Notes under the pieces: generated by a model | Told to the model about the DNA's origin: nothing | Databases searched by the model: none | The model's input: only the letters and a program-made list of their open reading frames with translations | From: TPA_inf: Saccharomyces | Taxonomy: Eukaryota | Length of the DNA: 64,000 nucleotides | Direction of reading: 5' to 3' | Assembly (NCBI GenBank): GCA_000146045.2 | Contig: BK006949.2 | Coordinates: 736,001-800,000, forward strand | In this document: positions 1 to 64,000 of the stretch, piece after piece | Layout: each line of letters opens with the position of its first letter | Numbering within the stretch: the stretch's first letter is position 1 | Program-made: the position numbers and the translations under genes

Positions 1-433
1 AAACCTCCCTGCTGTGATCATGAGTTAAATCGATGTTATTTACAGGATCCATGGTGTGGGATAACAACTCATTTGAGTTGAACAGAGCTTCATCATTTTT
101 TGCATCAAATTCCAGTAGCTTCGAAAAATCAGCGTTATCAAGGTTATCAGGTAATTCAAGTTTCAAATTTCCATTATCGTCTGTAACAGGATTCTCTACC
201 TCGTTTTCAATATCAGTAGTCGTGTTTTGAGGATGTTTTTCCTCTGTTACTATATCAGAACTTTTTGGTAGTTTTGTTTCAATCGGTACCTCGCTTGTCG
301 GTGAATTTGTTATGCTTTCTTTGGTTTCTTGGTCTTTCAATGCGGAAGAATCTATAGTAAACTGTGTTTCAGTGGTAGGCGATGAAGTCCCGACATGATT
401 GCTGCTTTCTATTATTGCCATTTCCCCATCCAT
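1..433 (-). CDS. FHL1: Forkhead-like transcription factor Fhl1, N-terminal ~144 codons. The gene continues beyond the window start; the ATG is the reverse complement of 431-433.
   Basis: Minus-strand translation from 433 reads MDGEMAIIESSNHVGTSSPTTETQF... in frame to position 1. It is absent from the ORF track because it is not terminated inside the window. Synteny: YPR104C lies immediately below COG4. Confidence 0.8.
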   Translation of the reverse strand, partial: MDGEMAIIESSNHVGTSSPTTETQFTIDSSALKDQETKESITNSPTSEVPIETKLPKSSDIVTEEKHPQNTTTDIENEVENPVTDDNGNLKLELPDNLDNADFSKLLEFDAKNDEALFNSNELLSHTMDPVNNIDLTHDHSREV

Positions 434-983
434 CTTATTCTTATATTTGTATAGATATGAGTGGGTTTTTGTTTTGAGCGGCTAGACGTTAAATCAGGTA
501 AAAACCAGTACCAGGTATATTATGGTAATAAAAAAAGGAGAAAATAAAATGCTTTCAAATACAAAATTAATATTCGTGATGACCTTCTACAAGAGAAAAA
601 AATGTGCCAATAGAAAAGTCCTATTTATCCAGCCCAGAAGATAATAGCAAATATTAATAGACTTTAAACTAACTCAAAGGATGACAAAGTTGGCCTTAGA
701 GAAAGAGCTACTCCTTTCTTAGCTTGGTGACGGAATATATTTCAAAGGTTCCTTTGTTTATTTTTTATTAACGCTTTTAATTTTTCTTGTCTTAGTCTTC
801 GTAATTTCCAGTTAATCGCAACGTTCAGAATGATAGTATGGCGCTATCATGTTGTGCTCTTTCATAAGAAAAATAAGAAATGTATTAACAGTCAAGAGTA
901 TGCAGAAAAGGTACAACAGCCAAGATTATGTTTGCGTTTATATGAAACTACTTAGTATTCAGCTCGTAAAGCTTATGTTATAT

Positions 984-3572
984 TTACTGTGTTCTATCAA
1001 TCTTCATATTTCTAGCTTTAATTCTTTCCTGAGAGTTTATCACCCAATCGAAAGTACCATTGAAGTCATCCTTGATATCACCTGTAGTCAAATCAAAATT
1101 GTCATCATCTAAACCGAGAAGCAACACGATTTGTGTCAATTTCAAGAACTTCTCTCTGAGATTATAGTTCAAGCCACACATATTGCCGATGAAAAGGCTC
1201 AGTTCTCTATCTAATTTCGTAACACCAAGTTCATTGAATTCTAGAGTCCATATTCTTTGCTCCAATGTTGTTACGATGTAGTCGACTATGACAGATAGCA
1301 ACTCTGCATATGCTTCGTTGTGAAGAATATTTTTGTAAGGGATAATCAATTGGTTCCATTTGCTATTGAAACTGTTAATTTGCGACAAATCTTCGAAATC
1401 TTCTATGCTTGTGATGTAATTCTTTTGGTTCGAACCTGCAGAATAATCGCGAGACACATTTTTTTGATTGGACGTTGAGGAATTTGATGAGGCTGAATTA
1501 ACAAAAACAGTTCCCAATAAGTTCCGAACCCTATTTTGTAGGATATTTTGGAACAAGTATTTGACAGCCCATTTGCTTAGCTTATCTGTTTGTTCCAGGA
1601 CTAATTTTTCTGAGTTTATAATTAAATTCTGTAACTGCGCTGCATCATTGTCAAAAGGGAAATTGTCTCTCAAAATCCTTTGCGAATCGTCTTCTAATAT
1701 TTCTATGGATAACAGCCTGTGAACGTATACTTTACTCAAGTACAACGTGTTCAGATATATCAAATAATGGTGCAACGCAAGAATGGAATCCTCGTCCTCT
1801 GCAACTACGGCTTGTAAATTTGATTGAATATTTGTCAAAGCGCTAGCTGCTGCCCCTCTAAAAGTGAACCTGCTTAGCGGAGAAAACTTATTTGCAGGTG
1901 GAGAAACCGATCTTGATGTTGCAGATTGCTCCTCACCTTTTGGAATGTATCTTTTCAAAGATACATTGGAGGCTAGTTTCGATTGTAGTAACTTAAATTT
2001 GTTTTGCATAAATTTTACCAGAAATCGGTTCTGAAAAAATTTTACCAACTCGTTCAAAAAACTTGCTAAGAGCTTAAACTGGCCAGTATTAACCACTGAT
2101 ATCAGATTTTTCCGAACTAATAAAATTAAGTCATCTAAAACAGATGTTACAGGGTATGAAATGTTATCGTGGTCATTGAGGGGAACAGCAGTTATAAGAT
2201 CGTTCAGTGACGGTAATTCTTCTAGTGAAATACTATTTCTAAATGATCTCTGCAGATGGTTCAACACAAACACCTGAAACTCATCAAAGACCTTATCTTG
2301 CTTTAACTTTAAGGCAAATTTACCATCTGCTATTGGTGGAGGTGGTTGCAATACATGCGGATGCAAATCGCTAAATTCATTCCATTTAACTGAATAAAAT
2401 CTAGAATACATGGACCAATTTTGAAGTATTTGAGAAAATTCCATTATCAATAATGCCAAGTCATGAATGGATATAATTGAGCTCTTTTCCGTTTCTCCGT
2501 CTGTTTCGATATCCGACTGATTACTGTCTATATTCACATCTTCATTCTTTTGTGAATGTTCCCATTCATTTATATCATGTATAGTCCTTTCTATTTTCCT
2601 CGTCTCCATAAAAATATCTAGAATCAAACTAGCTTGAAGATCAGCTTCTTTTTCTACTTTTTCCATGACATGCACCATGTGCTTTTTTCCATAACACGTG
2701 GCGATGACTTTTGAATGATCATTTATAATGGTCGATACAATTTTAAAAAGATGTAACAGTACTTGTGAAAAAAATCCTTGAAACTTGGTGCTGTTTTCCA
2801 TAGAATTCGACATAATTTTCCTGCTTTCGTCCGCAATAATATCACAGACATATTTGGAATACAGGTCTAAACCAAGTACGTCCTGCCCAATCATAGGGAA
2901 CATTTTGAACATTAAGGTTAGCTCTTTAATATCCTGTGTTCTTGTTGCTTCCATGAATTGCTCCTGAAATAAACTTGTCAGTTCCTTACACCAATTCTTT
3001 ATTAGTATAGCTGGTTCTTCGGGAATTTCACTCGAGGGCACAACTTTCTTGGCAAACTCGGATACAATAAGTTTTTTATCCGGAAGGCTTCTAATTTCAT
3101 TGATTGCTGTCGCAGCAACTAAGTAATCCTTTGTTTCTAAAGCAGAATGCGCCAGTGAAATATTATTCTTTAGCGTCCTGACGTCTTTTACAAATTGTAA
3201 CGTTTTGTTGACCAAAGCGCGTTCCTGATCTACAGTTTCAATATCGTCATGTATAGCTTTTGCTCTTGCGTTCGAAGAAGAAATGGTGGCCACAGTCTCA
3301 TGAAACTGAGTCAAAGTAGTCGTAAGGTTAGTTCTTTGCAATTCTAATTTCCGGGACTCTTTGTTGAGCGATGATTGCGACTGTTGCACAAATGCATTTA
3401 ATTGTTTAGATTGTTTTGCGTAATCATTGGCTATCACTTCAGACAGCTTGTCTATTTGAGATAGTGTCGATAATTTGTCTAATAACAAGGTGTACCTTGC
3501 TAGATTTTTAGACAATTGGCCCTCGATGATCGAGCTCTCCCATGATGCATTCGATTTTTGCCCTTCCATCAA
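984..3572 (-). CDS. COG4: Conserved oligomeric Golgi complex subunit 4.
   Basis: The 862-aa ORF matches COG4/YPR105C (861 aa; the ORF begins MM, so the true start may be the second Met at 3569). Synteny with the neighbouring genes agrees. Confidence 0.9.
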   Translation of the reverse strand: MMEGQKSNASWESSIIEGQLSKNLARYTLLLDKLSTLSQIDKLSEVIANDYAKQSKQLNAFVQQSQSSLNKESRKLELQRTNLTTTLTQFHETVATISSSNARAKAIHDDIETVDQERALVNKTLQFVKDVRTLKNNISLAHSALETKDYLVAATAINEIRSLPDKKLIVSEFAKKVVPSSEIPEEPAILIKNWCKELTSLFQEQFMEATRTQDIKELTLMFKMFPMIGQDVLGLDLYSKYVCDIIADESRKIMSNSMENSTKFQGFFSQVLLHLFKIVSTIINDHSKVIATCYGKKHMVHVMEKVEKEADLQASLILDIFMETRKIERTIHDINEWEHSQKNEDVNIDSNQSDIETDGETEKSSIISIHDLALLIMEFSQILQNWSMYSRFYSVKWNEFSDLHPHVLQPPPPIADGKFALKLKQDKVFDEFQVFVLNHLQRSFRNSISLEELPSLNDLITAVPLNDHDNISYPVTSVLDDLILLVRKNLISVVNTGQFKLLASFLNELVKFFQNRFLVKFMQNKFKLLQSKLASNVSLKRYIPKGEEQSATSRSVSPPANKFSPLSRFTFRGAAASALTNIQSNLQAVVAEDEDSILALHHYLIYLNTLYLSKVYVHRLLSIEILEDDSQRILRDNFPFDNDAAQLQNLIINSEKLVLEQTDKLSKWAVKYLFQNILQNRVRNLLGTVFVNSASSNSSTSNQKNVSRDYSAGSNQKNYITSIEDFEDLSQINSFNSKWNQLIIPYKNILHNEAYAELLSVIVDYIVTTLEQRIWTLEFNELGVTKLDRELSLFIGNMCGLNYNLREKFLKLTQIVLLLGLDDDNFDLTTGDIKDDFNGTFDWVINSQERIKARNMKIDRTQ

Positions 3573-4060
3573 AACTTCACCCTTTTAGAGCCTGACAATA
3601 CAGTATCGTTAGTTTGCGCTACTTCGCTGTCCCAACGAATTTGGTTTGTTTTCTATGTTCTATCTCTATCCCACACTTTTTTCACAATTCCTTTACAGGC
3701 GAAAATTCAAAAAAGTGACGTAAATGGAGTTCTAAAAGCTAAAGCAACAAGTTAATAAGGTTAGAAGATCGTAAATGTGTTTCAAAAGTTGCTTACCTCC
3801 TTCACTATATCTCAGCTGCTTGTATAGCCTATGACGAAAATTTATGTTCCCTAGCAAGGATATAATGTGTCAATCAACATGATCGCAAACCAGCTAGATT
3901 GTGATGTATGGGTCTATCTTATTGTTTATTTTGACTAGCATTGAATAAACAAAAAGCGCTGCTAATAGATTCTTGCCTTTATATAACGGGGATCTAACCT
4001 CATCAACAGCAAAAATCGTCTTAAAACACATCTCAAAGACTAGTTCTCAAACGTCACGCT

Positions 4061-5392
4061 ATGAACAGTACACCTCCTACGTCACCCGTCACCAGGGTTT
4101 CTGATGGTTCCTTTCCATCCATAAGTAACAATAGTAAGGGTTTTGCTTATCGCCAACCGCAAAAACATAAAAGTAACTTCGCATATTCACATCTGGTATC
4201 TCCTGTAGAGGAGCCGACAGCTAAATTCAGTGAGGCATTCCAGACAGATTATTCTAGTAAGGCGCCCGTTGCTACCTCGGAGGCGCACCTAAAGAACGAT
4301 TTAGACGTATTGTTCACTACCCCCCGGTTTTACTCTCCGGAGAATTTGGCTTTAATGTTCCGTCTTTCTAATACAGTTTCTTCCCTAGAATTTCTGGATG
4401 AGTTTTTGATGGGCATATTACTTGCTCCAGAGATGGATTTTTTGTCAAATCCAAGTTATTCTCTTCCGTCTAACAAATTAGTGGGACAGGGAAGTTATTC
4501 ATATGTGTACCCTATATCATCAAGTGCTTCATCAAGATGTAACAACGATTCAGGGGTTGTTTTAAAGTTTGCCAAATCACAGCATAAAAGCAAGGTGATT
4601 TTACAGGAAGCTTTGACGCTAGCATATCTCCAGTACATGAGTCCTTCAACCAATGAAAGTCATATTATTCCATTCTATGGGTTGACATACATAACTAAAT
4701 CCCATTTTAGAAGACTGAGGTCCAACGAATGTGTTCCTGGCCTTATTCTTCCGAAATGCGAAATGAGTTTATATCACTTCAATACAGCAGTGTCACATAA
4801 GCTTTCGTTGATAACAAAAAGAAAAATATGGTGGAGACTTATGAAGCAAATGATAGACGCATTAAAATCTTTGAAAACAAATGGTATAATTCATGGTGAT
4901 ATAAAAACAGCAAATATTTTAATAACAGAAATGCATGTTCTTAATGGAGGCCATTGTAAGGATTTTGACTTCTACCTTGCTGACTTTACGTCGGCATTTC
5001 ACATTAATCAAACACCAACAGATCTGAATACCACGGTAGAATACTGTGCACCAGAACTAATTGATAGCTCCTCCGATCATGTTCCTACATTTGAATCGGA
5101 TTTGTATGCCGTGGGGCTTTGTCTTTTATCATTTATATCGCAGCATGAGCCTTACAACGAACTTCAGGCGTTAGTGTCGCATGGATCCTCTCCAGGTATT
5201 GGCAGTTCATCTATACAGCAGTCCCAATGGCTGATAAATGCTCTTTTGAAAAAAGATCCTATAAATCTAAACATGTTAAGAAACGATTTATTCCAGGATT
5301 GGAAGTCAGAACTAGCATTATTGTCCAGAATTCTGGTTGATAGACTTCCTCTAGAAAATCTCATAACTATACTCGATAGTAACTATATATGA
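4061..5392 (+). CDS. ISR1: Ser/Thr protein kinase Isr1.
   Basis: 443-aa ORF, the same length as YPR106W. Kinase subdomain motifs are present (HGDIKTANILI, DFT, APE). Confidence 0.85.
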   Translation: MNSTPPTSPVTRVSDGSFPSISNNSKGFAYRQPQKHKSNFAYSHLVSPVEEPTAKFSEAFQTDYSSKAPVATSEAHLKNDLDVLFTTPRFYSPENLALMFRLSNTVSSLEFLDEFLMGILLAPEMDFLSNPSYSLPSNKLVGQGSYSYVYPISSSASSRCNNDSGVVLKFAKSQHKSKVILQEALTLAYLQYMSPSTNESHIIPFYGLTYITKSHFRRLRSNECVPGLILPKCEMSLYHFNTAVSHKLSLITKRKIWWRLMKQMIDALKSLKTNGIIHGDIKTANILITEMHVLNGGHCKDFDFYLADFTSAFHINQTPTDLNTTVEYCAPELIDSSSDHVPTFESDLYAVGLCLLSFISQHEPYNELQALVSHGSSPGIGSSSIQQSQWLINALLKKDPINLNMLRNDLFQDWKSELALLSRILVDRLPLENLITILDSNYI

Positions 5393-5437
5393 TAATATAC
5401 ATGTCTATGAAATCGAAAACCCCCAGCCATGCATAGA

Positions 5438-6064
5438 TCAAACTTCACCGTTTATAATTGCGTTTAAACGCCTTTCCTTTTCTTCATCCATTTTCCTGGT
5501 ATTTATCTCATCGTCTCTCTTAATTCTTAATTTACTACCTTCATCTGGGATTATGAACTGTGGATGTTCCATATCACATTCATCCTTCCCTAAAGGACAA
5601 AATCCGGTCATGTATCTTTGACAGAAAACCTTCTTAATATGCCGTCTAGGACAAGAACTCCCCAGAGGACAGAATCCCATTTCGTAATTTTCACATTTTG
5701 GTATCTTGCTAGCGGGATCTATGTGTAGATATTGACAATCTGGACTTTGTGTACAGTACCCGTTTTTGCTGAAGAAGACACATTCAGGCATTTTTCGAAG
5801 ATTGTATTCATGTAAGTATTCACATTGGTCATTCTTTTTGCACAACCCTCGAAGCCAATGTCTACAAACAATTTTATTCTGAAATATTGGTAACACATGC
5901 TTTTTTGGACATAACGGTCCCCTCGGACATGATTTAGGGCCTTCTCTAGAATTGTAAAATTCACAAATAGGTCTGTCAGGATCGAGTGAAAACGAATACT
6001 CTTGCCTGAGGAAAGGTTCAAATTTAAAAGGATATTTTGCTGTATCGGGGTGAATTAGGCTCAT
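5438..6064 (-). CDS. YTH1: Zinc-finger subunit of the cleavage/polyadenylation factor.
   Basis: 208-aa ORF with five CCCH (C-x8-C-x5-C-x3-H-like) zinc fingers. Length and sequence match YPR107C. Confidence 0.9.
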
Positions 6065-6299
6065 TACATAAACTTATTGATTTTATTCGTCCTAGAATAC
6101 TTGTTTAAGATACAGTGCAGAAATCTTTAGCTTATAATTCAGAAATGTGATATTTTGAAGCGATTGGAACAACAAAGTACAGTGCATTCTATATAATTAT
6201 TAAAAGTTATAGTGGACTATTGTAATAACACTTGTTTTCCCCATATCATAACCGACGGCGCGTAAATGCATGCTCAATCAAGTTTCCGAATAAGTTAAG

Positions 6300-6308
6300 T
6301 TTGCCACC
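6300..6308 (-). promoter_or_regulatory. PACE (proteasome-associated control element, the Rpn4 site GGTGGCAAA) about 150 bp upstream of RPN7.
   Basis: The plus strand reads tttgccacc, whose reverse complement GGTGGCAAA matches the PACE consensus exactly. It sits in the promoter of a 19S proteasome subunit gene. Confidence 0.7.
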
Positions 6309-6453
6309 CATTGAGGATTAATATACACAAGGCAGCATTGAAAAACCTAATTGTTAACACTACACAAATCTCTATTGTTGTAGTAAACTGCGCTTTTTAC
6401 CACTGTTACAATAGTTACTAATACACGCAAAAATTCTGGATAAACACGGCAAA

Positions 6454-7743
6454 ATGGTAGACGTGGAAGAGAAAAGTCAAGAAGTTGAATATGTTGATCC
6501 AACGGTGAATAGGGTGCCCAATTATGAGGTATCTGAAAAGGCGTTTCTTTTGACACAATCAAAGGTTAGTATTGAACAGCGTAAGGAAGCGGCAGAGTTC
6601 GTTTTAGCCAAAATTAAAGAGGAAGAAATGGCCCCTTATTATAAATATCTTTGCGAGGAATACCTTGTTAATAATGGCCAATCTGACTTGGAACACGATG
6701 AAAAGTCAGATTCTTTAAACGAATGGATCAAATTTGACCAGGAGCTATACAATGAATTGTGCAAAAAAAATGAAAGTAAGATTAAAGAGTTAAATGAAAA
6801 GATCCAAAAATTGGAAGAAGATGATGAAGGTGAACTAGAACAAGCTCAAGCCTGGATTAATCTGGGTGAATATTATGCACAAATCGGTGACAAAGATAAT
6901 GCTGAAAAGACGCTAGGGAAATCATTATCGAAGGCTATTTCCACAGGCGCCAAAATTGATGTTATGCTAACAATTGCAAGGCTGGGGTTCTTTTATAACG
7001 ACCAACTTTATGTTAAGGAGAAGTTGGAAGCAGTCAATTCTATGATTGAAAAAGGTGGTGACTGGGAGAGAAGAAATAGATATAAAACATACTATGGTAT
7101 CCACTGCTTGGCCGTAAGAAACTTTAAGGAAGCGGCAAAGTTATTGGTCGATTCTCTAGCAACTTTCACCTCTATTGAATTAACTTCCTATGAAAGCATT
7201 GCCACATATGCATCGGTCACAGGTTTATTCACTCTGGAAAGAACAGACCTAAAATCCAAAGTCATCGATTCACCTGAATTGTTATCTTTAATCTCAACAA
7301 CTGCCGCACTACAATCTATCTCGTCGTTAACAATTTCCCTTTACGCGTCCGATTATGCCAGTTACTTTCCATATCTTTTGGAAACATATGCAAATGTTTT
7401 GATTCCATGTAAATATTTGAATAGACATGCAGATTTCTTTGTTAGAGAAATGAGAAGAAAAGTCTACGCACAATTGTTGGAATCATATAAGACTTTGTCG
7501 CTGAAATCTATGGCAAGCGCATTTGGTGTTTCGGTTGCGTTCTTGGATAACGACCTGGGTAAGTTTATTCCAAATAAGCAACTAAATTGTGTCATTGATA
7601 GAGTTAATGGGATCGTAGAGACCAACAGGCCAGACAACAAAAATGCTCAATACCATCTGCTAGTTAAGCAAGGTGACGGTTTGCTAACAAAATTACAAAA
7701 ATACGGTGCAGCAGTGAGATTGACAGGGTCAGATCGTGTTTGA
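6454..7743 (+). CDS. RPN7: 19S proteasome regulatory-particle lid subunit Rpn7 (PCI domain).
   Basis: 429-aa ORF, the same length as YPR108W. Sequence MVDVEEKSQEVEYVDPTVNR... Confidence 0.9.
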   Translation: MVDVEEKSQEVEYVDPTVNRVPNYEVSEKAFLLTQSKVSIEQRKEAAEFVLAKIKEEEMAPYYKYLCEEYLVNNGQSDLEHDEKSDSLNEWIKFDQELYNELCKKNESKIKELNEKIQKLEEDDEGELEQAQAWINLGEYYAQIGDKDNAEKTLGKSLSKAISTGAKIDVMLTIARLGFFYNDQLYVKEKLEAVNSMIEKGGDWERRNRYKTYYGIHCLAVRNFKEAAKLLVDSLATFTSIELTSYESIATYASVTGLFTLERTDLKSKVIDSPELLSLISTTAALQSISSLTISLYASDYASYFPYLLETYANVLIPCKYLNRHADFFVREMRRKVYAQLLESYKTLSLKSMASAFGVSVAFLDNDLGKFIPNKQLNCVIDRVNGIVETNRPDNKNAQYHLLVKQGDGLLTKLQKYGAAVRLTGSDRV

Positions 7744-8283
7744 GGAATTTACATTATTTAGCAACGCACATAATCACATCAACATGTATACATAGTTTGG
7801 AGACTTGAGTAAATAGTAGTGAGAGGATATATGGATCGGTTCAAGTCAAAGGATTGTAATCATCCTCTTTCTCCTTTAAAACGGAGAGCTTCTATAGTTT
7901 TCAAGCTTCCATTAAAAATTTCAGTATTTAGTTCGGAAAGTTACATAATTGCAATGTCTCATAAAGGACCATGCTTCTTTTGAAAGTGAGGAATCTAAGG
8001 CTGAAAATGCCAATTCTTAAAAAGTAGTATAACCAGAAAAAGGAATCCCCATAAAAGGAAATTCATGATACGGTCATTGTTTCTTCATTTGTTTAATACG
8101 TTGTATTCGAGTGTTCTAGCCAATAAACGATTCAACTAAAACACTTCTGGTTCGCTTTTAGGGATATCGTTGAAATGAAATCACTCCATGATAGTTTAAG
8201 TGTTACAGACATTAAGAGAAGTCGGCTGCAAATTTCCATGCAGACACTTTGTCCCTTCTTGGAGGATACCCTACAGTGTAAAA

Positions 8284-8355
8284 GCCTCCTTAGCTTAGTG
8301 GTAGAGCGTTGCACTTGTAATGCAAAGGTCGTTAGTTCAATTCTGACAGGTGGCA
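8284..8355 (+). tRNA. tT(UGU): tRNA-Thr (anticodon UGU).
   Basis: A 72-nt cloverleaf: acceptor GCCTCCT/AGGTGGC (one mismatch), D-arm GCTT-AGTGGTA-GAGC (A-box), anticodon stem TTGCA/TGCAA with loop CTTGTAA giving anticodon TGT, and T-arm GTTAG-TTCAATT-CTGAC (B-box like). The two spurious 'ORFs' overlapping it are artefacts of the tRNA. Confidence 0.8.
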
Positions 8356-8688
8356 AAATTTTTTCCCTAAAGTTAACACTTATTTAGCTTCTTTTTATAT
8401 AAAAAATCCATGAGAATTGATTCTGCATTTTAGTTTAAATTTTTTCTTTAAGACTATGATGCTTTCATGCACAAGGTTATATTGTTCTCCTTCTCTATAG
8501 TTATTGCAAGGAAATCATATATAACGAAACACAATTTGATCCTTTTGAACCTACATTATCCCGCACTCTTGACGTATCATCAAATAAAGCTAAACTGCGG
8601 AAGCCTAAAAATACTAAGCACGCTATTTGTCATCCATTAGCAGGCCAAAAGCAAACTAATCTATGTTTTCAATAAGGCCAATATAATA

Positions 8689-9573
8689 ATGGATAATTTT
8701 GAAAGTACTGCTGAAGGAAATTTAAGTATAGGAAACAAACGAGTATACGAACTACGAAAAAGAAACTTCCAAAGAAATTTGGTGAATAATTTGAGCTTTC
8801 TCGGGTATGTTTTAATATCATTGGAATATATCAAGTATGATCGTACCGTCTGGACACTTATAACAAGAGCAATAGTGCAATCTCTCATAAGTTCTCCTTT
8901 TCCAAGTGATGCCAAGTTACGTAGGCTAGCGACCCTCGGTGCAGATAATAACACGACGGGGGTTGCAACACTTCCAGGCGGAAGATCTATCAGGTTTCCC
9001 GGAATGTTTGGAACAGAAATGCTTTATAATTCTTCTAGTGAAGCTGAGCAACAAGACCATGATGATACCGCTATTGTGTCCATGAAAAAGCAAATCCGGA
9101 AGTTTTTATTTCATGGTTGCTTATCGTTGAATATGCTTTTCATTATCTTAACAATCCTATTCCCAATTGATTTTTTTGAACCCCTGAGTGGTAGCGAGCC
9201 AGTAGACGATGGCCCTAAGAATACTCCCTCACCCTTTTCCAATTCAGATGGTCTACTTTTGGGTGAGAGAAGAGGTGGGCTTTTTCTACAGATGATCGGA
9301 GAACGGCTACCAAAGAGCAACTTTTCCGGCAATCTTGGATTAGTAATGTTCGAATTTAGCATACTTATTGTACAGTTTACTTTATTTTCACTAACATGTG
9401 TTGTATTGGCAGATTTAGATTTTGAAGAGCCAGAAAGACTAGAACCTGTAAATAGTGATGGCTACGATGGCTCTGTAATAGTTGCACGAATACCATTAAA
9501 TAAAACCATGAATGCCATTTTAAATGACGGCAATATTAATGACAACAATGAGAATGCTAGCAATTCTGTCTAA
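8689..9573 (+). CDS. Poorly characterised membrane protein YPR109W (predicted transmembrane segments).
   Basis: 294-aa ORF, the same length as YPR109W. Hydrophobic stretches ([43 protein letters not shown]). Position between tT(UGU) and RPC40 agrees. Confidence 0.7.
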
Positions 9574-9827
9574 TAGTATATATATGTAGTCCATAAGGGG
9601 TAATGCATATTACTGTTATCGGCACTATTTTATAGAGAGTTACATTTACATATATCATTCTATTACATTTCCTTATCTATGACGATTCATGGGTTTGTAT
9701 TTTTTTGGTAGGATTTGCCAATTCTACTAATACTAGAAGAAAAGATTATACAAAGATAAAGACCCTGAGGTTAAGTATTTAATATTTTTCTCAAACTGTG
9801 TTTTTTTTATTAGTATGCAAAGTAGGA

Positions 9828-10835
9828 TCATTGGGTAATTGGACAGTTTTTCAAATACTCAGCCTTATTCTTTAAAATCCTGACGGATTTGAAAAAAATT
9901 TCTTCTGGTGTCATGGCACCAGCGCTTTCTACGTTGAAAATAAAGTGGTTCCTCACTCTTCCTAATTTAACTTTATCAGCAAACTCTTCGTATCTTAAAA
10001 CCTCCCTGGAAACCGTATCCTTCCTAGCATCTTTGACATACGCTTCATCTGAACCTTCATCAATACCAATAACACCTGGGGGAAAACATTTTTGAAATCT
10101 TCTGGCACTTTCACCTTTGATTGGCTGTAAGATATTGATTTGAGGTAATAATCTATAAGAAGCGGTGGAAACTGGTGAAAATTTAGCATGATCACCACCG
10201 ATACCTAAAATGCAATGTGCCTTCAACGAAATTTCTTGACCAGGCCTTAGCTTAGCTAATAAAATATCAGGATCAGCTGGAACAACCGGACAATCAGCAA
10301 AAGTGGTAGATTGTCTGCCCTGTGGTTCAAACTTCAAATCACGGGCGTAGACATGGGCATTGTTATATAGTTCCTTTGGATCAGTAGATCCCTTTGGAGC
10401 ATCTGGATTTCTTGTGCACTTCACGTTCAAACTCAAAACGATAGTATTTTCATCCGTAAACTTTTCATCGTCCGGCAAATTACTATCAACCCATGTGAGC
10501 ATATCAGGGTCAACTTTTAATGGAACCAAGCCTATTCTATGAGCCAAAACCTCATCTTGGATAACGGATGTATTGTTAAAAAAATAGACGTATTCAGCAG
10601 CCACGGATGGAACCTCGGAAATCATTATACGACGAAAGGCATTCGCAATCGATGTGTCAATGTTTATCAAGTCGAAATTTGCCTCTCTTGCGTCTAATGA
10701 CGAAATATTGACTTCGAAGTCCTTTTTGAATTTTTCCACATTCCACTCGTTTTCTGCATCCTTCGAGAAACCAGGAAAATCCGTGGAGGTTGTATTCGTT
10801 ACACGGTTATATTCAATACCCACAATATTTGACAT
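9828..10835 (-). CDS. RPC40: RNA polymerase I/III shared subunit AC40.
   Basis: The ORF has a 4-codon upstream extension (MKED). The sequence from MSNIVGIEYNRV gives 335 aa, matching YPR110C. It has an RpoA/Rpb3-like fold. Confidence 0.9.
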   Translation of the reverse strand: MSNIVGIEYNRVTNTTSTDFPGFSKDAENEWNVEKFKKDFEVNISSLDAREANFDLINIDTSIANAFRRIMISEVPSVAAEYVYFFNNTSVIQDEVLAHRIGLVPLKVDPDMLTWVDSNLPDDEKFTDENTIVLSLNVKCTRNPDAPKGSTDPKELYNNAHVYARDLKFEPQGRQSTTFADCPVVPADPDILLAKLRPGQEISLKAHCILGIGGDHAKFSPVSTASYRLLPQINILQPIKGESARRFQKCFPPGVIGIDEGSDEAYVKDARKDTVSREVLRYEEFADKVKLGRVRNHFIFNVESAGAMTPEEIFFKSVRILKNKAEYLKNCPITQ

Positions 10836-10894
10836 ATCTTCTTTCACCTACTTACTTTCATGCACTTGATACCTGCTCTTCTACATAATATGAG

Positions 10895-10945
10895 TGAAAT
10901 TTTTTCTTTCAACTCATCGCAATAATTTTTTCACAAAATTTTTGT
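10895..10945 (-). promoter_or_regulatory. Ribosome-biogenesis (Ribi) promoter module upstream of RPC40: a PAC motif with two RRPE (AAAATTTT) motifs.
   Basis: Plus-strand aactcatcgcaat (10911-10923) is the reverse complement of attGCGATGAGtt. RRPE-like gaaattttttc lies at 10895-10906 and aaaatttttg at 10935-10944. These are 60-110 bp upstream of the RPC40 ATG. PAC stands for 'polymerase A and C' box. Confidence 0.7.
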
Positions 10946-11305
10946 GAATCCAAGTCACTATAAACGGAATTAATAAATATTTGCAACATAAAGCACAATG
11001 TATTGTAGCAGAAGACAAACGACAAGTATGGGATAATGCAACATCTCTTTCTAATTAATATAAAATCAAGAATAAGCATGTCTTCTGACTAATTTTTATA
11101 TACAAACACCAAGATCATAAATTTTTGTCTTTGAATGGATAATTAACCCATACACCTCATACAAGATTTTGAGAGTAAACACAAATCAATGGACCTGTAG
11201 TCGGCTAGATCACAGATCATGATGAACTGTATTGTCGCAACAAACTTGTAACTCCAATAGTGATTAGCAACCCAGAATATCGTATTCAACAATAATTCGG
11301 TAGTC

Positions 11306-13000
11306 ATGTTTTCACGAAGTGATCGAGAGGTAGATGATTTGGCTGGTAATATGAGTCATTTAGGGTTCTATGATTTGAATATTCCTAAACCTACTTCTCC
11401 ACAGGCGCAATATAGGCCTGCTAGAAAGAGCGAAAATGGAAGATTAACTCCCGGACTTCCAAGATCATATAAGCCGTGTGATTCAGATGATCAAGATACC
11501 TTCAAAAATCGCATTTCATTGAATCACTCACCGAAGAAGCTACCCAAGGATTTTCACGAGCGTGCTTCCCAAAGTAAAACCCAGAGAGTTGTTAATGTAT
11601 GCCAACTTTACTTTCTCGACTATTACTGTGACATGTTTGATTATGTTATTAGCAGAAGACAACGTACGAAGCAGGTGCTAAGATATCTTGAACAGCAAAG
11701 AAGTGTCAAAAACGTTTCTAATAAGGTTTTAAATGAAGAATGGGCTTTGTATTTGCAAAGAGAACACGAAGTACTGAGAAAAAGGAGGTTGAAACCTAAG
11801 CACAAGGATTTTCAGATACTGACACAAGTTGGACAGGGTGGTTATGGGCAAGTTTATCTTGCAAAAAAAAAAGACAGTGATGAAATTTGTGCTTTGAAAA
11901 TATTAAACAAGAAACTTTTATTCAAACTAAACGAGACGAATCACGTCCTTACTGAGAGGGACATACTAACCACAACTAGATCTGACTGGCTTGTGAAGTT
12001 GCTTTATGCATTTCAGGATCCAGAGAGCCTATATTTAGCAATGGAATTTGTACCTGGTGGTGATTTTCGCACATTGTTAATAAATACAAGGATATTGAAG
12101 AGCGGTCACGCAAGGTTCTATATCAGCGAAATGTTTTGTGCCGTGAACGCGTTGCATGAACTTGGTTACACTCACCGGGATTTAAAGCCGGAGAATTTCT
12201 TGATTGATGCTACAGGGCATATCAAGCTGACCGATTTTGGTCTAGCAGCAGGGACCGTATCAAATGAAAGAATCGAAAGCATGAAAATACGCTTAGAAGA
12301 AGTAAAGAATTTGGAATTTCCTGCTTTCACAGAAAGGTCTATCGAGGATAGAAGGAAAATATATCATAACATGAGGAAGACAGAAATTAATTACGCTAAC
12401 TCTATGGTCGGTTCGCCTGATTATATGGCCCTAGAAGTTCTGGAAGGTAAAAAATACGATTTTACAGTGGATTATTGGTCATTAGGCTGTATGCTTTTTG
12501 AAAGTTTGGTTGGATATACACCTTTTAGTGGTTCTTCTACTAATGAAACTTACGAGAATTTAAGATATTGGAAAAAAACTTTAAGAAGGCCCCGTACTGA
12601 GGATAGAAGAGCAGCATTCTCAGATAGAACCTGGGATTTAATTACAAGACTAATAGCTGACCCCATCAACAGAGTACGATCTTTTGAGCAAGTTCGCAAA
12701 ATGTCTTATTTCGCAGAGATCAATTTTGAAACCCTAAGAACAAGTTCTCCACCATTTATTCCTCAATTAGATGATGAAACGGATGCAGGTTATTTCGATG
12801 ACTTCACAAATGAAGAAGATATGGCTAAATATGCAGATGTCTTCAAAAGACAGAACAAATTATCTGCAATGGTCGATGACTCTGCCGTTGATTCCAAGCT
12901 TGTTGGATTTACTTTTAGGCATAGAGATGGAAAACAAGGTTCAAGCGGGATACTTTACAATGGTTCAGAACATTCAGACCCTTTTTCAACTTTTTATTAA
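11306..13000 (+). CDS. DBF20: NDR/LATS-family Ser/Thr kinase Dbf20.
   Basis: 564-aa ORF, the same length as YPR111W. Kinase motifs GQGGYGQV, HRDLKPEN, DFG and an AGC-kinase C-terminal extension. Confidence 0.9.
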   Translation: MFSRSDREVDDLAGNMSHLGFYDLNIPKPTSPQAQYRPARKSENGRLTPGLPRSYKPCDSDDQDTFKNRISLNHSPKKLPKDFHERASQSKTQRVVNVCQLYFLDYYCDMFDYVISRRQRTKQVLRYLEQQRSVKNVSNKVLNEEWALYLQREHEVLRKRRLKPKHKDFQILTQVGQGGYGQVYLAKKKDSDEICALKILNKKLLFKLNETNHVLTERDILTTTRSDWLVKLLYAFQDPESLYLAMEFVPGGDFRTLLINTRILKSGHARFYISEMFCAVNALHELGYTHRDLKPENFLIDATGHIKLTDFGLAAGTVSNERIESMKIRLEEVKNLEFPAFTERSIEDRRKIYHNMRKTEINYANSMVGSPDYMALEVLEGKKYDFTVDYWSLGCMLFESLVGYTPFSGSSTNETYENLRYWKKTLRRPRTEDRRAAFSDRTWDLITRLIADPINRVRSFEQVRKMSYFAEINFETLRTSSPPFIPQLDDETDAGYFDDFTNEEDMAKYADVFKRQNKLSAMVDDSAVDSKLVGFTFRHRDGKQGSSGILYNGSEHSDPFSTFY

Positions 13001-13255
13001 GATTACGTCCCTACAATTTAATTTTGTATAGCATAACAGATACATTGACAACAGCAACAAGATGTGCTAACATTTTCCATTTTGAATGATTACCAAAATT
13101 ATGAAACCAAGGCAACATGTAATTTTTAAGTTTAGTAATCTTTTTCGGGATGAGATGTTTTGAAGAGTTTTATGCTATTAAAGTAGTAATATGATTTATA
13201 TATTCAAATAAAATGTAAATTATGAAAGAAAAATACGATAAGCTGATAGGGTAAA

Positions 13256-15919
13256 CTAGAAACCTTCGTTTTCTTCATCATCCACATCCAGTTTCTTTCT
13301 ACCGCCCCCATTTCTTAAGGCAGCCATCTCATTAGTGGCAACTTGCTTTCTAACCTTCTTTGTCATCCTGGCTATCTCTTCTTCAGCGTCAACTGCATCT
13401 TCTTCTGCATATTGCATTACCAATCTGCGGCCCAGTAAATGGACACCGTGCAACTGATCCATAGCATTTTCTGCTTCCTTTGGAAGTAAAAATTCCACGA
13501 ACGCAAAACCTCTTGCAGACTTGTCGAACTTCTTTGGAACTCTAACAGATTTTAATTGACCAAAAGAATTGAATAATTCGAAAACGTCTTTCCTAGTAGC
13601 TTCAAATGGAAGATTCTTAACAATGATTTTACCGCTTTTCTTATTGGATTTAGTCTTTGTATTACCGCTCTGAGATGCTTGTCTATGGGATAACTTCAAT
13701 TGAATCTTATGGCCGTCGATTACCGTCCCATCCATTGCAGCTATCACGGCATTAGCTTGTTCCTTGGTCCTGAATTCTACAAAACCAAACCCCATTGACA
13801 AGGTCTTGCCTTGATGTTTTGGATCAGGTTTTGTCTTCACTTGGGCAACAACAAAACCAGTGAAAACCTTGAACCTATCAGTAAGATTTTGGTTCGTCGT
13901 GGAGAAGTTTAGATTCTTTATGAAAATTGAGACAGTTGGACCATCAATAACGTCTTCATCATGAGCATTAGATGACCCTTCAGTTACATCCTTGTTTGCT
14001 TCCATTAAGTCATTTGATGAAGGTTTTACCTCTACCGGGTTTTCTTCTTCTTTTGCAGAAGTGTTATTTATCAAATCATCGGCCTCAGCTGGTTTAGTAA
14101 AGCAATCCTTAGGCCCCCTTTCTAGATATATTATGCCGTCCTTAAATCTTTTATACGATAGTTTAGTGAAAGCTGCCCTTGCTGACGTTGTGTCCCTGAA
14201 TTGCACTATAGCTATTGTACCAGCTGGTGGCATGAGCAATCTTTCCAATTTACCATATGGCAAAAACATTTCGCCAAGCTCTTCTCTAGTTGTCCCAAAA
14301 GGAAAATTTTTAACCAGTATCACTTTATCGTCTCTTTGATTTGTAGATTTTAACTGTGAAAACTTGGTCAGATCAACACCTTTGGATTCAAAGTATTTTC
14401 TAACATCACCAATAACATGGGCTTCAGCCAAAGCTTGTTTGACAGCCGAACTTGAGTTTTCAGCATCGATCAATTGAGATTTTTCTAGACCCAATTTGGC
14501 TGCCACACTACCCAAAACAGCATCTTGGTTCATATACAAGGAGTTCCAAGAAAATGTTTGTCTGGATGCAGCTGCCTTCCTTTTCAATTCCTTTTGCTTT
14601 TTCAATGGCATATTCTTTAAATCAAACTCATCTAATCTATGGCTTTTTTTTTCTTCACCAGGAAGAATATGCAATAGTCTTCCTTGAAAAATCTGTTTAT
14701 CCAATTCAACATAGGCGTTCACTGCATTCTTAGAATCCTTAAATAGAACGTATGCAAATCCTTTGGATTGACCAGTCCTGGTATCCAAAGCCACATGAAC
14801 CTCCTCTAACTCTCCAAATGGACTAAATAGTTTCCTGAAATCTTCTTCTTTGGAGGTATACAAGATATTACGTAAGAATAAACGGCCAGTTTGGTTAATT
14901 TTTTCAATAGCCAGTTCTTCGTCCGTCTTTTGCGGCACAGCACGTTCTGGTTGTTCTTCCTTCTTGGTATCGAGACTTTCATTTTGTTCAGTAGCGTATG
15001 ATGATGATTTTTCCCTTGTTTCCGCTTCACTTTCTTTGATTCTTACACGGCGTTGTTTGAACCAATCTAGGTCAGAAACCTTTTCATCTTGGGCGAGGTT
15101 TCTCCTCTTTTCATTCTCTTTTTCATCACTATTAGCGTCATCATTAACTAAACCTATATCAGTATCCTTCAAATTGCTAATACTTATCATCTTTTCTTCC
15201 TCTCCGGCATCTTCTTGATCTTCATCCCTGTTTCTGTTGAGAGCCGAATATTCATCGTCACTTTCATTCTCAATGACCAAATTTGGTGCTTCGTCTTTAT
15301 TATTCTCTTCCTTTAAGGCTAATGCATGAGCCAATAGAGAATTCCCTTGCACGCTGGAGTCCTCTTCTTCCCGTTTTAGTTTTTCGTCCTCTATGCTCTT
15401 GTCAATGCCAACTTTTTCCCATGATGTGACTTGTGAGCTTGGCTTCATAGTCTCCATGAACTCTTGTAATTGCTTGTTCTTGCGAATCTCGTCATCAATG
15501 TTGCTGTGCTTATTTTCATCCACTTTCTTTTTCTTTCGATTTTCTTCTTGTAGCAATTTTTCTTCCTTTTCCCTAAACCTTTTCAGAGCTTCTCTTCTCT
15601 TCTCCTTCATGGGCTGCGGGACTCTTGGGTCTGCAAAGCTTTTAGCCATGGACACTTCTATCTTAGAAGTGTTGATAAAACTGCCATTGAAATACTCTAC
15701 AGCATCAAAAGCGTCTTCCTCGTTACGGTATCCGATAAATCCAAATCTTCTACTTTCTCCGTTCCTATCTCTAAGAATTTTAACATCTGTTATGAGGTCT
15801 GGACCACTACCATTAACTGCTTGATGGGAATGTTTTTGACGTAATCTTTTTGTAAAATGCTCCCTGAGATTATCATCTGTTAGATAGACGGGCAAACCCT
15901 TGACAATGATACGGGACAT
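13256..15919 (-). CDS. MRD1: Multiple-RRM pre-rRNA processing protein Mrd1.
   Basis: 887-aa ORF, the same length as YPR112C. It has five RNP-type RRMs (e.g. KGFAFVEF, RGFAFVEF). Confidence 0.9.
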   Translation of the reverse strand: MSRIIVKGLPVYLTDDNLREHFTKRLRQKHSHQAVNGSGPDLITDVKILRDRNGESRRFGFIGYRNEEDAFDAVEYFNGSFINTSKIEVSMAKSFADPRVPQPMKEKRREALKRFREKEEKLLQEENRKKKKVDENKHSNIDDEIRKNKQLQEFMETMKPSSQVTSWEKVGIDKSIEDEKLKREEEDSSVQGNSLLAHALALKEENNKDEAPNLVIENESDDEYSALNRNRDEDQEDAGEEEKMISISNLKDTDIGLVNDDANSDEKENEKRRNLAQDEKVSDLDWFKQRRVRIKESEAETREKSSSYATEQNESLDTKKEEQPERAVPQKTDEELAIEKINQTGRLFLRNILYTSKEEDFRKLFSPFGELEEVHVALDTRTGQSKGFAYVLFKDSKNAVNAYVELDKQIFQGRLLHILPGEEKKSHRLDEFDLKNMPLKKQKELKRKAAASRQTFSWNSLYMNQDAVLGSVAAKLGLEKSQLIDAENSSSAVKQALAEAHVIGDVRKYFESKGVDLTKFSQLKSTNQRDDKVILVKNFPFGTTREELGEMFLPYGKLERLLMPPAGTIAIVQFRDTTSARAAFTKLSYKRFKDGIIYLERGPKDCFTKPAEADDLINNTSAKEEENPVEVKPSSNDLMEANKDVTEGSSNAHDEDVIDGPTVSIFIKNLNFSTTNQNLTDRFKVFTGFVVAQVKTKPDPKHQGKTLSMGFGFVEFRTKEQANAVIAAMDGTVIDGHKIQLKLSHRQASQSGNTKTKSNKKSGKIIVKNLPFEATRKDVFELFNSFGQLKSVRVPKKFDKSARGFAFVEFLLPKEAENAMDQLHGVHLLGRRLVMQYAEEDAVDAEEEIARMTKKVRKQVATNEMAALRNGGGRKKLDVDDEENEGF

Positions 15920-15994
15920 GTTAGTTATGTTATCTTGTGCTTGAGGCTCAAATTAAATCTCAGTTCAGGTTGCAGTCTTTGCATATGAAGTACC

Positions 15995-16039
15995 GATGAG
16001 ATGAGATGAGATGAGCTCTAAATTTCCATAAAATTTTTT
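15995..16039 (-). promoter_or_regulatory. PAC repeat, GATGAG reiterated as (ATGAG)4, plus an RRPE in the MRD1 promoter, which is divergent with PIS1.
   Basis: ccGATGAGATGAGATGAGATGAGct at 15993-16017 followed by ataAAATTTTTTca at 16028-16041. This lies 75-120 bp upstream of the MRD1 ATG; MRD1 is a Ribi-regulon gene. Confidence 0.7.
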
Positions 16040-16256
16040 CATTTTATAAAATTCACGTCGCTCCGCACGTAAATCCCTATTACGGAAATTATTTCTCAAT
16101 AGGGAAAGCCCCTCCTATTGTTTTTTCCGTCTCGAGGATTTTTCACTTTTAGTATATAAGTAAAACATAAAAAACATGAGAGGTGGTATGGTTTATTTGC
16201 CGTCACTGTGGAGCCTTCAAGTAATGTAAATAAGAGGGAAAGTGTGATAGTACAAG

Positions 16257-16919
16257 ATGAGTTCGAATTCAACACCAGAAAAGGTTACTGCAGAACACGT
16301 TCTGTGGTATATTCCCAATAAGATCGGTTATGTTCGTGTTATCACCGCCGCCCTTTCTTTTTTCGTTATGAAGAATCATCCTACGGCCTTTACATGGTTG
16401 TATAGTACATCATGTCTACTGGATGCGCTAGACGGAACCATGGCAAGAAAGTACAATCAGGTTTCCAGTCTGGGTGCCGTTCTGGACATGGTTACCGACA
16501 GATCCAGTACCGCTGGCTTGATGTGTTTCCTTTGTGTGCAGTATCCCCAATGGTGCGTTTTCTTCCAATTAATGCTGGGCTTGGATATTACTAGTCACTA
16601 CATGCATATGTATGCCAGTTTAAGTGCTGGTAAGACTTCTCATAAAAGTGTGGGCGAGGGTGAGTCCAGATTGTTACACCTGTACTACACGAGAAGAGAC
16701 GTACTGTTCACTATCTGTGCGTTTAACGAACTATTTTATGCTGGATTGTACTTGCAGTTGTTCTCAAATTCTGCAACCTTTGGTAAATGGACTACAATCA
16801 TAAGTTTCCCTGGTTACGTGTTCAAGCAGACCGCAAACGTTGTCCAGCTAAAAAGGGCAGCCTTGATTTTAGCAGACAACGATGCCAAGAATGCCAACGA
16901 GAAGAACAAGACTTACTGA
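16257..16919 (+). CDS. PIS1: CDP-diacylglycerol--inositol 3-phosphatidyltransferase (phosphatidylinositol synthase).
   Basis: 220-aa ORF, the same length as YPR113W. CDP-alcohol phosphotransferase motif DGxxAR...G...D...D (DALDGTMARKYNQVSSLGAVLDMVTD). Confidence 0.9.
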   Translation: MSSNSTPEKVTAEHVLWYIPNKIGYVRVITAALSFFVMKNHPTAFTWLYSTSCLLDALDGTMARKYNQVSSLGAVLDMVTDRSSTAGLMCFLCVQYPQWCVFFQLMLGLDITSHYMHMYASLSAGKTSHKSVGEGESRLLHLYYTRRDVLFTICAFNELFYAGLYLQLFSNSATFGKWTTIISFPGYVFKQTANVVQLKRAALILADNDAKNANEKNKTY

Positions 16920-17300
16920 TAGGATGAGTTTCTTACTTTTTTTCTCCTTTTAATTGCGCTAATCTTTTATTTATGTGTAGTTTTTATTTATGTGAAATGG
17001 AACATTCGTTGATTTAACTTTAAAAGCAGCCTACTCTATCGTCTTGATTATACTTGGCACAACAAATGCTCAAATAAACGAAAAATTTCATATTGTTGGT
17101 ACTTTTTCTCAACGCGGTTTTTTTCCTGTTTTTTTCGAGCAGTTCCCGAGGGCATATTTAACATAAGCCAAGGAGAGAGAAAAAACGTTTGTTGGACAGA
17201 TCAAAAAGAAAAAGAAGAAGACCTCTCCTCTATCTCAAGCTTCTGCCCCCCCCCCCGGAAGGAATTCAAGCACGAAGGTGAACATTGCCTACAAGAAAAA

Positions 17301-18248
17301 ATGGATGTTTTATTGTCGCTTCCTCAACCGGAATTATTTAAGACCACGGTGATTCCGTTCTTGGCAAATCGCAATATAATCAAGTCGGAAGCGATTCTCT
17401 CCAACTTGCACTCAATTTTTTATGTTGCTATATTCTACCATATTTGGTTTCTTTTTGGCAAATGGATCTTATTCCCACATTTGGTTAAATGGAAATTGGA
17501 CTATGACCAAAAACATAACGTCAAGAAAGATGAGAAGACAACTTCGGAACGTCAAGCTCAACATTACAAAAAGAAGTACACTTCTTTGATCAATCAAAGT
17601 TCAGTCCACTTAATATCCCTACTGCAAAGCATAGTGGTCCTGTACTACTCATTGAAGTTCTTGCTTGATCCAAAAGCCTCGGCCGAGCCCTACCAAACCT
17701 CACACTCTCGAGTGTTTACAGAAAATCGAGACACTCAAGTCATCTGTATTTTTGCTATTGGTTATTTCGTCTGGGATATCTATATTTCCACCATGTATTC
17801 TACTTTCCCCTTCGTTGTGCACGGAATAATCTCCACCGTCGTGTTTTGCATCGGATTGAAACCGTACATCCAATATTACGCCCCAGTGTTCTTGATGTTC
17901 GAACTTTCCAATCCCTCCTTGAACTTTAGATGGTTCGGTATCAAATTTCTACCCCAGAAAAGCAAATTCTGCTCTCTACTGCTGCTGTTGAACAATTTGA
18001 CGCTCATGGTCGTCTTCTTTGCCGCTAGAATCGCCTGGGGGTGGTTTCAAATTGGAAAACTATGTTACGACTTTTACCAGGTGCGCAATGAACCTGGTTT
18101 CTTAGTCTTTGACACCATTGTTATCCTTGCAGGCAATTTCGTCCTGGACATCTTGAATGTTATTTGGTTTTCTACCATGGTGTCTGTGGCTGCAAAGGTC
18201 TTGAAGAAGGGGGAGTCTGTAGACAAAGTCACTAAGAATGAACAATAA
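17301..18248 (+). CDS. Uncharacterised TLC-domain (TRAM/LAG1/CLN8-like) multipass membrane protein YPR114W.
   Basis: 315-aa ORF, the same length as YPR114W. Multiple hydrophobic helices. Position between PIS1 and RGC1 agrees. Confidence 0.75.
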   Translation: MDVLLSLPQPELFKTTVIPFLANRNIIKSEAILSNLHSIFYVAIFYHIWFLFGKWILFPHLVKWKLDYDQKHNVKKDEKTTSERQAQHYKKKYTSLINQSSVHLISLLQSIVVLYYSLKFLLDPKASAEPYQTSHSRVFTENRDTQVICIFAIGYFVWDIYISTMYSTFPFVVHGIISTVVFCIGLKPYIQYYAPVFLMFELSNPSLNFRWFGIKFLPQKSKFCSLLLLLNNLTLMVVFFAARIAWGWFQIGKLCYDFYQVRNEPGFLVFDTIVILAGNFVLDILNVIWFSTMVSVAAKVLKKGESVDKVTKNEQ

Positions 18249-18876
18249 TCCATGGAGGCACACTTTAACATGTGCATATATGTGTATATAGACTATAAAC
18301 TTGTGTAAGCTATGCGAGCATTACAAACCTAGAAAATTACAGGCAATAAATCAATATTGATACATGGCGAATTTTTGTGGGGGGGGGGCAGGATCTTTGC
18401 CTACATTTTCTTCTTTAATTTTACCTAGACTGAGCGATTCTGCCACCTTCAGGACTACTGAACACTTTCAATGCTACTTTTGCCAGAATTATACTATACT
18501 ACCACACTTTCATGTGATGAAACGTGAAACTCTAATCACGAGATTTAGGGGGAGGTGTTTCATATGCGGATAACGCCGTTCTCGCGCAAGCTGATTTTCC
18601 ATTGCTTAATAAAAAGGCGAAAAGCCTCCTACATAGAGGATGATGTTGGTTTGACCGTGATTGATGTCCAAGTAGCTGTGGCTTATTGGGTATTCTTTCG
18701 GAAGCTTTTGTGATTTTTTTGTTAAGGTTTGAGAGTGGTTAATTGAGCCAAATACGGCGCGGTACAGGTAAAGAGAGAAGAATCATAAAGAAAGCTGTTT
18801 TCTTTATCCTAGTCTACTTTTTATGGCTTTGTGTGCTAAAAGAAGAAAAACAAGAGATAATTAAGTGGATTAATAG

Positions 18877-21800
18877 ATGTCTGACTATTTCACGTTTCCT
18901 AAGCAGGAGAATGGCGGTATCTCGAAGCAGCCTGCGACACCAGGTTCAACTCGGAGCTCTTCTAGAAATTTGGAGTTACCGAAGAACTATCGTTCATTTG
19001 GTGGTAGTAGCGATGAACTGGCATCTATGTATTCCGCCGACTCCCAGTACTTGATGGATATGATTCCTGATTCATTGACGCTGAAAAATGAGCCAGCATC
19101 TGGAAATACGCAAATGAACGGGCCAGATGGCAAAGAGAATAAGGACATAAAACTTGACGAGTATATATTACCCAAGACAGACCCAAGGTCACCCTACTAT
19201 ATTAACATGCCTATACCTAAAAAATTGCCGAAGAGTGAAGGTAAGGCGAGGGCTAAACAAAAGGTTAACAGGGCTGATCCTTCTGATTTAGATGTGGAGA
19301 ACATTTACGAAACTTCCGGGGAGTTTGTTAGAGAGTATCCGACAGATATTTTGATTGATAGGTTTCACAAATGGAAGAAAATCTTGAAAAGTTTGATCGC
19401 TTACTTCAGAGAAGCTGCCTACTCTCAGGAACAAATTGCAAGGATCAACTACCAGATGAAAAATGCCGTAAAATTTGCTTTTCTTACTGATTTGGAAGAT
19501 GAAACAAACAAACTGGTTGATCCAAGTATATCTAAGTTGCCTACTAAGAAACCTCAGCCTGTCCCATTGGCCGCTCAAAAATTGGACAGCAAGTACGACA
19601 CAGATGTGGAACAGCCGCAGTCAATCCAATCAGTACCTTCGGAAGAGGTAGCTTCAGCTTCTTCTGGCTTCATGAAATTTGGGTCAGGATCCATTCAAGA
19701 TATTCAAGTGATTTTGAAGAAGTACCATTTATCTTTGGGTAGTCAACAATATAAGATCTCTAAGGAAATCTTGGCATATATTATACCCAAATTGACCGAC
19801 TTGCGTAAGGATTTGACCACAAAGATGAAAGAAATTAAAGAATTAAATGGAGATTTCAAGACTAACATAGGCGAGCATATCAAAATAACAAGCAGGCTTC
19901 TGAATAAATATATTGCTTCAGTGAAGTTATTAGATGAAGCATCCACTTCGGGCGATAAGCAAGGTGAAAAATTAAAACCAAAACACGATCCATACCTTTT
20001 GAAATTACAACTAGATTTGCAGCTGAAAAGACAATTACTCGAAGAAAACTATCTTCGAGAAGCTTTTCTGAATTTACAATCAGCAGCACTACAACTGGAG
20101 AAAATAGTATATTCTAAAATTCAATCCGCATTACAGCGCTACTCAGCGTTAATTGATTCAGAAGCACGATTAATGATCAAAAATTTGTGCCATGAATTGC
20201 AGCAAGGTATTCTATCTAGACCACCGGCTGTAGAGTGGGATAATTTTGTCTCTCATCATCCTACCTGTCTGATGAATTTAAAATCGACAGACCCGCCACC
20301 GCAACCCAGAAGATTATCTGATATTGTTTATCCTAACATGAAATCGCCGCTGGCCAAATGCATTAGAGTAGGATATCTACTGAAGAAAACAGAGTCTTCT
20401 AAAAGTTTTACTAAAGGTTATTTTGTGTTGACTACAAATTATCTTCACGAATTCAAAAGCAGCGATTTCTTTCTAGACAGCAAGTCTCCCCGTTCAAAAA
20501 ATAAACCTGTTGTTGAACAATCAGACATTAGCCGTGTGAATAAGGATGGGACTAACGCTGGCAGTCACCCATCGAGCAAAGGGACACAGGATCCGAAACT
20601 GACGAAGAGAAGAAAGGGTTTGAGTTCTTCGAATCTATATCCTATCTCTAGTTTGTCTTTAAATGATTGCTCATTAAAGGATAGTACTGACTCAACTTTT
20701 GTTTTACAAGGGTATGCTAGTTATCATTCACCAGAGGACACATGTACAAAAGAATCAAGCACGACCTCAGATTTGGCATGTCCAACAAAGACGCTTGCTT
20801 CAAATAAGGGCAAACATCAACGTACGCCTTCAGCTCTCTCGATGGTGTCCGTTCCGAAATTTCTAAAGAGTTCTTCCGTGCCCAAGGAACAAAAAAAGGC
20901 TAAAGAAGAAGCTAACATCAATAAGAAGTCAATTTGCGAGAAGCGCGTTGAATGGACGTTTAAAATATTTTCCGCAAGTCTTGAACCAACTCCAGAGGAA
21001 TCAAAAAATTTCAAGAAATGGGTTCAGGACATAAAAGCGCTTACAAGTTTCAATTCTACTCAGGAGAGGTCGAACTTCATTGAAGAAAAGATTCTGAAAA
21101 GTAGAAACCATAATAATGGAAAGAGCTCTCAAAGGTCCAAAAACAGTACATATATCACTCCAGTAGACAGTTTTGTTAACCTTTCTGAAAAAGTAACGCC
21201 ATCTTCCTCTGTTACCACGTTAAACACTAGGAAGAGGGCAAATCGTCCTCGTTATATAGACATCCCAAAAAGCGCAAATATGAATGCAGGCGCTATGAAT
21301 TCCGTATACAGGTCAAAAGTCAATACACCAGCCATTGATGAAAATGGTAATCTGGCCATAGTGGGAGAAACGAAAAACAGTGCTCCACAAAATGGTATGA
21401 GTTACACAATTAGAACCCCTTGCAAATCGCCTTATTCACCTTATACTGGGGAAGGTATGCTTTACAACCGGTCAGCAGATAACTTAATGGCATCCTCTTC
21501 GCGAAAAGCATCGGCTCCCGGAGAGGTACCTCAAATAGCTGTTAGTAATCATGGGGATGAAGCCATTATTCCGGCAAGCGCGTATTCAGATAGTAGTCAT
21601 AAATCGTCTCGTGCCTCCAGTGTTGCATCCATTCACAACCAACGGGTTGATTTTTATCCTTCGCCATTAATGAACTTACCAGGTGTTTCACCCAGTTGTC
21701 TAGCATTGGATGGTAATGCAAACGGATATTTTGGAATACCATTGAATTGCAATTCGGAAGCAAGACGAGGGTCAGATCTTTCACCTTTTGAGATGGAGTC

Positions 21801-22128
21801 TCCATTGTTCGAGGAAAACAGAACTCAAAACTGCAGTGGCTCTCGCAAAAGTTCAGCTTGTCATATTCCCCATCAATGTGGTCCAAGGAAAGAAGGTAAT
21901 GACTCACGATTGATCTACGGCAATGAGAAGGGCGCCTCACAATCACGTCTAACGTTGAAGGAACCGCTTACATCTAAAGGTGTTGAAGCTCCTTATAGCA
22001 GTTTGAAAAAGACATATAGTGCGGAAAACGTCCCACTAACATCTACTGTATCGAATGATAAGTCTCTTCACTCGCGCAAGGAGGGAAGTACTAATACTGT
22101 ACCTGCTACATCCGCGTCAAGTAAGTGA
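18877..22128 (+). CDS. RGC1: Regulator of the glycerol channel Fps1; PH-domain protein.
   Basis: 1083-aa ORF, the same length as YPR115W. A Ser/Thr-rich low-complexity C-terminus. Confidence 0.85.
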   Translation: MSDYFTFPKQENGGISKQPATPGSTRSSSRNLELPKNYRSFGGSSDELASMYSADSQYLMDMIPDSLTLKNEPASGNTQMNGPDGKENKDIKLDEYILPKTDPRSPYYINMPIPKKLPKSEGKARAKQKVNRADPSDLDVENIYETSGEFVREYPTDILIDRFHKWKKILKSLIAYFREAAYSQEQIARINYQMKNAVKFAFLTDLEDETNKLVDPSISKLPTKKPQPVPLAAQKLDSKYDTDVEQPQSIQSVPSEEVASASSGFMKFGSGSIQDIQVILKKYHLSLGSQQYKISKEILAYIIPKLTDLRKDLTTKMKEIKELNGDFKTNIGEHIKITSRLLNKYIASVKLLDEASTSGDKQGEKLKPKHDPYLLKLQLDLQLKRQLLEENYLREAFLNLQSAALQLEKIVYSKIQSALQRYSALIDSEARLMIKNLCHELQQGILSRPPAVEWDNFVSHHPTCLMNLKSTDPPPQPRRLSDIVYPNMKSPLAKCIRVGYLLKKTESSKSFTKGYFVLTTNYLHEFKSSDFFLDSKSPRSKNKPVVEQSDISRVNKDGTNAGSHPSSKGTQDPKLTKRRKGLSSSNLYPISSLSLNDCSLKDSTDSTFVLQGYASYHSPEDTCTKESSTTSDLACPTKTLASNKGKHQRTPSALSMVSVPKFLKSSSVPKEQKKAKEEANINKKSICEKRVEWTFKIFSASLEPTPEESKNFKKWVQDIKALTSFNSTQERSNFIEEKILKSRNHNNGKSSQRSKNSTYITPVDSFVNLSEKVTPSSSVTTLNTRKRANRPRYIDIPKSANMNAGAMNSVYRSKVNTPAIDENGNLAIVGETKNSAPQNGMSYTIRTPCKSPYSPYTGEGMLYNRSADNLMASSSRKASAPGEVPQIAVSNHGDEAIIPASAYSDSSHKSSRASSVASIHNQRVDFYPSPLMNLPGVSPSCLALDGNANGYFGIPLNCNSEARRGSDLSPFEMESPLFEENRTQNCSGSRKSSACHIPHQCGPRKEGNDSRLIYGNEKGASQSRLTLKEPLTSKGVEAPYSSLKKTYSAENVPLTSTVSNDKSLHSRKEGSTNTVPATSASSK

Positions 22129-22647
22129 CACTATGAAAACCTGTCCAATAAGACTGCACAGATGAAGAGCATGTCATTTGGTTCCTTGATAAGTGTAATA
22201 AGCAACAAGAAAGTCCTGGGTCATGTTCCTGCTGAAAATACAAACCCATTAACTACCGGAAACGAAGAAGATTAAGACAAAATGGAAAAGTTAAGTTAAA
22301 CGCAATCAGTTCATATATTCTTAGATAGTTATCATGTTTTTATAAGTAAACAAAGTAGTCTTCTACCAAATAAAAATAGATTCCTGATTGGGTATTTTTC
22401 AGAAGTATCATCTGAACTTGATGTTATTTTAAAATGAAAGCCAGCGTCCATAATTATCTTTTTCTTACTTGTTTTTTACAGTGGCGGTAGGATTGGCAAT
22501 GCCTGTTCATCTCCAGTTTTCCGGTCCGCTTACGACATCGGCCTTTCTATAAGACAGGTTGGCAATGCGCCACGGTACATGATGACGATAGGAGCCTTCG
22601 AATAATATTTTGTTGTGAATTCTCCTGGGAACCTCTCAAAATCAAAT

Positions 22648-23481
22648 ATGGGTTTACCTAAATCGGCATATAAGAAGTTACTCATAGATTGTCCAACGAG
22701 AGTCATTAATAAAAACTGTGCCCAACGAGTCAAAGATGTTTCTCCGCTCATTACAAACTTCGAGAAATGGTCGGATAAGCGCAAGAAGCTCTATTTCAAA
22801 GATGAAGAGGAAATGGTGGGGCAGTTCCATTTGGAAAATTTCAATTTAAAAAATAACTTATATGGTAGGCTTTTAGCTTCTCCAATGAGAGCAGAAAAAA
22901 TCTCAAAATTAAAATCGTGTAGAGAATTACTAATTCCATTGAAAGTGGTACCATCAACTGGCAAAGATCAGCATGCTGATAAAGATAAACTAAAACTGGT
23001 ACCTACACTAGATTATTCCAAATCATACAAAAGCTCGTACGTATTGAATTCAGCCTCCATTGTACAAGACAACTTGGCGGCTGCGACGTCATGGTTCCCA
23101 ATCTCGGTATTGCAAACATCAACTCCAAAGAGCCTAGAAGTTGATTCCTCTACATTTATAACGGAATACAATGCTAACTTGCACGCATTTATAAAAGCAA
23201 GACTTTCAGTGATACCGAATGTTGGACCTTCTTCGATAAATCGTGTTTTACTCATTTGTGACAAGAGAAAAACACCCCCGATTGAAATACAAGTAGTTAG
23301 TCATGGTAAAGGGCTACCAATTACACAGTCTGTCTTTAACCTTGGTTATCTCCACGAGCCAACTCTAGAAGCTATCGTGAGTAAAGATGCAGTTACTAAT
23401 GGAATTTACCTGGATGCCGACAATGACAAGGATCTCATCAAACACCTTTATAGTACATTATTGTTTCATTCAGTTAACTGA
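22648..23481 (+). CDS. RRG8: Mitochondrial protein required for respiratory growth.
   Basis: The ORF track starts 11 codons upstream. From the internal Met ([10 protein letters not shown]) the protein is 277 aa, the length of YPR116W. Confidence 0.7.
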
Positions 23482-24024
23482 TTGCGGAAGAAAAAAGGAA
23501 GGAAAGCGGGATATATCGCTGGAATTGTCTCTCTGAATTTGCCATTATTCTTATTCAATGAATACAAAACTGGCTGTCAGCGAATGGCATCATTTTGCAA
23601 TCCGAAAATGAAAAATTTGGGCGCCTCGGGCAGGAGAATTCAGAACCCTTAATCCCGCACATCTACGTAAAATATCTCTGAGGTGTTCTATAGTCCATCA
23701 CTTACCATCCATCTGCAAGGCTGTATGATTGATAAAGAGGAACATTAAGGGTAAATAGATTTGTTGATTTGTTTGCACTAGTGGCTTTGTATTAAAAACT
23801 TCAAGGGCATACACATGCATTATATTCAAGAGCACAACCAATAATTTACCATTATAGAAGGTACTTCTTTGAAAACTAAATCATACACTTTTTCCCACGA
23901 AAAGGCTTACATTTAAAAGCTAAGCATTCAATTTAGTTTTGCTGATCAATTTCTCGAGTAGGCTTGTCATCCATAATATCTAGTAGCTGGAGTATCCTGT
24001 TTATTGCAAGAAAAAAAATCTACA

Positions 24025-27000
24025 ATGTCTATGTTACCGTGGTCTCAAATAAGGGATGTGTCTAAACTATTATTAGGCTTTATGCTTTTTATTATATCAA
24101 TTCAGAAAATCGCTAGTATTCTCATGTCATGGATATTGATGCTGCGCCATTCCACAATACGAAAAATTTCATTTGGATACTTTTTTGGTACGTCAATAAG
24201 ACGAGCGTTTATCTTAACTGATTTTGCTCAAATATATATTGGCAAGATAACCTTGCGAATAGGTTGGAAACCCGGAATTGTGTTTCATAATGTTGATTTG
24301 AAGTTATTTGGGAAGGACAGCCATATCACTGCACATTCAACTAAAGACTCCAGAACATATTTCAATCCGCGGGATCAAACTTTTACCTTTGTAATTAACA
24401 GGCGAGTCCTATCAATTTTGAAACTTGTGTTCTCATTTTCCACTTTCTTTCATACTTTAGCTCTTACAGTGCCTAATGGAAAACAATATAAATTAAATAT
24501 CGGATCCATAACGATATCACACCCACACGATGATACCATAAAGTTAGAGGCATTTTTGCATGATTTTACCCATCCTGAAACGAAAGATACTTTGAACCAT
24601 ACTGGTTTTTTTATGGTCTGTAAAATTGGAAAGGAAGATGATACAGGCAGCAACTGCACAAAAGTTATACTAAAAAATTGGAAATCAAGTCTCAAAATAA
24701 GTGATGTTTGTTGGCATCTTCCAGAGAAGAAAGGGAAGAATTTGCATTCGGAGCCTGTTGAGCCTTTTTCTGCTGGTGATGATGCGGAAATGCTCACTTC
24801 ATATCGTAAGATGCTAAAGCCTTTTCACTACCCACTGAAAACTTTGAACATTCTGGACCTTAAGGTAGAAAATGTAAAGTTGATTTACAAAAAAAAGTTT
24901 ACAATTCGCATATCAAGTGCTCAACTTTACTTGGAATCAATCTCCATTCTAAATAATGTCTCCGCTTTGGAACTTTTACCCTTAAATAAGCCCACATGGG
25001 GCGATTTTGAACTATCACTTTCTGCAAATGCTGTTGTAGTAGATATCGATGGTAATACAGCAGTTAGAATTCCATTTGGAAATGTCATACTGACGTCAGA
25101 TATTTTACTATTTTTACTTGACAATGTACCTTTACGGAGAACGAAGGTATCTTCCATTTTGAACATTATAAATCCTTCAGTATTCCTCACTATACATCAA
25201 GTACTGGAAGTTCTTCATTTAGTGGACAAATTCGATAGCCCTGAGACCTCATCATGTACTAACACAAACGACAGATCATTAAATATTTTAGATTTAGATA
25301 TTGATCGATTGCCCAGTTTTAACTTTGAACTACTAATGTCGAATTTTATTTCAAGGCTGCATATATCAGATGAGGAGAATGTGACGTTTAAGGTCTTCAG
25401 CACACATGCTCTCTTTAGCCGTAACAACTTGTCTATGACTCCTAAAAAGGGACAAGTAATGCAAATACGTCCGGATTGGCCATTTGCGAAGACAGCCCTA
25501 GTATCTGATCAATTATCTAACTATATTAAAATTGTGGGTACATCACTCTCTTACCTGAGAATTCCAACAGAGCAGGACGCTAACCCAGTGTCTATACCAG
25601 TCTGTGGCTTTGAAAGATTAGACACATTTCTGGATGAATTTTCAAATTCTAAATTGATCGTTCAGTCTACACTAAGACATTCGTACGTTAGTCTTGAGAA
25701 CATTGAAGTTTTGCATACTTTAAGTCGCGCCTTTGACAAAATTTACTTGCTAATATCTAGCAGAACAAAAAGGAATGCGGCTCATAAAGCGAATGGTGGA
25801 AAATTGGGGGACCTAAATGAAGCCAAGAAAACATTTAACTGGTCATTGAAACTTAGAATGAAGGATATTTCATGTTCGTTACTGGTCGCTGGGTTTCTTC
25901 CGAAAAATTTGGATCCTGTGGAAGCTGAGAATTTTAACTTATCTGACGTAACTAGAGGCGCCAAAGTTGTTTTTACAGAATCAATATTGTTAGCGGACAG
26001 CCAGGAGAAAAACTTCACTATTATTGATGCATCCGTATATCGTTTCATGGATGGCACTACGTATAAGCCCTCTCCTGAGGTTATTATTCAATTTACCAAT
26101 TTGTTATTGAGTTTTAACGACTCAGATGAAATTCATTTTTCACTTCCCAAGATTAAATTTAAGATGGATGTAAATATTATCTGGTTGTGGTTTTATATTC
26201 GGAGTATATGGATAAAATTTCGTCCTAATTCAAAATTGAGCCGAAATTCAGTGAGCAGTGTAAAATCTGTCAATGTTCTCGATAGATTAAGAGTAGATAT
26301 AGGAAAGATGATTATAGAGCTAACGCTTCCTCATAATACAGAGGTACTCCTAATATTCGAGAGGATTGGACTTTCAAGTTCCACTAAAAATCTTACAATT
26401 GCATCTTTGTCAGCGTACGTGGTATCGGTTTATGTGAAGCATATTAAGGTTTATGTTTCCTTGCTAAATATTAATGACTTTGAGCTAGACACTGAAGAGT
26501 TGATCTGCAAGAAATCCGCTGTTATAAACACCTCATTGATTCATTTTCATGCCGAATATCATTTTAGATTTTACATGATAACGGATAACATAGTCACGTT
26601 GTATAAATCGTTTAAGCAAATTAAATTGGCATTTTCCAATTTGAATGAATTTAAGCGATTATACCCTCAGCAACAGTTTCCGAAAAAAGTTCCAAATTTA
26701 CATATTTGTTGCCAGGATTTTCTAATTGATATTGAAGAAGATCCTTTTGAGCAGGAGTTAGGATTAATTTTGAAAGTTGGTGTTTTGGAACAACGTGAGA
26801 GGTTAAAGAAGCTTGAAGAGTTCAAGGAAAAGCTATCAACATATGAGGACATGAATGTACGTTTAAGGTCGCTCTATGATACCTCCCGTGGACAAAGTTT
26901 TTTCCCAGAGTTTTATGCGAATGATCAAGAATATGAGCAAAAGGCCTATCTCAGGTTGTTAGAAAACTTTTCAACGTCATGGATTGCCAGATACAGGAAA

Positions 27001-30000
27001 GCAAAACTTTCTTTTTATGGTATGCCTTATCGGGTTATCAGCCGTGAAGAGCTTGGTACGAAATACCACTTGTTTACTAGACAGAAAACCAGTACTGTTG
27101 CTAACCTCGTCGTAAAAGATTTGGATTTTAAACTAGGCAGTCCTTCCTTCCCTTTAGACAATTATATGGATTTTGTTTACCAGTATGGAAAAAAAGTTCC
27201 AAAATCTACGGAGTACACTTTGCTAATTATTCTTGGCCTCAAAATCAAAAGCGCGTTATGGGAGTTGCGTCTGAGAGATTATCCAATACCTGCTATATCA
27301 TTTCCCGACACATTTACAACAGGTGATGTTGTATTTGCTGAAAAGATGCCAGCACCTTGCGCGCTTCATACTGTTTATGTTCCTTTTGTCAGCTCTGCCC
27401 AAAGAAGCCCCTATAATGACGCCAATACAATATATGGTTTGCACATCATTCGTACAATTAATTCAGTCAAAACATATTTCAATATTAGGTCAATGGTTAC
27501 ATCTTCTTCATCTGCCAGAATAACATGGGGGAAATCTCTGCAACCCGGTTATGAGTCTTTGATGCTTTGGTTTGATTTTTTAACCAAACCTCTCATCGAT
27601 CCGTCCAAAAAGCTAGGATTTTGGGACAAATTCAGATATTTAGTGCATGGGAAGTGGATATACGAGTTTTCAGAGGAAAGTGAGATCCACTTAAATATTA
27701 AAGGTTCACATGATCCTTATAAGATTACAGATGATGGTGCGGGTCTGGCGTTCTGCTGGTCTGGTGGCACCACAATTTACGTTCATAACTCCACGGATCC
27801 TAAAGAGTTTTTAAAAATTGAATCCCAAAGGTTTCAGTTGGCAGTGCCAGACTTTGCCAAAGTTAGTAAATTTGATAAAGTCTTTATGAAGCTCGATGGA
27901 AGAGTAATTTGGACATTAGGTTTACTTTTTGAACAAGGCGATATATCTAAGGCTGGTGACGAAGAGAGGTTCCTTCCAAATAGGCCACATTATGAAATAC
28001 AGCTGATGAATCCAGATGGAGTCGCAGATTTGGATCACCATGATACATACAAAGGATTTAGAACATCTTTTATCCACATGTCATTTGGTGTCTATTCTTC
28101 TGAGCACGGATCCATAAATAGTCTCTATCTCGCACCTTACGCTTTAACACATTTCTTTAAGTGGTGGAATTTATTTCATACATATACATCTGGTCCTATT
28201 AGGCAAGGACGGTTATTTACGGATGTACTTCAAAACAAGACAAAGTTTGGTCGCTCATTATTTACAATAGCTTATCAGCTACATTTAAAACGGCTAATGG
28301 TTACGCATATTTATCGGCATATTACTACTCAATATGATCTTGAAAAAGACCGCAAAATAACTTTTACTGGATTGAAAGGGAGGTTTGATTCACTGAAAAT
28401 TGATTTGCATCAAAAAAGAGTTAAACTGACCCATACGAACCAAAAATTAAATAAGTCAAAACCTGTATGGAAGTTTAAGATGTCTAGGGGTGAGATTGAT
28501 TGTGCAGAAGCAGATATTAGGATATTATCAACTCTGTTTGATCAGGAAGCAGTTAAGGAAATTCTTACTTCTGGACTCGATGGCATACTTGAAGACGAGC
28601 CATCACGTCCTATTACGCCTCAAGATGTGGAATACTTGCGTGAATCAGATTGGTATGATTATGAGGATTATATAGACTTGAATCAAGTGCCGCTTGGTTC
28701 CTCACTTCCATTAAAATTAGAAGCAATACCATTGCTATACTCTCCTAGAATATCCTACTTTAGAAAAATAAATGATGATGGTTACGTACTAGCTTACCCA
28801 TTTGGTACCGAAGAATCTCACAATTGTCTGATTGGCAAGAATCATCCAGAATTGACGCAGGAGAAATTAGCAACTGAAAGAAAACGAGAAATAGAAGAAC
28901 AACTAAAATTATTACATATTACGTTAAGCGAATTGCAATCGAACAAAGGCGGAGGTTCGGTAAGTGGAAATTCGGAGCGCTATGCACGCGAATTAAAAGC
29001 AGAGGTAGCTGAATTAAACCACAGATTGCACACAGTCAACACCATCTTGAGCGATTTAAAAATCTCGGAGACTATTCCTGGAGGAAATACTGATGGTGAT
29101 AGCTCCAGCTCACTCTCCGATACTGATGTAAATTTGGAAAATGCACCGCCAATTCAAAATAGAATATCGCTATTGAGGACCAATACCGTGGAGTCTTTTG
29201 TATCAATGAGAAAAGCCTCTACTATGCAGGTTGAGTCCACCTATGATAACCGTTTCATGGTCCATAATATCGAGTTAAAAATCGATAATAAAATCAGGCA
29301 TCACCTTTTGGAATACGCTTCCAGTGCTTTCGAAAGGAAATCTATGAGGTTTGCTGTGACTTATAAATCCGTAACTATTTTAAAAGAATTACTGGGAAAT
29401 GTGTTGACTGGGGTCAGAACATCTGTAGAAGATTATGGTTCAATACTTGAGGACGATTTAGCCAGTAATTCAGAATTTATTGAGCACTTTGAGAAACTCA
29501 TCAGAGAAGTTCCGAGTGATGACTTTGATTATGTTGATAATTATCTTTTTAGACTAATCTCCCCTCAGGTTCAGATCAAATCGGACGTTGAAAGGAACGC
29601 AGCAGTTATTTTAGCTGCTAGGGATATAGAAATGGGAATAATTGATATAGTTCAAGTGTATGGAAAATCAGGAAAAAGAATTCCCGTTGACGTCGATACT
29701 ATTGTTGAAACTCGCTATTCCGCTGTTTCAAAGGACATTCAGTTGTTTACATTGTTCAAAAAGGATTTAGAGGGTCCTGAAGGTAGATTTTTCCATAAAA
29801 ATGGATATGGTTCCGACAAAGAGTCAGATATATGGCCCCCATGGATTCCTCTTGAAATGTGCTTTGACGGGTCTTTATTAGATAAGCATGTTTTTCTAAA
29901 ACGGAGATCAATGTTTTTGACCTACGTCGCTCCCAATCCCCTATTTTTTAGTGCAAATGATACGTCTGCATTCTCTTATGATTCGAGATTTCGTATTGCA

Positions 30001-31494
30001 TTTCCAGGATTGGTTCTGACCTCGGACTGTCAACAATACTGCGCTGTATATGCAATCGCAGAAGATTTACTTTCCTTTGGATCATCATTGGATGAAAAAG
30101 TTGAGAAACTTTCCAGGATATTATTTACTGATGAGGTCAGAAATAACCTGGAAAATCTTGATGTCTCTGTTGTCACAGCATTACAAGAAAGAATAAAGGA
30201 ACTCTATTATACGCGAGCATACCTCAAACTTCACGAGCCAAGATTGTTTATGAAATCAGGACAAGAGCTAACCTTCGATATTCAAACTAGTACGTTGAAG
30301 TTGACGTTACTTATGACGGCAATCAAGAAAACTTACGACCGGATGGGGAGTGGTAATAGAGTAATACAGAAAAGATTGAGGTGGCAAGTTGGAACAGATG
30401 AATTGATATGGGAATTGTACGATGAGAGTAAAACTCCTTTCGTGACTATCGGATTGGGGCCCTCTACATTTATTCGTTCAGAAACTTCCGATGGCACTAA
30501 TAGTAATAAAGTATCCATTTCTTCCTTACAATGTTTCAACCAGCAAGAAAATCCCGTTTACACTGAATTGCTGGCCCCCTTTTATGAAAATTCATCCTAT
30601 AATAAGAACGCGCCAATGGTAGAAATTTTTTGGATCCTGGGGCCATCAGTTGGAGGTATTTCAGATCTGCAAGATTTGATTGTTTCTCTACAGCCATTGA
30701 TTTTCAAGATGGATCACAAAACATCGGAAAAACTAATGAATTATCTATTTCCAAAGATAGAACAAACTTCCATAGAACCCAATTCTCCAGAACTTGTACC
30801 ACGTTCTTCCACTAGTTCCTTCTTTTCATCGTCTCCAGTTTTACGGCACAGTCTTTCTAACGGTTCTTTATCTGTGTACGATGCGAAAGACGTTGACTCT
30901 TGGGACTTGCGTAGTATCCAGAGCAAAGAAGGTATCAAAAAGCATAAGGGTGATCATAGAAAATTGTCAGCATCACTTTTTGTGCAACCTGATTATAACA
31001 TCAATGAAATGGTCAAAAGATCAGGGACATTTTTCAATGTAAAATCTATTATAATCCGAAAAACTCTAATGTCCGTGTGTTATAAGGGTTCACACAGCCT
31101 TTTGACCGATGTTAATAACCTGATTGTTAGAGTCCCTGTTTTAAAGTACCATAACAAACTGTGGTCGAGGGAAGAATTTTTTACTGCTTTGAAAAGAGAC
31201 GTCGTAAGAATAGTTTTACAACATTTGGGAAATATTATTGGTAACAAATTTTTGCCTCATAAAAAAGAGAATAAGAAAAAAACTTCTATGGAAATACATC
31301 GATTACTAAGTCCAGATTCTCAAAATCGTGATAATTCACATATCCTTGAAGTCGAAGGGCATAATTCATTTTATAGCTCCACGCACTCTTCAGATATCAG
31401 ATCAATAAACTCAGATGAAACGTATAATGAAAATGATGGAAATGGAGTAAAGCCATTTTACCCTGTTACGAGTGAGTTTTCAAAAAATAAATGA
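24025..31494 (+). CDS. Giant bridge-like lipid-transfer protein (FMP27 paralogue; Hobbit/KIAA0100/BLTP2 family). YPR117W, also called HOB2.
   Basis: 2496-aa ORF. Trimming 7 codons to MSMLPWSQ gives 2489 aa, the length of YPR117W. An N-terminal transmembrane anchor is followed by a long repeating beta-groove-like sequence. Paralogy to FMP27 is stated from memory. Confidence 0.8.
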   Translation: MSMLPWSQIRDVSKLLLGFMLFIISIQKIASILMSWILMLRHSTIRKISFGYFFGTSIRRAFILTDFAQIYIGKITLRIGWKPGIVFHNVDLKLFGKDSHITAHSTKDSRTYFNPRDQTFTFVINRRVLSILKLVFSFSTFFHTLALTVPNGKQYKLNIGSITISHPHDDTIKLEAFLHDFTHPETKDTLNHTGFFMVCKIGKEDDTGSNCTKVILKNWKSSLKISDVCWHLPEKKGKNLHSEPVEPFSAGDDAEMLTSYRKMLKPFHYPLKTLNILDLKVENVKLIYKKKFTIRISSAQLYLESISILNNVSALELLPLNKPTWGDFELSLSANAVVVDIDGNTAVRIPFGNVILTSDILLFLLDNVPLRRTKVSSILNIINPSVFLTIHQVLEVLHLVDKFDSPETSSCTNTNDRSLNILDLDIDRLPSFNFELLMSNFISRLHISDEENVTFKVFSTHALFSRNNLSMTPKKGQVMQIRPDWPFAKTALVSDQLSNYIKIVGTSLSYLRIPTEQDANPVSIPVCGFERLDTFLDEFSNSKLIVQSTLRHSYVSLENIEVLHTLSRAFDKIYLLISSRTKRNAAHKANGGKLGDLNEAKKTFNWSLKLRMKDISCSLLVAGFLPKNLDPVEAENFNLSDVTRGAKVVFTESILLADSQEKNFTIIDASVYRFMDGTTYKPSPEVIIQFTNLLLSFNDSDEIHFSLPKIKFKMDVNIIWLWFYIRSIWIKFRPNSKLSRNSVSSVKSVNVLDRLRVDIGKMIIELTLPHNTEVLLIFERIGLSSSTKNLTIASLSAYVVSVYVKHIKVYVSLLNINDFELDTEELICKKSAVINTSLIHFHAEYHFRFYMITDNIVTLYKSFKQIKLAFSNLNEFKRLYPQQQFPKKVPNLHICCQDFLIDIEEDPFEQELGLILKVGVLEQRERLKKLEEFKEKLSTYEDMNVRLRSLYDTSRGQSFFPEFYANDQEYEQKAYLRLLENFSTSWIARYRKAKLSFYGMPYRVISREELGTKYHLFTRQKTSTVANLVVKDLDFKLGSPSFPLDNYMDFVYQYGKKVPKSTEYTLLIILGLKIKSALWELRLRDYPIPAISFPDTFTTGDVVFAEKMPAPCALHTVYVPFVSSAQRSPYNDANTIYGLHIIRTINSVKTYFNIRSMVTSSSSARITWGKSLQPGYESLMLWFDFLTKPLIDPSKKLGFWDKFRYLVHGKWIYEFSEESEIHLNIKGSHDPYKITDDGAGLAFCWSGGTTIYVHNSTDPKEFLKIESQRFQLAVPDFAKVSKFDKVFMKLDGRVIWTLGLLFEQGDISKAGDEERFLPNRPHYEIQLMNPDGVADLDHHDTYKGFRTSFIHMSFGVYSSEHGSINSLYLAPYALTHFFKWWNLFHTYTSGPIRQGRLFTDVLQNKTKFGRSLFTIAYQLHLKRLMVTHIYRHITTQYDLEKDRKITFTGLKGRFDSLKIDLHQKRVKLTHTNQKLNKSKPVWKFKMSRGEIDCAEADIRILSTLFDQEAVKEILTSGLDGILEDEPSRPITPQDVEYLRESDWYDYEDYIDLNQVPLGSSLPLKLEAIPLLYSPRISYFRKINDDGYVLAYPFGTEESHNCLIGKNHPELTQEKLATERKREIEEQLKLLHITLSELQSNKGGGSVSGNSERYARELKAEVAELNHRLHTVNTILSDLKISETIPGGNTDGDSSSSLSDTDVNLENAPPIQNRISLLRTNTVESFVSMRKASTMQVESTYDNRFMVHNIELKIDNKIRHHLLEYASSAFERKSMRFAVTYKSVTILKELLGNVLTGVRTSVEDYGSILEDDLASNSEFIEHFEKLIREVPSDDFDYVDNYLFRLISPQVQIKSDVERNAAVILAARDIEMGIIDIVQVYGKSGKRIPVDVDTIVETRYSAVSKDIQLFTLFKKDLEGPEGRFFHKNGYGSDKESDIWPPWIPLEMCFDGSLLDKHVFLKRRSMFLTYVAPNPLFFSANDTSAFSYDSRFRIAFPGLVLTSDCQQYCAVYAIAEDLLSFGSSLDEKVEKLSRILFTDEVRNNLENLDVSVVTALQERIKELYYTRAYLKLHEPRLFMKSGQELTFDIQTSTLKLTLLMTAIKKTYDRMGSGNRVIQKRLRWQVGTDELIWELYDESKTPFVTIGLGPSTFIRSETSDGTNSNKVSISSLQCFNQQENPVYTELLAPFYENSSYNKNAPMVEIFWILGPSVGGISDLQDLIVSLQPLIFKMDHKTSEKLMNYLFPKIEQTSIEPNSPELVPRSSTSSFFSSSPVLRHSLSNGSLSVYDAKDVDSWDLRSIQSKEGIKKHKGDHRKLSASLFVQPDYNINEMVKRSGTFFNVKSIIIRKTLMSVCYKGSHSLLTDVNNLIVRVPVLKYHNKLWSREEFFTALKRDVVRIVLQHLGNIIGNKFLPHKKENKKKTSMEIHRLLSPDSQNRDNSHILEVEGHNSFYSSTHSSDIRSINSDETYNENDGNGVKPFYPVTSEFSKNK

Positions 31495-31751
31495 GGAAAC
31501 ACACACATGTGTCTAGCGTAAATATTCTTCAGTTATATAGTAATTGTATTATATACTAAAATGAAAATCAGTAAGATTTTTTTTTTACAGGCCTTCTTGG
31601 CGTTAGTTTTTCCGGTTTTTCACTTACTAAGATGAGATGATGGGGCGCACGGCCAAAGTATTCCCCATTCATCAATTTAGCATGCTAGAATAAAAAGATT
31701 AAGAGCAATATCTACGACCGACAAAGTGATCTATCAAACTGCTGACAAAAA

Positions 31752-32987
31752 ATGTCGTTGGAAGCCATCGTCTTTGATAGATCGGAGCCAGAAAATGTTT
31801 CGGTAAAGGTACTTGATCAATTACTTTTACCATATACTACTAAATACGTTCCAATTCACACAATTGATGATGGGTACTCAGTCATCAAAAGTATGCAGGT
31901 GAGAGGTGCCCCGGCAATTGCAATTGTGGGTTCGTTATCTGTTTTGACTGAGGTACAATTAATAAAACACAACCCAACTTCTGATGTTGCTACGCTGTAT
32001 TCTTTAGTTAACTGGGAATCTACAAAAACAGTGCTAAATAAGAGGCTAGATTTCCTTTTGAGTAGTAGACCCACAGCCGTTAATTTATCAAATTCTCTTG
32101 TAGAGATAAAGAACATACTGAAATCCTCAAGTGACCTAAAGGCTTTTGACGGTAGTTTATATAATTACGTCTGTGAATTGATAGATGAGGATTTGGCGAA
32201 TAACATGAAAATGGGTGATAATGGAGCTAAGTATTTGATTGACGTGTTACAAAAGGACGGTTTCAAGGACGAATTTGCCGTTCTGACGATTTGTAATACT
32301 GGATCCTTAGCAACCTCTGGATATGGCACGGCTTTAGGTGTTATCCGTTCTTTGTGGAAGGATTCACTTGCTAAAACCGACAAGGCAGACTCGGGATTGG
32401 ACAATGAAAAATGCCCGAGGATGGGCCATGTCTTCCCACTGGAAACTAGACCTTATAATCAAGGGTCAAGGCTAACAGCATACGAGCTAGTTTATGATAA
32501 GATTCCATCAACTTTAATTACTGATAGTTCCATCGCGTATAGAATTAGAACTAGTCCAATTCCAATCAAAGCAGCATTTGTTGGAGCTGATAGAATTGTT
32601 CGTAATGGGGATACAGCAAATAAAATTGGTACTTTACAACTTGCTGTAATTTGTAAGCAGTTCGGAATTAAGTTTTTTGTAGTAGCTCCCAAAACAACTA
32701 TCGATAATGTAACCGAAACTGGCGATGACATTATTGTGGAAGAACGTAACCCTGAGGAATTCAAGGTTGTTACTGGTACAGTAATTAATCCTGAAAATGG
32801 TTCCTTGATATTGAATGAGTCAGGAGAGCCAATCACTGGAAAGGTCGGTATTGCCCCTCTTGAAATCAATGTCTGGAATCCAGCCTTCGACATTACTCCA
32901 CATGAGCTTATTGACGGAATTATCACAGAAGAAGGTGTATTTACCAAAAATTCCAGTGGTGAATTTCAACTGGAAAGCCTTTTCTAG
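31752..32987 (+). CDS. MRI1: Methylthioribose-1-phosphate isomerase (methionine salvage; eIF2B-like fold).
   Basis: 411-aa ORF, the same length as YPR118W. Confidence 0.9.
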   Translation: MSLEAIVFDRSEPENVSVKVLDQLLLPYTTKYVPIHTIDDGYSVIKSMQVRGAPAIAIVGSLSVLTEVQLIKHNPTSDVATLYSLVNWESTKTVLNKRLDFLLSSRPTAVNLSNSLVEIKNILKSSSDLKAFDGSLYNYVCELIDEDLANNMKMGDNGAKYLIDVLQKDGFKDEFAVLTICNTGSLATSGYGTALGVIRSLWKDSLAKTDKADSGLDNEKCPRMGHVFPLETRPYNQGSRLTAYELVYDKIPSTLITDSSIAYRIRTSPIPIKAAFVGADRIVRNGDTANKIGTLQLAVICKQFGIKFFVVAPKTTIDNVTETGDDIIVEERNPEEFKVVTGTVINPENGSLILNESGEPITGKVGIAPLEINVWNPAFDITPHELIDGIITEEGVFTKNSSGEFQLESLF

Positions 32988-33206
32988 ATATCATTCTAAT
33001 TAGACTCTCGAAATAATTACTTTTGTACTGTAAAGGATAAAATTTCATATTGAGATGTAAGAATTATTTTTTTTTTTCATTCAATAAAAGGAACACATTA
33101 ATGTATATTGTCAGAACCTTGTAAGTCCAAAACACTATAACCAACTGATACAATATGTATTGTCTTTGTTTCTGCATATTTGTAAAACGTGCAAAAAAGT
33201 AAAGAA

Positions 33207-33302
33207 CTCCTCATAGGGGGCTCGAACCCCTGACATTTCGGTATCCTTGCTTAAGCAAATGCGCTTAAAAGCCGAACGCTCTACCAACTGAGCTAACAAG
33301 GA
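33207..33302 (-). tRNA. tK(UUU): tRNA-Lys (UUU) with a 23-nt intron.
   Basis: The reverse complement reads TCCTTGTTAGCTCAGTTGGTAGAGCGTTCGGCTTTTAA-[AGCGCATTTGCTTAAGCAAGGAT]-CCGAAATGTCAGGGGTTCGAGCCCCCTATGAGGAG. The anticodon loop CTTTTAA gives anticodon TTT. This matches the yeast tK(UUU) family, which carries a 23-nt intron. Confidence 0.9.
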
Positions 33303-33318
33303 TGAGTTCTTCGGAGCG

Positions 33319-33659
33319 TGTTGTATCTCAAAATGAGATATGTCAGTATGACAATACGTCATCCTGAACGTTCATAAAACACATATGAAACAACCTTATA
33401 ACAAAACGAACAACATGAGACAAAACCCGTCCTTCCCTAGCTGAACTACCCAAAAGTATAAATGCCTGAACAATTAGTTTAGATCCGAGATTCCGCGTTT
33501 CCACCACTTAGTATGATTCATATTTTATATAGTATATAAGATAAGTAACATTCCGTGAATTAATCTGATAAACTGTTTTAACAACTGGTTACTTCCCTAA
33601 GACTGTTTATATTAGGATTGTCAAGACACTCCGGTATTACTCGAGCCCGTAATACAACA
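33319..33659 (+). mobile_element. Solo sigma element (Ty3 LTR), about 340 bp.
   Basis: It begins TGTTGTATCTCAAAATGAGATATGTCAGTATGACAATACG and ends ...CTCGAGCCCGTAATACAACA, matching the Ty3 sigma termini. It lies 17 bp from the 5' end of tK(UUU), the canonical Ty3 integration position upstream of Pol III genes. Confidence 0.85.
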
Positions 33660-34860
33660 GAGCGTCCTTAATAAATATTTCTATAAATATTTGATGTTTA
33701 CCTTCCGAAAAAGGTACATTGCCAACCTTATTTGATAAATGTGTAAACTAAGATAAGTGTTGAGATCGGATTTTGATAAAGGCATTTGTTTGGGGTGTAT
33801 GAGTTGGGAAAAGAAACAACAATCATCTCTTGACCAGTTTTCCTACTACTAGTGTGTTATCATATAGCGTAAGAGTATGACATAGAGATTGAGAAACAGA
33901 AACTGAATCATAACGAACATCACAGAATTTACATTTCTACACAATTTTCAGAAAAAGTGGAGTGGTGATATATGCTTATTGTTCTACAAGTTCTCTTCAT
34001 GCGTTTTTGTTTATCTATCTTATTGAATTATTATCTTCATGCATTTATACTTATTAAATTCGATGAACATTTCATATTATTTTTATATGCTTCATAATTC
34101 ATGTTACTACGATCTATACAGAGTATTATCGTAATGTCTTACCTTTAGCTTGTCACTTAACACATGCACTGCATTTCGAAAAGATGCTTAAGCAAGTTTA
34201 TCATAATTTGGGAGTGTTCGGTGAATTTATACAGAAAGCCCCTCCAACGTCTTATTGATAATGTATATTTAGTTCATTTACCAAAATACTATCAATTCAT
34301 CAACCTCCAAGTGGTTTTGACTAAACAGCCCACAATTGACATATGTGACTGCTAAGCAGACCTTTCTTGAAGTAAATTTCAGGGAAACTAAGCTACGGCC
34401 TTTCCAAAATATGGGCAGGAACTGCTTAATCCTTTCCTTTTATTAGATAAGCACTTTAGTATTTTTGTTTTTCATGGCCTTATCCTACGTTATTGTCGTG
34501 AAAGAAATGGCAGAAATTTCTGTTGTACATAAATTACTAACTGCCTTACCTTGAAAACGGTTTTATTACAAAAATAGGGGTCAAGTGTTTTGTTATCCCT
34601 GTTGTTGTTGTTTTATAAGTCCTAATCTCGCTTGAATATCGCCCATATTCACACCCTGTTCTTGACCGTCTACTAAGGTGCCTTAGGGGGACTCAAACTT
34701 AAGATCGCCTTCTACGCGTTTTATGCTATGATCATTAGTGTTGATGCATCGGAAGTTTAAAAATTAAGTGCGAGTGCATTAGCACAGTGGAATTATTAGA
34801 ATGACCACTACTCCTTCTAATCAAACACGCGGAAATAGCCGCCAAAAGACAGATTTTATT

Positions 34861-34990
34861 CCAAATGCGGGTAACTATTTGTATAATATGTTTACATATT
34901 GAGCCCGTTTAGGAAAGTGCAAGTTCAAGGCACTAATCAAAAAAGGAGATTTGTAAATATAGCGACCGAATCAGGAAAAGGTCAACAACG
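34861..34990 (+). promoter_or_regulatory. CLB2 G2/M UAS: candidate Mcm1 (CArG-like CC-N6-GG) and Fkh (RYMAAYA) composite elements.
   Basis: CCAAATGCGG (34861-34870) with GTAAACA on the opposite strand at 34890-34896. CCGAATCAGG (34966-34975) flanked by GTAAATA (34953-34959) and GTCAACA (34981-34987). These lie 660-790 bp upstream of the CLB2 ATG, consistent with the known distal location of the CLB2 cluster UAS. The exact published site sequences were not verified. Confidence 0.5.
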
Positions 34991-35652
34991 AAGTTCGCGA
35001 TATGGATGAACTTCGGTGCCTGTCCCTCGAGGAAATAGCAAACTCGTTACAGCTAGCATCTCATAGCATGGGCATAGAGTTTCAGAAATTTTGCTCTTAA
35101 TGGAAAATATAACCTCTTTGGGGAAAAGAGAAATAGATCCTTTCTCAAAAATTTAGAAAGGAAAAAAAATCAAAATATAATAAAATAGATTTTTTTTAGG
35201 TTAATTTTTTGCCAATTTAGCTAGACTTTTGAAAAGATCCAAAAATTTACTAAAATTGAATCTTTCTGGTATTAATTTTGTCCTATACCTCAAGAAGTAA
35301 AGTATTCTCGAATTGATACTTCTGAAAAGCGAAAGAAATATAGCTAAAGGATACTGGTTATTTATTCTTTCTTTTTTTCTTTCTTTTTGATTGAGCCAGT
35401 GTATAATAAAAACCTACTGCGAGCTATTCAATAAATTGACATAGAATATCTGTTGAAGCGGTTCTTTGATTGAGCATCTGTTTTCCTTTTGTATTTTTGT
35501 CCTTTTAGATTCTTTTAACGACATTGGAGAAATTTTAATCATTGTATAAAAACTTCATTCGCTCGTTTGTCAGAAGTTTTTTTATAACTTGCTATTTCCT
35601 TCCAAGAAGCCTTTTATTGATTACCCCCTCTCTCTCTTCATTGATCTTATAG

Positions 35653-37128
35653 ATGTCCAACCCAATAGAAAACACAGAAAACTCACAGAATACTAGTTCA
35701 TCAAGGTTTTTGAGGAATGTACAAAGGTTGGCCTTAAACAATGTAACAAATACGACATTTCAAAAGAGTAATGCGAATAATCCAGCCCTAACAAATTTCA
35801 AATCTACACTAAACTCAGTAAAGAAGGAGGGAAGTCGGATTCCTCAATTTACTAGAGAAAGCGTATCAAGATCAACAGCCGCACAAGAGGAGAAAAGAAC
35901 CCTGAAAGAAAATGGTATCCAACTCCCCAAAAACAATCTTTTAGATGATAAAGAAAACCAAGACCCAAGTAGTCAGCAATTTGGTGCGCTAACTTCTATA
36001 AAGGAGGGGAGAGCTGAGCTGCCTGCAAATATAAGTTTACAAGAATCCTCCTCAGCGAAGGAGATAATCCAGCATGATCCCCTAAAAGGCGTTGGATCAA
36101 GCACTGAGGTAGTCCATAACTCGGTAGAAAACGAAAAACTTCATCCAGCTAGAAGTCAACTTCAAGTTAGAAATACCGAAAGTGAAACTGATAGTGGAAA
36201 AAAAAGACCAATTTCTACAATTGTTGAACAAGAACTGCCCAAAAAGTTTAAAGTGTGCGATGAAAATGGCAAAGAAGAATATGAATGGGAAGACCTAGAT
36301 GCAGAAGATGTAAATGATCCATTCATGGTCAGCGAGTACGTCAATGATATATTCGAATATCTCCACCAACTAGAGGTCATTACTCTTCCAAAGAAGGAAG
36401 ATCTCTATCAGCATAGAAATATTCATCAAAATCGAGATATCCTAGTTAATTGGTTGGTTAAAATCCATAATAAATTCGGCTTATTACCGGAGACTTTGTA
36501 TCTTGCCATTAACATAATGGACAGGTTTTTAGGTAAAGAGCTAGTTCAACTGGATAAGTTACAATTGGTTGGCACATCATGCCTTTTCATTGCCTCTAAA
36601 TATGAAGAGGTCTATTCTCCTAGTATAAAACATTTCGCATCAGAGACAGACGGTGCATGTACGGAAGATGAAATCAAAGAAGGGGAGAAATTCATTTTAA
36701 AGACATTGAAATTTAACCTAAATTATCCCAATCCGATGAATTTTCTGAGAAGAATTTCGAAAGCAGATGACTACGATATACAGTCTCGAACTCTTGCCAA
36801 ATTCTTATTAGAGATATCATTGGTAGATTTCAGATTTATTGGGATACTACCCTCATTGTGTGCAGCAGCTGCGATGTTTATGTCGAGAAAAATGTTAGGT
36901 AAAGGTAAATGGGATGGAAATCTAATACACTATAGCGGCGGGTATACTAAAGAAGAACTTGCGCCCGTGTGTCACATGATAATGGATTATCTAGTGAGTC
37001 CAATTGTTCATGATGAATTTCATAGAAAATATCAATCTAGAAGATTTATGAAAGCTTCTATAATTTCCGTCCAATGGGCTTTAAAGGTTAGAAAAAACGG
37101 CTATGATATAATGACCTTGCATGAATGA
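35653..37128 (+). CDS. CLB2: Mitotic B-type cyclin.
   Basis: 491-aa ORF, the same length as YPR119W. Cyclin box (MRxILVDWLV...FLASKYEE) and a destruction-box-like RxALxNVTN near the N-terminus. Confidence 0.95.
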   Translation: MSNPIENTENSQNTSSSRFLRNVQRLALNNVTNTTFQKSNANNPALTNFKSTLNSVKKEGSRIPQFTRESVSRSTAAQEEKRTLKENGIQLPKNNLLDDKENQDPSSQQFGALTSIKEGRAELPANISLQESSSAKEIIQHDPLKGVGSSTEVVHNSVENEKLHPARSQLQVRNTESETDSGKKRPISTIVEQELPKKFKVCDENGKEEYEWEDLDAEDVNDPFMVSEYVNDIFEYLHQLEVITLPKKEDLYQHRNIHQNRDILVNWLVKIHNKFGLLPETLYLAINIMDRFLGKELVQLDKLQLVGTSCLFIASKYEEVYSPSIKHFASETDGACTEDEIKEGEKFILKTLKFNLNYPNPMNFLRRISKADDYDIQSRTLAKFLLEISLVDFRFIGILPSLCAAAAMFMSRKMLGKGKWDGNLIHYSGGYTKEELAPVCHMIMDYLVSPIVHDEFHRKYQSRRFMKASIISVQWALKVRKNGYDIMTLHE

Positions 37129-37595
37129 GAAGAGGGGCAGATGCTTAAAATATCTAAAACGATAATCGATAAATGTCCATATAAAATGTATGGCTGCTTT
37201 TTAATCATTTCTTTTCACATTTCCATTTATTCTTACAAATTTCACACCCAATTTTAGCGCCTTTCATTCTGTTATTTTTAAACTGACGATAAAAAATCAT
37301 TCGAAGCCTAAGATTTCCAAAATAAAACTCCATTTTTATTCTCACTAATAACACCACACCATTAATTTTAATTTTTTAATTTTAATTTCAGATTTGTACC
37401 ATAAGTTTTATTCTATTTCAGTTCAACCGTTTCCGGATGCATGTAGCGAGGGTAGACAAAGAAAAGCATCAGTATCGGATGTTGATATTATGGGAAATAT
37501 CATAACCTTAGTCTCTTAAAAAATGCTGCTTTCTTCTCATTTTTCATTTCTTTTAAAATTATTTCAGTATAGTTATTATAATTAACATTGGAATA

Positions 37596-37800
37596 ACATT
37601 AATAATAATAATTTTTTAATAGTAATAATGATAATAATAATAATAAAAATAAAAGAATAAATTTAAAAACAAAAAAAATTCTAATATTAATGATGATAAT
37701 AGTAGTAATACTGGTGGTATTATATATGTTGAAGTGAACACGCATATCACTATAAACTATATATACATATATATAGATAGATAGATAGATGCAAAAAATT
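37596..37800. repeat. AT-rich microsatellites, (TAA)n and (GATA)4, in the convergent CLB2-CLB5 3' intergenic region.
   Basis: aataataataat...gataataataataataaaaataaaa at about 37596-37665 and atagatagatagatagat at about 37770-37790. Confidence 0.8.
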
Positions 37801-37874
37801 TTTTCCTTTTAGTTCAGCAAAAAGAAAAGAAAATGTAAAGAGTATGCGAATTCATGAGCATTACTAGTACTAAT

Positions 37875-39182
37875 CTACTTAAGATTAAATAGATTTTGAA
37901 AGTTGCTATGCATTTCGGATGTACACCACTTGAAAGTTTGGAAATAAACAGAGCCATACCTTGGTTTCTTGTACTTCAAAATCAATGAATCTAAATGAGT
38001 TTTGGAACTAGCGATGTCTTTGACTAGATCAATGCAGAGAGACTGAAACGCTTCATCGTGTATTGGATCGATACCACCACTGTAATGCTGTAGTGTTCCA
38101 TTCCATAGCTCGTTCTTGTTTCTGTTGGTCATTCTTCTCGCTATATACATTGCCATTGCGCTTACGGTAGATGGAGGTAAATGAATGAATTGGTGGCAGC
38201 AGTAGGCATACTCTAAAATAAACTTACCAATATTTCTATTAACCGGATCGTAATCATCTGCCTTGGAGATCCTCCTTAGGAAATTGAGTGGGTTGGGCCA
38301 ACCAATGTTGAATTCTAAGGAAGTGAGCATGAACATTTCCGCATTTTTTATGTCGTTTTTAGAAGCCGCGCCGTCAGTGATATAAGCGTATTCAGCTAGT
38401 TTGGGCAAATTTACCTCTTCAAATTTTGCCGCGATGAAAAGTGAGGTAACTGCCAATAATTGTAACTTGTTCATCGTAACTTTATTTTTAGCTAAAAATC
38501 TATCCATTAAGTTTATGGATAGGAATAACGTTTCCGGATAGCATTGAAATTTTTCGTGCACCTCTACCAGCCAATCCACTAATATTGTTCTCATGGAAGG
38601 CCTCAAATAATACTTGGACGTTTTGTCGAGTAAATAGTTGTGCGATGGTAACGTTTCTAATTCTCTTCTATATAAAAATGCAAAAATTTCAGCAGAATAT
38701 TCTGCTACCATTGCAGTATCATCTTTTTCAACATAATCTAGGTCCTGCCAGCCTACTATTTCACTCACTCCTTCAGCGTCTATTCTGCGTTTTTTGTTCA
38801 CTATCGAAGCAGCATCATCATCTTCTCCTTCTTCTTCTTCTTCTTCTTCTTGCTCTGCTGCCGTTCGATCGTTATATATCTGTCTTTTTTGAACGGCGCT
38901 AACAATAGGTCTAATGTTTTCTTCTCTTCGTACTTTGGCCGCCTTGCTCCCTGCTACTATTCTCTTGTTCTGGCTTAAAGGATTATTGTTCACTGGTACA
39001 TCTGTTAAAGCCCTTCTTGGTTTAGAATCCTGAACCTGCTGCTTACTAGAGCTGTCATTTTTTGAAAGGGCCCTTTTATTTTGAAGAATCTTTAGGTTTG
39101 AATTGCACAACTGCCTCTCATTTTCATTATAAATCATAGAATTTCTTTTAATACTCTGCTCATGGTCGTGGTTCTCTCCCAT
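37875..39182 (-). CDS. CLB5: S-phase B-type cyclin.
   Basis: 435-aa ORF, the same length as YPR120C. Cyclin box present. An acidic (GAA)n-encoded EEEEEEEEGEDDD tract lies at about 38820-38860. Confidence 0.95.
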   Translation of the reverse strand: MGENHDHEQSIKRNSMIYNENERQLCNSNLKILQNKRALSKNDSSSKQQVQDSKPRRALTDVPVNNNPLSQNKRIVAGSKAAKVRREENIRPIVSAVQKRQIYNDRTAAEQEEEEEEEGEDDDAASIVNKKRRIDAEGVSEIVGWQDLDYVEKDDTAMVAEYSAEIFAFLYRRELETLPSHNYLLDKTSKYYLRPSMRTILVDWLVEVHEKFQCYPETLFLSINLMDRFLAKNKVTMNKLQLLAVTSLFIAAKFEEVNLPKLAEYAYITDGAASKNDIKNAEMFMLTSLEFNIGWPNPLNFLRRISKADDYDPVNRNIGKFILEYAYCCHQFIHLPPSTVSAMAMYIARRMTNRNKNELWNGTLQHYSGGIDPIHDEAFQSLCIDLVKDIASSKTHLDSLILKYKKPRYGSVYFQTFKWCTSEMHSNFQNLFNLK

Positions 39183-39514
39183 TGTTCAGTAAAGGTGTTC
39201 AGCGGCTTTAAATACAGGGAAAAGCGCGTTACTGCTAATTATTAAGCTTATTTTGCTTTGTGTGAGACAACTAATTGGCCGTGAAAAGCTTTAGGTGATT
39301 GAGTCTCTTGAAGTACAAAGACAAAAAGACTTCAATAGATAGACAGAAAAAAAACTTTTCTTGAGAAGCTTAAGAATTAGTTCCAAGTAGCTTCTAATAA
39401 ACCGATGAACGCAAATGAAGTTCCCTTCGCGGTAGATGGCAGTAGCTATCGGCAGTCACTAGGAAAAGTGAGTTTAGCACAGATATGCTGTGGGCGCTAT
39501 CCCAATGTGGGCAA

Positions 39515-39592
39515 AGCGCGTGAACATCACGACGCGCCTTCCCGTTAAATTTTGTACCATCAAGGGCGCGTCTTCACTCGAGATGCGCGTTC
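39515..39592 (-). promoter_or_regulatory. Cluster of MCB-like (ACGCG) MBF elements in the CLB5 promoter.
   Basis: aaaGCGCGTgaa, cGACGCGCc, gGGCGCGTCt and aTGCGCGTt within about 80 bp, 330-410 bp upstream of the CLB5 ATG. CLB5 is a classical MBF (Mbp1/Swi6) G1/S target. Confidence 0.65.
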
Positions 39593-39764
39593 TTTTGCTG
39601 GTTCTTTTCACTGAGGGCACAGAATATGATACCCACAGTATGACAAGTTTTAATCGAGATAGTTTGACGTTCGTTTTTTACTTTGAATATACTCGTAGTC
39701 TTTTTACTTTTTGAGTATAAAAAAAAAATGACTAGCAAAATAAAATTAGTAGTCTAAAAAAGAA

Positions 39765-39836
39765 AGCTCGCACTCAGGATCGAACTAAGGACCAACAGAT
39801 TTGCAATCTGCTGCGCTACCACTGCGCCATACGAGC
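39765..39836 (-). tRNA. tC(GCA): tRNA-Cys (GCA).
   Basis: The reverse complement reads GCTCGTATGGCGCAGTGGTAGCGCAGCAGATTGCAAATCTGTTGGTCCTTAGTTCGATCCTGAGTGCGAGCT. This is a 72-nt match to yeast tRNA-Cys with anticodon GCA. Confidence 0.9.
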
Positions 39837-40092
39837 TTTTGAATTATGGTAATTTTGATTATCCTAGAATGTTATATCTCAATATCTCAATATATTTTGG
39901 ACATCTATGAAACACCCATAAAGCAGCCGCTACCAAACAGACAAGATTCAGTATGTAAGGTAAATACCTTTTTGCACAGTTAAACTACCCAAACTTATTA
40001 AAGCTTGATAAATTACTGAAATTCCACCTTTCAGTTAGATTCAGGCCTCATATAGATTAGATATAGGGTACGTAACATTCTGTCAACCAAGT

Positions 40093-40413
40093 TGTTGGAA
40101 TGAAAGTCTAAAATGTCATCTATTCGGTAGCACTCATGTTACTAGTATACTGTCACATGCGGTGTAACGTGGGGACATAAAACAGACATCAAATATAATG
40201 GAAGCTGAAATGCAAAGATCGATAATGTAATAGGAATGAAACATATAAAACGAAAGGAGAAGTAATGGTAATATTAGTATGTAGAAATACCGATTCAATT
40301 TTGGGGATTCTTATATTCTCGAGAGAATTTCTAGTATAATCTGTATACATAATATTATAGGCTTTACCAACAATGGAATTTCGACAATTATCATATTATT
40401 CACCAATTAATCA
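40093..40413 (+). mobile_element. Solo delta LTR (Ty1/Ty2 class), diverged, about 320 bp.
   Basis: It starts TGTTGGAATGAAAG and contains the delta hallmark TGGAAGCTGAAATGCAAAGATCGATAATGTAATAGGAAT...TTCTCGAG.... It ends ...TTAATCA. It lies about 260 bp upstream (5' side) of tC(GCA). Confidence 0.75.
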
Positions 40414-40424
40414 CAAGTTGGTAA

Positions 40425-40530
40425 TGAGTTTGATAACAAGTTACTTTCTTAACAACGTTAGTATCGTCAAAACACTCGGTTTTACTCGAGCTTGTAGCAC
40501 AATAATACCGTGTAGAGTTCTGTATTGTTC
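40425..40530 (+). mobile_element. Sigma-like (Ty3 LTR 3'-end) fragment adjacent to the delta.
   Basis: GTTACTTTCTTAACAACGTTAGTATCGTCAAAACACTCGGTTTTACTCGAGCTTGTAGCACAA aligns with the sigma 3' end GGTTACTTCCCTAAGACTGTTTATATTAGGATTGTCAAGACACTCCGGTATTACTCGAGCCCGTAATACAA seen at 33590-33659. This suggests nested, decayed LTR insertions at a tRNA hotspot. Confidence 0.5.
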
Positions 40531-41117
40531 TTCTTAGTGCTTGTATATGCTCATCCCGACCTTCCATTTTTTTTTTCTTGGAATCAGTACATAGCAGGTA
40601 TGAGTTGTTAGAGCTGTTACAAGTTACGGTAAACATTTCAACACACCGTTATTTAACGAATTTATTTGAGAAAGTGGTGTATTTTAAGATATATGTTTGG
40701 TTTCGATTGTTGGCAAAGACTATAATATTATGCATATAGGATATACCAAAAATTCTCTCTGAGGATATAGGAATCTACAAAATGAATCTACATTTCATTT
40801 TATTACGTCATATATGAATACTAGTCAATAGATGATAGTTAATTTTTATTCTAGCATATATTTAAGTTTGTTTGCGAAACCCTATGCTCTGTTGTTCGGA
40901 TTTGAAATTTTAAAACTACATTAATGTGTTAGTTTTTCTTTCTTTCTTTCTTTGTCTTGACGTGATTTGGACTTCTGTCTTGCATTCGCGTCCATTCATC
41001 TGACCCAATATTCCTTTTGGTTTTGTTATCCTTATAAAAAGAAAGGAAGCTTCTTAGAGGGAAAAAAATGATGAAGAGTAATGCCAAAATATAAATAAAT
41101 AAATAAATATGAAAATC

Positions 41118-41564
41118 ATTTTCTATTTTTAATAGAATAAGAAGAGCATCTTAAGATTACAATTTCAAGAAATAGTTTACACAGTATATCCAATAACTCC
41201 AATAAACTACTTTCCTATACAAATTTCTATGGTGGGATTAATAGTAAAACTTCTGTACTTCTCTAATTCACCAAGAAATTAAGGTAAACATCTGGTAAGC
41301 ACTATCCAGCTTTTTGCTATTACACATATGGCTTTTCTGCAATCATTTCTTCCCATTTTGTCTCAAGCCGTTAGTCTTGAAACCACAGGCGGAGTAGAGT
41401 TACTTGATGCGGTATTTTACATGCCTTTTTTCACTGCAAAAAAAATGAAATACATATTTACACGATTTGCAGGACAGTTTACGATAGTGAGTATGCAGAA
41501 TAGTTAACACCTTTGTTTTATCCTTTTGTGTCTTAATTATATGATATAAAGGCGCCTGGCGTTA
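41118..41564 (+). repeat. Left copy of a ~450-bp direct repeat; the partner is at 45551-46014.
   Basis: About 90% identical to 45551-46014 over about 450 bp, e.g. AGAAATAGTTTACACAGTATATCCAATAACTCCAATAAACTACTTTCCTATACAAATTTC...GTAAACATCTGGTAAGCACTATCCA...TTTGTTTTATCCTTTTGTGTCTT.ATTATAT.ATATAAA.G.GCCTGGCGTTA. Confidence 0.85.
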
Positions 41565-41845
41565 TCGGATAGTAATAGATGCTAGTTATCAACATTTCAC
41601 AATTGAAGGAAATAAAGTTGAAGTACTCAACAAAAACTTACTTCAGAATTAAATTTTTGGGGGGAACATAGGCATCCTATGACAGGTGACCACAAGCCCC
41701 TCAACGCAATCTAATATTTTACAAAGTGGTAAAATTCTTTCGTTCTTCGTTTTAATATACAGTCATTTATTGATTCTATTACATTAATATTCCTACGCTT
41801 CGGCTCACATAATTAACAGGACTTCGAGTCCGTTAAACTTGGGAT

Positions 41846-42197
41846 CAACTAATTTCTACGGATTAGTGCTTATGCCTGATGTACTGCCATATATGGTGTT
41901 ATGATATCACATAAATGACGAGAAACGGCCATCGAATTTAGTGGAAGCTGAAATGTAAGGATTAATAATGTAATAGGATAGTAAGTGCCGACGTGTGAAA
42001 CGAAAGAACGAATTGTAATTTTACCATGTAAAGCTGCCCACTCTTTTTTGGGGATTCCTTTACCTACGAGAGGGCCTGTTAGAATATATGCAATAAAGCC
42101 ATTCTTATCAGAGATAGACTCCAAACAACCACCTCAAAACCCACTTTTTCCTCAAGTCTGCCTAAACTCAAAAATTATATGATAGATGTTCTCAGGA
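41846..42197 (+). mobile_element. Diverged solo delta-like LTR.
   Basis: ...ATCAACTAATTTCTACGG...CCATATATGGTGTTATGATATCAC...AATTTAGTGGAAGCTGAAATGTAAGGATTAATAATGTAATAGGATAG...GGGGATTCCTTTACC... ending ...GTTCTCA. It is homologous to the Ty1 delta core but heavily diverged. Confidence 0.6.
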
Positions 42198-42582
42198 GAA
42201 TTGGGTATTCAGAAGAACATTCGTAAGACAGGCCAAAGTAATATGAACTGCCTCTGCTTAATGGAATAACGTGATTTTTGTACCAAATTGCCTATTTCAG
42301 ATTCGGCGTGCGCTTCCTTTATTCGCATAGCACGCAGAGTACAATGTGGCATTAAACCCTATTGTCCTGCACGGAAGATCCTTGCAGGAATCAAATACTG
42401 CCTTTCACTTTGCAACCTCTTAATCACATAGTAGCACCTATAGACACGTATTCTATTCTCTATTATAATGTTGTTCAAGATTGGATATTGGAAACCTTTA
42501 GAGCAGTGCAATTTGGCAAGAGATAATTCCAGTATTTAAACAGTGGATAAATATACAATTTCCAAAGCAGTATGCCTTTCCT

Positions 42583-44301
42583 ATGGTTATCATCCTCCTA
42601 GGTCTTTGCACATTAGGTTTTCCAAGAACAGCATTCTGTCCCTCCATAATGACAAATTCTACAGTGAGTATTAACACGCCTCCACCATATCTTACTCTAG
42701 CTTGTAATGAAAAATTACCAACAGTTATGTCAATTGCTGGATCAGACTCAAGTGGTGGAGCCGGTGTTGAAGCTGATATTAAGACTATCACCGCACACAG
42801 ATGTTATGCCATGACATGCGTCACTACTTTGACTGCTCAAACTCCAGTGAAGGTGTACGGCGCTCAAAATATACCAAAGAAAATGGTATCTCAAATATTA
42901 GACGCCAATTTACAGGACATGAAATGTAATGTTATTAAGACTGGCATGCTTACGGTGGATGCAATCGAAGTCTTGCACGAAAAACTTTTGCAACTTGGTG
43001 AAAATAGACCCAAGTTAGTAATTGATCCAGTTCTTTGCGCCGCTTCTGACTCTTCTCCAACTGGAAAGGATGTGGTTAGCTTAATCATAGAAAAAATTTC
43101 TCCTTTTGCCGACATTTTAACTCCTAACATTTCAGACTGTTTCATGTTACTGGGCGAGAACAGAGAAGTTAGCAAACTACAAGACGTTCTTGAAATCGCG
43201 AAAGACCTTTCTAGAATCACCAATTGCTCCAATATTTTAGTGAAGGGAGGCCACATTCCATGTGACGATGGAAAAGAAAAGCATATTACTGACGTTCTTT
43301 ACTTAGGTGCTGAACAAAAATTCATCACTTTTAAGGGCCAATTCGTTAATACTACACGCACTCATGGCGCTGGATGCACACTGGCTTCTGCTATAGCATC
43401 TAACTTGGCTCGCGGTTATTCTCTTTCCCAATCTGTTTATGGTGGTATTGAGTATGTACAGAATGCCATCGCAATTGGCTGTGACGTTACCAAGAAAGCT
43501 GTGAAGGTTGGACCAATTAATCACGTTTACGCCGTAGAGATTCCATTAGAAAAAATGCTCACCGACGAATGCTTTACAGCATCTGATGCTGTACCTAAGA
43601 AGCCAATCGAAGGTTCTCTTGACAAAATCCCTGGGGGTAGCTTCTTTAATTATCTGATAAATCATCCTAAAGTCAAGCCGCATTGGGATGCCTACGTGAA
43701 TCACGAATTTGTTAAAAGAGTGGCAGACGGCACATTGGAACGCAAAAAGTTCCAGTTTTTTATTGAACAAGATTATTTATACTTAATTGATTATGTGAGA
43801 GTTTGCTGCGTCACAGGTAGTAAATCTCCAACTCTAGAAGATCTAGAAAAGGACCTTGTTATTGCTGATTGCGCCCGTAATGAACTAAATGAACATGAAA
43901 GAAGATTAAGAGAAGAATTTGGAGTTAAGGACCCAGATTACTTACAAAAAATTAAGAGAGGTCCCGCATTAAGGGCCTACTGTCGTTACCTAATTGACAT
44001 TTCCAGAAGAGGAAACTGGCAAGAAATAGTTGTAGCCCTCAACCCTTGTCTAATGGGTTATGTTTATGCTGTAGACAAAGTTAAGGATAAGATAACAGCA
44101 GCAGAGGGTTCTATTTATAGTGAATGGTGTGATACTTGCGCGTCTTCATTTTGCTACCAAGCTGTGCTTGAAGGTGAAAGGCTCATGAATCACATCTTGG
44201 AAACATATCCTCCAGATCAACTTGATTCTTTGGTGACGATCTTTGCAAGAGGTTGTGAATTAGAAACTAATTTCTGGACCGCCGCCATGGAATACGAATG
44301 A
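42583..44301 (+). CDS. THI22: Bifunctional HMP-P kinase (ThiD) / thiaminase II (TenA) family protein, paralogue of THI20/THI21.
   Basis: 572-aa ORF, the same length as YPR121W. An N-terminal ThiD-like domain (GSDSSGGAGVEADIKT...GGH) and a C-terminal TenA-like domain. Confidence 0.85.
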   Translation: MVIILLGLCTLGFPRTAFCPSIMTNSTVSINTPPPYLTLACNEKLPTVMSIAGSDSSGGAGVEADIKTITAHRCYAMTCVTTLTAQTPVKVYGAQNIPKKMVSQILDANLQDMKCNVIKTGMLTVDAIEVLHEKLLQLGENRPKLVIDPVLCAASDSSPTGKDVVSLIIEKISPFADILTPNISDCFMLLGENREVSKLQDVLEIAKDLSRITNCSNILVKGGHIPCDDGKEKHITDVLYLGAEQKFITFKGQFVNTTRTHGAGCTLASAIASNLARGYSLSQSVYGGIEYVQNAIAIGCDVTKKAVKVGPINHVYAVEIPLEKMLTDECFTASDAVPKKPIEGSLDKIPGGSFFNYLINHPKVKPHWDAYVNHEFVKRVADGTLERKKFQFFIEQDYLYLIDYVRVCCVTGSKSPTLEDLEKDLVIADCARNELNEHERRLREEFGVKDPDYLQKIKRGPALRAYCRYLIDISRRGNWQEIVVALNPCLMGYVYAVDKVKDKITAAEGSIYSEWCDTCASSFCYQAVLEGERLMNHILETYPPDQLDSLVTIFARGCELETNFWTAAMEYE

Positions 44302-45550
44302 TAGTTACAATATTTTTAACAGAATATATAAAATACATATACAGAAATGATAAACTATAAACGCAAAAGATTAGCGATACGAAAAAAGGATTTCTCGCTA
44401 TTATATCAATTTATAAAGAGATCCTTTGGAAATATAAATTATGTTCATTTCATTTTTTCAACTTCTAGAAGGATGACTAACTATTGTTTCCATTTGCTAG
44501 CATGGTAAATTAATACATTTTTGAATTTGCTGCTAGGGTACAATACCATGCAATGTTTATAATATAAATCAAAGTGACAGAGATTCCTAAAAGCTAAAAC
44601 AAATCCATTGATAATATAATAGTAGGTTGGTCAATTCACCGCAGATTCAATGTAAGTATTGATACTCCATAAATGTTAACTTCAGGTTGATATTCGTTAC
44701 AAAAATCTTAGTTTGCTTTTCATTACTATCTGAACGGAATGCTCAACATTTTTCTTATTCTACAATTGTACAATGTCACGTAAACAGTTTGATTTGTGTA
44801 TTTACAGTGGAAACATTTTACTTGTTGGCAATAGTACATGCGCAGATAATCAAAAACCATTGTTTCCGACATTATTTCTGACAATTGCTTGAATTTGCTG
44901 AACACTTTTCGAGGTACATTCTGATAAAGAGTGCATTATTAGTTATTTAGAGTATATTAAGACATCTTCTCGAAGATATATAAATTCGTAAAGGAAACAA
45001 AAATTTCGGGATAACAAAAAAGTTTCTTCTTTTTACGTATTAAATGGTCTATTCATCGATCCTATTTCACTATCAATCCTATTATATTATCAACTTTTGC
45101 ATTTCTGCTTCCACCAAAGTCGACGGCTGTTTCTCATCGTTTATGTAATATCATAACGCATGTATGACATTATATCAGTGGCATGAGCGCTAGTCCATGA
45201 AATAGGAGTTTAACTCCAACATACGGAACATTCGCATTATCGCACACGTAAGACTCGATATATTAAGGAAGGAATTTCCGAGTTGGATTAATAAAGGAAA
45301 AATAAAATATAGTGTTGGAAATATAGTTGCCTCAGAATAATATCAATATAATATTAAAACGTATATAGTTAGATACCCGGTATTATTCGAGTACGCATTA
45401 ATTCAGCAGTATGACTTTCTGTGCCTGCTTATATATTGTAACCGTATGTTGTTCTACCTTAAAAATTTGCTAAATTGAAGGAATTGACTATCGTCACTGA
45501 AGAGTATTCGTATTATGGTATTATGATACATTGTCTAAAAAAAGGATACC

Positions 45551-46014
45551 ATTTTTCTTCAATAGAACAAGAAGAGAATCTAAGGACACCATTTCGAGAA
45601 ATAGTTTACACAGTATATCCAATAACTCCAATAAACTACTTTCCTATACAAATTTCCGATGGTTGGATTAATAGTAAAACTTCTATACTTCTTTCATCCA
45701 TCAAGAAATTAAGGTAAACATCTGGTAAGCACTATCCAACTTTTTTCTGTTACACATATGGTTTTTCTGCAATCATTTCTTCCCACTTTGCATGAGTAAG
45801 TGTCCCATTTTGTCTCAAGCCGTTAATCTTGAAACCGCAGGCGGAGTTACTTGATGCGGTATTTTACATGCCTTTTTTCACTGCAAGAAAAAAATGAAAC
45901 ACTTATTTACACGATTTTCAGGATAGTTTACGCTGGTGAGTATGCAGAACAGTTAACACCTTTGTTTTATCCTTTTGTGTCTTGATTATATAATATAAAT
46001 GTGCCTGGCGTTAA
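45551..46014 (+). repeat. Right copy of the ~450-bp direct repeat. It ends about 30 bp before the AXL1 ATG and carries an extra 17-bp insertion (gcatgagtaagtgtccc).
   Basis: See the left copy. The overlapping 80-aa ORF at 45475-45717 lies within the repeat and is probably spurious. Confidence 0.85.
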
Positions 46015-46044
46015 AAAATAGCAACTGAATAAGTTTTTTTACTG

Positions 46045-49000
46045 ATGTCCTTGAGAGAAGTAACTAATTATGAAGTCTCGTTTTACATCCCGTTGTCTTA
46101 CAGCAACAGGACTCATAAAGTTTGTAAACTGCCAAACGGAATTTTAGCATTAATAATATCGGATCCAACAGATACTTCAAGCTCATGCTCACTGACTGTT
46201 TGCACAGGTTCCCATAACGATCCAAAGGATATTGCCGGTTTGGCGCACCTTTGTGAGCACATGATTCTTTCTGCCGGTTCCAAAAAATACCCTGATCCTG
46301 GTTTATTCCACACACTAATCGCAAAAAACAACGGCTCTCAAAATGCCTTTACCACAGGGGAGCAAACGACTTTTTATTTTGAATTGCCCAATACTCAAAA
46401 TAACGGCGAATTTACATTTGAATCTATCTTAGATGTGTTTGCCTCATTCTTCAAAGAACCGCTCTTCAACCCTTTACTGATAAGCAAGGAGATATATGCA
46501 ATACAAAGTGAGCATGAGGGAAACATATCATCAACCACAAAAATATTCTACCACGCAGCAAGAATATTGGCCAATCCCGACCATCCTTTCAGTCGCTTTT
46601 CCACTGGGAACATACACTCGTTATCTAGCATTCCACAACTGAAAAAAATAAAACTAAAGAGCTCATTAAACACTTACTTCGAAAATAATTTTTTTGGGGA
46701 GAATATAACCTTGTGCATAAGGGGACCGCAGTCTGTTAATATTCTTACGAAACTAGCTCTATCAAAATTTGGCGATATAAAACCCAAAAGCGCTGTAAAG
46801 GAAAGGAGTATATCGATTAGGACGAGGTCATTTCGAAGATCGAAGTCTTTAAAAAAACGCCAAGATTCTTCCAAAAACGACTACAGTGACTTGAAAACCT
46901 TTAAAATACTGAACACAACGTGGGAAAAAAAATACAAAAATACGATGTGTTTTCAACAATTTCCTGAATGCAATTCGATATTTATCAATTCAAATAAGGT
47001 ACCTATAATGAGACTTCTCTTTCCTGTTAGCGATAAAAACACTCGGTTTACAAAGGATGACATTAAAATATACAGTCATCTTTGGTGTGAACTTTTCGGC
47101 GATGAGTCTCCAGGATCTTTGAGCTATTACTTAGCTTCAAAAGGCTGGCTCACAGGCTGTTTTGCCTTTACCTCAGAATTCGCTATTGGTGACATAGGAT
47201 TAATTTTGGAATTAGAACTGACAAACAGTGGCTGGGAAAATATTAAGAGAATTACGACAATAGTACTTAATAGACTCTTGCCTTCCTTTTACGTAATGAA
47301 CATCGATTACTTAATCACTTTTTTGAAAGAACAGAATTTGATCGACCTCGTTAGCTTTCTGTACCAAAGTTCAGAGGATCTTCCAATGGAAGAGTGCTCA
47401 AAATTAAGCGGTATTCTTCAGGACGATTTAGAATGTTTAACCCCCCCTAATATATTCAAAGGATTTAAATCTCTTATAGAAATAGATGATCCCAACATCG
47501 AAAAATATGAAAACACAAAGGCCAATATACAATGGTGGACAGGGCAAGCTATTAAGTTCCAAAATTTTTTAAAATCTTTCATGAATCATGACAACATGCG
47601 CCTTTTACTCTTAGGGAATATAAAATCTGGTAATATATTTGATAAAATGAAAAATAAAAGTGATATATGCACCGATTTTTTCTATGAATTTGAGTATTAT
47701 ACGGCAAACGTTCATCTAGCAAGTGATAATAAATTTCATTCAAACAGCTCGTATGAATTTAATTTTCCCACAGGTAATCTTTTTTTACCAGATTGCGTCA
47801 GCGATCCTTTAAAACTACAACAGCTCTTCTTAGAATGCTCGTTAAAATCGAAATTTGCTACGCTTAGACCTCAAATTTATAGTGAGCCCACTAGGACAAA
47901 GCCTCAATTAGTCAGTGAGAACCAGAATTATGAGATGTGGATCTTAAAAGAAGACCCAAATTTTGCCTCAGACAATAAATCCGTCGTATCATTTGAAGTT
48001 TTGGGGTTAGGCATCAAACCTAGTCCGGAGGCAACAATCCACCTGGAAGTACTAGCACAGGCATTATTTATCATCACCTCTTCATTCCTTTATCCCGCTC
48101 TGAGAATTGGTTACACATATGAGATTGCCTCATCTAGTAAGGGCAACGTAACACTGCGATTTACTATTTCTGGATTCCCTGAGGGTGTTTTCACAATAGT
48201 AAAGACGTTCGTGGATACGCTAAAACTTATTGCAACAGATCCAACGTTTCTTTCTAAAGATACCTTGAGAAAGGCAAGGATTTTAGTTAGAAATAAATAC
48301 AAGAACGCGTCATCGGACAACTGCGTGAAGCTAGCTAGCGTTGGATTGCTGATTGTTTTAGAGAAATATATATGGACTTTAGAGGATAGAATTAATGCAT
48401 TAGAGCTTACCGAGTTGGAATCCTTCGAAAAATTTTGTTTTTTATTCTGGAGGAATCCTAAACATTTGGTCTTGTTCATGCAGGGAAGCCTTGAATATGC
48501 TGACGCAATCAACCGTTACTTAAATAACAATTTTACGCAGCACCTAAAAATCAGCAATGAAGGGAGCAAACCGACCATACGTCTCTACCCTCCTCCCAGT
48601 ACAAAAGATCTAGATCAAGGCACAAATGCCTTTATATCATATAATGGTCACCAGGATGATCCCAACAATAGTATTGTGTATTTTATTCAGACTGCACAAA
48701 GAGATGACATCAAAAATCTGACACTAACCTTTCTTACCGAATATCTATTTTCACTAACGCTAGTGCCTGATCTAAGAAATAAAAAGCAAATTGGGTACAT
48801 TGTTTTGGGAGGACTCAGGGTTTTAACAGACACTGTTGGGATTCATATAACCGTAATGTCTGGCAGCTCGGGGCACAATCTGGAAACTAGGATCAATGAG
48901 TACTTATCTTACTTGCAGCTGCAGGTGCTAAATAGATTCACCGAGTTTGATTTTCGAAGGATACTTCTAGAGCCGTTCTTAAATCTTTTAAAACAGAACA

Positions 49001-49671
49001 GTACGAAACAGTTTGAAGGGTCGGCTGGTCCTGTAGACCTATTAAATGAGATAGTGGCAAATGTGCAAAATGGTGATAATTACACTCTCAACAATAAACA
49101 AATGAGACAACATAGGAAGGTAAGAAATAAAATTGCGGAAGGAAGGCTTAATTTTCAAGAAGATCATGAAATGATTGATATCTCATTTTTGCAAAAATTA
49201 ACTCTAAAGAAATATTTAGCATTCTTCGAGTCCAAAATCTCTATATATTCCGCTCAAAGAAGTAAGCTATCAATAATGATCACAAGTCCAATGGCAGAGA
49301 AGGAAATTGCAAGCAGGAAAATGTTCCTTCAGCTAGAGGCCTTTCTGAAAATAAACGGATTCGCCATAAAAAATGAAGACTTGAAGAAAATTGTCGAACA
49401 TTCAAAGGGAAATCCTATTTTACTTGTAAAGAACCTTTTTACTTATTTTCGTAGGAGAAATGAAGTTTTCAAGCTCGGAACCGTTGTATTGCAGGAAATA
49501 TTGAAAATCATCGGAATGAATCTTAAGCAGAGATACGGCTCTATATTAGGGTTTTCTTCCCAAGATGGTGAAGGACAAGAAATAGAAAAATTTTGGAACA
49601 ACGACACAAGTCCGATTGTTCCTCTTCAGGAGCTTCCTGAACCAAACTTTTTCCGCAAGGCCGCATTTTGA
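46045..49671 (+). CDS. AXL1: M16A-family (insulin-degrading-enzyme-like) metalloprotease required for a-factor processing and axial budding.
   Basis: 1208-aa ORF, the same length as YPR122W. Inverted zinc-binding motif HxxEH...E (HLCEHMILSAGSKKYP). Confidence 0.9.
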   Translation: MSLREVTNYEVSFYIPLSYSNRTHKVCKLPNGILALIISDPTDTSSSCSLTVCTGSHNDPKDIAGLAHLCEHMILSAGSKKYPDPGLFHTLIAKNNGSQNAFTTGEQTTFYFELPNTQNNGEFTFESILDVFASFFKEPLFNPLLISKEIYAIQSEHEGNISSTTKIFYHAARILANPDHPFSRFSTGNIHSLSSIPQLKKIKLKSSLNTYFENNFFGENITLCIRGPQSVNILTKLALSKFGDIKPKSAVKERSISIRTRSFRRSKSLKKRQDSSKNDYSDLKTFKILNTTWEKKYKNTMCFQQFPECNSIFINSNKVPIMRLLFPVSDKNTRFTKDDIKIYSHLWCELFGDESPGSLSYYLASKGWLTGCFAFTSEFAIGDIGLILELELTNSGWENIKRITTIVLNRLLPSFYVMNIDYLITFLKEQNLIDLVSFLYQSSEDLPMEECSKLSGILQDDLECLTPPNIFKGFKSLIEIDDPNIEKYENTKANIQWWTGQAIKFQNFLKSFMNHDNMRLLLLGNIKSGNIFDKMKNKSDICTDFFYEFEYYTANVHLASDNKFHSNSSYEFNFPTGNLFLPDCVSDPLKLQQLFLECSLKSKFATLRPQIYSEPTRTKPQLVSENQNYEMWILKEDPNFASDNKSVVSFEVLGLGIKPSPEATIHLEVLAQALFIITSSFLYPALRIGYTYEIASSSKGNVTLRFTISGFPEGVFTIVKTFVDTLKLIATDPTFLSKDTLRKARILVRNKYKNASSDNCVKLASVGLLIVLEKYIWTLEDRINALELTELESFEKFCFLFWRNPKHLVLFMQGSLEYADAINRYLNNNFTQHLKISNEGSKPTIRLYPPPSTKDLDQGTNAFISYNGHQDDPNNSIVYFIQTAQRDDIKNLTLTFLTEYLFSLTLVPDLRNKKQIGYIVLGGLRVLTDTVGIHITVMSGSSGHNLETRINEYLSYLQLQVLNRFTEFDFRRILLEPFLNLLKQNSTKQFEGSAGPVDLLNEIVANVQNGDNYTLNNKQMRQHRKVRNKIAEGRLNFQEDHEMIDISFLQKLTLKKYLAFFESKISIYSAQRSKLSIMITSPMAEKEIASRKMFLQLEAFLKINGFAIKNEDLKKIVEHSKGNPILLVKNLFTYFRRRNEVFKLGTVVLQEILKIIGMNLKQRYGSILGFSSQDGEGQEIEKFWNNDTSPIVPLQELPEPNFFRKAAF

Positions 49672-49873
49672 ACCGTATTTTGCTCGTTCCAGCCTTTCCA
49701 CGTTTTTGTTATCTAAGCAACTTGGCACATTTCCCTACTATACTACAAACCGATACGTAAATACTTCCCTAAATAGCATATGAATTATTCAGTAATTTTT
49801 AAGGATCGAAACTGCACCTCAACTATTCGTTACTGTGGTTATGTTCTCATGTATTGATGCAAATCATGGGATA

Positions 49874-49903
49874 TTTGCTCAAGACGACGGTAAAATGAGC
49901 AAA
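49874..49903. promoter_or_regulatory. Two inverted copper-response elements (CuRE, the Mac1 site TTTGCTCA) in the CTR1 promoter.
   Basis: TTTGCTCA at 49874-49881 and its reverse complement TGAGCAAA at 49896-49903. They lie 305-335 bp upstream of the CTR1 ATG, consistent with the known Mac1-dependent CTR1 regulation through paired CuREs. Confidence 0.75.
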
Positions 49904-50207
49904 AATGGCACGATCCTGAAAAGAGCACTTTTCAAGATTCGGGCTACAAAATGCAACATAAAAAATGTTGTATTGTCATCTCGAGAGGGTCTTGTATGTT
50001 TTATTCCTCTTATGATTAGTTCACATTAGTAAAACAGATACGCAGTGTGCTCTTAATAAACAACTACTCCATAGCTTTATTTGCATAACAAAACTTTTAA
50101 GCACAAACTTAAACAGGTGGAGTAATAGTTCGGCGGCGACTCAAATTACATTTGTTGGAAGAATCGAATAGAAAATAAAAAAAAGTGTATTATATTTGAC
50201 ATTCAAA

Positions 50208-51428
50208 ATGGAAGGTATGAATATGGGTAGCAGCATGAATATGGACGCCATGTCTAGTGCATCCAAGACAGTAGCATCGAGTATGGCGTCGATGAGCATG
50301 GATGCGATGTCTAGTGCCAGCAAAACGATATTATCGAGCATGTCATCGATGAGCATGGAAGCGATGTCCAGTGCGAGCAAAACGTTGGCGTCGACTATGT
50401 CGTCAATGGCAAGTATGTCGATGGGAAGCAGTTCAATGTCAGGTATGTCTATGTCGATGAGCAGTACACCAACAAGCTCCGCCAGTGCACAGACAACTTC
50501 TGATTCTAGCATGTCAGGCATGTCAGGTATGTCATCGTCTGATAACAGTAGCTCTTCAGGGATGGATATGGACATGAGTATGGGAATGAACTATTATCTG
50601 ACTCCCACATATAAAAACTATCCAGTTTTGTTTCACCATTTGCATGCAAACAATAGTGGTAAGGCTTTCGGTATTTTCTTATTATTTGTTGTGGCTGCTT
50701 TCGTCTACAAACTACTGCTTTTCGTTAGTTGGTGCCTTGAAGTTCACTGGTTTAAAAAATGGGACAAGCAAAATAAATATTCCACTTTACCTTCAGCAAA
50801 CTCCAAAGACGAAGGAAAACATTATGACACAGAGAATAATTTTGAAATTCAAGGTTTACCTAAGCTGCCAAATTTATTAAGCGATATATTTGTTCCATCT
50901 TTAATGGATCTCTTTCATGACATTATAAGGGCGTTCTTAGTATTTACCTCTACGATGATTATTTATATGTTGATGCTTGCTACCATGTCTTTTGTTTTAA
51001 CATACGTTTTTGCTGTAATTACTGGGTTAGCTTTATCGGAAGTCTTCTTCAATAGATGCAAAATAGCCATGCTAAAGAGGTGGGACATCCAAAGAGAAAT
51101 TCAGAAAGCGAAGAGCTGTCCTGGCTTCGGTAACTGCCAATGTGGTAGACATCCCGAACCCAGCCCTGATCCAATTGCTGTTGCCGATACCACTTCCGGA
51201 AGTGATCAAAGTACTCGCCTGGAAAAGAACAACGAATCTAAAGTTGCGATTTCCGAAAATAATCAAAAGAAAACACCTACACAAGAAGAGGGATGTAATT
51301 GTGCCACAGACTCAGGAAAGAATCAAGCAAACATAGAGCGCGACATCCTTGAGAATTCCAAGTTGCAGGAACAGTCCGGGAATATGGATCAAAACTTACT
51401 TCCGGCCGAAAAATTCACTCATAACTAA
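50208..51428 (+). CDS. CTR1: High-affinity plasma-membrane copper transporter.
   Basis: The ORF is trimmed to MEGMNMGSS, giving 406 aa, the length of YPR124W. The N-terminus has Met-rich MxxM/MxM motifs, and an MxxxM transmembrane motif follows. Confidence 0.9.
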   Translation: MEGMNMGSSMNMDAMSSASKTVASSMASMSMDAMSSASKTILSSMSSMSMEAMSSASKTLASTMSSMASMSMGSSSMSGMSMSMSSTPTSSASAQTTSDSSMSGMSGMSSSDNSSSSGMDMDMSMGMNYYLTPTYKNYPVLFHHLHANNSGKAFGIFLLFVVAAFVYKLLLFVSWCLEVHWFKKWDKQNKYSTLPSANSKDEGKHYDTENNFEIQGLPKLPNLLSDIFVPSLMDLFHDIIRAFLVFTSTMIIYMLMLATMSFVLTYVFAVITGLALSEVFFNRCKIAMLKRWDIQREIQKAKSCPGFGNCQCGRHPEPSPDPIAVADTTSGSDQSTRLEKNNESKVAISENNQKKTPTQEEGCNCATDSGKNQANIERDILENSKLQEQSGNMDQNLLPAEKFTHN

Positions 51429-51960
51429 TAACTAGACAAGGTTCGTCCACCTATATCTTCTTCTTCCAATATCTCTATACATCAAAATAAGAATATCGTT
51501 CATTTCTCAGAAGCTCAAAAAAAATCTCAAAATGGATACTTCTAATGCCCTCATGAAGAGGAAAGAAAATAATAGACACAGCGACCTTCCTATAAATAAC
51601 AGACTTGTATATAGTTGAATGTCTAAGTAATTTTAATTCAAAAATCCTTAACTATATTACCACCTTGCAATAATAAGAGTGAAGTGTTAAAAATGATACT
51701 TGCTTGCCTTCATCGAGTTACCGTTGTCTCCCACGTTTCTTTTTTCTCGTTGGACAGAATTGCTTCCGCGCGAACATTTTCCACTTTTATTTGAAAGAGG
51801 ACATTATTCAGATCGTGTCAGTCTCATCTAATTGGCAAAGTGGCAATTTTCGAAATAACAAGATAACTGCATAAAGTAACACTTGTCGAATTGAAAGTAT
51901 TTTGCCAGTGATATTTAGGTTCGAGTAAAGAAAATTTCATAAAGAAATCAACAAGACACA

Positions 51961-53325
51961 ATGCTGAAATACAGGTCTTTGCCAATCAAGAGAGCAATCC
52001 ATCATCCGGCACCAGGAATTACTCCAATTTCTCCCCGTATTATGGTAAGCAGGTTGAGAGTAATACCATCTTTTAATTTGAAGTTCAATCGTTGGAACTC
52101 TTCGGTGCCAGAAAGCTCGAAAAAGGAGTTAAAAACGACAGACGGAAACCAAGAAAGTGCGAGTAAGGTCTCTCCAGTAAAAGAGAAGGAAAAAGTACCC
52201 TTTAAGGTTAAGATGCAAAAAGCCCTTCGTCATTATTGGGATGGTTCCAAACTTTTGGGGTTGGAGATAAAAATTTCTTCCAAATTGCTCATGAAGAGTG
52301 CTGCAGGCTACCCATTGACGAGAAGAGAAAATTTACAACTGAAAAGAACTACTCAAGATATCGTTCGGTTGGTTCCATTTGCTGCTTTCCTCATTATACC
52401 CTTTGCTGAACTTCTTCTTCCATTTGCATTAAAGTTATTCCCCAATTTACTTCCTTCTACTTATGAATCAAGTAAAAAACGCGAGAATAAACTAGAAAAT
52501 TTAAGAAACACAAGGAAGTTAATGTCTGAAATCATAAAGAATAACAAGTCCCATTTTAAACCTAATAATATTTCCGAGGAACAAAAAGCTTTGTTTAACA
52601 GGTTCTACACACATGTCCGTGCTACAGGAGTGCCGGAGTCTCGTCAACAGCTAATCGAAGTAGCTAGATTATTCACTGATGATACTGTATTGGATAATGT
52701 GACAAGACCTTACTTGATTGCATTAGCGAAGTATATGAATTTGCAACCATTCGGCACTGATGTGATGCTACGTTACCGTATCAGATACAAAATGCTTGAA
52801 TTGAAAAAAGATGATCTATCTATATATTACGAGGATGCAGAACAACTCTCCCTCTCTGAATTGAAAACAGCATGCGCCTCCAGAGGTATTAGAAGTGTAG
52901 ACGTAGAGCCTAGCGTGTTATATTCGAATCTAAGATTGTGGCTGAACATGAGGCTCAAGGATAAGATCCCATCCACGCTGTTAATCATGGCTACTGCCTA
53001 TAACTACGGTAATGTGCAATCAAAGGAGTCATTGTACGACGCATTATGTGACGTTTTAATCGGTATCCCTGATGAACTATACCATGAGGTTAAAGTAAAC
53101 GTCGTTAAGGAAGATGAGGCATCCGCTAAGCAAAAATTGAAACAATTGAGGGAGCAAGAAGAAATTATGAAGGAAGAAGAGCAGCAAGAAGAGAACGCCA
53201 TTGTGAGCGTCAAGGATGAGTTGAGCTTGGACGACCAAGACAAGAACATAGATGCGGCTGCTCCAGACGTAAAACCGCATGACACCAAGCCTATCGGAGA
53301 AGCCGCTGCCATCAAAGAGAAGTAA
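51961..53325 (+). CDS. YLH47: LETM1-family mitochondrial inner-membrane protein (MDM38 paralogue).
   Basis: 454-aa ORF, the same length as YPR125W. LETM1-like ribosome-binding domain with a single transmembrane segment (LVPFAAFLIIPFAELLLPFALKLFP). Confidence 0.85.
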   Translation: MLKYRSLPIKRAIHHPAPGITPISPRIMVSRLRVIPSFNLKFNRWNSSVPESSKKELKTTDGNQESASKVSPVKEKEKVPFKVKMQKALRHYWDGSKLLGLEIKISSKLLMKSAAGYPLTRRENLQLKRTTQDIVRLVPFAAFLIIPFAELLLPFALKLFPNLLPSTYESSKKRENKLENLRNTRKLMSEIIKNNKSHFKPNNISEEQKALFNRFYTHVRATGVPESRQQLIEVARLFTDDTVLDNVTRPYLIALAKYMNLQPFGTDVMLRYRIRYKMLELKKDDLSIYYEDAEQLSLSELKTACASRGIRSVDVEPSVLYSNLRLWLNMRLKDKIPSTLLIMATAYNYGNVQSKESLYDALCDVLIGIPDELYHEVKVNVVKEDEASAKQKLKQLREQEEIMKEEEQQEENAIVSVKDELSLDDQDKNIDAAAPDVKPHDTKPIGEAAAIKEK

Positions 53326-53756
53326 CCCAGTTTTCACCTGGCCCATTAAACCGCACGATACACTCTCCGCTACTCTCGCCAACATTCTTTTTATACATAC
53401 TTGCACGAAACTGCTTTTTTAGCAATGAAAAGAAAATGTAGTGAACTCTACTATAGATTTTGTACATAAGATAAATAAAATACACTACTATATGAAATTT
53501 TTGTTTGTAAAGCTGGTGTTTGCACACATAGATAGTATCAACGTAGGGGATCAACACATGCACGACTACTAGAAGCCTTACCCGTAACTTCTTGCATATC
53601 TGCTTTGCCAATATTTTTTTTTAAAGTTATTTCTTAAACTACTCCTCGTGCTGTCCACATTTTTACCCGTTAGTTGTTAGACAAAAAAAAAGCGCAACTA
53701 TCTCCCTTTTGCGCATCTCCCAAGTCCTTTACCAAATATATTAGAAGAATGACACC

Positions 53757-53789
53757 CGGCCGAGACGGATGAAGCGGCCGTCTCGGCCG
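53757..53789. promoter_or_regulatory. Perfect 12-bp inverted repeat, CGGCCGAGACGG-N9-CCGTCTCGGCCG. It is GC-rich in an AT-rich intergenic region, about 300 bp upstream of YPR127W.
   Basis: Direct reading: cggccgagacgg atgaagcgg ccgtctcggccg. The CGG...CCG palindromic architecture is typical of Zn2Cys6 binuclear-cluster factor sites. Confidence 0.45.
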
Positions 53790-54082
53790 CCTTAGGAAGG
53801 GATCTGCGTTTTTGTTCGTTAATGAGGTAATCAAGGGCGTACTTGGTAGAACGGTACTAAGTTAATCATTGCTGCTCTCCCTCAAAATTACTCAAAGAAT
53901 AGAGTGTCTATTGAACCGTAGAATAGGCATTTATTATATAAGGGGTTGTCAATTTACCAAATTTTTTACTTCATCTCAGGACTCTCTCTTAAAATTATTT
54001 TCCTTGCCATTTTCTATGTTATGTAGAATAGAAAAACAGGTACATATTAACTAAAATATACACCAAAAAAAGTAAAAATAAA

Positions 54083-55120
54083 ATGTCTGTCGCCGATTTG
54101 AAAAACAACATCCACAAGTTAGATACTGGCTATGGTTTAATGAGTTTGACTTGGAGAGCCGAGCCTATCCCTCAGTCGCAGGCTTTCGAGGCCATGCACA
54201 GAGTGGTTGAGTTATCCAGAGAACGTGGGCACAAGGCCTTTTTCAACGTTGGTGAATTCTATGGTCCCGATTTTATTAATTTGTCGTATGTTCACGACTT
54301 CTTTGCGAAATACCCAGATTTGAGAAAGGATGTGGTTATCAGTTGTAAAGGTGGTGCAGACAATGCTACCTTAACCCCCAGAGGCAGTCACGATGATGTT
54401 GTACAAAGCGTAAAGAATTCAGTTAGTGCTATTGGTGGCTACATCGACATCTTCGAAGTCGCAAGAATCGACACTTCCCTATGCACGAAAGGAGAGGTCT
54501 ACCCCTACGAATCGTTCGAAGCGCTTGCTGAGATGATCTCCGAAGGCGTTATTGGCGGTATTTCATTAAGTGAAGTTAATGAAGAGCAAATTAGAGCTAT
54601 TCACAAGGATTGGGGAAAGTTTTTGACCTGCGTTGAAGTGGAACTTTCTTTGTTCAGTAATGACATTTTACACAACGGAATTGCTAAAACATGTGCTGAA
54701 TTGGGGTTGTCCATCATCTGCTACTCCCCACTGGGCAGAGGATTGTTGACAGGTCAATTGAAGTCAAACGCTGATATCCCTGAGGGTGACTTTAGAAAGT
54801 CGTTAAAGAGATTTAGCGACGAGTCTTTGAAAAAAAACCTGACCTTGGTCAGGTTTCTACAGGAAGAAATAGTCGACAAGCGCCCACAAAACAACTCCAT
54901 TACTCTTGCACAACTGGCTTTGGGATGGGTTAAGCACTGGAACAAAGTTCCGGAATACAGTGGCGCCAAATTTATCCCAATTCCAAGTGGCTCTTCTATT
55001 TCCAAGGTTAATGAAAACTTTGATGAACAGAAAACCAAACTTACCGATCAAGAGTTCAATGCCATTAACAAATATTTGACTACTTTCCATACTGTTGGTG
55101 ACAGATACGAAATGGCGTAA
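54083..55120 (+). CDS. Aldo-keto reductase (pyridoxine 4-dehydrogenase-like) YPR127W.
   Basis: 345-aa ORF, the same length as YPR127W. AKR-fold sequence features. Confidence 0.8.
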   Translation: MSVADLKNNIHKLDTGYGLMSLTWRAEPIPQSQAFEAMHRVVELSRERGHKAFFNVGEFYGPDFINLSYVHDFFAKYPDLRKDVVISCKGGADNATLTPRGSHDDVVQSVKNSVSAIGGYIDIFEVARIDTSLCTKGEVYPYESFEALAEMISEGVIGGISLSEVNEEQIRAIHKDWGKFLTCVEVELSLFSNDILHNGIAKTCAELGLSIICYSPLGRGLLTGQLKSNADIPEGDFRKSLKRFSDESLKKNLTLVRFLQEEIVDKRPQNNSITLAQLALGWVKHWNKVPEYSGAKFIPIPSGSSISKVNENFDEQKTKLTDQEFNAINKYLTTFHTVGDRYEMA

Positions 55121-55217
55121 GGTTAAAAAAGTGAATCTCCATTGTTTATATAAATTTTAAATTTGATATGTAAAGATTCTAAACGCAATGTGCTTATTTC
55201 AGTAATAGTAAGGATTC

Positions 55218-56204
55218 TCAAGTGGAAGCCAGCTTGCGTTGTCCGTTGTGCTTTAGGAAAAAAGAAGAGTACAAGAATATTAGCCTCTTTAAAGATTTTG
55301 TCAATTCTCCTCTGAAAGCAAACAACAGACCTTGCACAATGACACCCTTTGTCAATTGAGGAAGAACTCCCTTCCAAAGAGATTTTAACCCTTCATTTTT
55401 GTACAAGTATAGTAGCGCTTCTTGGAAAGTAGTGAATTTAGAGCCAGCGCTTTGAAGCATTGCTTTAGCGACAATCAAGGGTTGCGTAACTAGAGTCGAA
55501 ATCATCTTGGAAAGGACACCCAAAATGAAATTTTGCACTGCTGACAAACTGCCAGCATCGTTGGAATGGTCATGGAAAAAAACTTCTTTAAGTCTTTGAA
55601 AAGAGGCATATGTGATGGAAGGATTTATCGTCAATGCTAAACCTGTTCTTAAACCTTTCCAAAAAGCAGTTATGTCCCCATTATTTTCACGGTAAATGTC
55701 CTTAATAACGTTGGTAAATTTGGCAGACTCTGCAGAATGGACTGTTTGTTGTCTTGTAGCTACCACAGCCATGGGACTAGTAAAAAGTTGCGATATACTG
55801 GCAGCTGCTACCCCAAGTACCAATTCTTCAATCGTAGAAGGTGTGATAGGACCATCGCGGTTTTTCAGTGATTGCAGTCCTAACAGCTTATGTTTCATGT
55901 AGGACTTTCTGATAAATGTGTACCAAAAGAAATAAACAAAATTCTGGACAAATGTGGCCACCGTAGTGACTGTCATACCTTGATACAGACCCAAAATACC
56001 CTTTTCTTTGAATATGTTTATCATGCAATCTACAACATTCTTATATCTCCTATTGGGCAAAACTTTACCTTCGTTACTATCCTCACTTGAAGAAGGAGAT
56101 ACTTGTGACTGAATGATCGTCTTCGATAAATCCAGCGGATAAACTGCAATATTGGCCATTGCCGAAGCCACAGCGCCAGTTAATGCAGACTCTAGAGTTA
56201 ACAT
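55218..56204 (-). CDS. ANT1: Peroxisomal adenine-nucleotide transporter (mitochondrial carrier family).
   Basis: 328-aa ORF, the same length as YPR128C. Three carrier repeats with Px[D/E]xx[K/R]-like signatures. Confidence 0.85.
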   Translation of the reverse strand: MLTLESALTGAVASAMANIAVYPLDLSKTIIQSQVSPSSSEDSNEGKVLPNRRYKNVVDCMINIFKEKGILGLYQGMTVTTVATFVQNFVYFFWYTFIRKSYMKHKLLGLQSLKNRDGPITPSTIEELVLGVAAASISQLFTSPMAVVATRQQTVHSAESAKFTNVIKDIYRENNGDITAFWKGLRTGLALTINPSITYASFQRLKEVFFHDHSNDAGSLSAVQNFILGVLSKMISTLVTQPLIVAKAMLQSAGSKFTTFQEALLYLYKNEGLKSLWKGVLPQLTKGVIVQGLLFAFRGELTKSLKRLIFLYSSFFLKHNGQRKLAST

Positions 56205-56354
56205 TGATGATATGCTCGTAACAATCTTGGCCTAGCTTCCAGGGTGTCTGTACTTTTACGCAGCATCATATTTTCTCTATTTTTTGCACATCTTCTTGCT
56301 CTTCTTATATTTACCAATTATCTGAAATAGTCACTCGGACCGAGATGCAAAAAT

Positions 56355-56374
56355 CGGATTTAAAACTCGATCCG
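56355..56374 (-). promoter_or_regulatory. Candidate oleate-response element (ORE-like, CGGNNNTNA-N8-CCG) about 150 bp upstream of ANT1.
   Basis: CGGATTTAAAACTCGATCCG. The spacing is one nt shorter than the canonical CGGN3TNAN9-12CCG. ANT1 is a known Oaf1/Pip2-induced gene. Confidence 0.35.
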
Positions 56375-56686
56375 AGGAGAACACCAAATGACACAACTTC
56401 TATCAATGCAATTGCCCTCTAAGTATCATAGATGCCGCTATTTTAAATGACAGTGCAATCGATTTCCATATTAAATGGATAAAGGTGTTTATTATGAAGA
56501 TACCCATTACTGACGTATATGTAATGATTCCTCAGTCCAGTACCATAGTCCCGTCACCTTACACGGTGGAAAAATTAAACTGTACCCGCGATTGTAAAGA
56601 ATAACGTGGAGGCAGTCAGAAAGAACAATAAACGAATAGTGAGGATGTCGTAGAAGAAGCATTCATCGAAAAACAGCAGCAAGGCA

Positions 56687-57736
56687 ATGTCGCAGTACAT
56701 CGGTAAAACTATTTCTTTAATCTCTGTGACTGACAACAGATATGTGGGGCTGTTAGAAGATATTGACTCTGAAAAGGGTACCGTGACTTTGAAAGAAGTT
56801 CGCTGTTTTGGTACAGAAGGTCGCAAGAACTGGGGTCCTGAAGAAATTTATCCGAATCCTACGGTATACAATTCTGTAAAGTTCAACGGCAGTGAAGTCA
56901 AGGATTTAAGCATTTTAGATGCTAACATCAATGACATACAGCCGGTTGTTCCTCAAATGATGCCACCCGCTTCACAATTCCCTCCTCAACAAGCTCAATC
57001 TCCACCCCAGGCTCAAGCTCAAGCACACGTGCAAACAAACCCCCAAGTTCCAAAGCCCGAATCCAATGTGCCAGCAGCTGTCGCTGGATATGGTGTTTAC
57101 ACCCCAACTTCGACAGAAACCGCTACTGCTAGTATGAATGATAAGAGCACTCCTCAAGACACCAATGTAAACTCGCAAAGTAGGGAAAGAGGTAAAAATG
57201 GTGAAAATGAGCCAAAATATCAAAGAAACAAGAATAGATCAAGTAATCGCCCTCCTCAATCCAACCGCAATTTCAAAGTCGATATTCCGAATGAAGATTT
57301 TGACTTTCAATCAAATAATGCAAAATTCACGAAAGGTGATTCCACTGATGTGGAAAAAGAAAAAGAATTAGAATCAGCTGTTCACAAGCAGGATGAATCT
57401 GATGAGCAGTTTTATAATAAAAAATCGTCTTTTTTCGACACCATCTCCACTTCTACTGAAACTAATACCAATATGAGATGGCAAGAAGAAAAAATGTTGA
57501 ACGTTGACACCTTTGGACAAGCTTCTGCCAGACCAAGATTTCACTCTAGAGGCCTCGGTCGTGGGCGTGGAAATTATAGGGGAAACAGAGGAAACAGAGG
57601 AAGAGGCGGCCAACGTGGAAACTACCAAAACAGAAATAACTACCAAAATGATAGTGGCGCCTATCAGAACCAAAACGACTCGTACAGCAGACCAGCCAAC
57701 CAGTTTTCGCAACCTCCTTCCAACGTTGAATTTTAA
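56687..57736 (+). CDS. SCD6: Lsm/FDF/RGG-domain translational repressor and decapping activator.
   Basis: 349-aa ORF, the same length as YPR129W. An N-terminal Lsm-like fold and a C-terminal RGG repeat tract ([25 protein letters not shown]). Confidence 0.9.
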
Positions 57737-57910
57737 AATGATGTTTCTATGTAAATTAAGTATATCATTCAGTATGTACATACAAAAATCAAATTAATAG
57801 TATTATAGTCCGCGCCTCTGGATAGTATTATTTTAGTGCGTATCGCAAAATATGAATAGCACAGAGGTTCATTATTATGTTCTGAGTATGAGGACGAGGT
57901 AATACATACC

Positions 57911-58498
57911 TTAAAATCTTACATCATGTGGATAGCATTTATGGCTTCTTCCATCCGGCCGTACGCTTCTGTTCCTGTCCCTAGCCATAGCTTTTCTCAT
58001 ATCAAAAGCATCTTTATTGTCATCTACTTTTTTCAGGGTATCTGGATACCCATCTTCAGCTGAGTTATAATATCCCACCACTCTCCTGTAGACACTGTAT
58101 CCCAATTTTTCGTAAAGTTTGATGGCCAATTGGTTATTGCACTTGACGAAAAGATCGATAAAGTTGACTTCATGGGGCATGACATCGGTCATGGTCTCCA
58201 AAGTATTACATAACTTCGAAGCTAGCGATATTCGGCGGAATCTTGGAGCTACTGTCACTGCAGTTATATGAGTGTGCCACTCCGTGGTCTTGCCTTCTGT
58301 TTTTGCCATCATGTAACCAGAGATATTATGCTTAAATGTAGGATCAACAGTCATTTCTGAACTTTTGAAAAAAAGGTCTGGCCATATTATCATGTATTCA
58401 AAATAAAACTCTAAAGGGAAGTTTTCTGTTAAGATATCAAGGTTGACATTGTTAGTTTTGAATAAATCGACAGGTTCAAAAGGCTGAATTGTTGTCAT
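57911..58498 (-). CDS. NAT3: NatB N-terminal acetyltransferase catalytic subunit.
   Basis: The ORF track gives 270 aa with an upstream extension. Trimming to MTTIQPFEPVDLFK gives 195 aa, the length of YPR131C. GNAT acetyl-CoA motif (VAPRFRRISLASKL). Confidence 0.85.
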   Translation of the reverse strand: MTTIQPFEPVDLFKTNNVNLDILTENFPLEFYFEYMIIWPDLFFKSSEMTVDPTFKHNISGYMMAKTEGKTTEWHTHITAVTVAPRFRRISLASKLCNTLETMTDVMPHEVNFIDLFVKCNNQLAIKLYEKLGYSVYRRVVGYYNSAEDGYPDTLKKVDDNKDAFDMRKAMARDRNRSVRPDGRSHKCYPHDVRF

Positions 58499-58654
58499 TT
58501 CTCGAATCCTCCTGTCTCTTTCCTTGAATATTCTCAATGTTCCACTATCTTTCACATAAGCAATATTGTGAACTATATATACTTCATTAGATATTGCTTC
58601 AACATTAATATTAATAAAAAGGACATGCATAAAGTAACATCCGAACATCTCCAA

Positions 58655-58666
58655 ACACCCATACAT
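58655..58666 (+). promoter_or_regulatory. Rap1 binding site (ACACCCATACAT) in the NAT3/RPS23B divergent promoter.
   Basis: caaACACCCATACATattt matches the ribosomal-protein-gene Rap1 consensus ACACCCRYACAYM. It lies about 300 bp upstream of the RPS23B ATG. Confidence 0.7.
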
Positions 58667-58964
58667 ATTTATATTATCGACGAGGGAATTTTTTTCTTCC
58701 CAGGCCCACCAACGTGCGCCCACCGCTATGTTTTTTGCGCCTAGGTAGGTGGGCTAGCTTCTATGTATCAAAGCTCCTTCTGCGCAGCCGAGGTTTTGCT
58801 AAGCACTACCGCATTGGAATGACTGTGTTTGTAGGAGCTCCTTGTCTCCACGCTTTCGCAATTTTCAAGATCGAGATACTATTAGTGATGGTAAGGTTAT
58901 GAAGCTTACATGTTTAATATTGTAGATTCCAGAAGCAGGTAAGAACAACAAACTACAAGAAAAG

Positions 58965-59029
58965 ATGGGTAAAGGTAAGCCAAGAGGTTTGAACTCCGCT
59001 AGAAAGTTGCGTGTCCACAGAAGAAACAA
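58965..59029 (+). CDS. RPS23B: Ribosomal protein S23 (uS12), exon 1 (codons 1-21 plus 2 nt).
   Basis: ATGGGTAAAGGTAAGCCAAGAGGTTTGAACTCCGCTAGAAAGTTGCGTGTCCACAGAAGAAACAA|GTATGT. The exon encodes MGKGKPRGLNSARKLRVHRRN(N) and ends at the canonical GTATGT 5' splice site. Confidence 0.85.
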
Positions 59030-59394
59030 GTATGTACAATTATAGAAGATTGCACTATGGTTGAAAGATTTTCATAATAAGTAGAAGAAAGGATCGGCCA
59101 TTGCTACCATGAAATGAGTTGGAAGCTTGAAAAAGTAAGGGAGAATAATTTTGCAAGAAACTAGGGTAGGGCTACTTAATTTATTATAGCCATTTGAATT
59201 CATCAGCTTTTAGGAGGAGAAAGGCCATTTTGCGAATTTTGAATAAGAAAGTCCACAAGTGATGAAACTGAAAATCTACAATGAATTTCTGCCATCTCAG
59301 ATAATGAATTCACTACGAGAACCTCATTTACTAACAAATTTATTAATCTTTTTGATGAAACTATGTTTTGTCAAAAGTTAATCGTTTAAAACAG
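59030..59394 (+). other. RPS23B: RPS23B spliceosomal intron (365 nt).
   Basis: 5' splice site GTATGT at 59030, branch point TACTAAC at 59329-59335, and 3' splice site AAAACAG| ending at 59394. Joining the exons restores ...[27 protein letters not shown].... Confidence 0.85.
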
Positions 59395-59767
59395 CCGTTG
59401 GGCCGAAAACAACTATAAGAAGAGATTATTGGGTACTGCCTTCAAGTCTTCTCCATTCGGTGGTTCTTCTCACGCCAAGGGTATTGTCTTGGAAAAGTTG
59501 GGTATCGAATCCAAGCAACCTAACTCTGCTATCAGAAAGTGTGTTAGAGTTCAATTAATCAAGAACGGTAAGAAGGTTACTGCTTTCGTTCCAAACGATG
59601 GTTGTTTGAACTTTGTCGATGAAAATGACGAAGTCTTGCTAGCCGGTTTCGGTAGAAAGGGTAAGGCTAAGGGTGATATTCCAGGTGTTAGATTCAAGGT
59701 CGTTAAGGTCTCTGGTGTCTCCTTGTTGGCTTTGTGGAAGGAAAAGAAGGAAAAGCCAAGATCTTAA
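59395..59767 (+). CDS. RPS23B: Ribosomal protein S23 (uS12), exon 2 through the stop codon.
   Basis: Frame C|CGT TGG GCC GAA AAC AAC TAT AAG AAG AGA TTA TTG GGT ACT GCC ... ending KEKKEKPRS*. The ORF-track entry 59429-59767 is the Met-initiated sub-part of this exon. Confidence 0.85.
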
Positions 59768-59977
59768 GCAGAGTTATATTACGATTTCATAATTCGAAAA
59801 ATTCTACTGTGTATGTATATGTTTAAGAGATTAAATAATTCTTCAAAATCATCAAACATCAAGCTTATTTAATAATCCTCTTAATAAAACCACCTAGTGT
59901 TATTTCGAATTTCTTAAACAAAAAACACATACATATGATACATATCTCAAAGCATTACGGAATTACCTGTTTTGTTA

Positions 59978-61210
59978 TTATTTATGCTTCTTGTTTAATC
60001 TTGAAGTCAACCTCTTGTACATCTCACTATTGTTTAAAGTGGAACCAACACCAACTGCTCTTGCGTTTGTAGGTACTGCGCTAAGGTTACTCACAGGAGC
60101 ATACTTGTAATCAGTAGTGGTTTGTGCTGGTGCGGCAGCCCTGTTTCTCCTTGCAGCAGCTTGTTCGTACAAGGTTTGTACCGAAGAACCACGAGAGGTA
60201 GGATCTTCACCAGACTTAGATTTCTTTTTCCTATTTTTGGCAGAATCCATAACGGATTTCTTTCTCAATTTTTCAGAATCAAACTCTAATTGCATTATTC
60301 TCTTATCTCTGTAGTTATCTGAAGCACCAATAATAGGTCTTGTCCACTCCGCAATTAATTTTTCAGCCAACCTAGCTAGTTGAGCTTCGACACGCTTGGA
60401 CTTTGTATAAAAGATAACTACTCTCCCCAAACCACTCTCCTTCAGGTGTTCAGTTTTCACTGGTAGATCGTTTAAAGCTGCAAAGAGTGACTTTTGAATC
60501 TCAAAAGATGGCAGAGACCCATCAGGTAAGGGTTCCAACCATATTCTGACACTTTGAAGTAAGTTATTATCCAAAATGGTGTCTGCCAAGTTTGCCTTTG
60601 ACAGTACGCTTACCACCTTCGGCAACAATTTGACCTTCTGCATGGCAATCAGCGAAGTATCTCCAGTTTCTATTCTCTTATTTAAAGTATCGATGTCCAA
60701 CTGTGCTGCAATATTCATTTCGTCTTTAAGCCTTAGAATTTTTTCATCCAAGTACTGTTCTAAATCGTCTTCATCCCTCCTCGTTCTTCTAACCTTTGGT
60801 TTTTTCAATATACGGTCCAGTTTTTCTTCCAATTCCTGTCTACTACTTGGAGTAGCACTTGAATCTCTATCTTTACTAGCCCTATTTTCCACCGTTGGTT
60901 GAAGACTCTGATCATTATGCTCCTCCTTTTCTAGGTCGTCATCTGAGAAATCTGTGCTAATGTGCTTACGTTTCCTTTCTGCAGCTTCTACGTTACTATT
61001 TTCGTCTATTGCGGCTTCCTCGTTCTTTTCTCCGTTATCTGGGTCTTTAGTATCATTGGAGGTACCTTTTGAAGTTTCTTGGGGTTCCATACTTTGATTT
61101 TGTTTTGTATTTTCATTCTCAGCGTTTATAGTTGACTTTTGGGAGGAAGCTGTCCCATCTTCTGGTGTCGCTTCCACCACTTTGGGTTGTTCTTGATCGG
61201 CTGTACTCAT
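59978..61210 (-). CDS. SPN1: Spt6-interacting transcription elongation factor (Iws1 homologue).
   Basis: 410-aa ORF, the same length as YPR133C. An acidic N-terminus and a conserved TFIIS-N-like core. Confidence 0.9.
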   Translation of the reverse strand: MSTADQEQPKVVEATPEDGTASSQKSTINAENENTKQNQSMEPQETSKGTSNDTKDPDNGEKNEEAAIDENSNVEAAERKRKHISTDFSDDDLEKEEHNDQSLQPTVENRASKDRDSSATPSSRQELEEKLDRILKKPKVRRTRRDEDDLEQYLDEKILRLKDEMNIAAQLDIDTLNKRIETGDTSLIAMQKVKLLPKVVSVLSKANLADTILDNNLLQSVRIWLEPLPDGSLPSFEIQKSLFAALNDLPVKTEHLKESGLGRVVIFYTKSKRVEAQLARLAEKLIAEWTRPIIGASDNYRDKRIMQLEFDSEKLRKKSVMDSAKNRKKKSKSGEDPTSRGSSVQTLYEQAAARRNRAAAPAQTTTDYKYAPVSNLSAVPTNARAVGVGSTLNNSEMYKRLTSRLNKKHK

Positions 61211-61556
61211 TGCTAATTGATATGTTTTTGCCTTTTATTACTAAAAGTTCCTCTATATATACTTCAGAGGACAATAAACTCCCTTGATATGGCCTGCATA
61301 TACTTTACAAGTGCTATCAAACAAAGATGCTGGGCAATGAAGCTGACAGTTAACTCTTCCAAAACTTCCCTTCAAAGAAATTGTGAGAGAAAAAAACCTT
61401 CTTGTTACCCTTCTTTGGAAGAATACCGCACATCATAAAATCAAGAAATGAATTCGAAAGTTTACTCTTTCTTTCTAGAGGCGTTACACCAATATTAGCG
61501 AATTGCAGTTTCCCACAAAAGGCGTCCATTGGCATCAAATAACTAGATAGTATAAA

Positions 61557-61709
61557 ATGTTTGGTCTACCTCAACAGGAAGTCTCCGAAGAGGAGAAAAG
61601 AGCTCATCAAGAACAAACTGAGAAAACCTTGAAACAGGCCGCTTATGTGGCTGCGTTTCTTTGGGTTTCCCCAATGATCTGGCATTTGGTGAAAAAGCAA
61701 TGGAAATAA
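61557..61709 (+). CDS. TOM5: Small TOM-complex subunit Tom5 (50 aa). It is below the 60-aa ORF-track cutoff.
   Basis: ATGTTTGGTCTACCTCAACAGGAAGTC... translates to MFGLPQQEVSEEEKRAHQEQTEKTLKQAAYVAAFLWVSPMIWHLVKKQWK*. A C-terminal transmembrane anchor is present. Position between SPN1 and MSS18 matches YPR133W-A. Confidence 0.85.
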   Translation: MFGLPQQEVSEEEKRAHQEQTEKTLKQAAYVAAFLWVSPMIWHLVKKQWK

Positions 61710-62050
61710 TTCCCCACTGAAGAAAAAAGATTGCATCTATGAATGACACTAAAATATGTTTCTCTTTTTGTATTTGCTTTTGATTAAATAATGGTCAATT
61801 TGCGCCCCCCACCTTATATAGTTTAGAGAAAGACGTGTAAATATTTTTTAAAAAATTGATACTGCTCTAATGAGCCTAAATCTCCTTTCTTCGCTTGTAT
61901 ATATGCGTATTCTGTATGTTTGTCCAGGCAGATTTTTCGGCTTTTTTTACCAGCTTTTATTATTAAAATGTGATAACCTTAATTGAAGGTTGCGATACAA
62001 AATAATCCTTTATTACGCATAACCAAGGAAAAGAGAAAATCAGTGCACAT

Positions 62051-62857
62051 ATGGGTTTACCTGAAGTTAACTTTCTTCGAAAAAACTGCATACTTGTGGA
62101 GTTAAAATTATTCTATCAAACAGTATACCCACCGAAGGAACTATATTGGAATAACCGAATAACTGCAGAATTGAGTACATTCTCCAATATTAAGTATGCA
62201 AGGCCGACTTTCGCAGTAAATAATGGCACATTTCAGAGAACAAGACCGAAATTAGACTTGGTACTGGCTTCATCTGATATTCGTAAGCTGGCTACGGTTT
62301 TATTTAATTTAAAAGCTCTCATAATGAATACGAAGGGTGAGGAACCCACTCTAACCACGATGACTAGTGTCCAAACGAACGAAGAGAAAAATGATAACCT
62401 GGAACAGAAATATTCAAGTCTGCTAGATAGATGGAATGGGAAAGTAGAAGTGCATGATTCTCCTTTCCTTCAACTCCAACGGGACAGCAACCTTTTGTTT
62501 GCTGAGAGGCCGGTACGTTACGTTAGCACTACAGAAGGTGAAGGCGTGGACATATCTAGTGAAGAGTTTTTCAGGTTAGAGGAAGAACAGTGCCGAAGGA
62601 ATTATGATGTTTTGGTCGATGAACATTCTACACCATCAGTCGGGATGAAAGACGGCCAATACGGACCAAATATAATTCACTTTGAACCGTCGCTGTACCA
62701 CACATATTCTTCTCTACCAATGAGTATGAAATTTTGGTTAAATGGTCTAGAAGACGACGAAACGACGATGATGAACATTGATGAGAAGTCAGCCGAAAAT
62801 CTGGATATATTATTACATGGTTTCAAAGGATTTTCGAACAAGCGCGTTAAAGGATGA
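62051..62857 (+). CDS. MSS18: Nuclear-encoded protein needed for splicing of a mitochondrial COX1 intron.
   Basis: 268-aa ORF, the same length as YPR134W. Confidence 0.8.
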   Translation: MGLPEVNFLRKNCILVELKLFYQTVYPPKELYWNNRITAELSTFSNIKYARPTFAVNNGTFQRTRPKLDLVLASSDIRKLATVLFNLKALIMNTKGEEPTLTTMTSVQTNEEKNDNLEQKYSSLLDRWNGKVEVHDSPFLQLQRDSNLLFAERPVRYVSTTEGEGVDISSEEFFRLEEEQCRRNYDVLVDEHSTPSVGMKDGQYGPNIIHFEPSLYHTYSSLPMSMKFWLNGLEDDETTMMNIDEKSAENLDILLHGFKGFSNKRVKG

Positions 62858-63233
62858 ATTAATCATCCTCTTCATGTACTACTTATGTCCAATTTGAGTG
62901 TAAAATCACAGGTACAAGGCTTATCCATATTCGTATATATCTTCATAATGTTTCATAATTGCTTCAGAAAATTATTCAAAACGTCTTGTGATATTCATTA
63001 GGTGAAATCGTAGTTTGCCTGATACTTGAAAGAATCTCACCTGGAGAATGGGTGTTTTCACTAAGATTCGTTAATTTCCACTAATGATTAATTGTTAACT
63101 GTTTAACGCGACGCGTAATAAAGTTTCCTGAATACGCCAACATATGGGAACATATAGATTAAATTAATAAGAAAGCTTGGGAAAAATAATTGAGAAGGGC
63201 AAGAAGTGACGTAAATATACTAGACGTACTATT

Positions 63234-64000
63234 ATGGTTTCAGTTATAGACAAGCTTGTTTTTGACTTTGGTGGGAAAACTCTGGTCTCTCTCGCACCAG
63301 ATAATAATACTTTGTGTGTAGCCAATAAAAATGGCTTAACCAAGATTCTGAAGACAAATAACCCAGAAGAAGAGCCAGAGACTTTAGATTCTTCCAAATT
63401 GGTCTCGTCTATAAAATGCTATTCAAACTCGCACTTTCTGATGACTACAATGCAAGGTGATGCTCTTAGGTATAACATCGATTCTAGTCAAGAAGAATTA
63501 TTGGCTAGATTTGCTTTACCCCTACGTGACTGCTGTGTTATTCATTCAGGTAAAATGGCCGTATTTGGAGGAGACGACTTAGAACTAATCCTTTTGGAAT
63601 TGGACGATGAAACACACAAAAAACATGCCATTAAAATCGATGAACAAGTTTCTCAAATTTCTTACAATTCACAGATGAATATTTTAGCAGTTTCAATGAT
63701 AAATGGTAAGGTACAAATTTTTTCTCTGACATCTACTATTCCAAACAAAGTTCATGAGTTAAATGATTACATAGTGGCCAATTCATATGATGATACACAC
63801 AGAGATAAGATACTCTCGAATATGATGGATGATATAGATAAAGACAATGATAATGACCTGAGTGAAACGGCTGATCCAGATGAGAACAATGTAGCTGATC
63901 CAGAATTCTGTGCTGCTAATAGAATTTGCACGAGAGTGGCTTGGCATCCGAAGGGTCTGCATTTTGCGCTACCATGTGCAGATGATACAGTAAAAATATT
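63234..64000 (+). CDS. CTF4: Replisome-associated WD40 protein Ctf4, N-terminal ~255 codons; it continues beyond the window end.
   Basis: The open frame from the ATG at 63234 reads MVSVIDKLVFDFGGKTLVSLAPDNNTLCVANKNGLTKILKTNNPEEEPETLDSSKL.... It is unterminated at the window end and therefore absent from the ORF track. Confidence 0.85.
   Translation, partial: MVSVIDKLVFDFGGKTLVSLAPDNNTLCVANKNGLTKILKTNNPEEEPETLDSSKLVSSIKCYSNSHFLMTTMQGDALRYNIDSSQEELLARFALPLRDCCVIHSGKMAVFGGDDLELILLELDDETHKKHAIKIDEQVSQISYNSQMNILAVSMINGKVQIFSLTSTIPNKVHELNDYIVANSYDDTHRDKILSNMMDDIDKDNDNDLSETADPDENNVADPEFCAANRICTRVAWHPKGLHFALPCADDTVKI

Follow-up and report, generated by a model that had tools for sequence, protein, structure and literature searches.

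Organisation of the locus

The window, a stretch of 64,000 nucleotides of Saccharomyces DNA (GenBank assembly GCA_000146045.2, contig BK006949.2, positions 736,001 to 800,000 of the forward strand), contains AXL1 and, upstream of it, THI22 and decayed delta LTRs lying between two copies of a sequence of about 450 bp. The main features, numbered from the first nucleotide of the window, are as follows.

39764-39837, minus strand: tRNA-Cys(GCA), at the same position in S. mikatae, S. kudriavzevii and S. arboricola
40093-40390, plus strand: delta d1, in the Ty/delta cluster by tRNA-Cys
40668-40856, minus strand: delta d2, in the same cluster
40857-41116, plus strand: segment a-F, ancestral far-upstream AXL1 sequence, found today solely left of the left unit
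41117-41564, plus strand: left repeat unit (U_L), duplicated AXL1 promoter region, with weak similarity on to 41575
41168-41226, plus strand: longest perfect block shared by the units, 59 bp, with its partner at 45597-45655
41582-41698, plus strand: AXL1 coding relic (CDS nucleotides ~565-695), adjoining the left unit after an internal deletion of ~590 bp
41703-41823, minus strand: d3, decayed delta LTR fragment abutting the AXL1 relic (67%, delta positions 99-220)
41844-42150, plus strand: d4, decayed delta LTR, left edge of the THI21-derived segment (66%, delta positions 14-328)
42151-42582, plus strand: THI22 promoter, THI21-derived by homology to THI21 upstream sequence
42583-44301, plus strand: THI22 ORF, 572 aa, Pfam Phos_pyr_kin and TENA_THI-4
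44302-44890, plus strand: THI22 downstream region, similar to the THI21 3' flank over its initial ~85 bp only
44891-45221, minus strand: d5, decayed delta LTR, inverted relative to d4 (62%, delta positions 1-319)
45222-45549, plus strand: segment y, from d5 to the right unit, in S. cerevisiae, S. paradoxus and S. mikatae only
45550-46013, plus strand: right repeat unit (U_R), AXL1 promoter/5' intergenic region, with similarity on to 46024
45781-45802, plus strand: 22-bp segment without counterpart in U_L in the alignment of the two units
46045-49671, plus strand: AXL1 ORF, 1208 aa, M16 peptidase

In local alignment the two units are in direct orientation, with a start-to-start distance of 4433 bp. 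They agree in 406 of 439 ungapped columns (92.5%, or about 86% when gap columns are counted), with six indels, and the alignment score of 318 compares with 11.8±1.3 (maximum 16) for shuffled sequences, which bears out the two direct copies of ~450 bp and ~90% identity described in the first-pass annotation. The right copy had been placed about 30 bp before the AXL1 start, and U_R does end 20-31 bp upstream of the ATG at 46045. The 17-bp insertion attributed to the right copy has to be corrected in both size and direction. The segment measures 22 bp, the indel is flanked by TCCCA...TCCCA, and in a multi-species alignment the segment is found in both S. paradoxus copies, S. mikatae and S. kudriavzevii; the event is therefore a deletion in U_L of S. 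cerevisiae and not an insertion in U_R. A decayed delta (41844-42150, plus strand) and the whole THI22 ORF (42583-44301) do lie between the copies, as had been claimed. Where a single delta-like LTR had been proposed, d4 stands, but three delta pieces are present (d3, d4 and d5), as judged against a solo delta reference from L010. The tRNA-Cys(GCA) gene is likely to have been the magnet for the Ty/delta cluster of d1 and d2.

The abundance of LTR debris in the region raises the question of whether the 450-bp unit is itself merely one of a dispersed family, for instance an LTR or other mobile element that has escaped recognition. This has a negligible probability: the unit has no significant delta similarity, no copies beyond the two were found in the 64-kb window and none at the THI21 loci, and a 47-mer from it occurs at this locus only in two metagenome assemblies containing S. 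cerevisiae. Moreover, a single copy lies at the same AXL1-adjacent place in six species.

The right unit as the AXL1 promoter

The right copy is the ancestral, working AXL1 promoter, kept in place. Its proximal ~170 bp are conserved beside AXL1 in six species, the conservation extending to S. paradoxus, S. mikatae, S. kudriavzevii, S. arboricola and an S. uvarum-like contig; the last four have a single unit and no second copy. Three sites are predicted in the units.

41405-41423, plus strand: a1-α2-type operator of the left unit, TGATGCGGTATTTTACATG, consensus match
45852-45870, plus strand: a1-α2-type operator of the right unit, ~175 bp upstream of the AXL1 ATG, consensus match
45894-45901, plus strand: PRE-like site ATGAAACA, pheromone-response-element consensus match

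Besides its predicted a1-α2 operator and PRE-like site, U_R has a putative TATA box. The site ATGAAACA, a putative PRE by its match to the consensus, is intact in all AXL1-adjacent copies and mutated in both left copies, reading ATGAAATA in S. cerevisiae (41445-41452) and ATGAAAAA in S. paradoxus. The pattern TGATGY-N8-ACATG occurs twice in the 64-kb window, against an expected 0.05 occurrences, and the operator is unchanged across all six aligned sequences. The suggestion that the right copy supplies the AXL1 promoter with its haploid-specific control is supported by the six-species conservation, by the invariant predicted operator and by the report of AXL1 among known direct a1-α2 targets (PMC517709).

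The left unit as a dead AXL1 stub

The left unit is a dead AXL1 5' stub, from which the ATG and ~590 bp are gone. The relic behind it (41582-41698, ~120 bp) shows homology both with 46609-46739 and with the AXL1 genes of four species (z = 20-53 versus shuffles), and the S. paradoxus relic has an identical deletion junction. The presence of AXL1 coding sequence behind U_L means that the stretch first duplicated measured no less than 1.15 kb; the AXL1 promoter and at least the first ~700 bp of the CDS would have been duplicated so as to bracket the cassette. No description of this relic was found in the searchable literature.

Segment a-F has counterparts just ahead of the lone unit in S. mikatae, S. 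kudriavzevii, S. arboricola and the S. uvarum-like contig; the homology is weak but recurrent (z = 2-6.6) and lies in AT-rich sequence. Segment y matches S. mikatae 8765-9000 (z = 5-10; weak and likewise AT-rich), while comparison with S. kudriavzevii, S. arboricola and the S. uvarum-like contig gave no supported match.

The THI22 cassette

The THI22 cassette is a DNA-level copy of THI21 with ~430 bp of promoter, bounded by deltas. Its promoter is 61% identical to the upstream region of S. cerevisiae THI21 (L025 9561-9904) and 68% to that of S. mikatae THI21 (L026 9492-9904), and the 3' region is 71% identical to the THI21 3' flank (L026 11677-11739); no homologue was found for the downstream region beyond its first ~85 bp. 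Elements d4 and d5 bracket the gene as an inverted repeat pair (I1), and a plus-strand delta is present at the S. cerevisiae THI21 locus at the matching position relative to the promoter (L025 9287-9477). A neighbour-joining tree puts THI22 within the THI21 clade, grouped with its counterparts at this locus from S. paradoxus and S. mikatae, and the gene has been reported as a recent gain (PMC2675101, PMC10182736). A processed retrocopy was also considered and is ruled out, since the promoter was copied along with the gene.

Age of the duplication and concerted evolution

The duplication took place after the split of S. kudriavzevii and before that of S. cerevisiae and S. paradoxus. The S. paradoxus contig (L011, one protein of which is identical to SPAR_P03730) is collinear with positions 40861-46044 of the window and has the same architecture. 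In S. mikatae, THI22 is inverted and only one unit is present, and there is no THI gene at this locus in S. kudriavzevii, S. arboricola or the S. uvarum-like contig. In a tree of the relics, those of S. cerevisiae and S. paradoxus form a pair (92% bootstrap), S. kudriavzevii AXL1 falls outside all the other sequences (100%), and the alternatives for the timing of the duplication relative to the S. mikatae split are poorly separated (61% versus 25%). The origin of THI22 falls in the same interval (PMC10182736, together with our own synteny and tree).

Within this framework, ectopic gene conversion keeps the units alike within each species, although the units are older than the species. Sixty sites group the copies by species, as (cerL,cerR)|(parL,parR), against four for the orthologous grouping, and each within-species pair has 100% bootstrap. 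In the unconstrained 5' half the two S. cerevisiae copies are 88-91% identical, compared with 68-69% for the right copies of S. cerevisiae and S. paradoxus. Identity between units is 86-92% within species and 70-78% between species. The same difference would be produced by young, independent duplications in S. cerevisiae and S. paradoxus, for which conversion would be unneeded. That reading is very improbable: the left unit lies between orthologous flanks in both species (a-F on one side; on the other the relic with the same junction, d3 and d4), the relics group by orthology with 92% bootstrap, and two events with the same ends and the same secondary deletion are very unlikely. Because the copies are alike within species despite orthologous flanks, the identity of ~90% reflects continuing conversion rather than young age and therefore gives no date for the duplication. 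The right copy of one strain (L008) has an apparent left-type patch at 45657-45701, a possible conversion tract, in a region that also contains runs of N.

Origin of the repeats

The units are most probably the remains of an AXL1 5' duplication around a delta-bounded THI21 copy, modified since by conversion and deletion. The duplication and the arrival of THI22 would probably both stem from one rearrangement, either LTR-mediated or replication-based. The earlier proposal that the repeats are the footprint of this delivery is largely supported by the data, namely the delta bounds, the THI21-like promoter, the AXL1 relic and the shared time window. Against it, S. mikatae has THI22 with one unit, so that the duplication may postdate delivery.

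[quoted passage not shown] S. mikatae, with THI22, one unit and an intact a-F-U-AXL1 order, would represent the earlier state, and in that species segment y adjoins the far-upstream AXL1 sequence on its left side. In the relic tree, too, the relic clade is at best weakly placed with S. mikatae AXL1. However, a tandem duplication plus two deletions, a minimum of three events, would be required to turn an S. mikatae-like order into an S. cerevisiae-like one, whereas the reverse route takes two delta-delta events, which would explain every S. mikatae delta: a d4×d5 inversion that would flip THI22 and a d2×d3 deletion that would remove the left unit. To the debit of the reverse route, an S. cerevisiae-like ancestor also implies that a-F was lost next to the right unit before S. 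cerevisiae and S. paradoxus separated. In its favour, the relic directly adjoins a delta at the edge of the cassette, which ties the duplication breakpoint to the cassette and favours joint delivery.

Alleles lacking THI22

Inter-repeat recombination has removed THI22 in some strains. Crossing-over, single-strand annealing or pop-out between the units takes out the 4.43-kb cassette and leaves one chimeric unit, recreating the pre-insertion gene order with the AXL1 promoter intact. In S. cerevisiae CP006177.2 (L022), a short-read-era chromosome assembly, the gap between CLB5 and AXL1 is 2439 bp as against 6863 bp, and it holds one chimeric unit, left-type to 41161 and right-type from 45596, so that the switch lies between 41161 and 41228 and spans the 59-bp identical block. 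In a second S. paradoxus lineage, represented by k-mer-based short-read contigs (L029/L030, isolates SRR10997048/SRR34587153) with an AXL1 CDS 96.9% identical to that of L011, a-F, one mosaic unit and AXL1 are contiguous without the 4.4-kb cassette.

These single-unit alleles are unlikely to be products of assembly collapse or retained pre-insertion haplotypes. The switch in L022 covers a block at which an assembler might mis-join, and L029 and L030 were assembled from k-mers; nevertheless, at least seven other CP006xxx assemblies, apparently from the same project, resolve both copies. In two samples, L029 and L030 each extend without interruption from the left flank, across the unit, to AXL1; a De Bruijn contig would normally end at a repeat instead of joining across it. 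A retained haplotype would fit the gene order of the single-unit alleles, which is that of S. kudriavzevii, but L022 is cleanly left-type and then right-type relative to the modern S. cerevisiae copies, a pattern not expected of an ancestral haplotype 5-10 million years old. Inter-repeat deletion also agrees with an independent report of THI22 copy-number variation, in which the gene is among those setting cheese strains apart (PMC5995190). The prediction that THI22 would be deleted or copy-number-variable among strains has thus been realised in CP006177.2, in the second S. paradoxus lineage (in short-read data) and in that report. THI22 is present at all 10 of the CLB5 places listed, 24 contigs having been read, and deletion is rare in this sample.

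Relation to known systems

The locus is a new example of known processes, in which repeats both make and unmake young genes. As in the yeast direct-repeat deletions that yield solo LTRs or plasmid pop-out, direct repeats lie a few kilobases apart, the deletion allele carries a hybrid repeat with the pre-insertion order restored, and the crossover lies in the longest identical block. Here, however, the repeats are a host promoter and 5' gene fragment rather than transposon ends, and they are only ~90% identical. Recombination at such identity is homeologous and sensitive to mismatch repair, and deletion is therefore expected to be infrequent.

LTR- or replication-mediated duplications in Saccharomyces likewise give a new gene with its own promoter and edges at deltas by a tRNA gene, and the donor THI21 has a delta at the matching edge. 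Here 1.15 kb or more of host sequence is duplicated to either side of the insert, which is atypical of simple delta-delta ectopic recombination and points to a putative tandem-duplication or template-switch component. Concerted evolution of yeast paralogues and repeat families shares with this locus a likeness within species that exceeds orthologous likeness, while flanks outside the tract follow orthology. The tract here differs in being ~450 bp long and mostly non-coding, with its partner 4.4 kb away, and in pairing a functional promoter with a dead relic, so that conversion could either repair the promoter or import damage. Finally, the sequence at 41582-41698 resembles other yeast gene relics in being a short, non-coding, intergenic remnant, in this case of AXL1; its parent is not a lost gene but stands intact 4.4 kb away.

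The CLB5-AXL1 interval and its direct repeats

The repeated sequence lies between CLB5 and AXL1, in an interval whose features are listed below; decayed delta LTRs (d1-d5) were mapped with the solo delta of one S. cerevisiae strain (L010) as probe.

Features of the CLB5-AXL1 interval (window positions, strand, description, basis)
37875-39182, minus strand, CLB5, B-type cyclin (ORF and domain)
39764-39837, minus strand, tRNA-Cys(GCA) (tRNA and Rfam scan)
40093-40390, plus strand, decayed delta d1 (delta probe)
40668-40856, minus strand, decayed delta d2 (delta probe)
41703-41823, minus strand, decayed delta d3 (delta probe)
41844-42150, plus strand, decayed delta d4 (delta probe)
42583-44301, plus strand, THI22, 572-aa HMP-kinase/TENA protein (ORF and domain)
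44891-45221, minus strand, decayed delta d5 (delta probe)
46045-49671, plus strand, AXL1, 1208-aa M16 peptidase (ORF and domain)

The gene names of the first-pass annotation agree with the ORFs and domains found in the window, and chromosome-scale S. cerevisiae assemblies carry identical THI22 and AXL1 proteins. The two direct copies of about 450 bp that it described, about 90% identical, were recovered by local alignment as a left unit (41117-41564) and a right unit (45550-46013), with 406 of 439 ungapped columns identical (92.5%), six indels and a score of 318 vs 11.8±1.3 for shuffles, a likeness well beyond chance. Weaker similarity extends past the unit ends to 41575 and 46024, and the gap between the right copy and the AXL1 ATG is 20-31 bp. 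The reported 17-bp insertion in the right copy is in fact a 22-bp segment (45781-45802) that was deleted from the S. cerevisiae left copy, since it is kept in both S. paradoxus copies and in the one copy that S. mikatae and S. kudriavzevii each have; the missing bases are flanked by TCCCA repeats.

The possibility that the unit is a dispersed repeat or belongs to an LTR family was rejected for the window, the THI21 loci and two metagenome assemblies. The window contains two copies of the unit and the two THI21 loci none, and the unit has no significant similarity to delta and is absent from the delta-probe matches; a 47-mer from the unit matched this locus only in two yeast-containing metagenome assemblies. 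Copies at many unlinked loci, which the annotation had named as the mark of a generic repeat, were therefore not a feature of the sequences examined (window, THI21 loci and both metagenome assemblies). An Rfam scan of 39000-46500 matched tRNA-Cys alone, so the unit contains no known RNA family.

Origin of the THI22 cassette

The inverted pair d4/d5 brackets THI22. A delta-like LTR and the whole of THI22 do lie between the copies, as first described, but the single LTR of that description is replaced by three (d3, d4 and d5). The approximately 430 bp that precede THI22 match the sequence before THI21 in both S. cerevisiae (L025) and S. mikatae (L026) by homology, as do approximately 65-85 bp downstream the THI21 3' flank. 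Since the THI21 promoter was copied along with the gene, THI22 is a DNA-level copy, and its origin as a processed retrocopy is ruled out by the donor's non-coding flanks. At S. cerevisiae THI21 a plus-strand delta lies directly upstream of the promoter (L025 9287-9477), as d4 does before the THI22 promoter; at S. mikatae THI21 the delta is not adjacent to the promoter. In a neighbour-joining tree, the THI genes found here in S. cerevisiae, S. paradoxus and S. mikatae cluster within the THI21 clade. These findings agree with published statements, which count THI21 and THI22 among the genes gained after the WGD (PMC2675101).

Nothing convincing was found in the rest of the window or at the THI21 loci as a source of the distal THI22 downstream region or of the segment 'y' (45222-45549) that follows d5. 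An ancestral origin of 'y' was considered on the basis of a match of the S. cerevisiae segment to an S. uvarum-like intergenic region (z = 5.8), and was rejected because S. paradoxus 'y' gave z = -1.0 and S. mikatae 'y' z = -0.4, in AT-rich sequence. Neither 'y' nor the 260 bp left of the left unit (a-F, 40857-41116) could be accepted as a decayed delta (z <= 2.6).

At the donor locus, CLN2 and APM1 flank THI21 in both species, but the S. mikatae gene (SMKI_06G3640) is oriented opposite to that of S. cerevisiae and has a delta-containing spacer of approximately 3.5 kb on either side (L026 vs L025). The donor locus, like THI22, has therefore undergone an inversion. S. cerevisiae THI22 is 572 aa long from the first ATG, with 42583-42648 as the extension (L015, L043 and L011 compared). 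In some annotations, and in the THI21 proteins and those of S. paradoxus and S. mikatae, the start lies 22 codons further on (550-551 aa); the extra N-terminal stretch may reflect how the gene was annotated and not genuine protein.

An AXL1 relic and the identity of the original copy

Immediately beyond the left unit, 41582-41698 is homologous to AXL1 coding nucleotides 565-695, with z = 20-53 against AXL1 of four species. The left copy is thus an AXL1 5' stub, comprising promoter and coding sequence and lacking about 590 bp that include the ATG, and the duplicated block originally spanned at least 1.15 kb. The right end of this block adjoins d3.

S. kudriavzevii (L014), S. arboricola (L027) and an S. 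uvarum-like contig (L028) carry tRNA-Cys, some delta debris, one unit and AXL1, and their CLB5-AXL1 interval is free of THI genes. These three loci retain the proximal approximately 170-220 bp of the unit as one copy directly before AXL1, and its position in species devoid of a THI gene at this locus identifies the right copy as the ancestral AXL1 promoter. Segment a-F shows weak, repeated homology to sequence upstream of the single unit in the same three loci; the sequence that precedes the right copy shows none. As judged from these alignments, the ancestral left junction is kept by the left copy and the ancestral right junction by the right copy, which is expected if an insertion divided a contiguous AXL1 upstream region and duplicated the unit. 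A transposon target-site duplication was discounted as the source of the unit pair: the Ty1 duplication is made by integrase and fixed at 5 bp, whereas a host block of at least 1.15 kb is duplicated here, and a genuine local Ty insertion shows 5 bp (GATTT, 40899-40903).

Age of the duplication and the S. mikatae arrangement

The S. paradoxus locus L011, one protein of which is identical to SPAR_P03730, is collinear with window 40861-46044 and contains the left unit, an AXL1 relic that shares the S. cerevisiae deletion junction, d3/d4, THI22, d5, 'y', the right unit and AXL1. The relics of S. cerevisiae and S. paradoxus group together (92% bootstrap) and S. kudriavzevii AXL1 falls outside all other sequences (100%), placing the duplication before the cerevisiae-paradoxus split and after the S. 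kudriavzevii split.

In S. mikatae, THI22 (SMKI_16G2745) lies on the opposite strand and is flanked by delta fragments; after these come 'y', far-upstream AXL1 sequence, one unit and AXL1. This order could be derived from an S. cerevisiae-like one by an inversion between the inverted repeats d4 and d5 and a deletion between the direct repeats d2 and d3, which would have removed the left unit and relic; the outcome of both steps agrees with the S. mikatae order in every delta. An alternative is that the AXL1 5' region was duplicated after THI22 had been delivered. The relic tree does not order the two events. Passage from an S. mikatae-like to an S. cerevisiae-like arrangement takes more steps than the reverse, and a later duplication is considered rather doubtful.

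Concerted evolution of the two units

Although the duplication is older than the species split, the units group by species, and the relic and collinear flanks group by orthology.

Identity between units (L and R, left and right; cer, S. cerevisiae; par, S. paradoxus)
cerL-cerR: 90.7%
parL-parR: 86.4%
all cross-species unit pairs: 73-78%

Sixty sites favour the grouping (cerL,cerR)|(parL,parR) and four favour orthology, and each within-species pair has 100% bootstrap support. In the unconstrained 5' half of the unit, cerL-cerR identity is 88-91% vs 68-69% for cerR-parR. The one reading consistent with these comparisons is that ectopic gene conversion has acted repeatedly, and within the unit only. 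Because of this conversion, the identity of about 90% gives no date for the duplication, and without the cross-species comparison it would pass for the mark of a recent event.

Within S. cerevisiae, the left copy of several strains contains single sites of the right type. In addition, the locus L008 (GCA_000568055.1, 12968-13430) has eight consecutive left-type sites in the right unit (45657-45701), which may represent a conversion tract of 45-143 bp or may be an assembly artefact, the locus containing 337 Ns. These mixed sites are suggestive of ongoing conversion, with the proviso that L008 is gapped nearby.

Deletion alleles lacking THI22

The annotation had predicted that recombination between the repeats would delete THI22 and the LTR in some strains, and single-repeat alleles were found in two species, all in short-read-derived assemblies. 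An S. cerevisiae chromosome located through its exact AXL1 protein (L022; GCA_000977355.3, CP006177.2) has a CLB5-AXL1 distance of 2439 vs 6863 bp, lacks THI22, d3-d5 and the relic, and retains a single hybrid unit. The flank and first 16 diagnostic columns of this unit are left-type (to 41161), and from 45596 every further diagnostic column, the 22-bp segment among them, is right-type. The longest identical block, of 59 bp (41168-41226), falls inside the crossover interval. In a second S. paradoxus lineage, represented by two sequencing runs (L029/L030) and with an AXL1 CDS 96.9% identical to that of L011, the left flank, one mosaic unit and AXL1 are contiguous. The deletion therefore seems to have occurred independently in S. 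cerevisiae and S. paradoxus.

THI22 has been listed among the copy-number-variable genes that set cheese strains apart, in which thiamine-biosynthesis genes are described as under-represented (PMC5995190). A CLB5 look-up over 24 contigs returned no further deletion allele, THI22 being present at each of 10 places among the matches listed. None was seen in the metagenome contigs carrying the unit, all three of which have the standard layout (one ending inside the left unit), and the reciprocal product, with three units and two cassettes, was not seen among the S. cerevisiae loci inspected.

As a separate observation, one S. cerevisiae strain (L019, GCA_000977055.4, 4539-6257) carries a THI22 with a single-base change from the reference, C1576T, which creates a stop at codon 526 and cuts off the 47 C-terminal residues. 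Taken with the deletion alleles, the truncation is compatible with relaxed constraint on THI22.

Promoter elements within the unit

The most conserved part of the unit, TTGATGCGGTATTTTACATG, is invariant in six sequences from four species. It fits the consensus of the a1-α2 operator, with half-sites TGATG(T/C) and ACATG and a spacing of 8 bp. The pattern TGATGY-N8-ACATG has two matches in the 64-kb window, exactly in the two unit copies (41405-41423 and 45852-45870), vs 0.05 expected, and N9 spacing yields none. AXL1 is given as a known and verified direct a1-α2 target in PMC517709. Approximately 25 bp downstream of the operator lies ATGAAACA, intact in every AXL1-adjacent copy, and a TATA-like element follows further downstream (45987-45999). 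ATGAAACA fits the pheromone-response-element consensus. The suggestion that haploid-specific control of AXL1 may reside in the repeated sequence is thus supported by motif content and conservation.

In the left copies this PRE-like site has been lost independently, by mutation to ATGAAATA in S. cerevisiae and ATGAAAAA in S. paradoxus. The left copy resembles a relic that conversion has refreshed in part. Its operator and TATA box are kept in both S. cerevisiae and S. paradoxus. The left unit may, though this is judged unlikely, still be an a1-α2-repressed promoter or boundary element driving haploid-specific transcription across the delta elements towards THI22, or producing an ncRNA. Were the left unit active, THI22 expression would be cell-type-dependent and the left unit under selection.

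Significance

The ingredients of this locus are all known, namely LTR-associated DNA-level duplication beside a tRNA gene, a partial duplicate or gene relic, concerted evolution through ectopic conversion and direct-repeat deletion, and the current understanding of these mechanisms is unchanged. The origin and copy-number variability of THI22 are likewise in the literature already. In the searchable literature, no description was found of the repeat pair, AXL1 relic, concerted evolution or chimeric deletion junction, nor any paper naming THI22 and AXL1 together. What the locus offers is the life cycle of a young gene at base-pair resolution: THI22 was gained beside a tRNA/Ty hotspot, the same event probably left behind an incomplete copy of AXL1 next to it, and the duplicate now mediates recurrent THI22 loss in two species. 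The repeats also account for the presence/absence polymorphism of THI22. Conversion from the dead left copy could bring variation into the AXL1 promoter, and the second unit may confound short-read mapping or promoter-swap constructs at AXL1.

Neighbouring rearrangements

A polymorphic Ty site lies approximately 215 bp left of the left unit at 40899-40903, where the window has the empty site. At the same site, L006 (2356-8316) carries a full 5961-bp Ty with identical LTRs and L010 (7985-8317) a solo delta with the 5-bp duplication GATTT. If the window is taken as chrXVI 736001-800000, two published events presumably fall at window positions of approximately 40100-40150, in d1. [quoted passage not shown] This intergenic region looks like a hotspot of rearrangement. 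The flanks of d1 resemble a stretch approximately 6.5 kb upstream (39860-40086 vs 33324-33559 and 40429-40502 vs 33577-33657; 62-70%), probably reflecting another decayed LTR family at both places.

Downstream of AXL1, an ORF with a Ctr domain (copper-transporter-like) encodes 397, 406 or 416 aa among strains, and BLAST reveals overlapping self-similar pieces within it at approximately 50235-50453; the length variation and self-similarity together point to a variable internal tandem repeat.

Follow-up and report, generated by a model that had tools for sequence, protein, structure and literature searches.

A genus-conserved array of CGG half-sites upstream of YPR127W as a candidate zinc-cluster activating element in Saccharomyces

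A candidate activating element in the YPR127W promoter

The promoter of the aldo-keto reductase gene YPR127W contains a 33-bp palindrome, CGGCCGAGACGG-atgaagcgg-CCGTCTCGGCCG, at positions 53757-53789 of the window (the whole 64,000-nucleotide stretch of S. cerevisiae DNA that was analysed). We assign a probability of roughly 0.65 to the reading that this palindrome is the S288C-type form of a genus-conserved upstream activating element of YPR127W, which is read by Zn2Cys6 (zinc-cluster) proteins and has been shaped by template switching. The element would consist of two facing arrays of half-sites with a 9-bp period, CGG-N6-CGG-N6-CGG and CCG-N6-CCG, that may form a platform on which several copies of one or more Zn2Cys6 factors dock. 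Together with the adjacent GAAGGGAT and an Msn2-type input, this platform would probably mediate induction of the NADPH-dependent reductase by drugs or oxidative stress.

The perfect symmetry of the palindrome would be a by-product rather than a selected feature. Short-range template switching between the arms may repeatedly homogenise them, invert the spacer, and add or remove 18-bp double units. Such a process would account for the perfect 12-bp arms of S288C, the perfect 24-bp arms of S. mikatae and the occurrence of both centre orientations within S. cerevisiae.

Location and composition of the element

The first-pass annotation described a perfect 12-bp inverted repeat about 300 bp 5' of YPR127W, and this description is accurate: the arms are 100% complementary, sequence and coordinates are exact, and the element spans -326 to -294 from the start codon. 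It is contained in the 757-bp intergenic region between YPR125W and YPR127W (Table 1). The protein encoded by the downstream open reading frame is 100% identical to S. cerevisiae YPR127W entries. The gene is located at chrXVI 790083-791120 (PMC7801573), and the window thus corresponds to chrXVI 736001-800000. The distance of the element from the TATA box is typical for a yeast upstream activating sequence (UAS).

Table 1. Features of the YPR127W promoter region, in window coordinates.
Feature	Position	Strand	Remarks
YPR125W ORF	51961-53325	+	LETM1 domain
Left arm CGGCCGAGACGG	53757-53768	.	CGG half-sites at 53757 and 53766; CGGCCG at 53757-53762
23-bp conserved unit CGGCCGAGACGGATGAAGCGGCC	53757-53779	+	CGG-N6-CGG-N6-CGG
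9-bp spacer ATGAAGCGG	53769-53777	.	third in-phase CGG at 53775
Central CGGCCG	53775-53780	.	junction of the CGG array and the CCG array
Right arm CCGTCTCGGCCG	53778-53789	.	includes CTCGGCCG at 53782-53789
GAAGGGAT	53796-53803	+	unchanged in six species; follows the element after 6 bp
TATATAA	53935-53941	+	conserved TATA box; element 146 bp upstream
YPR127W CDS	54083-55120	+	aldo-keto reductase, pyridoxine 4-dehydrogenase; presumed regulated gene

The half-sites keep a 9-bp register across both arms and the spacer, with CGG at 53757, 53766, 53775 and 53784, and CCG at 53778 and 53787. Inverted CGG/CCG pairs in the S. cerevisiae element are spaced by N0, N9, N18 and N27. In addition to the central CGGCCG, the element contains two further copies of this hexamer, at 53757-53762 and 53784-53789.

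Departure from chance expectation

The palindrome had been described as unlikely to arise by chance in a 750-bp intergenic region. On arm length alone, and at the scale of 64 kb, it is not remarkable: perfect inverted repeats whose arms reach 12 bp or more, with loops no longer than 30 nt, occurred in 33 of 200 dinucleotide-preserving shuffles of the window. It does stand out when composition is taken into account. Ten of the 12 bases of an arm are G or C, in DNA of 37% GC, so a composition-weighted score is the fairer test. The palindrome scores 8.32, compared with 6.16 ± 0.52 (maximum 8.18) in the shuffles, and 0 of 200 reach its value. The hexamer CGGCCG occurs six times in the window, and three of these copies fall within the 33 bp of the element, an arrangement found in 0 of 300 shuffles. 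Also restricted to the element are the CGG-N6-CGG-N6-CGG arrays of the window; an array of this type was seen in 1.3% of shuffles. The densest CGG/CCG cluster of the window is the element itself.

A chance GC-rich palindrome that has no function would be in keeping with the frequency of arms of at least 12 bp, judged by length alone, somewhere in ~16% of shuffled 64-kb windows. We consider the probability of this reading negligible, given a composition-weighted score above that of all shuffles and the clustering of three hexamers in 33 bp. Syntenic conservation in six species, with invariant blocks, effectively refutes it.

Conservation across Saccharomyces

The first-pass annotation had stated that a lack of conservation in related Saccharomyces would speak against a regulatory site. 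The element is in fact kept in five other species. It occupies the orthologous position in S. paradoxus, S. mikatae, S. kudriavzevii (three assemblies), S. eubayanus and S. uvarum (S. arboricola and S. jurei were not found among the YPR127W or ANT1 homologs in the protein collection). The promoters of more distantly related orthologs, from Kazachstania africana, Naumovozyma dairenensis and Nakaseomyces glabratus, do not contain the element; that of N. dairenensis carries a perfect TCCGCGGA (PDRE) instead.

The proposal of a zinc-cluster palindrome survives this comparison with regard to a site built from CGG triplets, but what the species share is not the perfect 12-bp palindrome. Conservation applies instead to a 21-23-bp block, CGGCCGAGRCGGAYGARGCGG(CC), within convergent CGG half-site arrays of 9-bp period that comprise two to six half-sites per side, depending on the species. 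S288C has a shortened version of a palindrome whose perfect arms reach 24 bp in S. mikatae. In the other species, and in one of two S. cerevisiae alleles (allele B, see below), the 23-bp unit is reversed, and the promoter-proximal arm reads GGCCGCTTCATCCGTCTCGGCCG.

In all six species, the CGG/CCG triplets hold the 9-bp register. Triplet columns of the left arm are invariant (9/9) whereas only 2/12 spacer columns are (Fisher p = 2e-4), and GACGG in this arm (53764-53768) is identical across the species. Judged from the alignment, this combination of fixed triplets and drifting spacers fits recognition by a Zn2Cys6 protein, and we infer that such a protein binds the element and activates transcription from it. 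The right arm has invariant triplet columns (9/9) and 9/12 invariant spacer columns, so that its spacers, CTTCAT and TCTCGG, are nearly as conserved as its triplets. In the intergenic alignment, only 26% of columns are invariant, and CTCGGCCG ranks in the top three by length among the runs that six species share unchanged. Conservation of the right-arm spacers is not required by a simple half-site model; an additional or different factor may read this arm.

The comparison also bears on the suggestion that the palindrome forms a cruciform or hairpin. This idea fails for a selected feature, as pairing is not conserved, but it is useful as an explanation of the mode of mutation. Action by a DNA cruciform or a transcript hairpin, with the sequence mattering less, appears highly improbable. 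The single-stranded DNA fold is strong in S288C (-17.4 kcal/mol, z = -5.35) and stronger in S. mikatae (-37.2 kcal/mol, z = -12), and the spacer inversion and arm homogenisation imply hairpin-like replication intermediates. The fold is barely better than that of shuffled sequence in S. paradoxus (z = -2.0), where the arms mismatch at 6/23 positions, and resembles that of shuffled sequence in S. eubayanus (z = -0.26). Compensatory changes are lacking, and each arm conserves its triplets independently of the other. For a cruciform to extrude stably, 12-bp arms around a 9-nt loop are short. The TATA box is downstream of the element, and neither Rfam families nor tRNAs gave a meaningful match when the intergenic region was scanned.

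Candidate binding factors

We scanned the element and its orthologs with the 124 specificities of MacIsaac 2006 and with literature consensus sites for Yrr1, PDRE, Stb5, Hap1, Gal4, Put3, Ppr1, Leu3, Ume6, CSRE and Yap1. The S. cerevisiae element contains no consensus for Gal4, Put3, Ppr1, Leu3, Pdr1/3, Yrr1 or Stb5, all of which were named in the first-pass annotation. Specifically, the spacings CGG-N11-CCG (Gal4), CGG-N10-CCG (Put3), CGG-N6-CCG (Ppr1) and CCG-N4-CGG (Leu3) do not occur in it. The Pdr1/3 site TCCGCGGA and the PDRE TCCGYGGR match none of the Saccharomyces promoters scanned. The Yrr1/Yrm1 consensus WCCGYKKWW (PMC8837787) has no match on either strand of the S. cerevisiae promoter, and Stb5 CGGtstTata has none in the element or promoter. 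The Hap1 consensus CGGnnnTAnCGG is not matched, in that the direct N6 spacing is present and the TA is absent. As Yrr1, PDRE, Stb5 and Hap1 sites are absent from the S. cerevisiae promoter, the CGG cluster is left as the only candidate zinc-cluster site, and it is probably the only site of zinc-cluster type in this promoter.

Of the 124 specificities, just two match in all six species while being rare in the window: that of RDS1 (CGGCCG; PMC1435934, supplement 2) and the ChIP motif of IME1 (CSGCsGAG). The Rgt1 motif CGGANNA also matches, and was set aside as a low-information motif with 66 occurrences in the window. CTCGGCCG fits two motifs, tCGGCCGm of RDS1 and CTCsGCSG from IME1 ChIP. The proximal TCGGCCGC is the reverse complement of gCGGCCGa and satisfies the k and a flanks of the Harbison Rds1 motif, kCGGCCGa (PMC2174516). 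Three exact CGGCCG cores are present in S. cerevisiae, and the promoter-proximal TCGGCCG(C/A) is conserved in six species. Binding of Rds1 to CGGCCG has been reported (PMC3534124, which has Badis and MacIsaac in its reference list). By motif, Rds1 is the best match for the predicted binding factor.

MacIsaac et al. reported that S. bayanus generally does not keep Rds1 motif sites (theta = 0.058) and that its Rds1 protein is only 32% identical (PMC1435934). Unlike Rds1 sites genome-wide, the candidate site upstream of YPR127W is conserved in S. uvarum and S. eubayanus, so that either Rds1 is less likely to be the factor or the site is exceptional. No link between YPR127W and Rds1 was found in the main texts of the literature searched, and YPR127W is not listed in the supplements of PMC1435934 and PMC3798279. 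The arm sequences were not found in a yeast context in the literature searched.

YPR127W is induced by H2O2 in an Msn2-dependent manner, with Msn2 detected at the gene by ChIP (PMC2718523). The RDS1 and IME1 motifs both derive from ChIP-chip under H2O2 (PMC2174516). The YPR127W intergenic region yields a ChIP signal without an epitope tag (PMC1297652), and thus these motifs could partly reflect hyper-ChIPable, highly induced promoters. PMC12239629, citing Lucau-Danila 2003, lists YPR127W among the targets of the Yrr1/Pdr8 family of multidrug regulators. Yrm1 and the Yrr1 family are implicated as candidate factors by published expression data. The invariant block GAAGGGAT is similar to a PDS or STRE; it is a probable partner of the element.

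It is conceivable, if unlikely, that a protein from outside the zinc-cluster family reads the element (a Skn7-, Msn2- or Gis1-type factor, or an uncharacterised GC-box binder) and that the CGG period is incidental. Such a protein would be in line with right-arm spacers almost as conserved as the triplets, with an invariant block 6 bp away and with Msn2-dependent induction, and the hyper-ChIPable nature of the locus makes motif assignments derived from ChIP shaky. The left arm argues for a zinc-cluster protein instead: its spacers have diverged freely but every CGG remains in register, as would be expected if half-sites are recognised. Moreover, the consensus sites of SKN7, MSN2/4, RPH1 and YAP have no match within the element, and CGGCCG is reported for Rds1.

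Spacer inversion and probable template switching

Two alleles of the element were identified in S. cerevisiae. Allele A is that of the window and of L012-L016, L140, L141 and L145. Allele B, present in four independent assemblies (L062, L142, L143 and L144), has the spacer CCGCTTCAT, the reverse complement of ATGAAGCGG, between identical 12-bp arms. The 33-mer of L062 aligns by BLAST to the minus strand of the window at 100%. Both orientations occur on near-identical haplotypes: there are 0 substitutions in 2831 columns between L140 (A) and L143 (B), and 1 in 2613 columns between L140 and L144 (B).

The first flipped allele came from a metagenome scan with CTCGGCCG-N2-8-GAAGGGAT, which returned ~120 loci, nearly all of them chance matches in GC-rich bacterial contigs; one contig, L062, is S. 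cerevisiae. We considered and rejected the possibility that the flip is an artefact of k-mer assembly. Only one of the two orientations can yield a given 31-mer that covers the spacer, an arm and one or more flanking bases, and the flipped allele was recovered from a finished NCBI chromosome and from Logan contigs that span both flanks, as well as from the metagenome contig.

Other species show related changes. The perfect 24-bp arms of S. mikatae enclose the loop ATTCA, and the S. paradoxus loop, TGAAT, is its reverse complement. The mismatches between the S. paradoxus arms are in clustered multi-nucleotide blocks, and S. kudriavzevii has an 18-bp tandem duplication. The two spacer orientations on near-identical haplotypes, the S. 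mikatae arms and the S. kudriavzevii duplication are new here, and from their form we interpret them as probable signatures of template switching. This type of mutation is documented for yeast promoters (PMC8604942; PMC13100816), and template-switch inverted repeats in yeast promoters have been described at 107 loci (Rozenfeld et al. 2026, PMC13100816).

Among 13 sequences, the four-gamete test fails between the spacer orientation and SNPs on both sides of it, within ~200-220 bp. This pattern could result from recombination or gene conversion rather than from repeated flipping. Failure of the test within ~200 bp on either side would suit a CGGCCG cluster that is mainly a meiotic recombination hotspot motif, like the '4156' motif WNTCGGCCGA, with the mixed haplotypes produced by local gene conversion. 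Insertion of the 4156 motif into a budding-yeast promoter gives rise to a hotspot; natural double-strand-break hotspots are enriched for the motif, which acts independently of rds1 (PMC3534124). We consider a primary hotspot role improbable, as each S. cerevisiae copy is one mismatch from WNTCGGCCGA, hotspot motifs tend to erode rather than persist, and the phased CGG triplets over 21-50 bp in six species are left unexplained. A hotspot role would be compatible with function as a UAS.

The core of the element is asymmetric, with three CGG and two CCG in one orientation and two CGG and three CCG in the other. It is very doubtful that the element is a recombinase-free invertible cis-regulatory switch, in which template switching between the 12-bp arms flips the core fast enough for both orientations to segregate on the same haplotypes, and in which the orientations drive different basal or induced expression of YPR127W. 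If this were true, the switch would provide heritable, reversible variation in a detoxification and vitamin-B6 enzyme and would be a eukaryotic analogue of the phase-variable promoters of bacteria.

Significance

The element is interesting but not unprecedented, in that it combines known kinds of regulatory element and mutation. To our knowledge, the direct regulators of YPR127W are poorly defined and Rds1 is almost without validated targets. The conserved 33-bp candidate site could help to assign a factor to YPR127W, and could reveal the way in which proteins recognise CGG arrays with more than two half-sites. In addition, the locus offers a compact case from nature of probable template switching on a putative transcription factor platform, and could serve to measure flip rates and to test the effects of orientation and copy number on expression.

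Comparison with known systems

The predicted UAS resembles those of Zn2Cys6 (Gal4-family) regulators in the fixed register of its CGG and CCG triplets, the conservation of these triplets while the spacers of one arm drift, and its inverted symmetry. Also shared is the placement at an oxidoreductase gene of the stress and drug response, where the TATA box follows ~150 bp downstream. Characterised sites have two half-sites, either inverted, with spacings of N11 (Gal4), N10 (Put3) and N6 (Ppr1), or everted, with N4 (Leu3) and N0 (Pdr1/3). In contrast, the element has five to nine half-sites, organised as direct N6 repeats in each arm, with the arms meeting at N0 or N9, a spacing that fits no well-characterised factor.

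Among individual factors, the similarity to Rds1 (YCR106W) sites is close: the CGGCCG cores are exact, the flanks fit kCGGCCGa, and the H2O2 condition is shared. The element differs from these sites in being conserved in S. uvarum and S. eubayanus and in conservation that extends well beyond the hexamer. Within each arm, the half-sites have the orientation and 6-bp spacing of the Hap1 site CGGnnnTAnCGG, but AG and AA are present where the consensus has TA; no link between YPR127W and Hap1 was found in the literature searched. Also similar is the CSRE (Cat8/Sip4), YCGGAYRRAWGG, as CGGATGAA matches the first eight informative positions. The second half-site is 1 bp further away, however (CGGATGAAGCGG compared with CGGATGAATGG), and the consensus fails. 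We know of no dependence of YPR127W on Cat8 or Sip4.

With regard to its mutation, the element resembles the template-switch inverted repeats described in PMC13100816 and PMC8604942, which are short repeats that overlap transcription factor sites within ~400 bp of a coding sequence. As in those cases, arms have been homogenised or expanded, and strains differ by an exact inversion of the spacer, which may have arisen repeatedly. Relative to the repeats described there, this element differs in having perfect arms already in the reference strain, and in a change that is purely a 9-bp spacer flip. It also differs in its genus-wide conservation and in the additional duplication and deletion of 18-bp units.

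The inverted repeat and its genomic setting

Direct sequence reading bears out the perfect 12-bp inverted repeat described upstream of YPR127W in the first-pass annotation: the arms are 100% complementary and the coordinates are as claimed. It is the longest perfect inverted repeat in the 64-kb window (loop of at most 30 nt). It occupies -326 to -294 relative to the YPR127W ATG, within a 757-bp intergenic gap, and a conserved TATA box follows 146 bp beyond its end. YPR127W has been published at chrXVI 790083-791120 (PMC7801573), so the window corresponds to chrXVI 736001-800000. Rfam and tRNA scans of the region identified no matching Rfam families or tRNA genes. Two other perfect short palindromes are present, one of them within the YPR127W coding sequence; both are AT-richer than the element and within shuffle range.

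Features of the YPR127W promoter and related sequences (window coordinates)
Feature	Position	Strand	Remarks
Left (distal) arm CGGCCGAGACGG	53757-53768		direct sequence reading
Spacer ATGAAGCGG	53769-53777		9 bp, between arms
Right (proximal) arm CCGTCTCGGCCG	53778-53789		direct sequence reading
LETM1-domain ORF (YPR125W)	51961-53325	+	5' neighbour of the gap
Aldo-keto reductase ORF (YPR127W)	54083-55120	+	protein 100% identical to S. cerevisiae YPR127W entries
TATATAA	53935-53941		conserved TATA box, long invariant run
ATAGATTTTGTA	53453-53464		longest six-species invariant run in the intergenic region
CTCGGCCG	53782-53789		tied second-longest invariant run
GAAGGGAT	53796-53803		long invariant run
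GTATCAACGTAGGGGA	53533-53550		~16 bp extra in S. cerevisiae relative to S. paradoxus
Poly(dA), then GCGCAAC	53683-53698		~60 bp upstream of palindrome
AAACCTGACC-tt-GGTCAGGTTT	54835-54856		palindrome
AATGTATCTTT-tc-AAAGATACATT	1944-1967		palindrome, 11-bp arms

Departure from chance expectation

On the proposal that such a palindrome is unlikely by chance, arm length by itself is unconvincing: when the 64-kb window was shuffled with dinucleotides preserved, 33 of 200 shuffles included a perfect inverted repeat with arms of at least 12 bp. The shuffle-derived repeats are AT-rich. The proposal does hold for composition and CGGCCG density. When each paired base was weighted by its own frequency, the element scored 8.32, a value reached in none of 200 shuffles (6.16 ± 0.52, maximum 8.18). 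CGG/CCG triplets cluster more densely here than anywhere else in the 64-kb window, and the element includes three of the window's six CGGCCG hexamers (1.8 expected in the whole window); three within 33 bp were found in 0 of 300 shuffles. Within the window, CGG-N6-CGG-N6-CGG arrays are confined to the element, and 1.3% of shuffles include such an array.

Conservation of phased CGG triplets

Ortholog loci were retrieved via the YPR127W protein from S. paradoxus (L006, L007), S. mikatae (L001, L002), S. kudriavzevii (L003, L004, L010, L011), S. eubayanus (L005) and S. uvarum (L008, L009), and all share the gene order CTR1, LETM1, AKR (aldo-keto reductase), ANT1. The GC-rich element was found at the orthologous position in all five species, immediately 5' of invariant GAAGGGAT. 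In S. mikatae the palindrome is perfect over 24-bp arms (GCGGCCGAGACGGATGAAGCGGCC-attca-GGCCGCTTCATCCGTCTCGGCCGC), and S. paradoxus shares this layout with degenerate arms (CGGCCACGACGGACTTGGCGGCC-tgaat-GGCCGCTTCATCCGCCTCGGCCG). An 18-bp double unit is tandemly duplicated on the promoter-proximal side in S. kudriavzevii, and in S. eubayanus and S. uvarum three to four CGG on the left join three CCG on the right at CGGCCG. All versions oppose a CGG-N6 array to a CCG-N6 array in a 9-bp register, with CGG+CCG half-site counts of 3+2 (S. cerevisiae), 3+3 (S. mikatae, S. paradoxus and S. uvarum), 3+6 (S. kudriavzevii) and 4+3 (S. eubayanus). The proximal arm GGCCGCTTCATCCGTCTCGGCCG is close to invariant among species; in S288C the complete 23-bp unit is on the distal arm in reversed orientation (53757-53779).

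In the six-species alignment of the entire intergenic region, 26% of columns are invariant. Within the left arm, nine of nine triplet columns are invariant versus two of 12 spacer columns (Fisher p = 2e-4); the right-arm values are 9/9 and 9/12.

A cruciform or hairpin had also been suggested. As single-stranded DNA the S288C element does fold well (-17.4 kcal/mol, z = -5.35), as does that of S. mikatae (-37.2 kcal/mol, z = -12), but the pairing is not conserved across species. Those of S. paradoxus (z = -2.0), S. kudriavzevii (-2.6) and S. eubayanus (-0.26) gain little or nothing over shuffled sequence, and thus arm complementarity is not the conserved feature. Judged from the alignment, that feature is the phased CGG triplets on each arm. 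Conserved phased CGG triplets would be expected of Zn2Cys6 half-sites of the Gal4 family, not of a hairpin under selection.

The element was not found in the syntenic promoters of Kazachstania africana, Naumovozyma dairenensis or Nakaseomyces glabratus, and thus, across the promoters compared, it is specific to the genus Saccharomyces. These three promoters bear other CGG-type sites, including a perfect PDRE TCCGCGGA (N. dairenensis L018, ~1712-1722), CGGAAAT-type sequences (among them an inverted CGGAAAT...TTTCCG pair) and CCGCGGAAAT (N. glabratus L019, ~1497-1520 and ~1313-1325; K. africana L017, ~1480-1545). The pattern points to a regulon of the same kind whose sites have been rewired. In K. 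africana the intergenic region is enlarged, the LETM1 neighbour is missing, and a tRNA-like sequence (GCTCGTATGGCGCAGTGGTAGCGCAGCAGATTGCAAATCTG..., apparently tRNA-Cys GCA) lies upstream of the YPR127W ortholog (L017, ~1301-1372).

Inversion of the spacer within S. cerevisiae

A metagenome scan with the conserved proximal end returned mostly chance bacterial matches. One contig, L062, is S. cerevisiae (99.3% identity to the window across 5.57 kb). Its element reads CGGCCGAGACGG-CCGCTTCAT-CCGTCTCGGCCG, with arms as in the window and the 9-bp spacer exactly reverse-complemented (allele B). Three further sequences carry allele B: the NCBI chromosome assembly L142 (CP006228.2) and the Logan contigs L143 and L144. 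The window orientation (allele A) occurs in L012-L016, L140, L141 and L145, the last being the most diverged of the lineages sampled. Misassembly is an unlikely explanation, as 31-mers spanning the spacer, one arm and a flanking base are orientation-specific, and allele B is seen in independent data types. The L143 contig (SRR30235495) ends inside the palindrome, which may be a de Bruijn graph branch from both orientations in the sample (heterozygosity or a mixed population).

Contigs encoding one protein allele include both orientations. Between L140 (A) and L143 (B) there are no substitutions over 2831 aligned columns, and between L140 and L144 (B) there is one over 2613. For each of two SNPs that flank the element within ~220 bp, at 53596 and 54006, all four combinations with spacer orientation are seen among 13 sequences. 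These comparisons suggest that the inversion is recent, and it is probably recurrent. Recombination, rather than repeated inversion, could also have produced the four-combination pattern. The meiotic hotspot motif '4156' of fission yeast (WNTCGGCCGA) has CGGCCG at its core, and it also stimulates recombination in budding-yeast promoters, independent of rds1 (PMC3534124). The element might itself be a double-strand-break hotspot, contributing to mixed flanking haplotypes.

Candidate binding factors and regulation of YPR127W

We scanned the element in six species with 124 factor specificities (MacIsaac et al., 2006; PMC1435934, supplement 2) and literature consensus sites. Only RDS1 (CGGCCG) and IME1 (CSGCsGAG, here CGGCCGAG) match in all six species and are rare in the window (six and four matches, half of each inside the element). 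Rgt1 CGGANNA also matches, but this low-information motif has 66 matches in the window. The consensus sites of regulators originally named (Gal4, Put3, Ppr1, Leu3, Pdr1, Yrr1 and Stb5) are absent from the S. cerevisiae element. Neither element nor promoter in this species matches Yrr1 (WCCGYKKWW; PMC8837787), PDRE, Stb5, Hap1 with TA, Gal4, Put3, Ppr1, Leu3, CSRE or Yap1 sites. With no Yrr1, PDRE or Stb5 consensus in the promoter, a zinc-cluster regulator of YPR127W would have this element as its only candidate site. The broader idea of a candidate zinc-cluster site is upheld by the phased CGG triplets conserved in six species, with RDS1 CGGCCG as the best motif match.

According to PMC3534124, which has Badis and MacIsaac among its references, Rds1 binds CGGCCG; the Harbison motif for Rds1, from the H2O2 condition, is kCGGCCGa (PMC2174516). 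The invariant proximal TCGGCCG(C/A) agrees with this, including the flanks. As a rule, sites with the Rds1 motif lack conservation in S. bayanus (theta = 0.058), where the Rds1 protein is only 32% identical (MacIsaac et al., PMC1435934); unlike these, the site in the element is conserved there (S. uvarum and S. eubayanus). The YPR127W intergenic region scored in ChIP without an epitope tag (PMC1297652), and thus motifs derived from ChIP in H2O2 may owe something to induced promoters that are hyper-ChIPable. By motif Rds1 fits best, as a candidate factor only.

YPR127W is H2O2-induced and Msn2-dependent, with Msn2 ChIP (PMC2718523). PMC12239629, citing Lucau-Danila 2003, places it among targets of Yrr1/Pdr8-type multidrug regulators. 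An expression-based network predicts RDS1, STB5 and YAP1 as regulators of an alcohol-dehydrogenase-type module, at module level (PMC3798279). Published regulation fits zinc-cluster plus stress input.

Other promoter sequences were also identified. GAAGGGAT, 6 bp downstream of the palindrome and invariant in six species, is similar to a PDS (TWAGGGAT) or STRE-like site and might provide the conserved Msn2/Gis1-type input. The canonical AGGGG sites of S. cerevisiae (-538, -142) are not conserved in every species; the distal one (STRE) is within the extra sequence relative to S. paradoxus. The poly(dA)-GCGCAAC tract, conserved in position in Saccharomyces species, may be nucleosome-excluding or a general regulatory factor site. 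ATAGATTTTGTA, ~130 bp 3' of the YPR125W stop, is probably a 3'-end formation signal for that gene.

Origin of the symmetry and comparison with known elements

The element is real and functional-looking, and is best explained as a candidate zinc-cluster UAS of YPR127W, conserved in the genus and made from phased CGG half-sites. Its perfect symmetry and variants would be generated by template-switch mutation, the symmetry not being selected as a structure. In S. cerevisiae and S. mikatae the left arm copies the conserved right arm perfectly, whereas that of the sister species S. paradoxus differs in clustered multi-nucleotide blocks (GA to AC, TGAA to CTTG). The loops of S. mikatae (ATTCA) and S. 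paradoxus (TGAAT) are reverse complements of one another. These two between-species patterns are of the same character as the spacer inversion. Starting from a palindrome like that of S. mikatae, deletion of 18 bp from one side or from the other could give either S. cerevisiae allele.

The element offers a precise handle on regulation of the under-studied YPR127W and on the nearly orphan factor Rds1, and the locus provides a clear example from nature of a regulatory palindrome that flips. It can be placed with two known kinds: CGG-repeat UAS elements and, through its arm homogenisation and spacer inversion, promoter inverted repeats shaped by template switching. In yeast, polymerase template switching between short inverted repeats is documented to yield both of these changes (PMC8604942). 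At S. cerevisiae promoters such switching has recently been shown to be common; 107 loci are reported, and the spacer is inverted at CAP1/LAC1 and ERT1 (PMC13100816).
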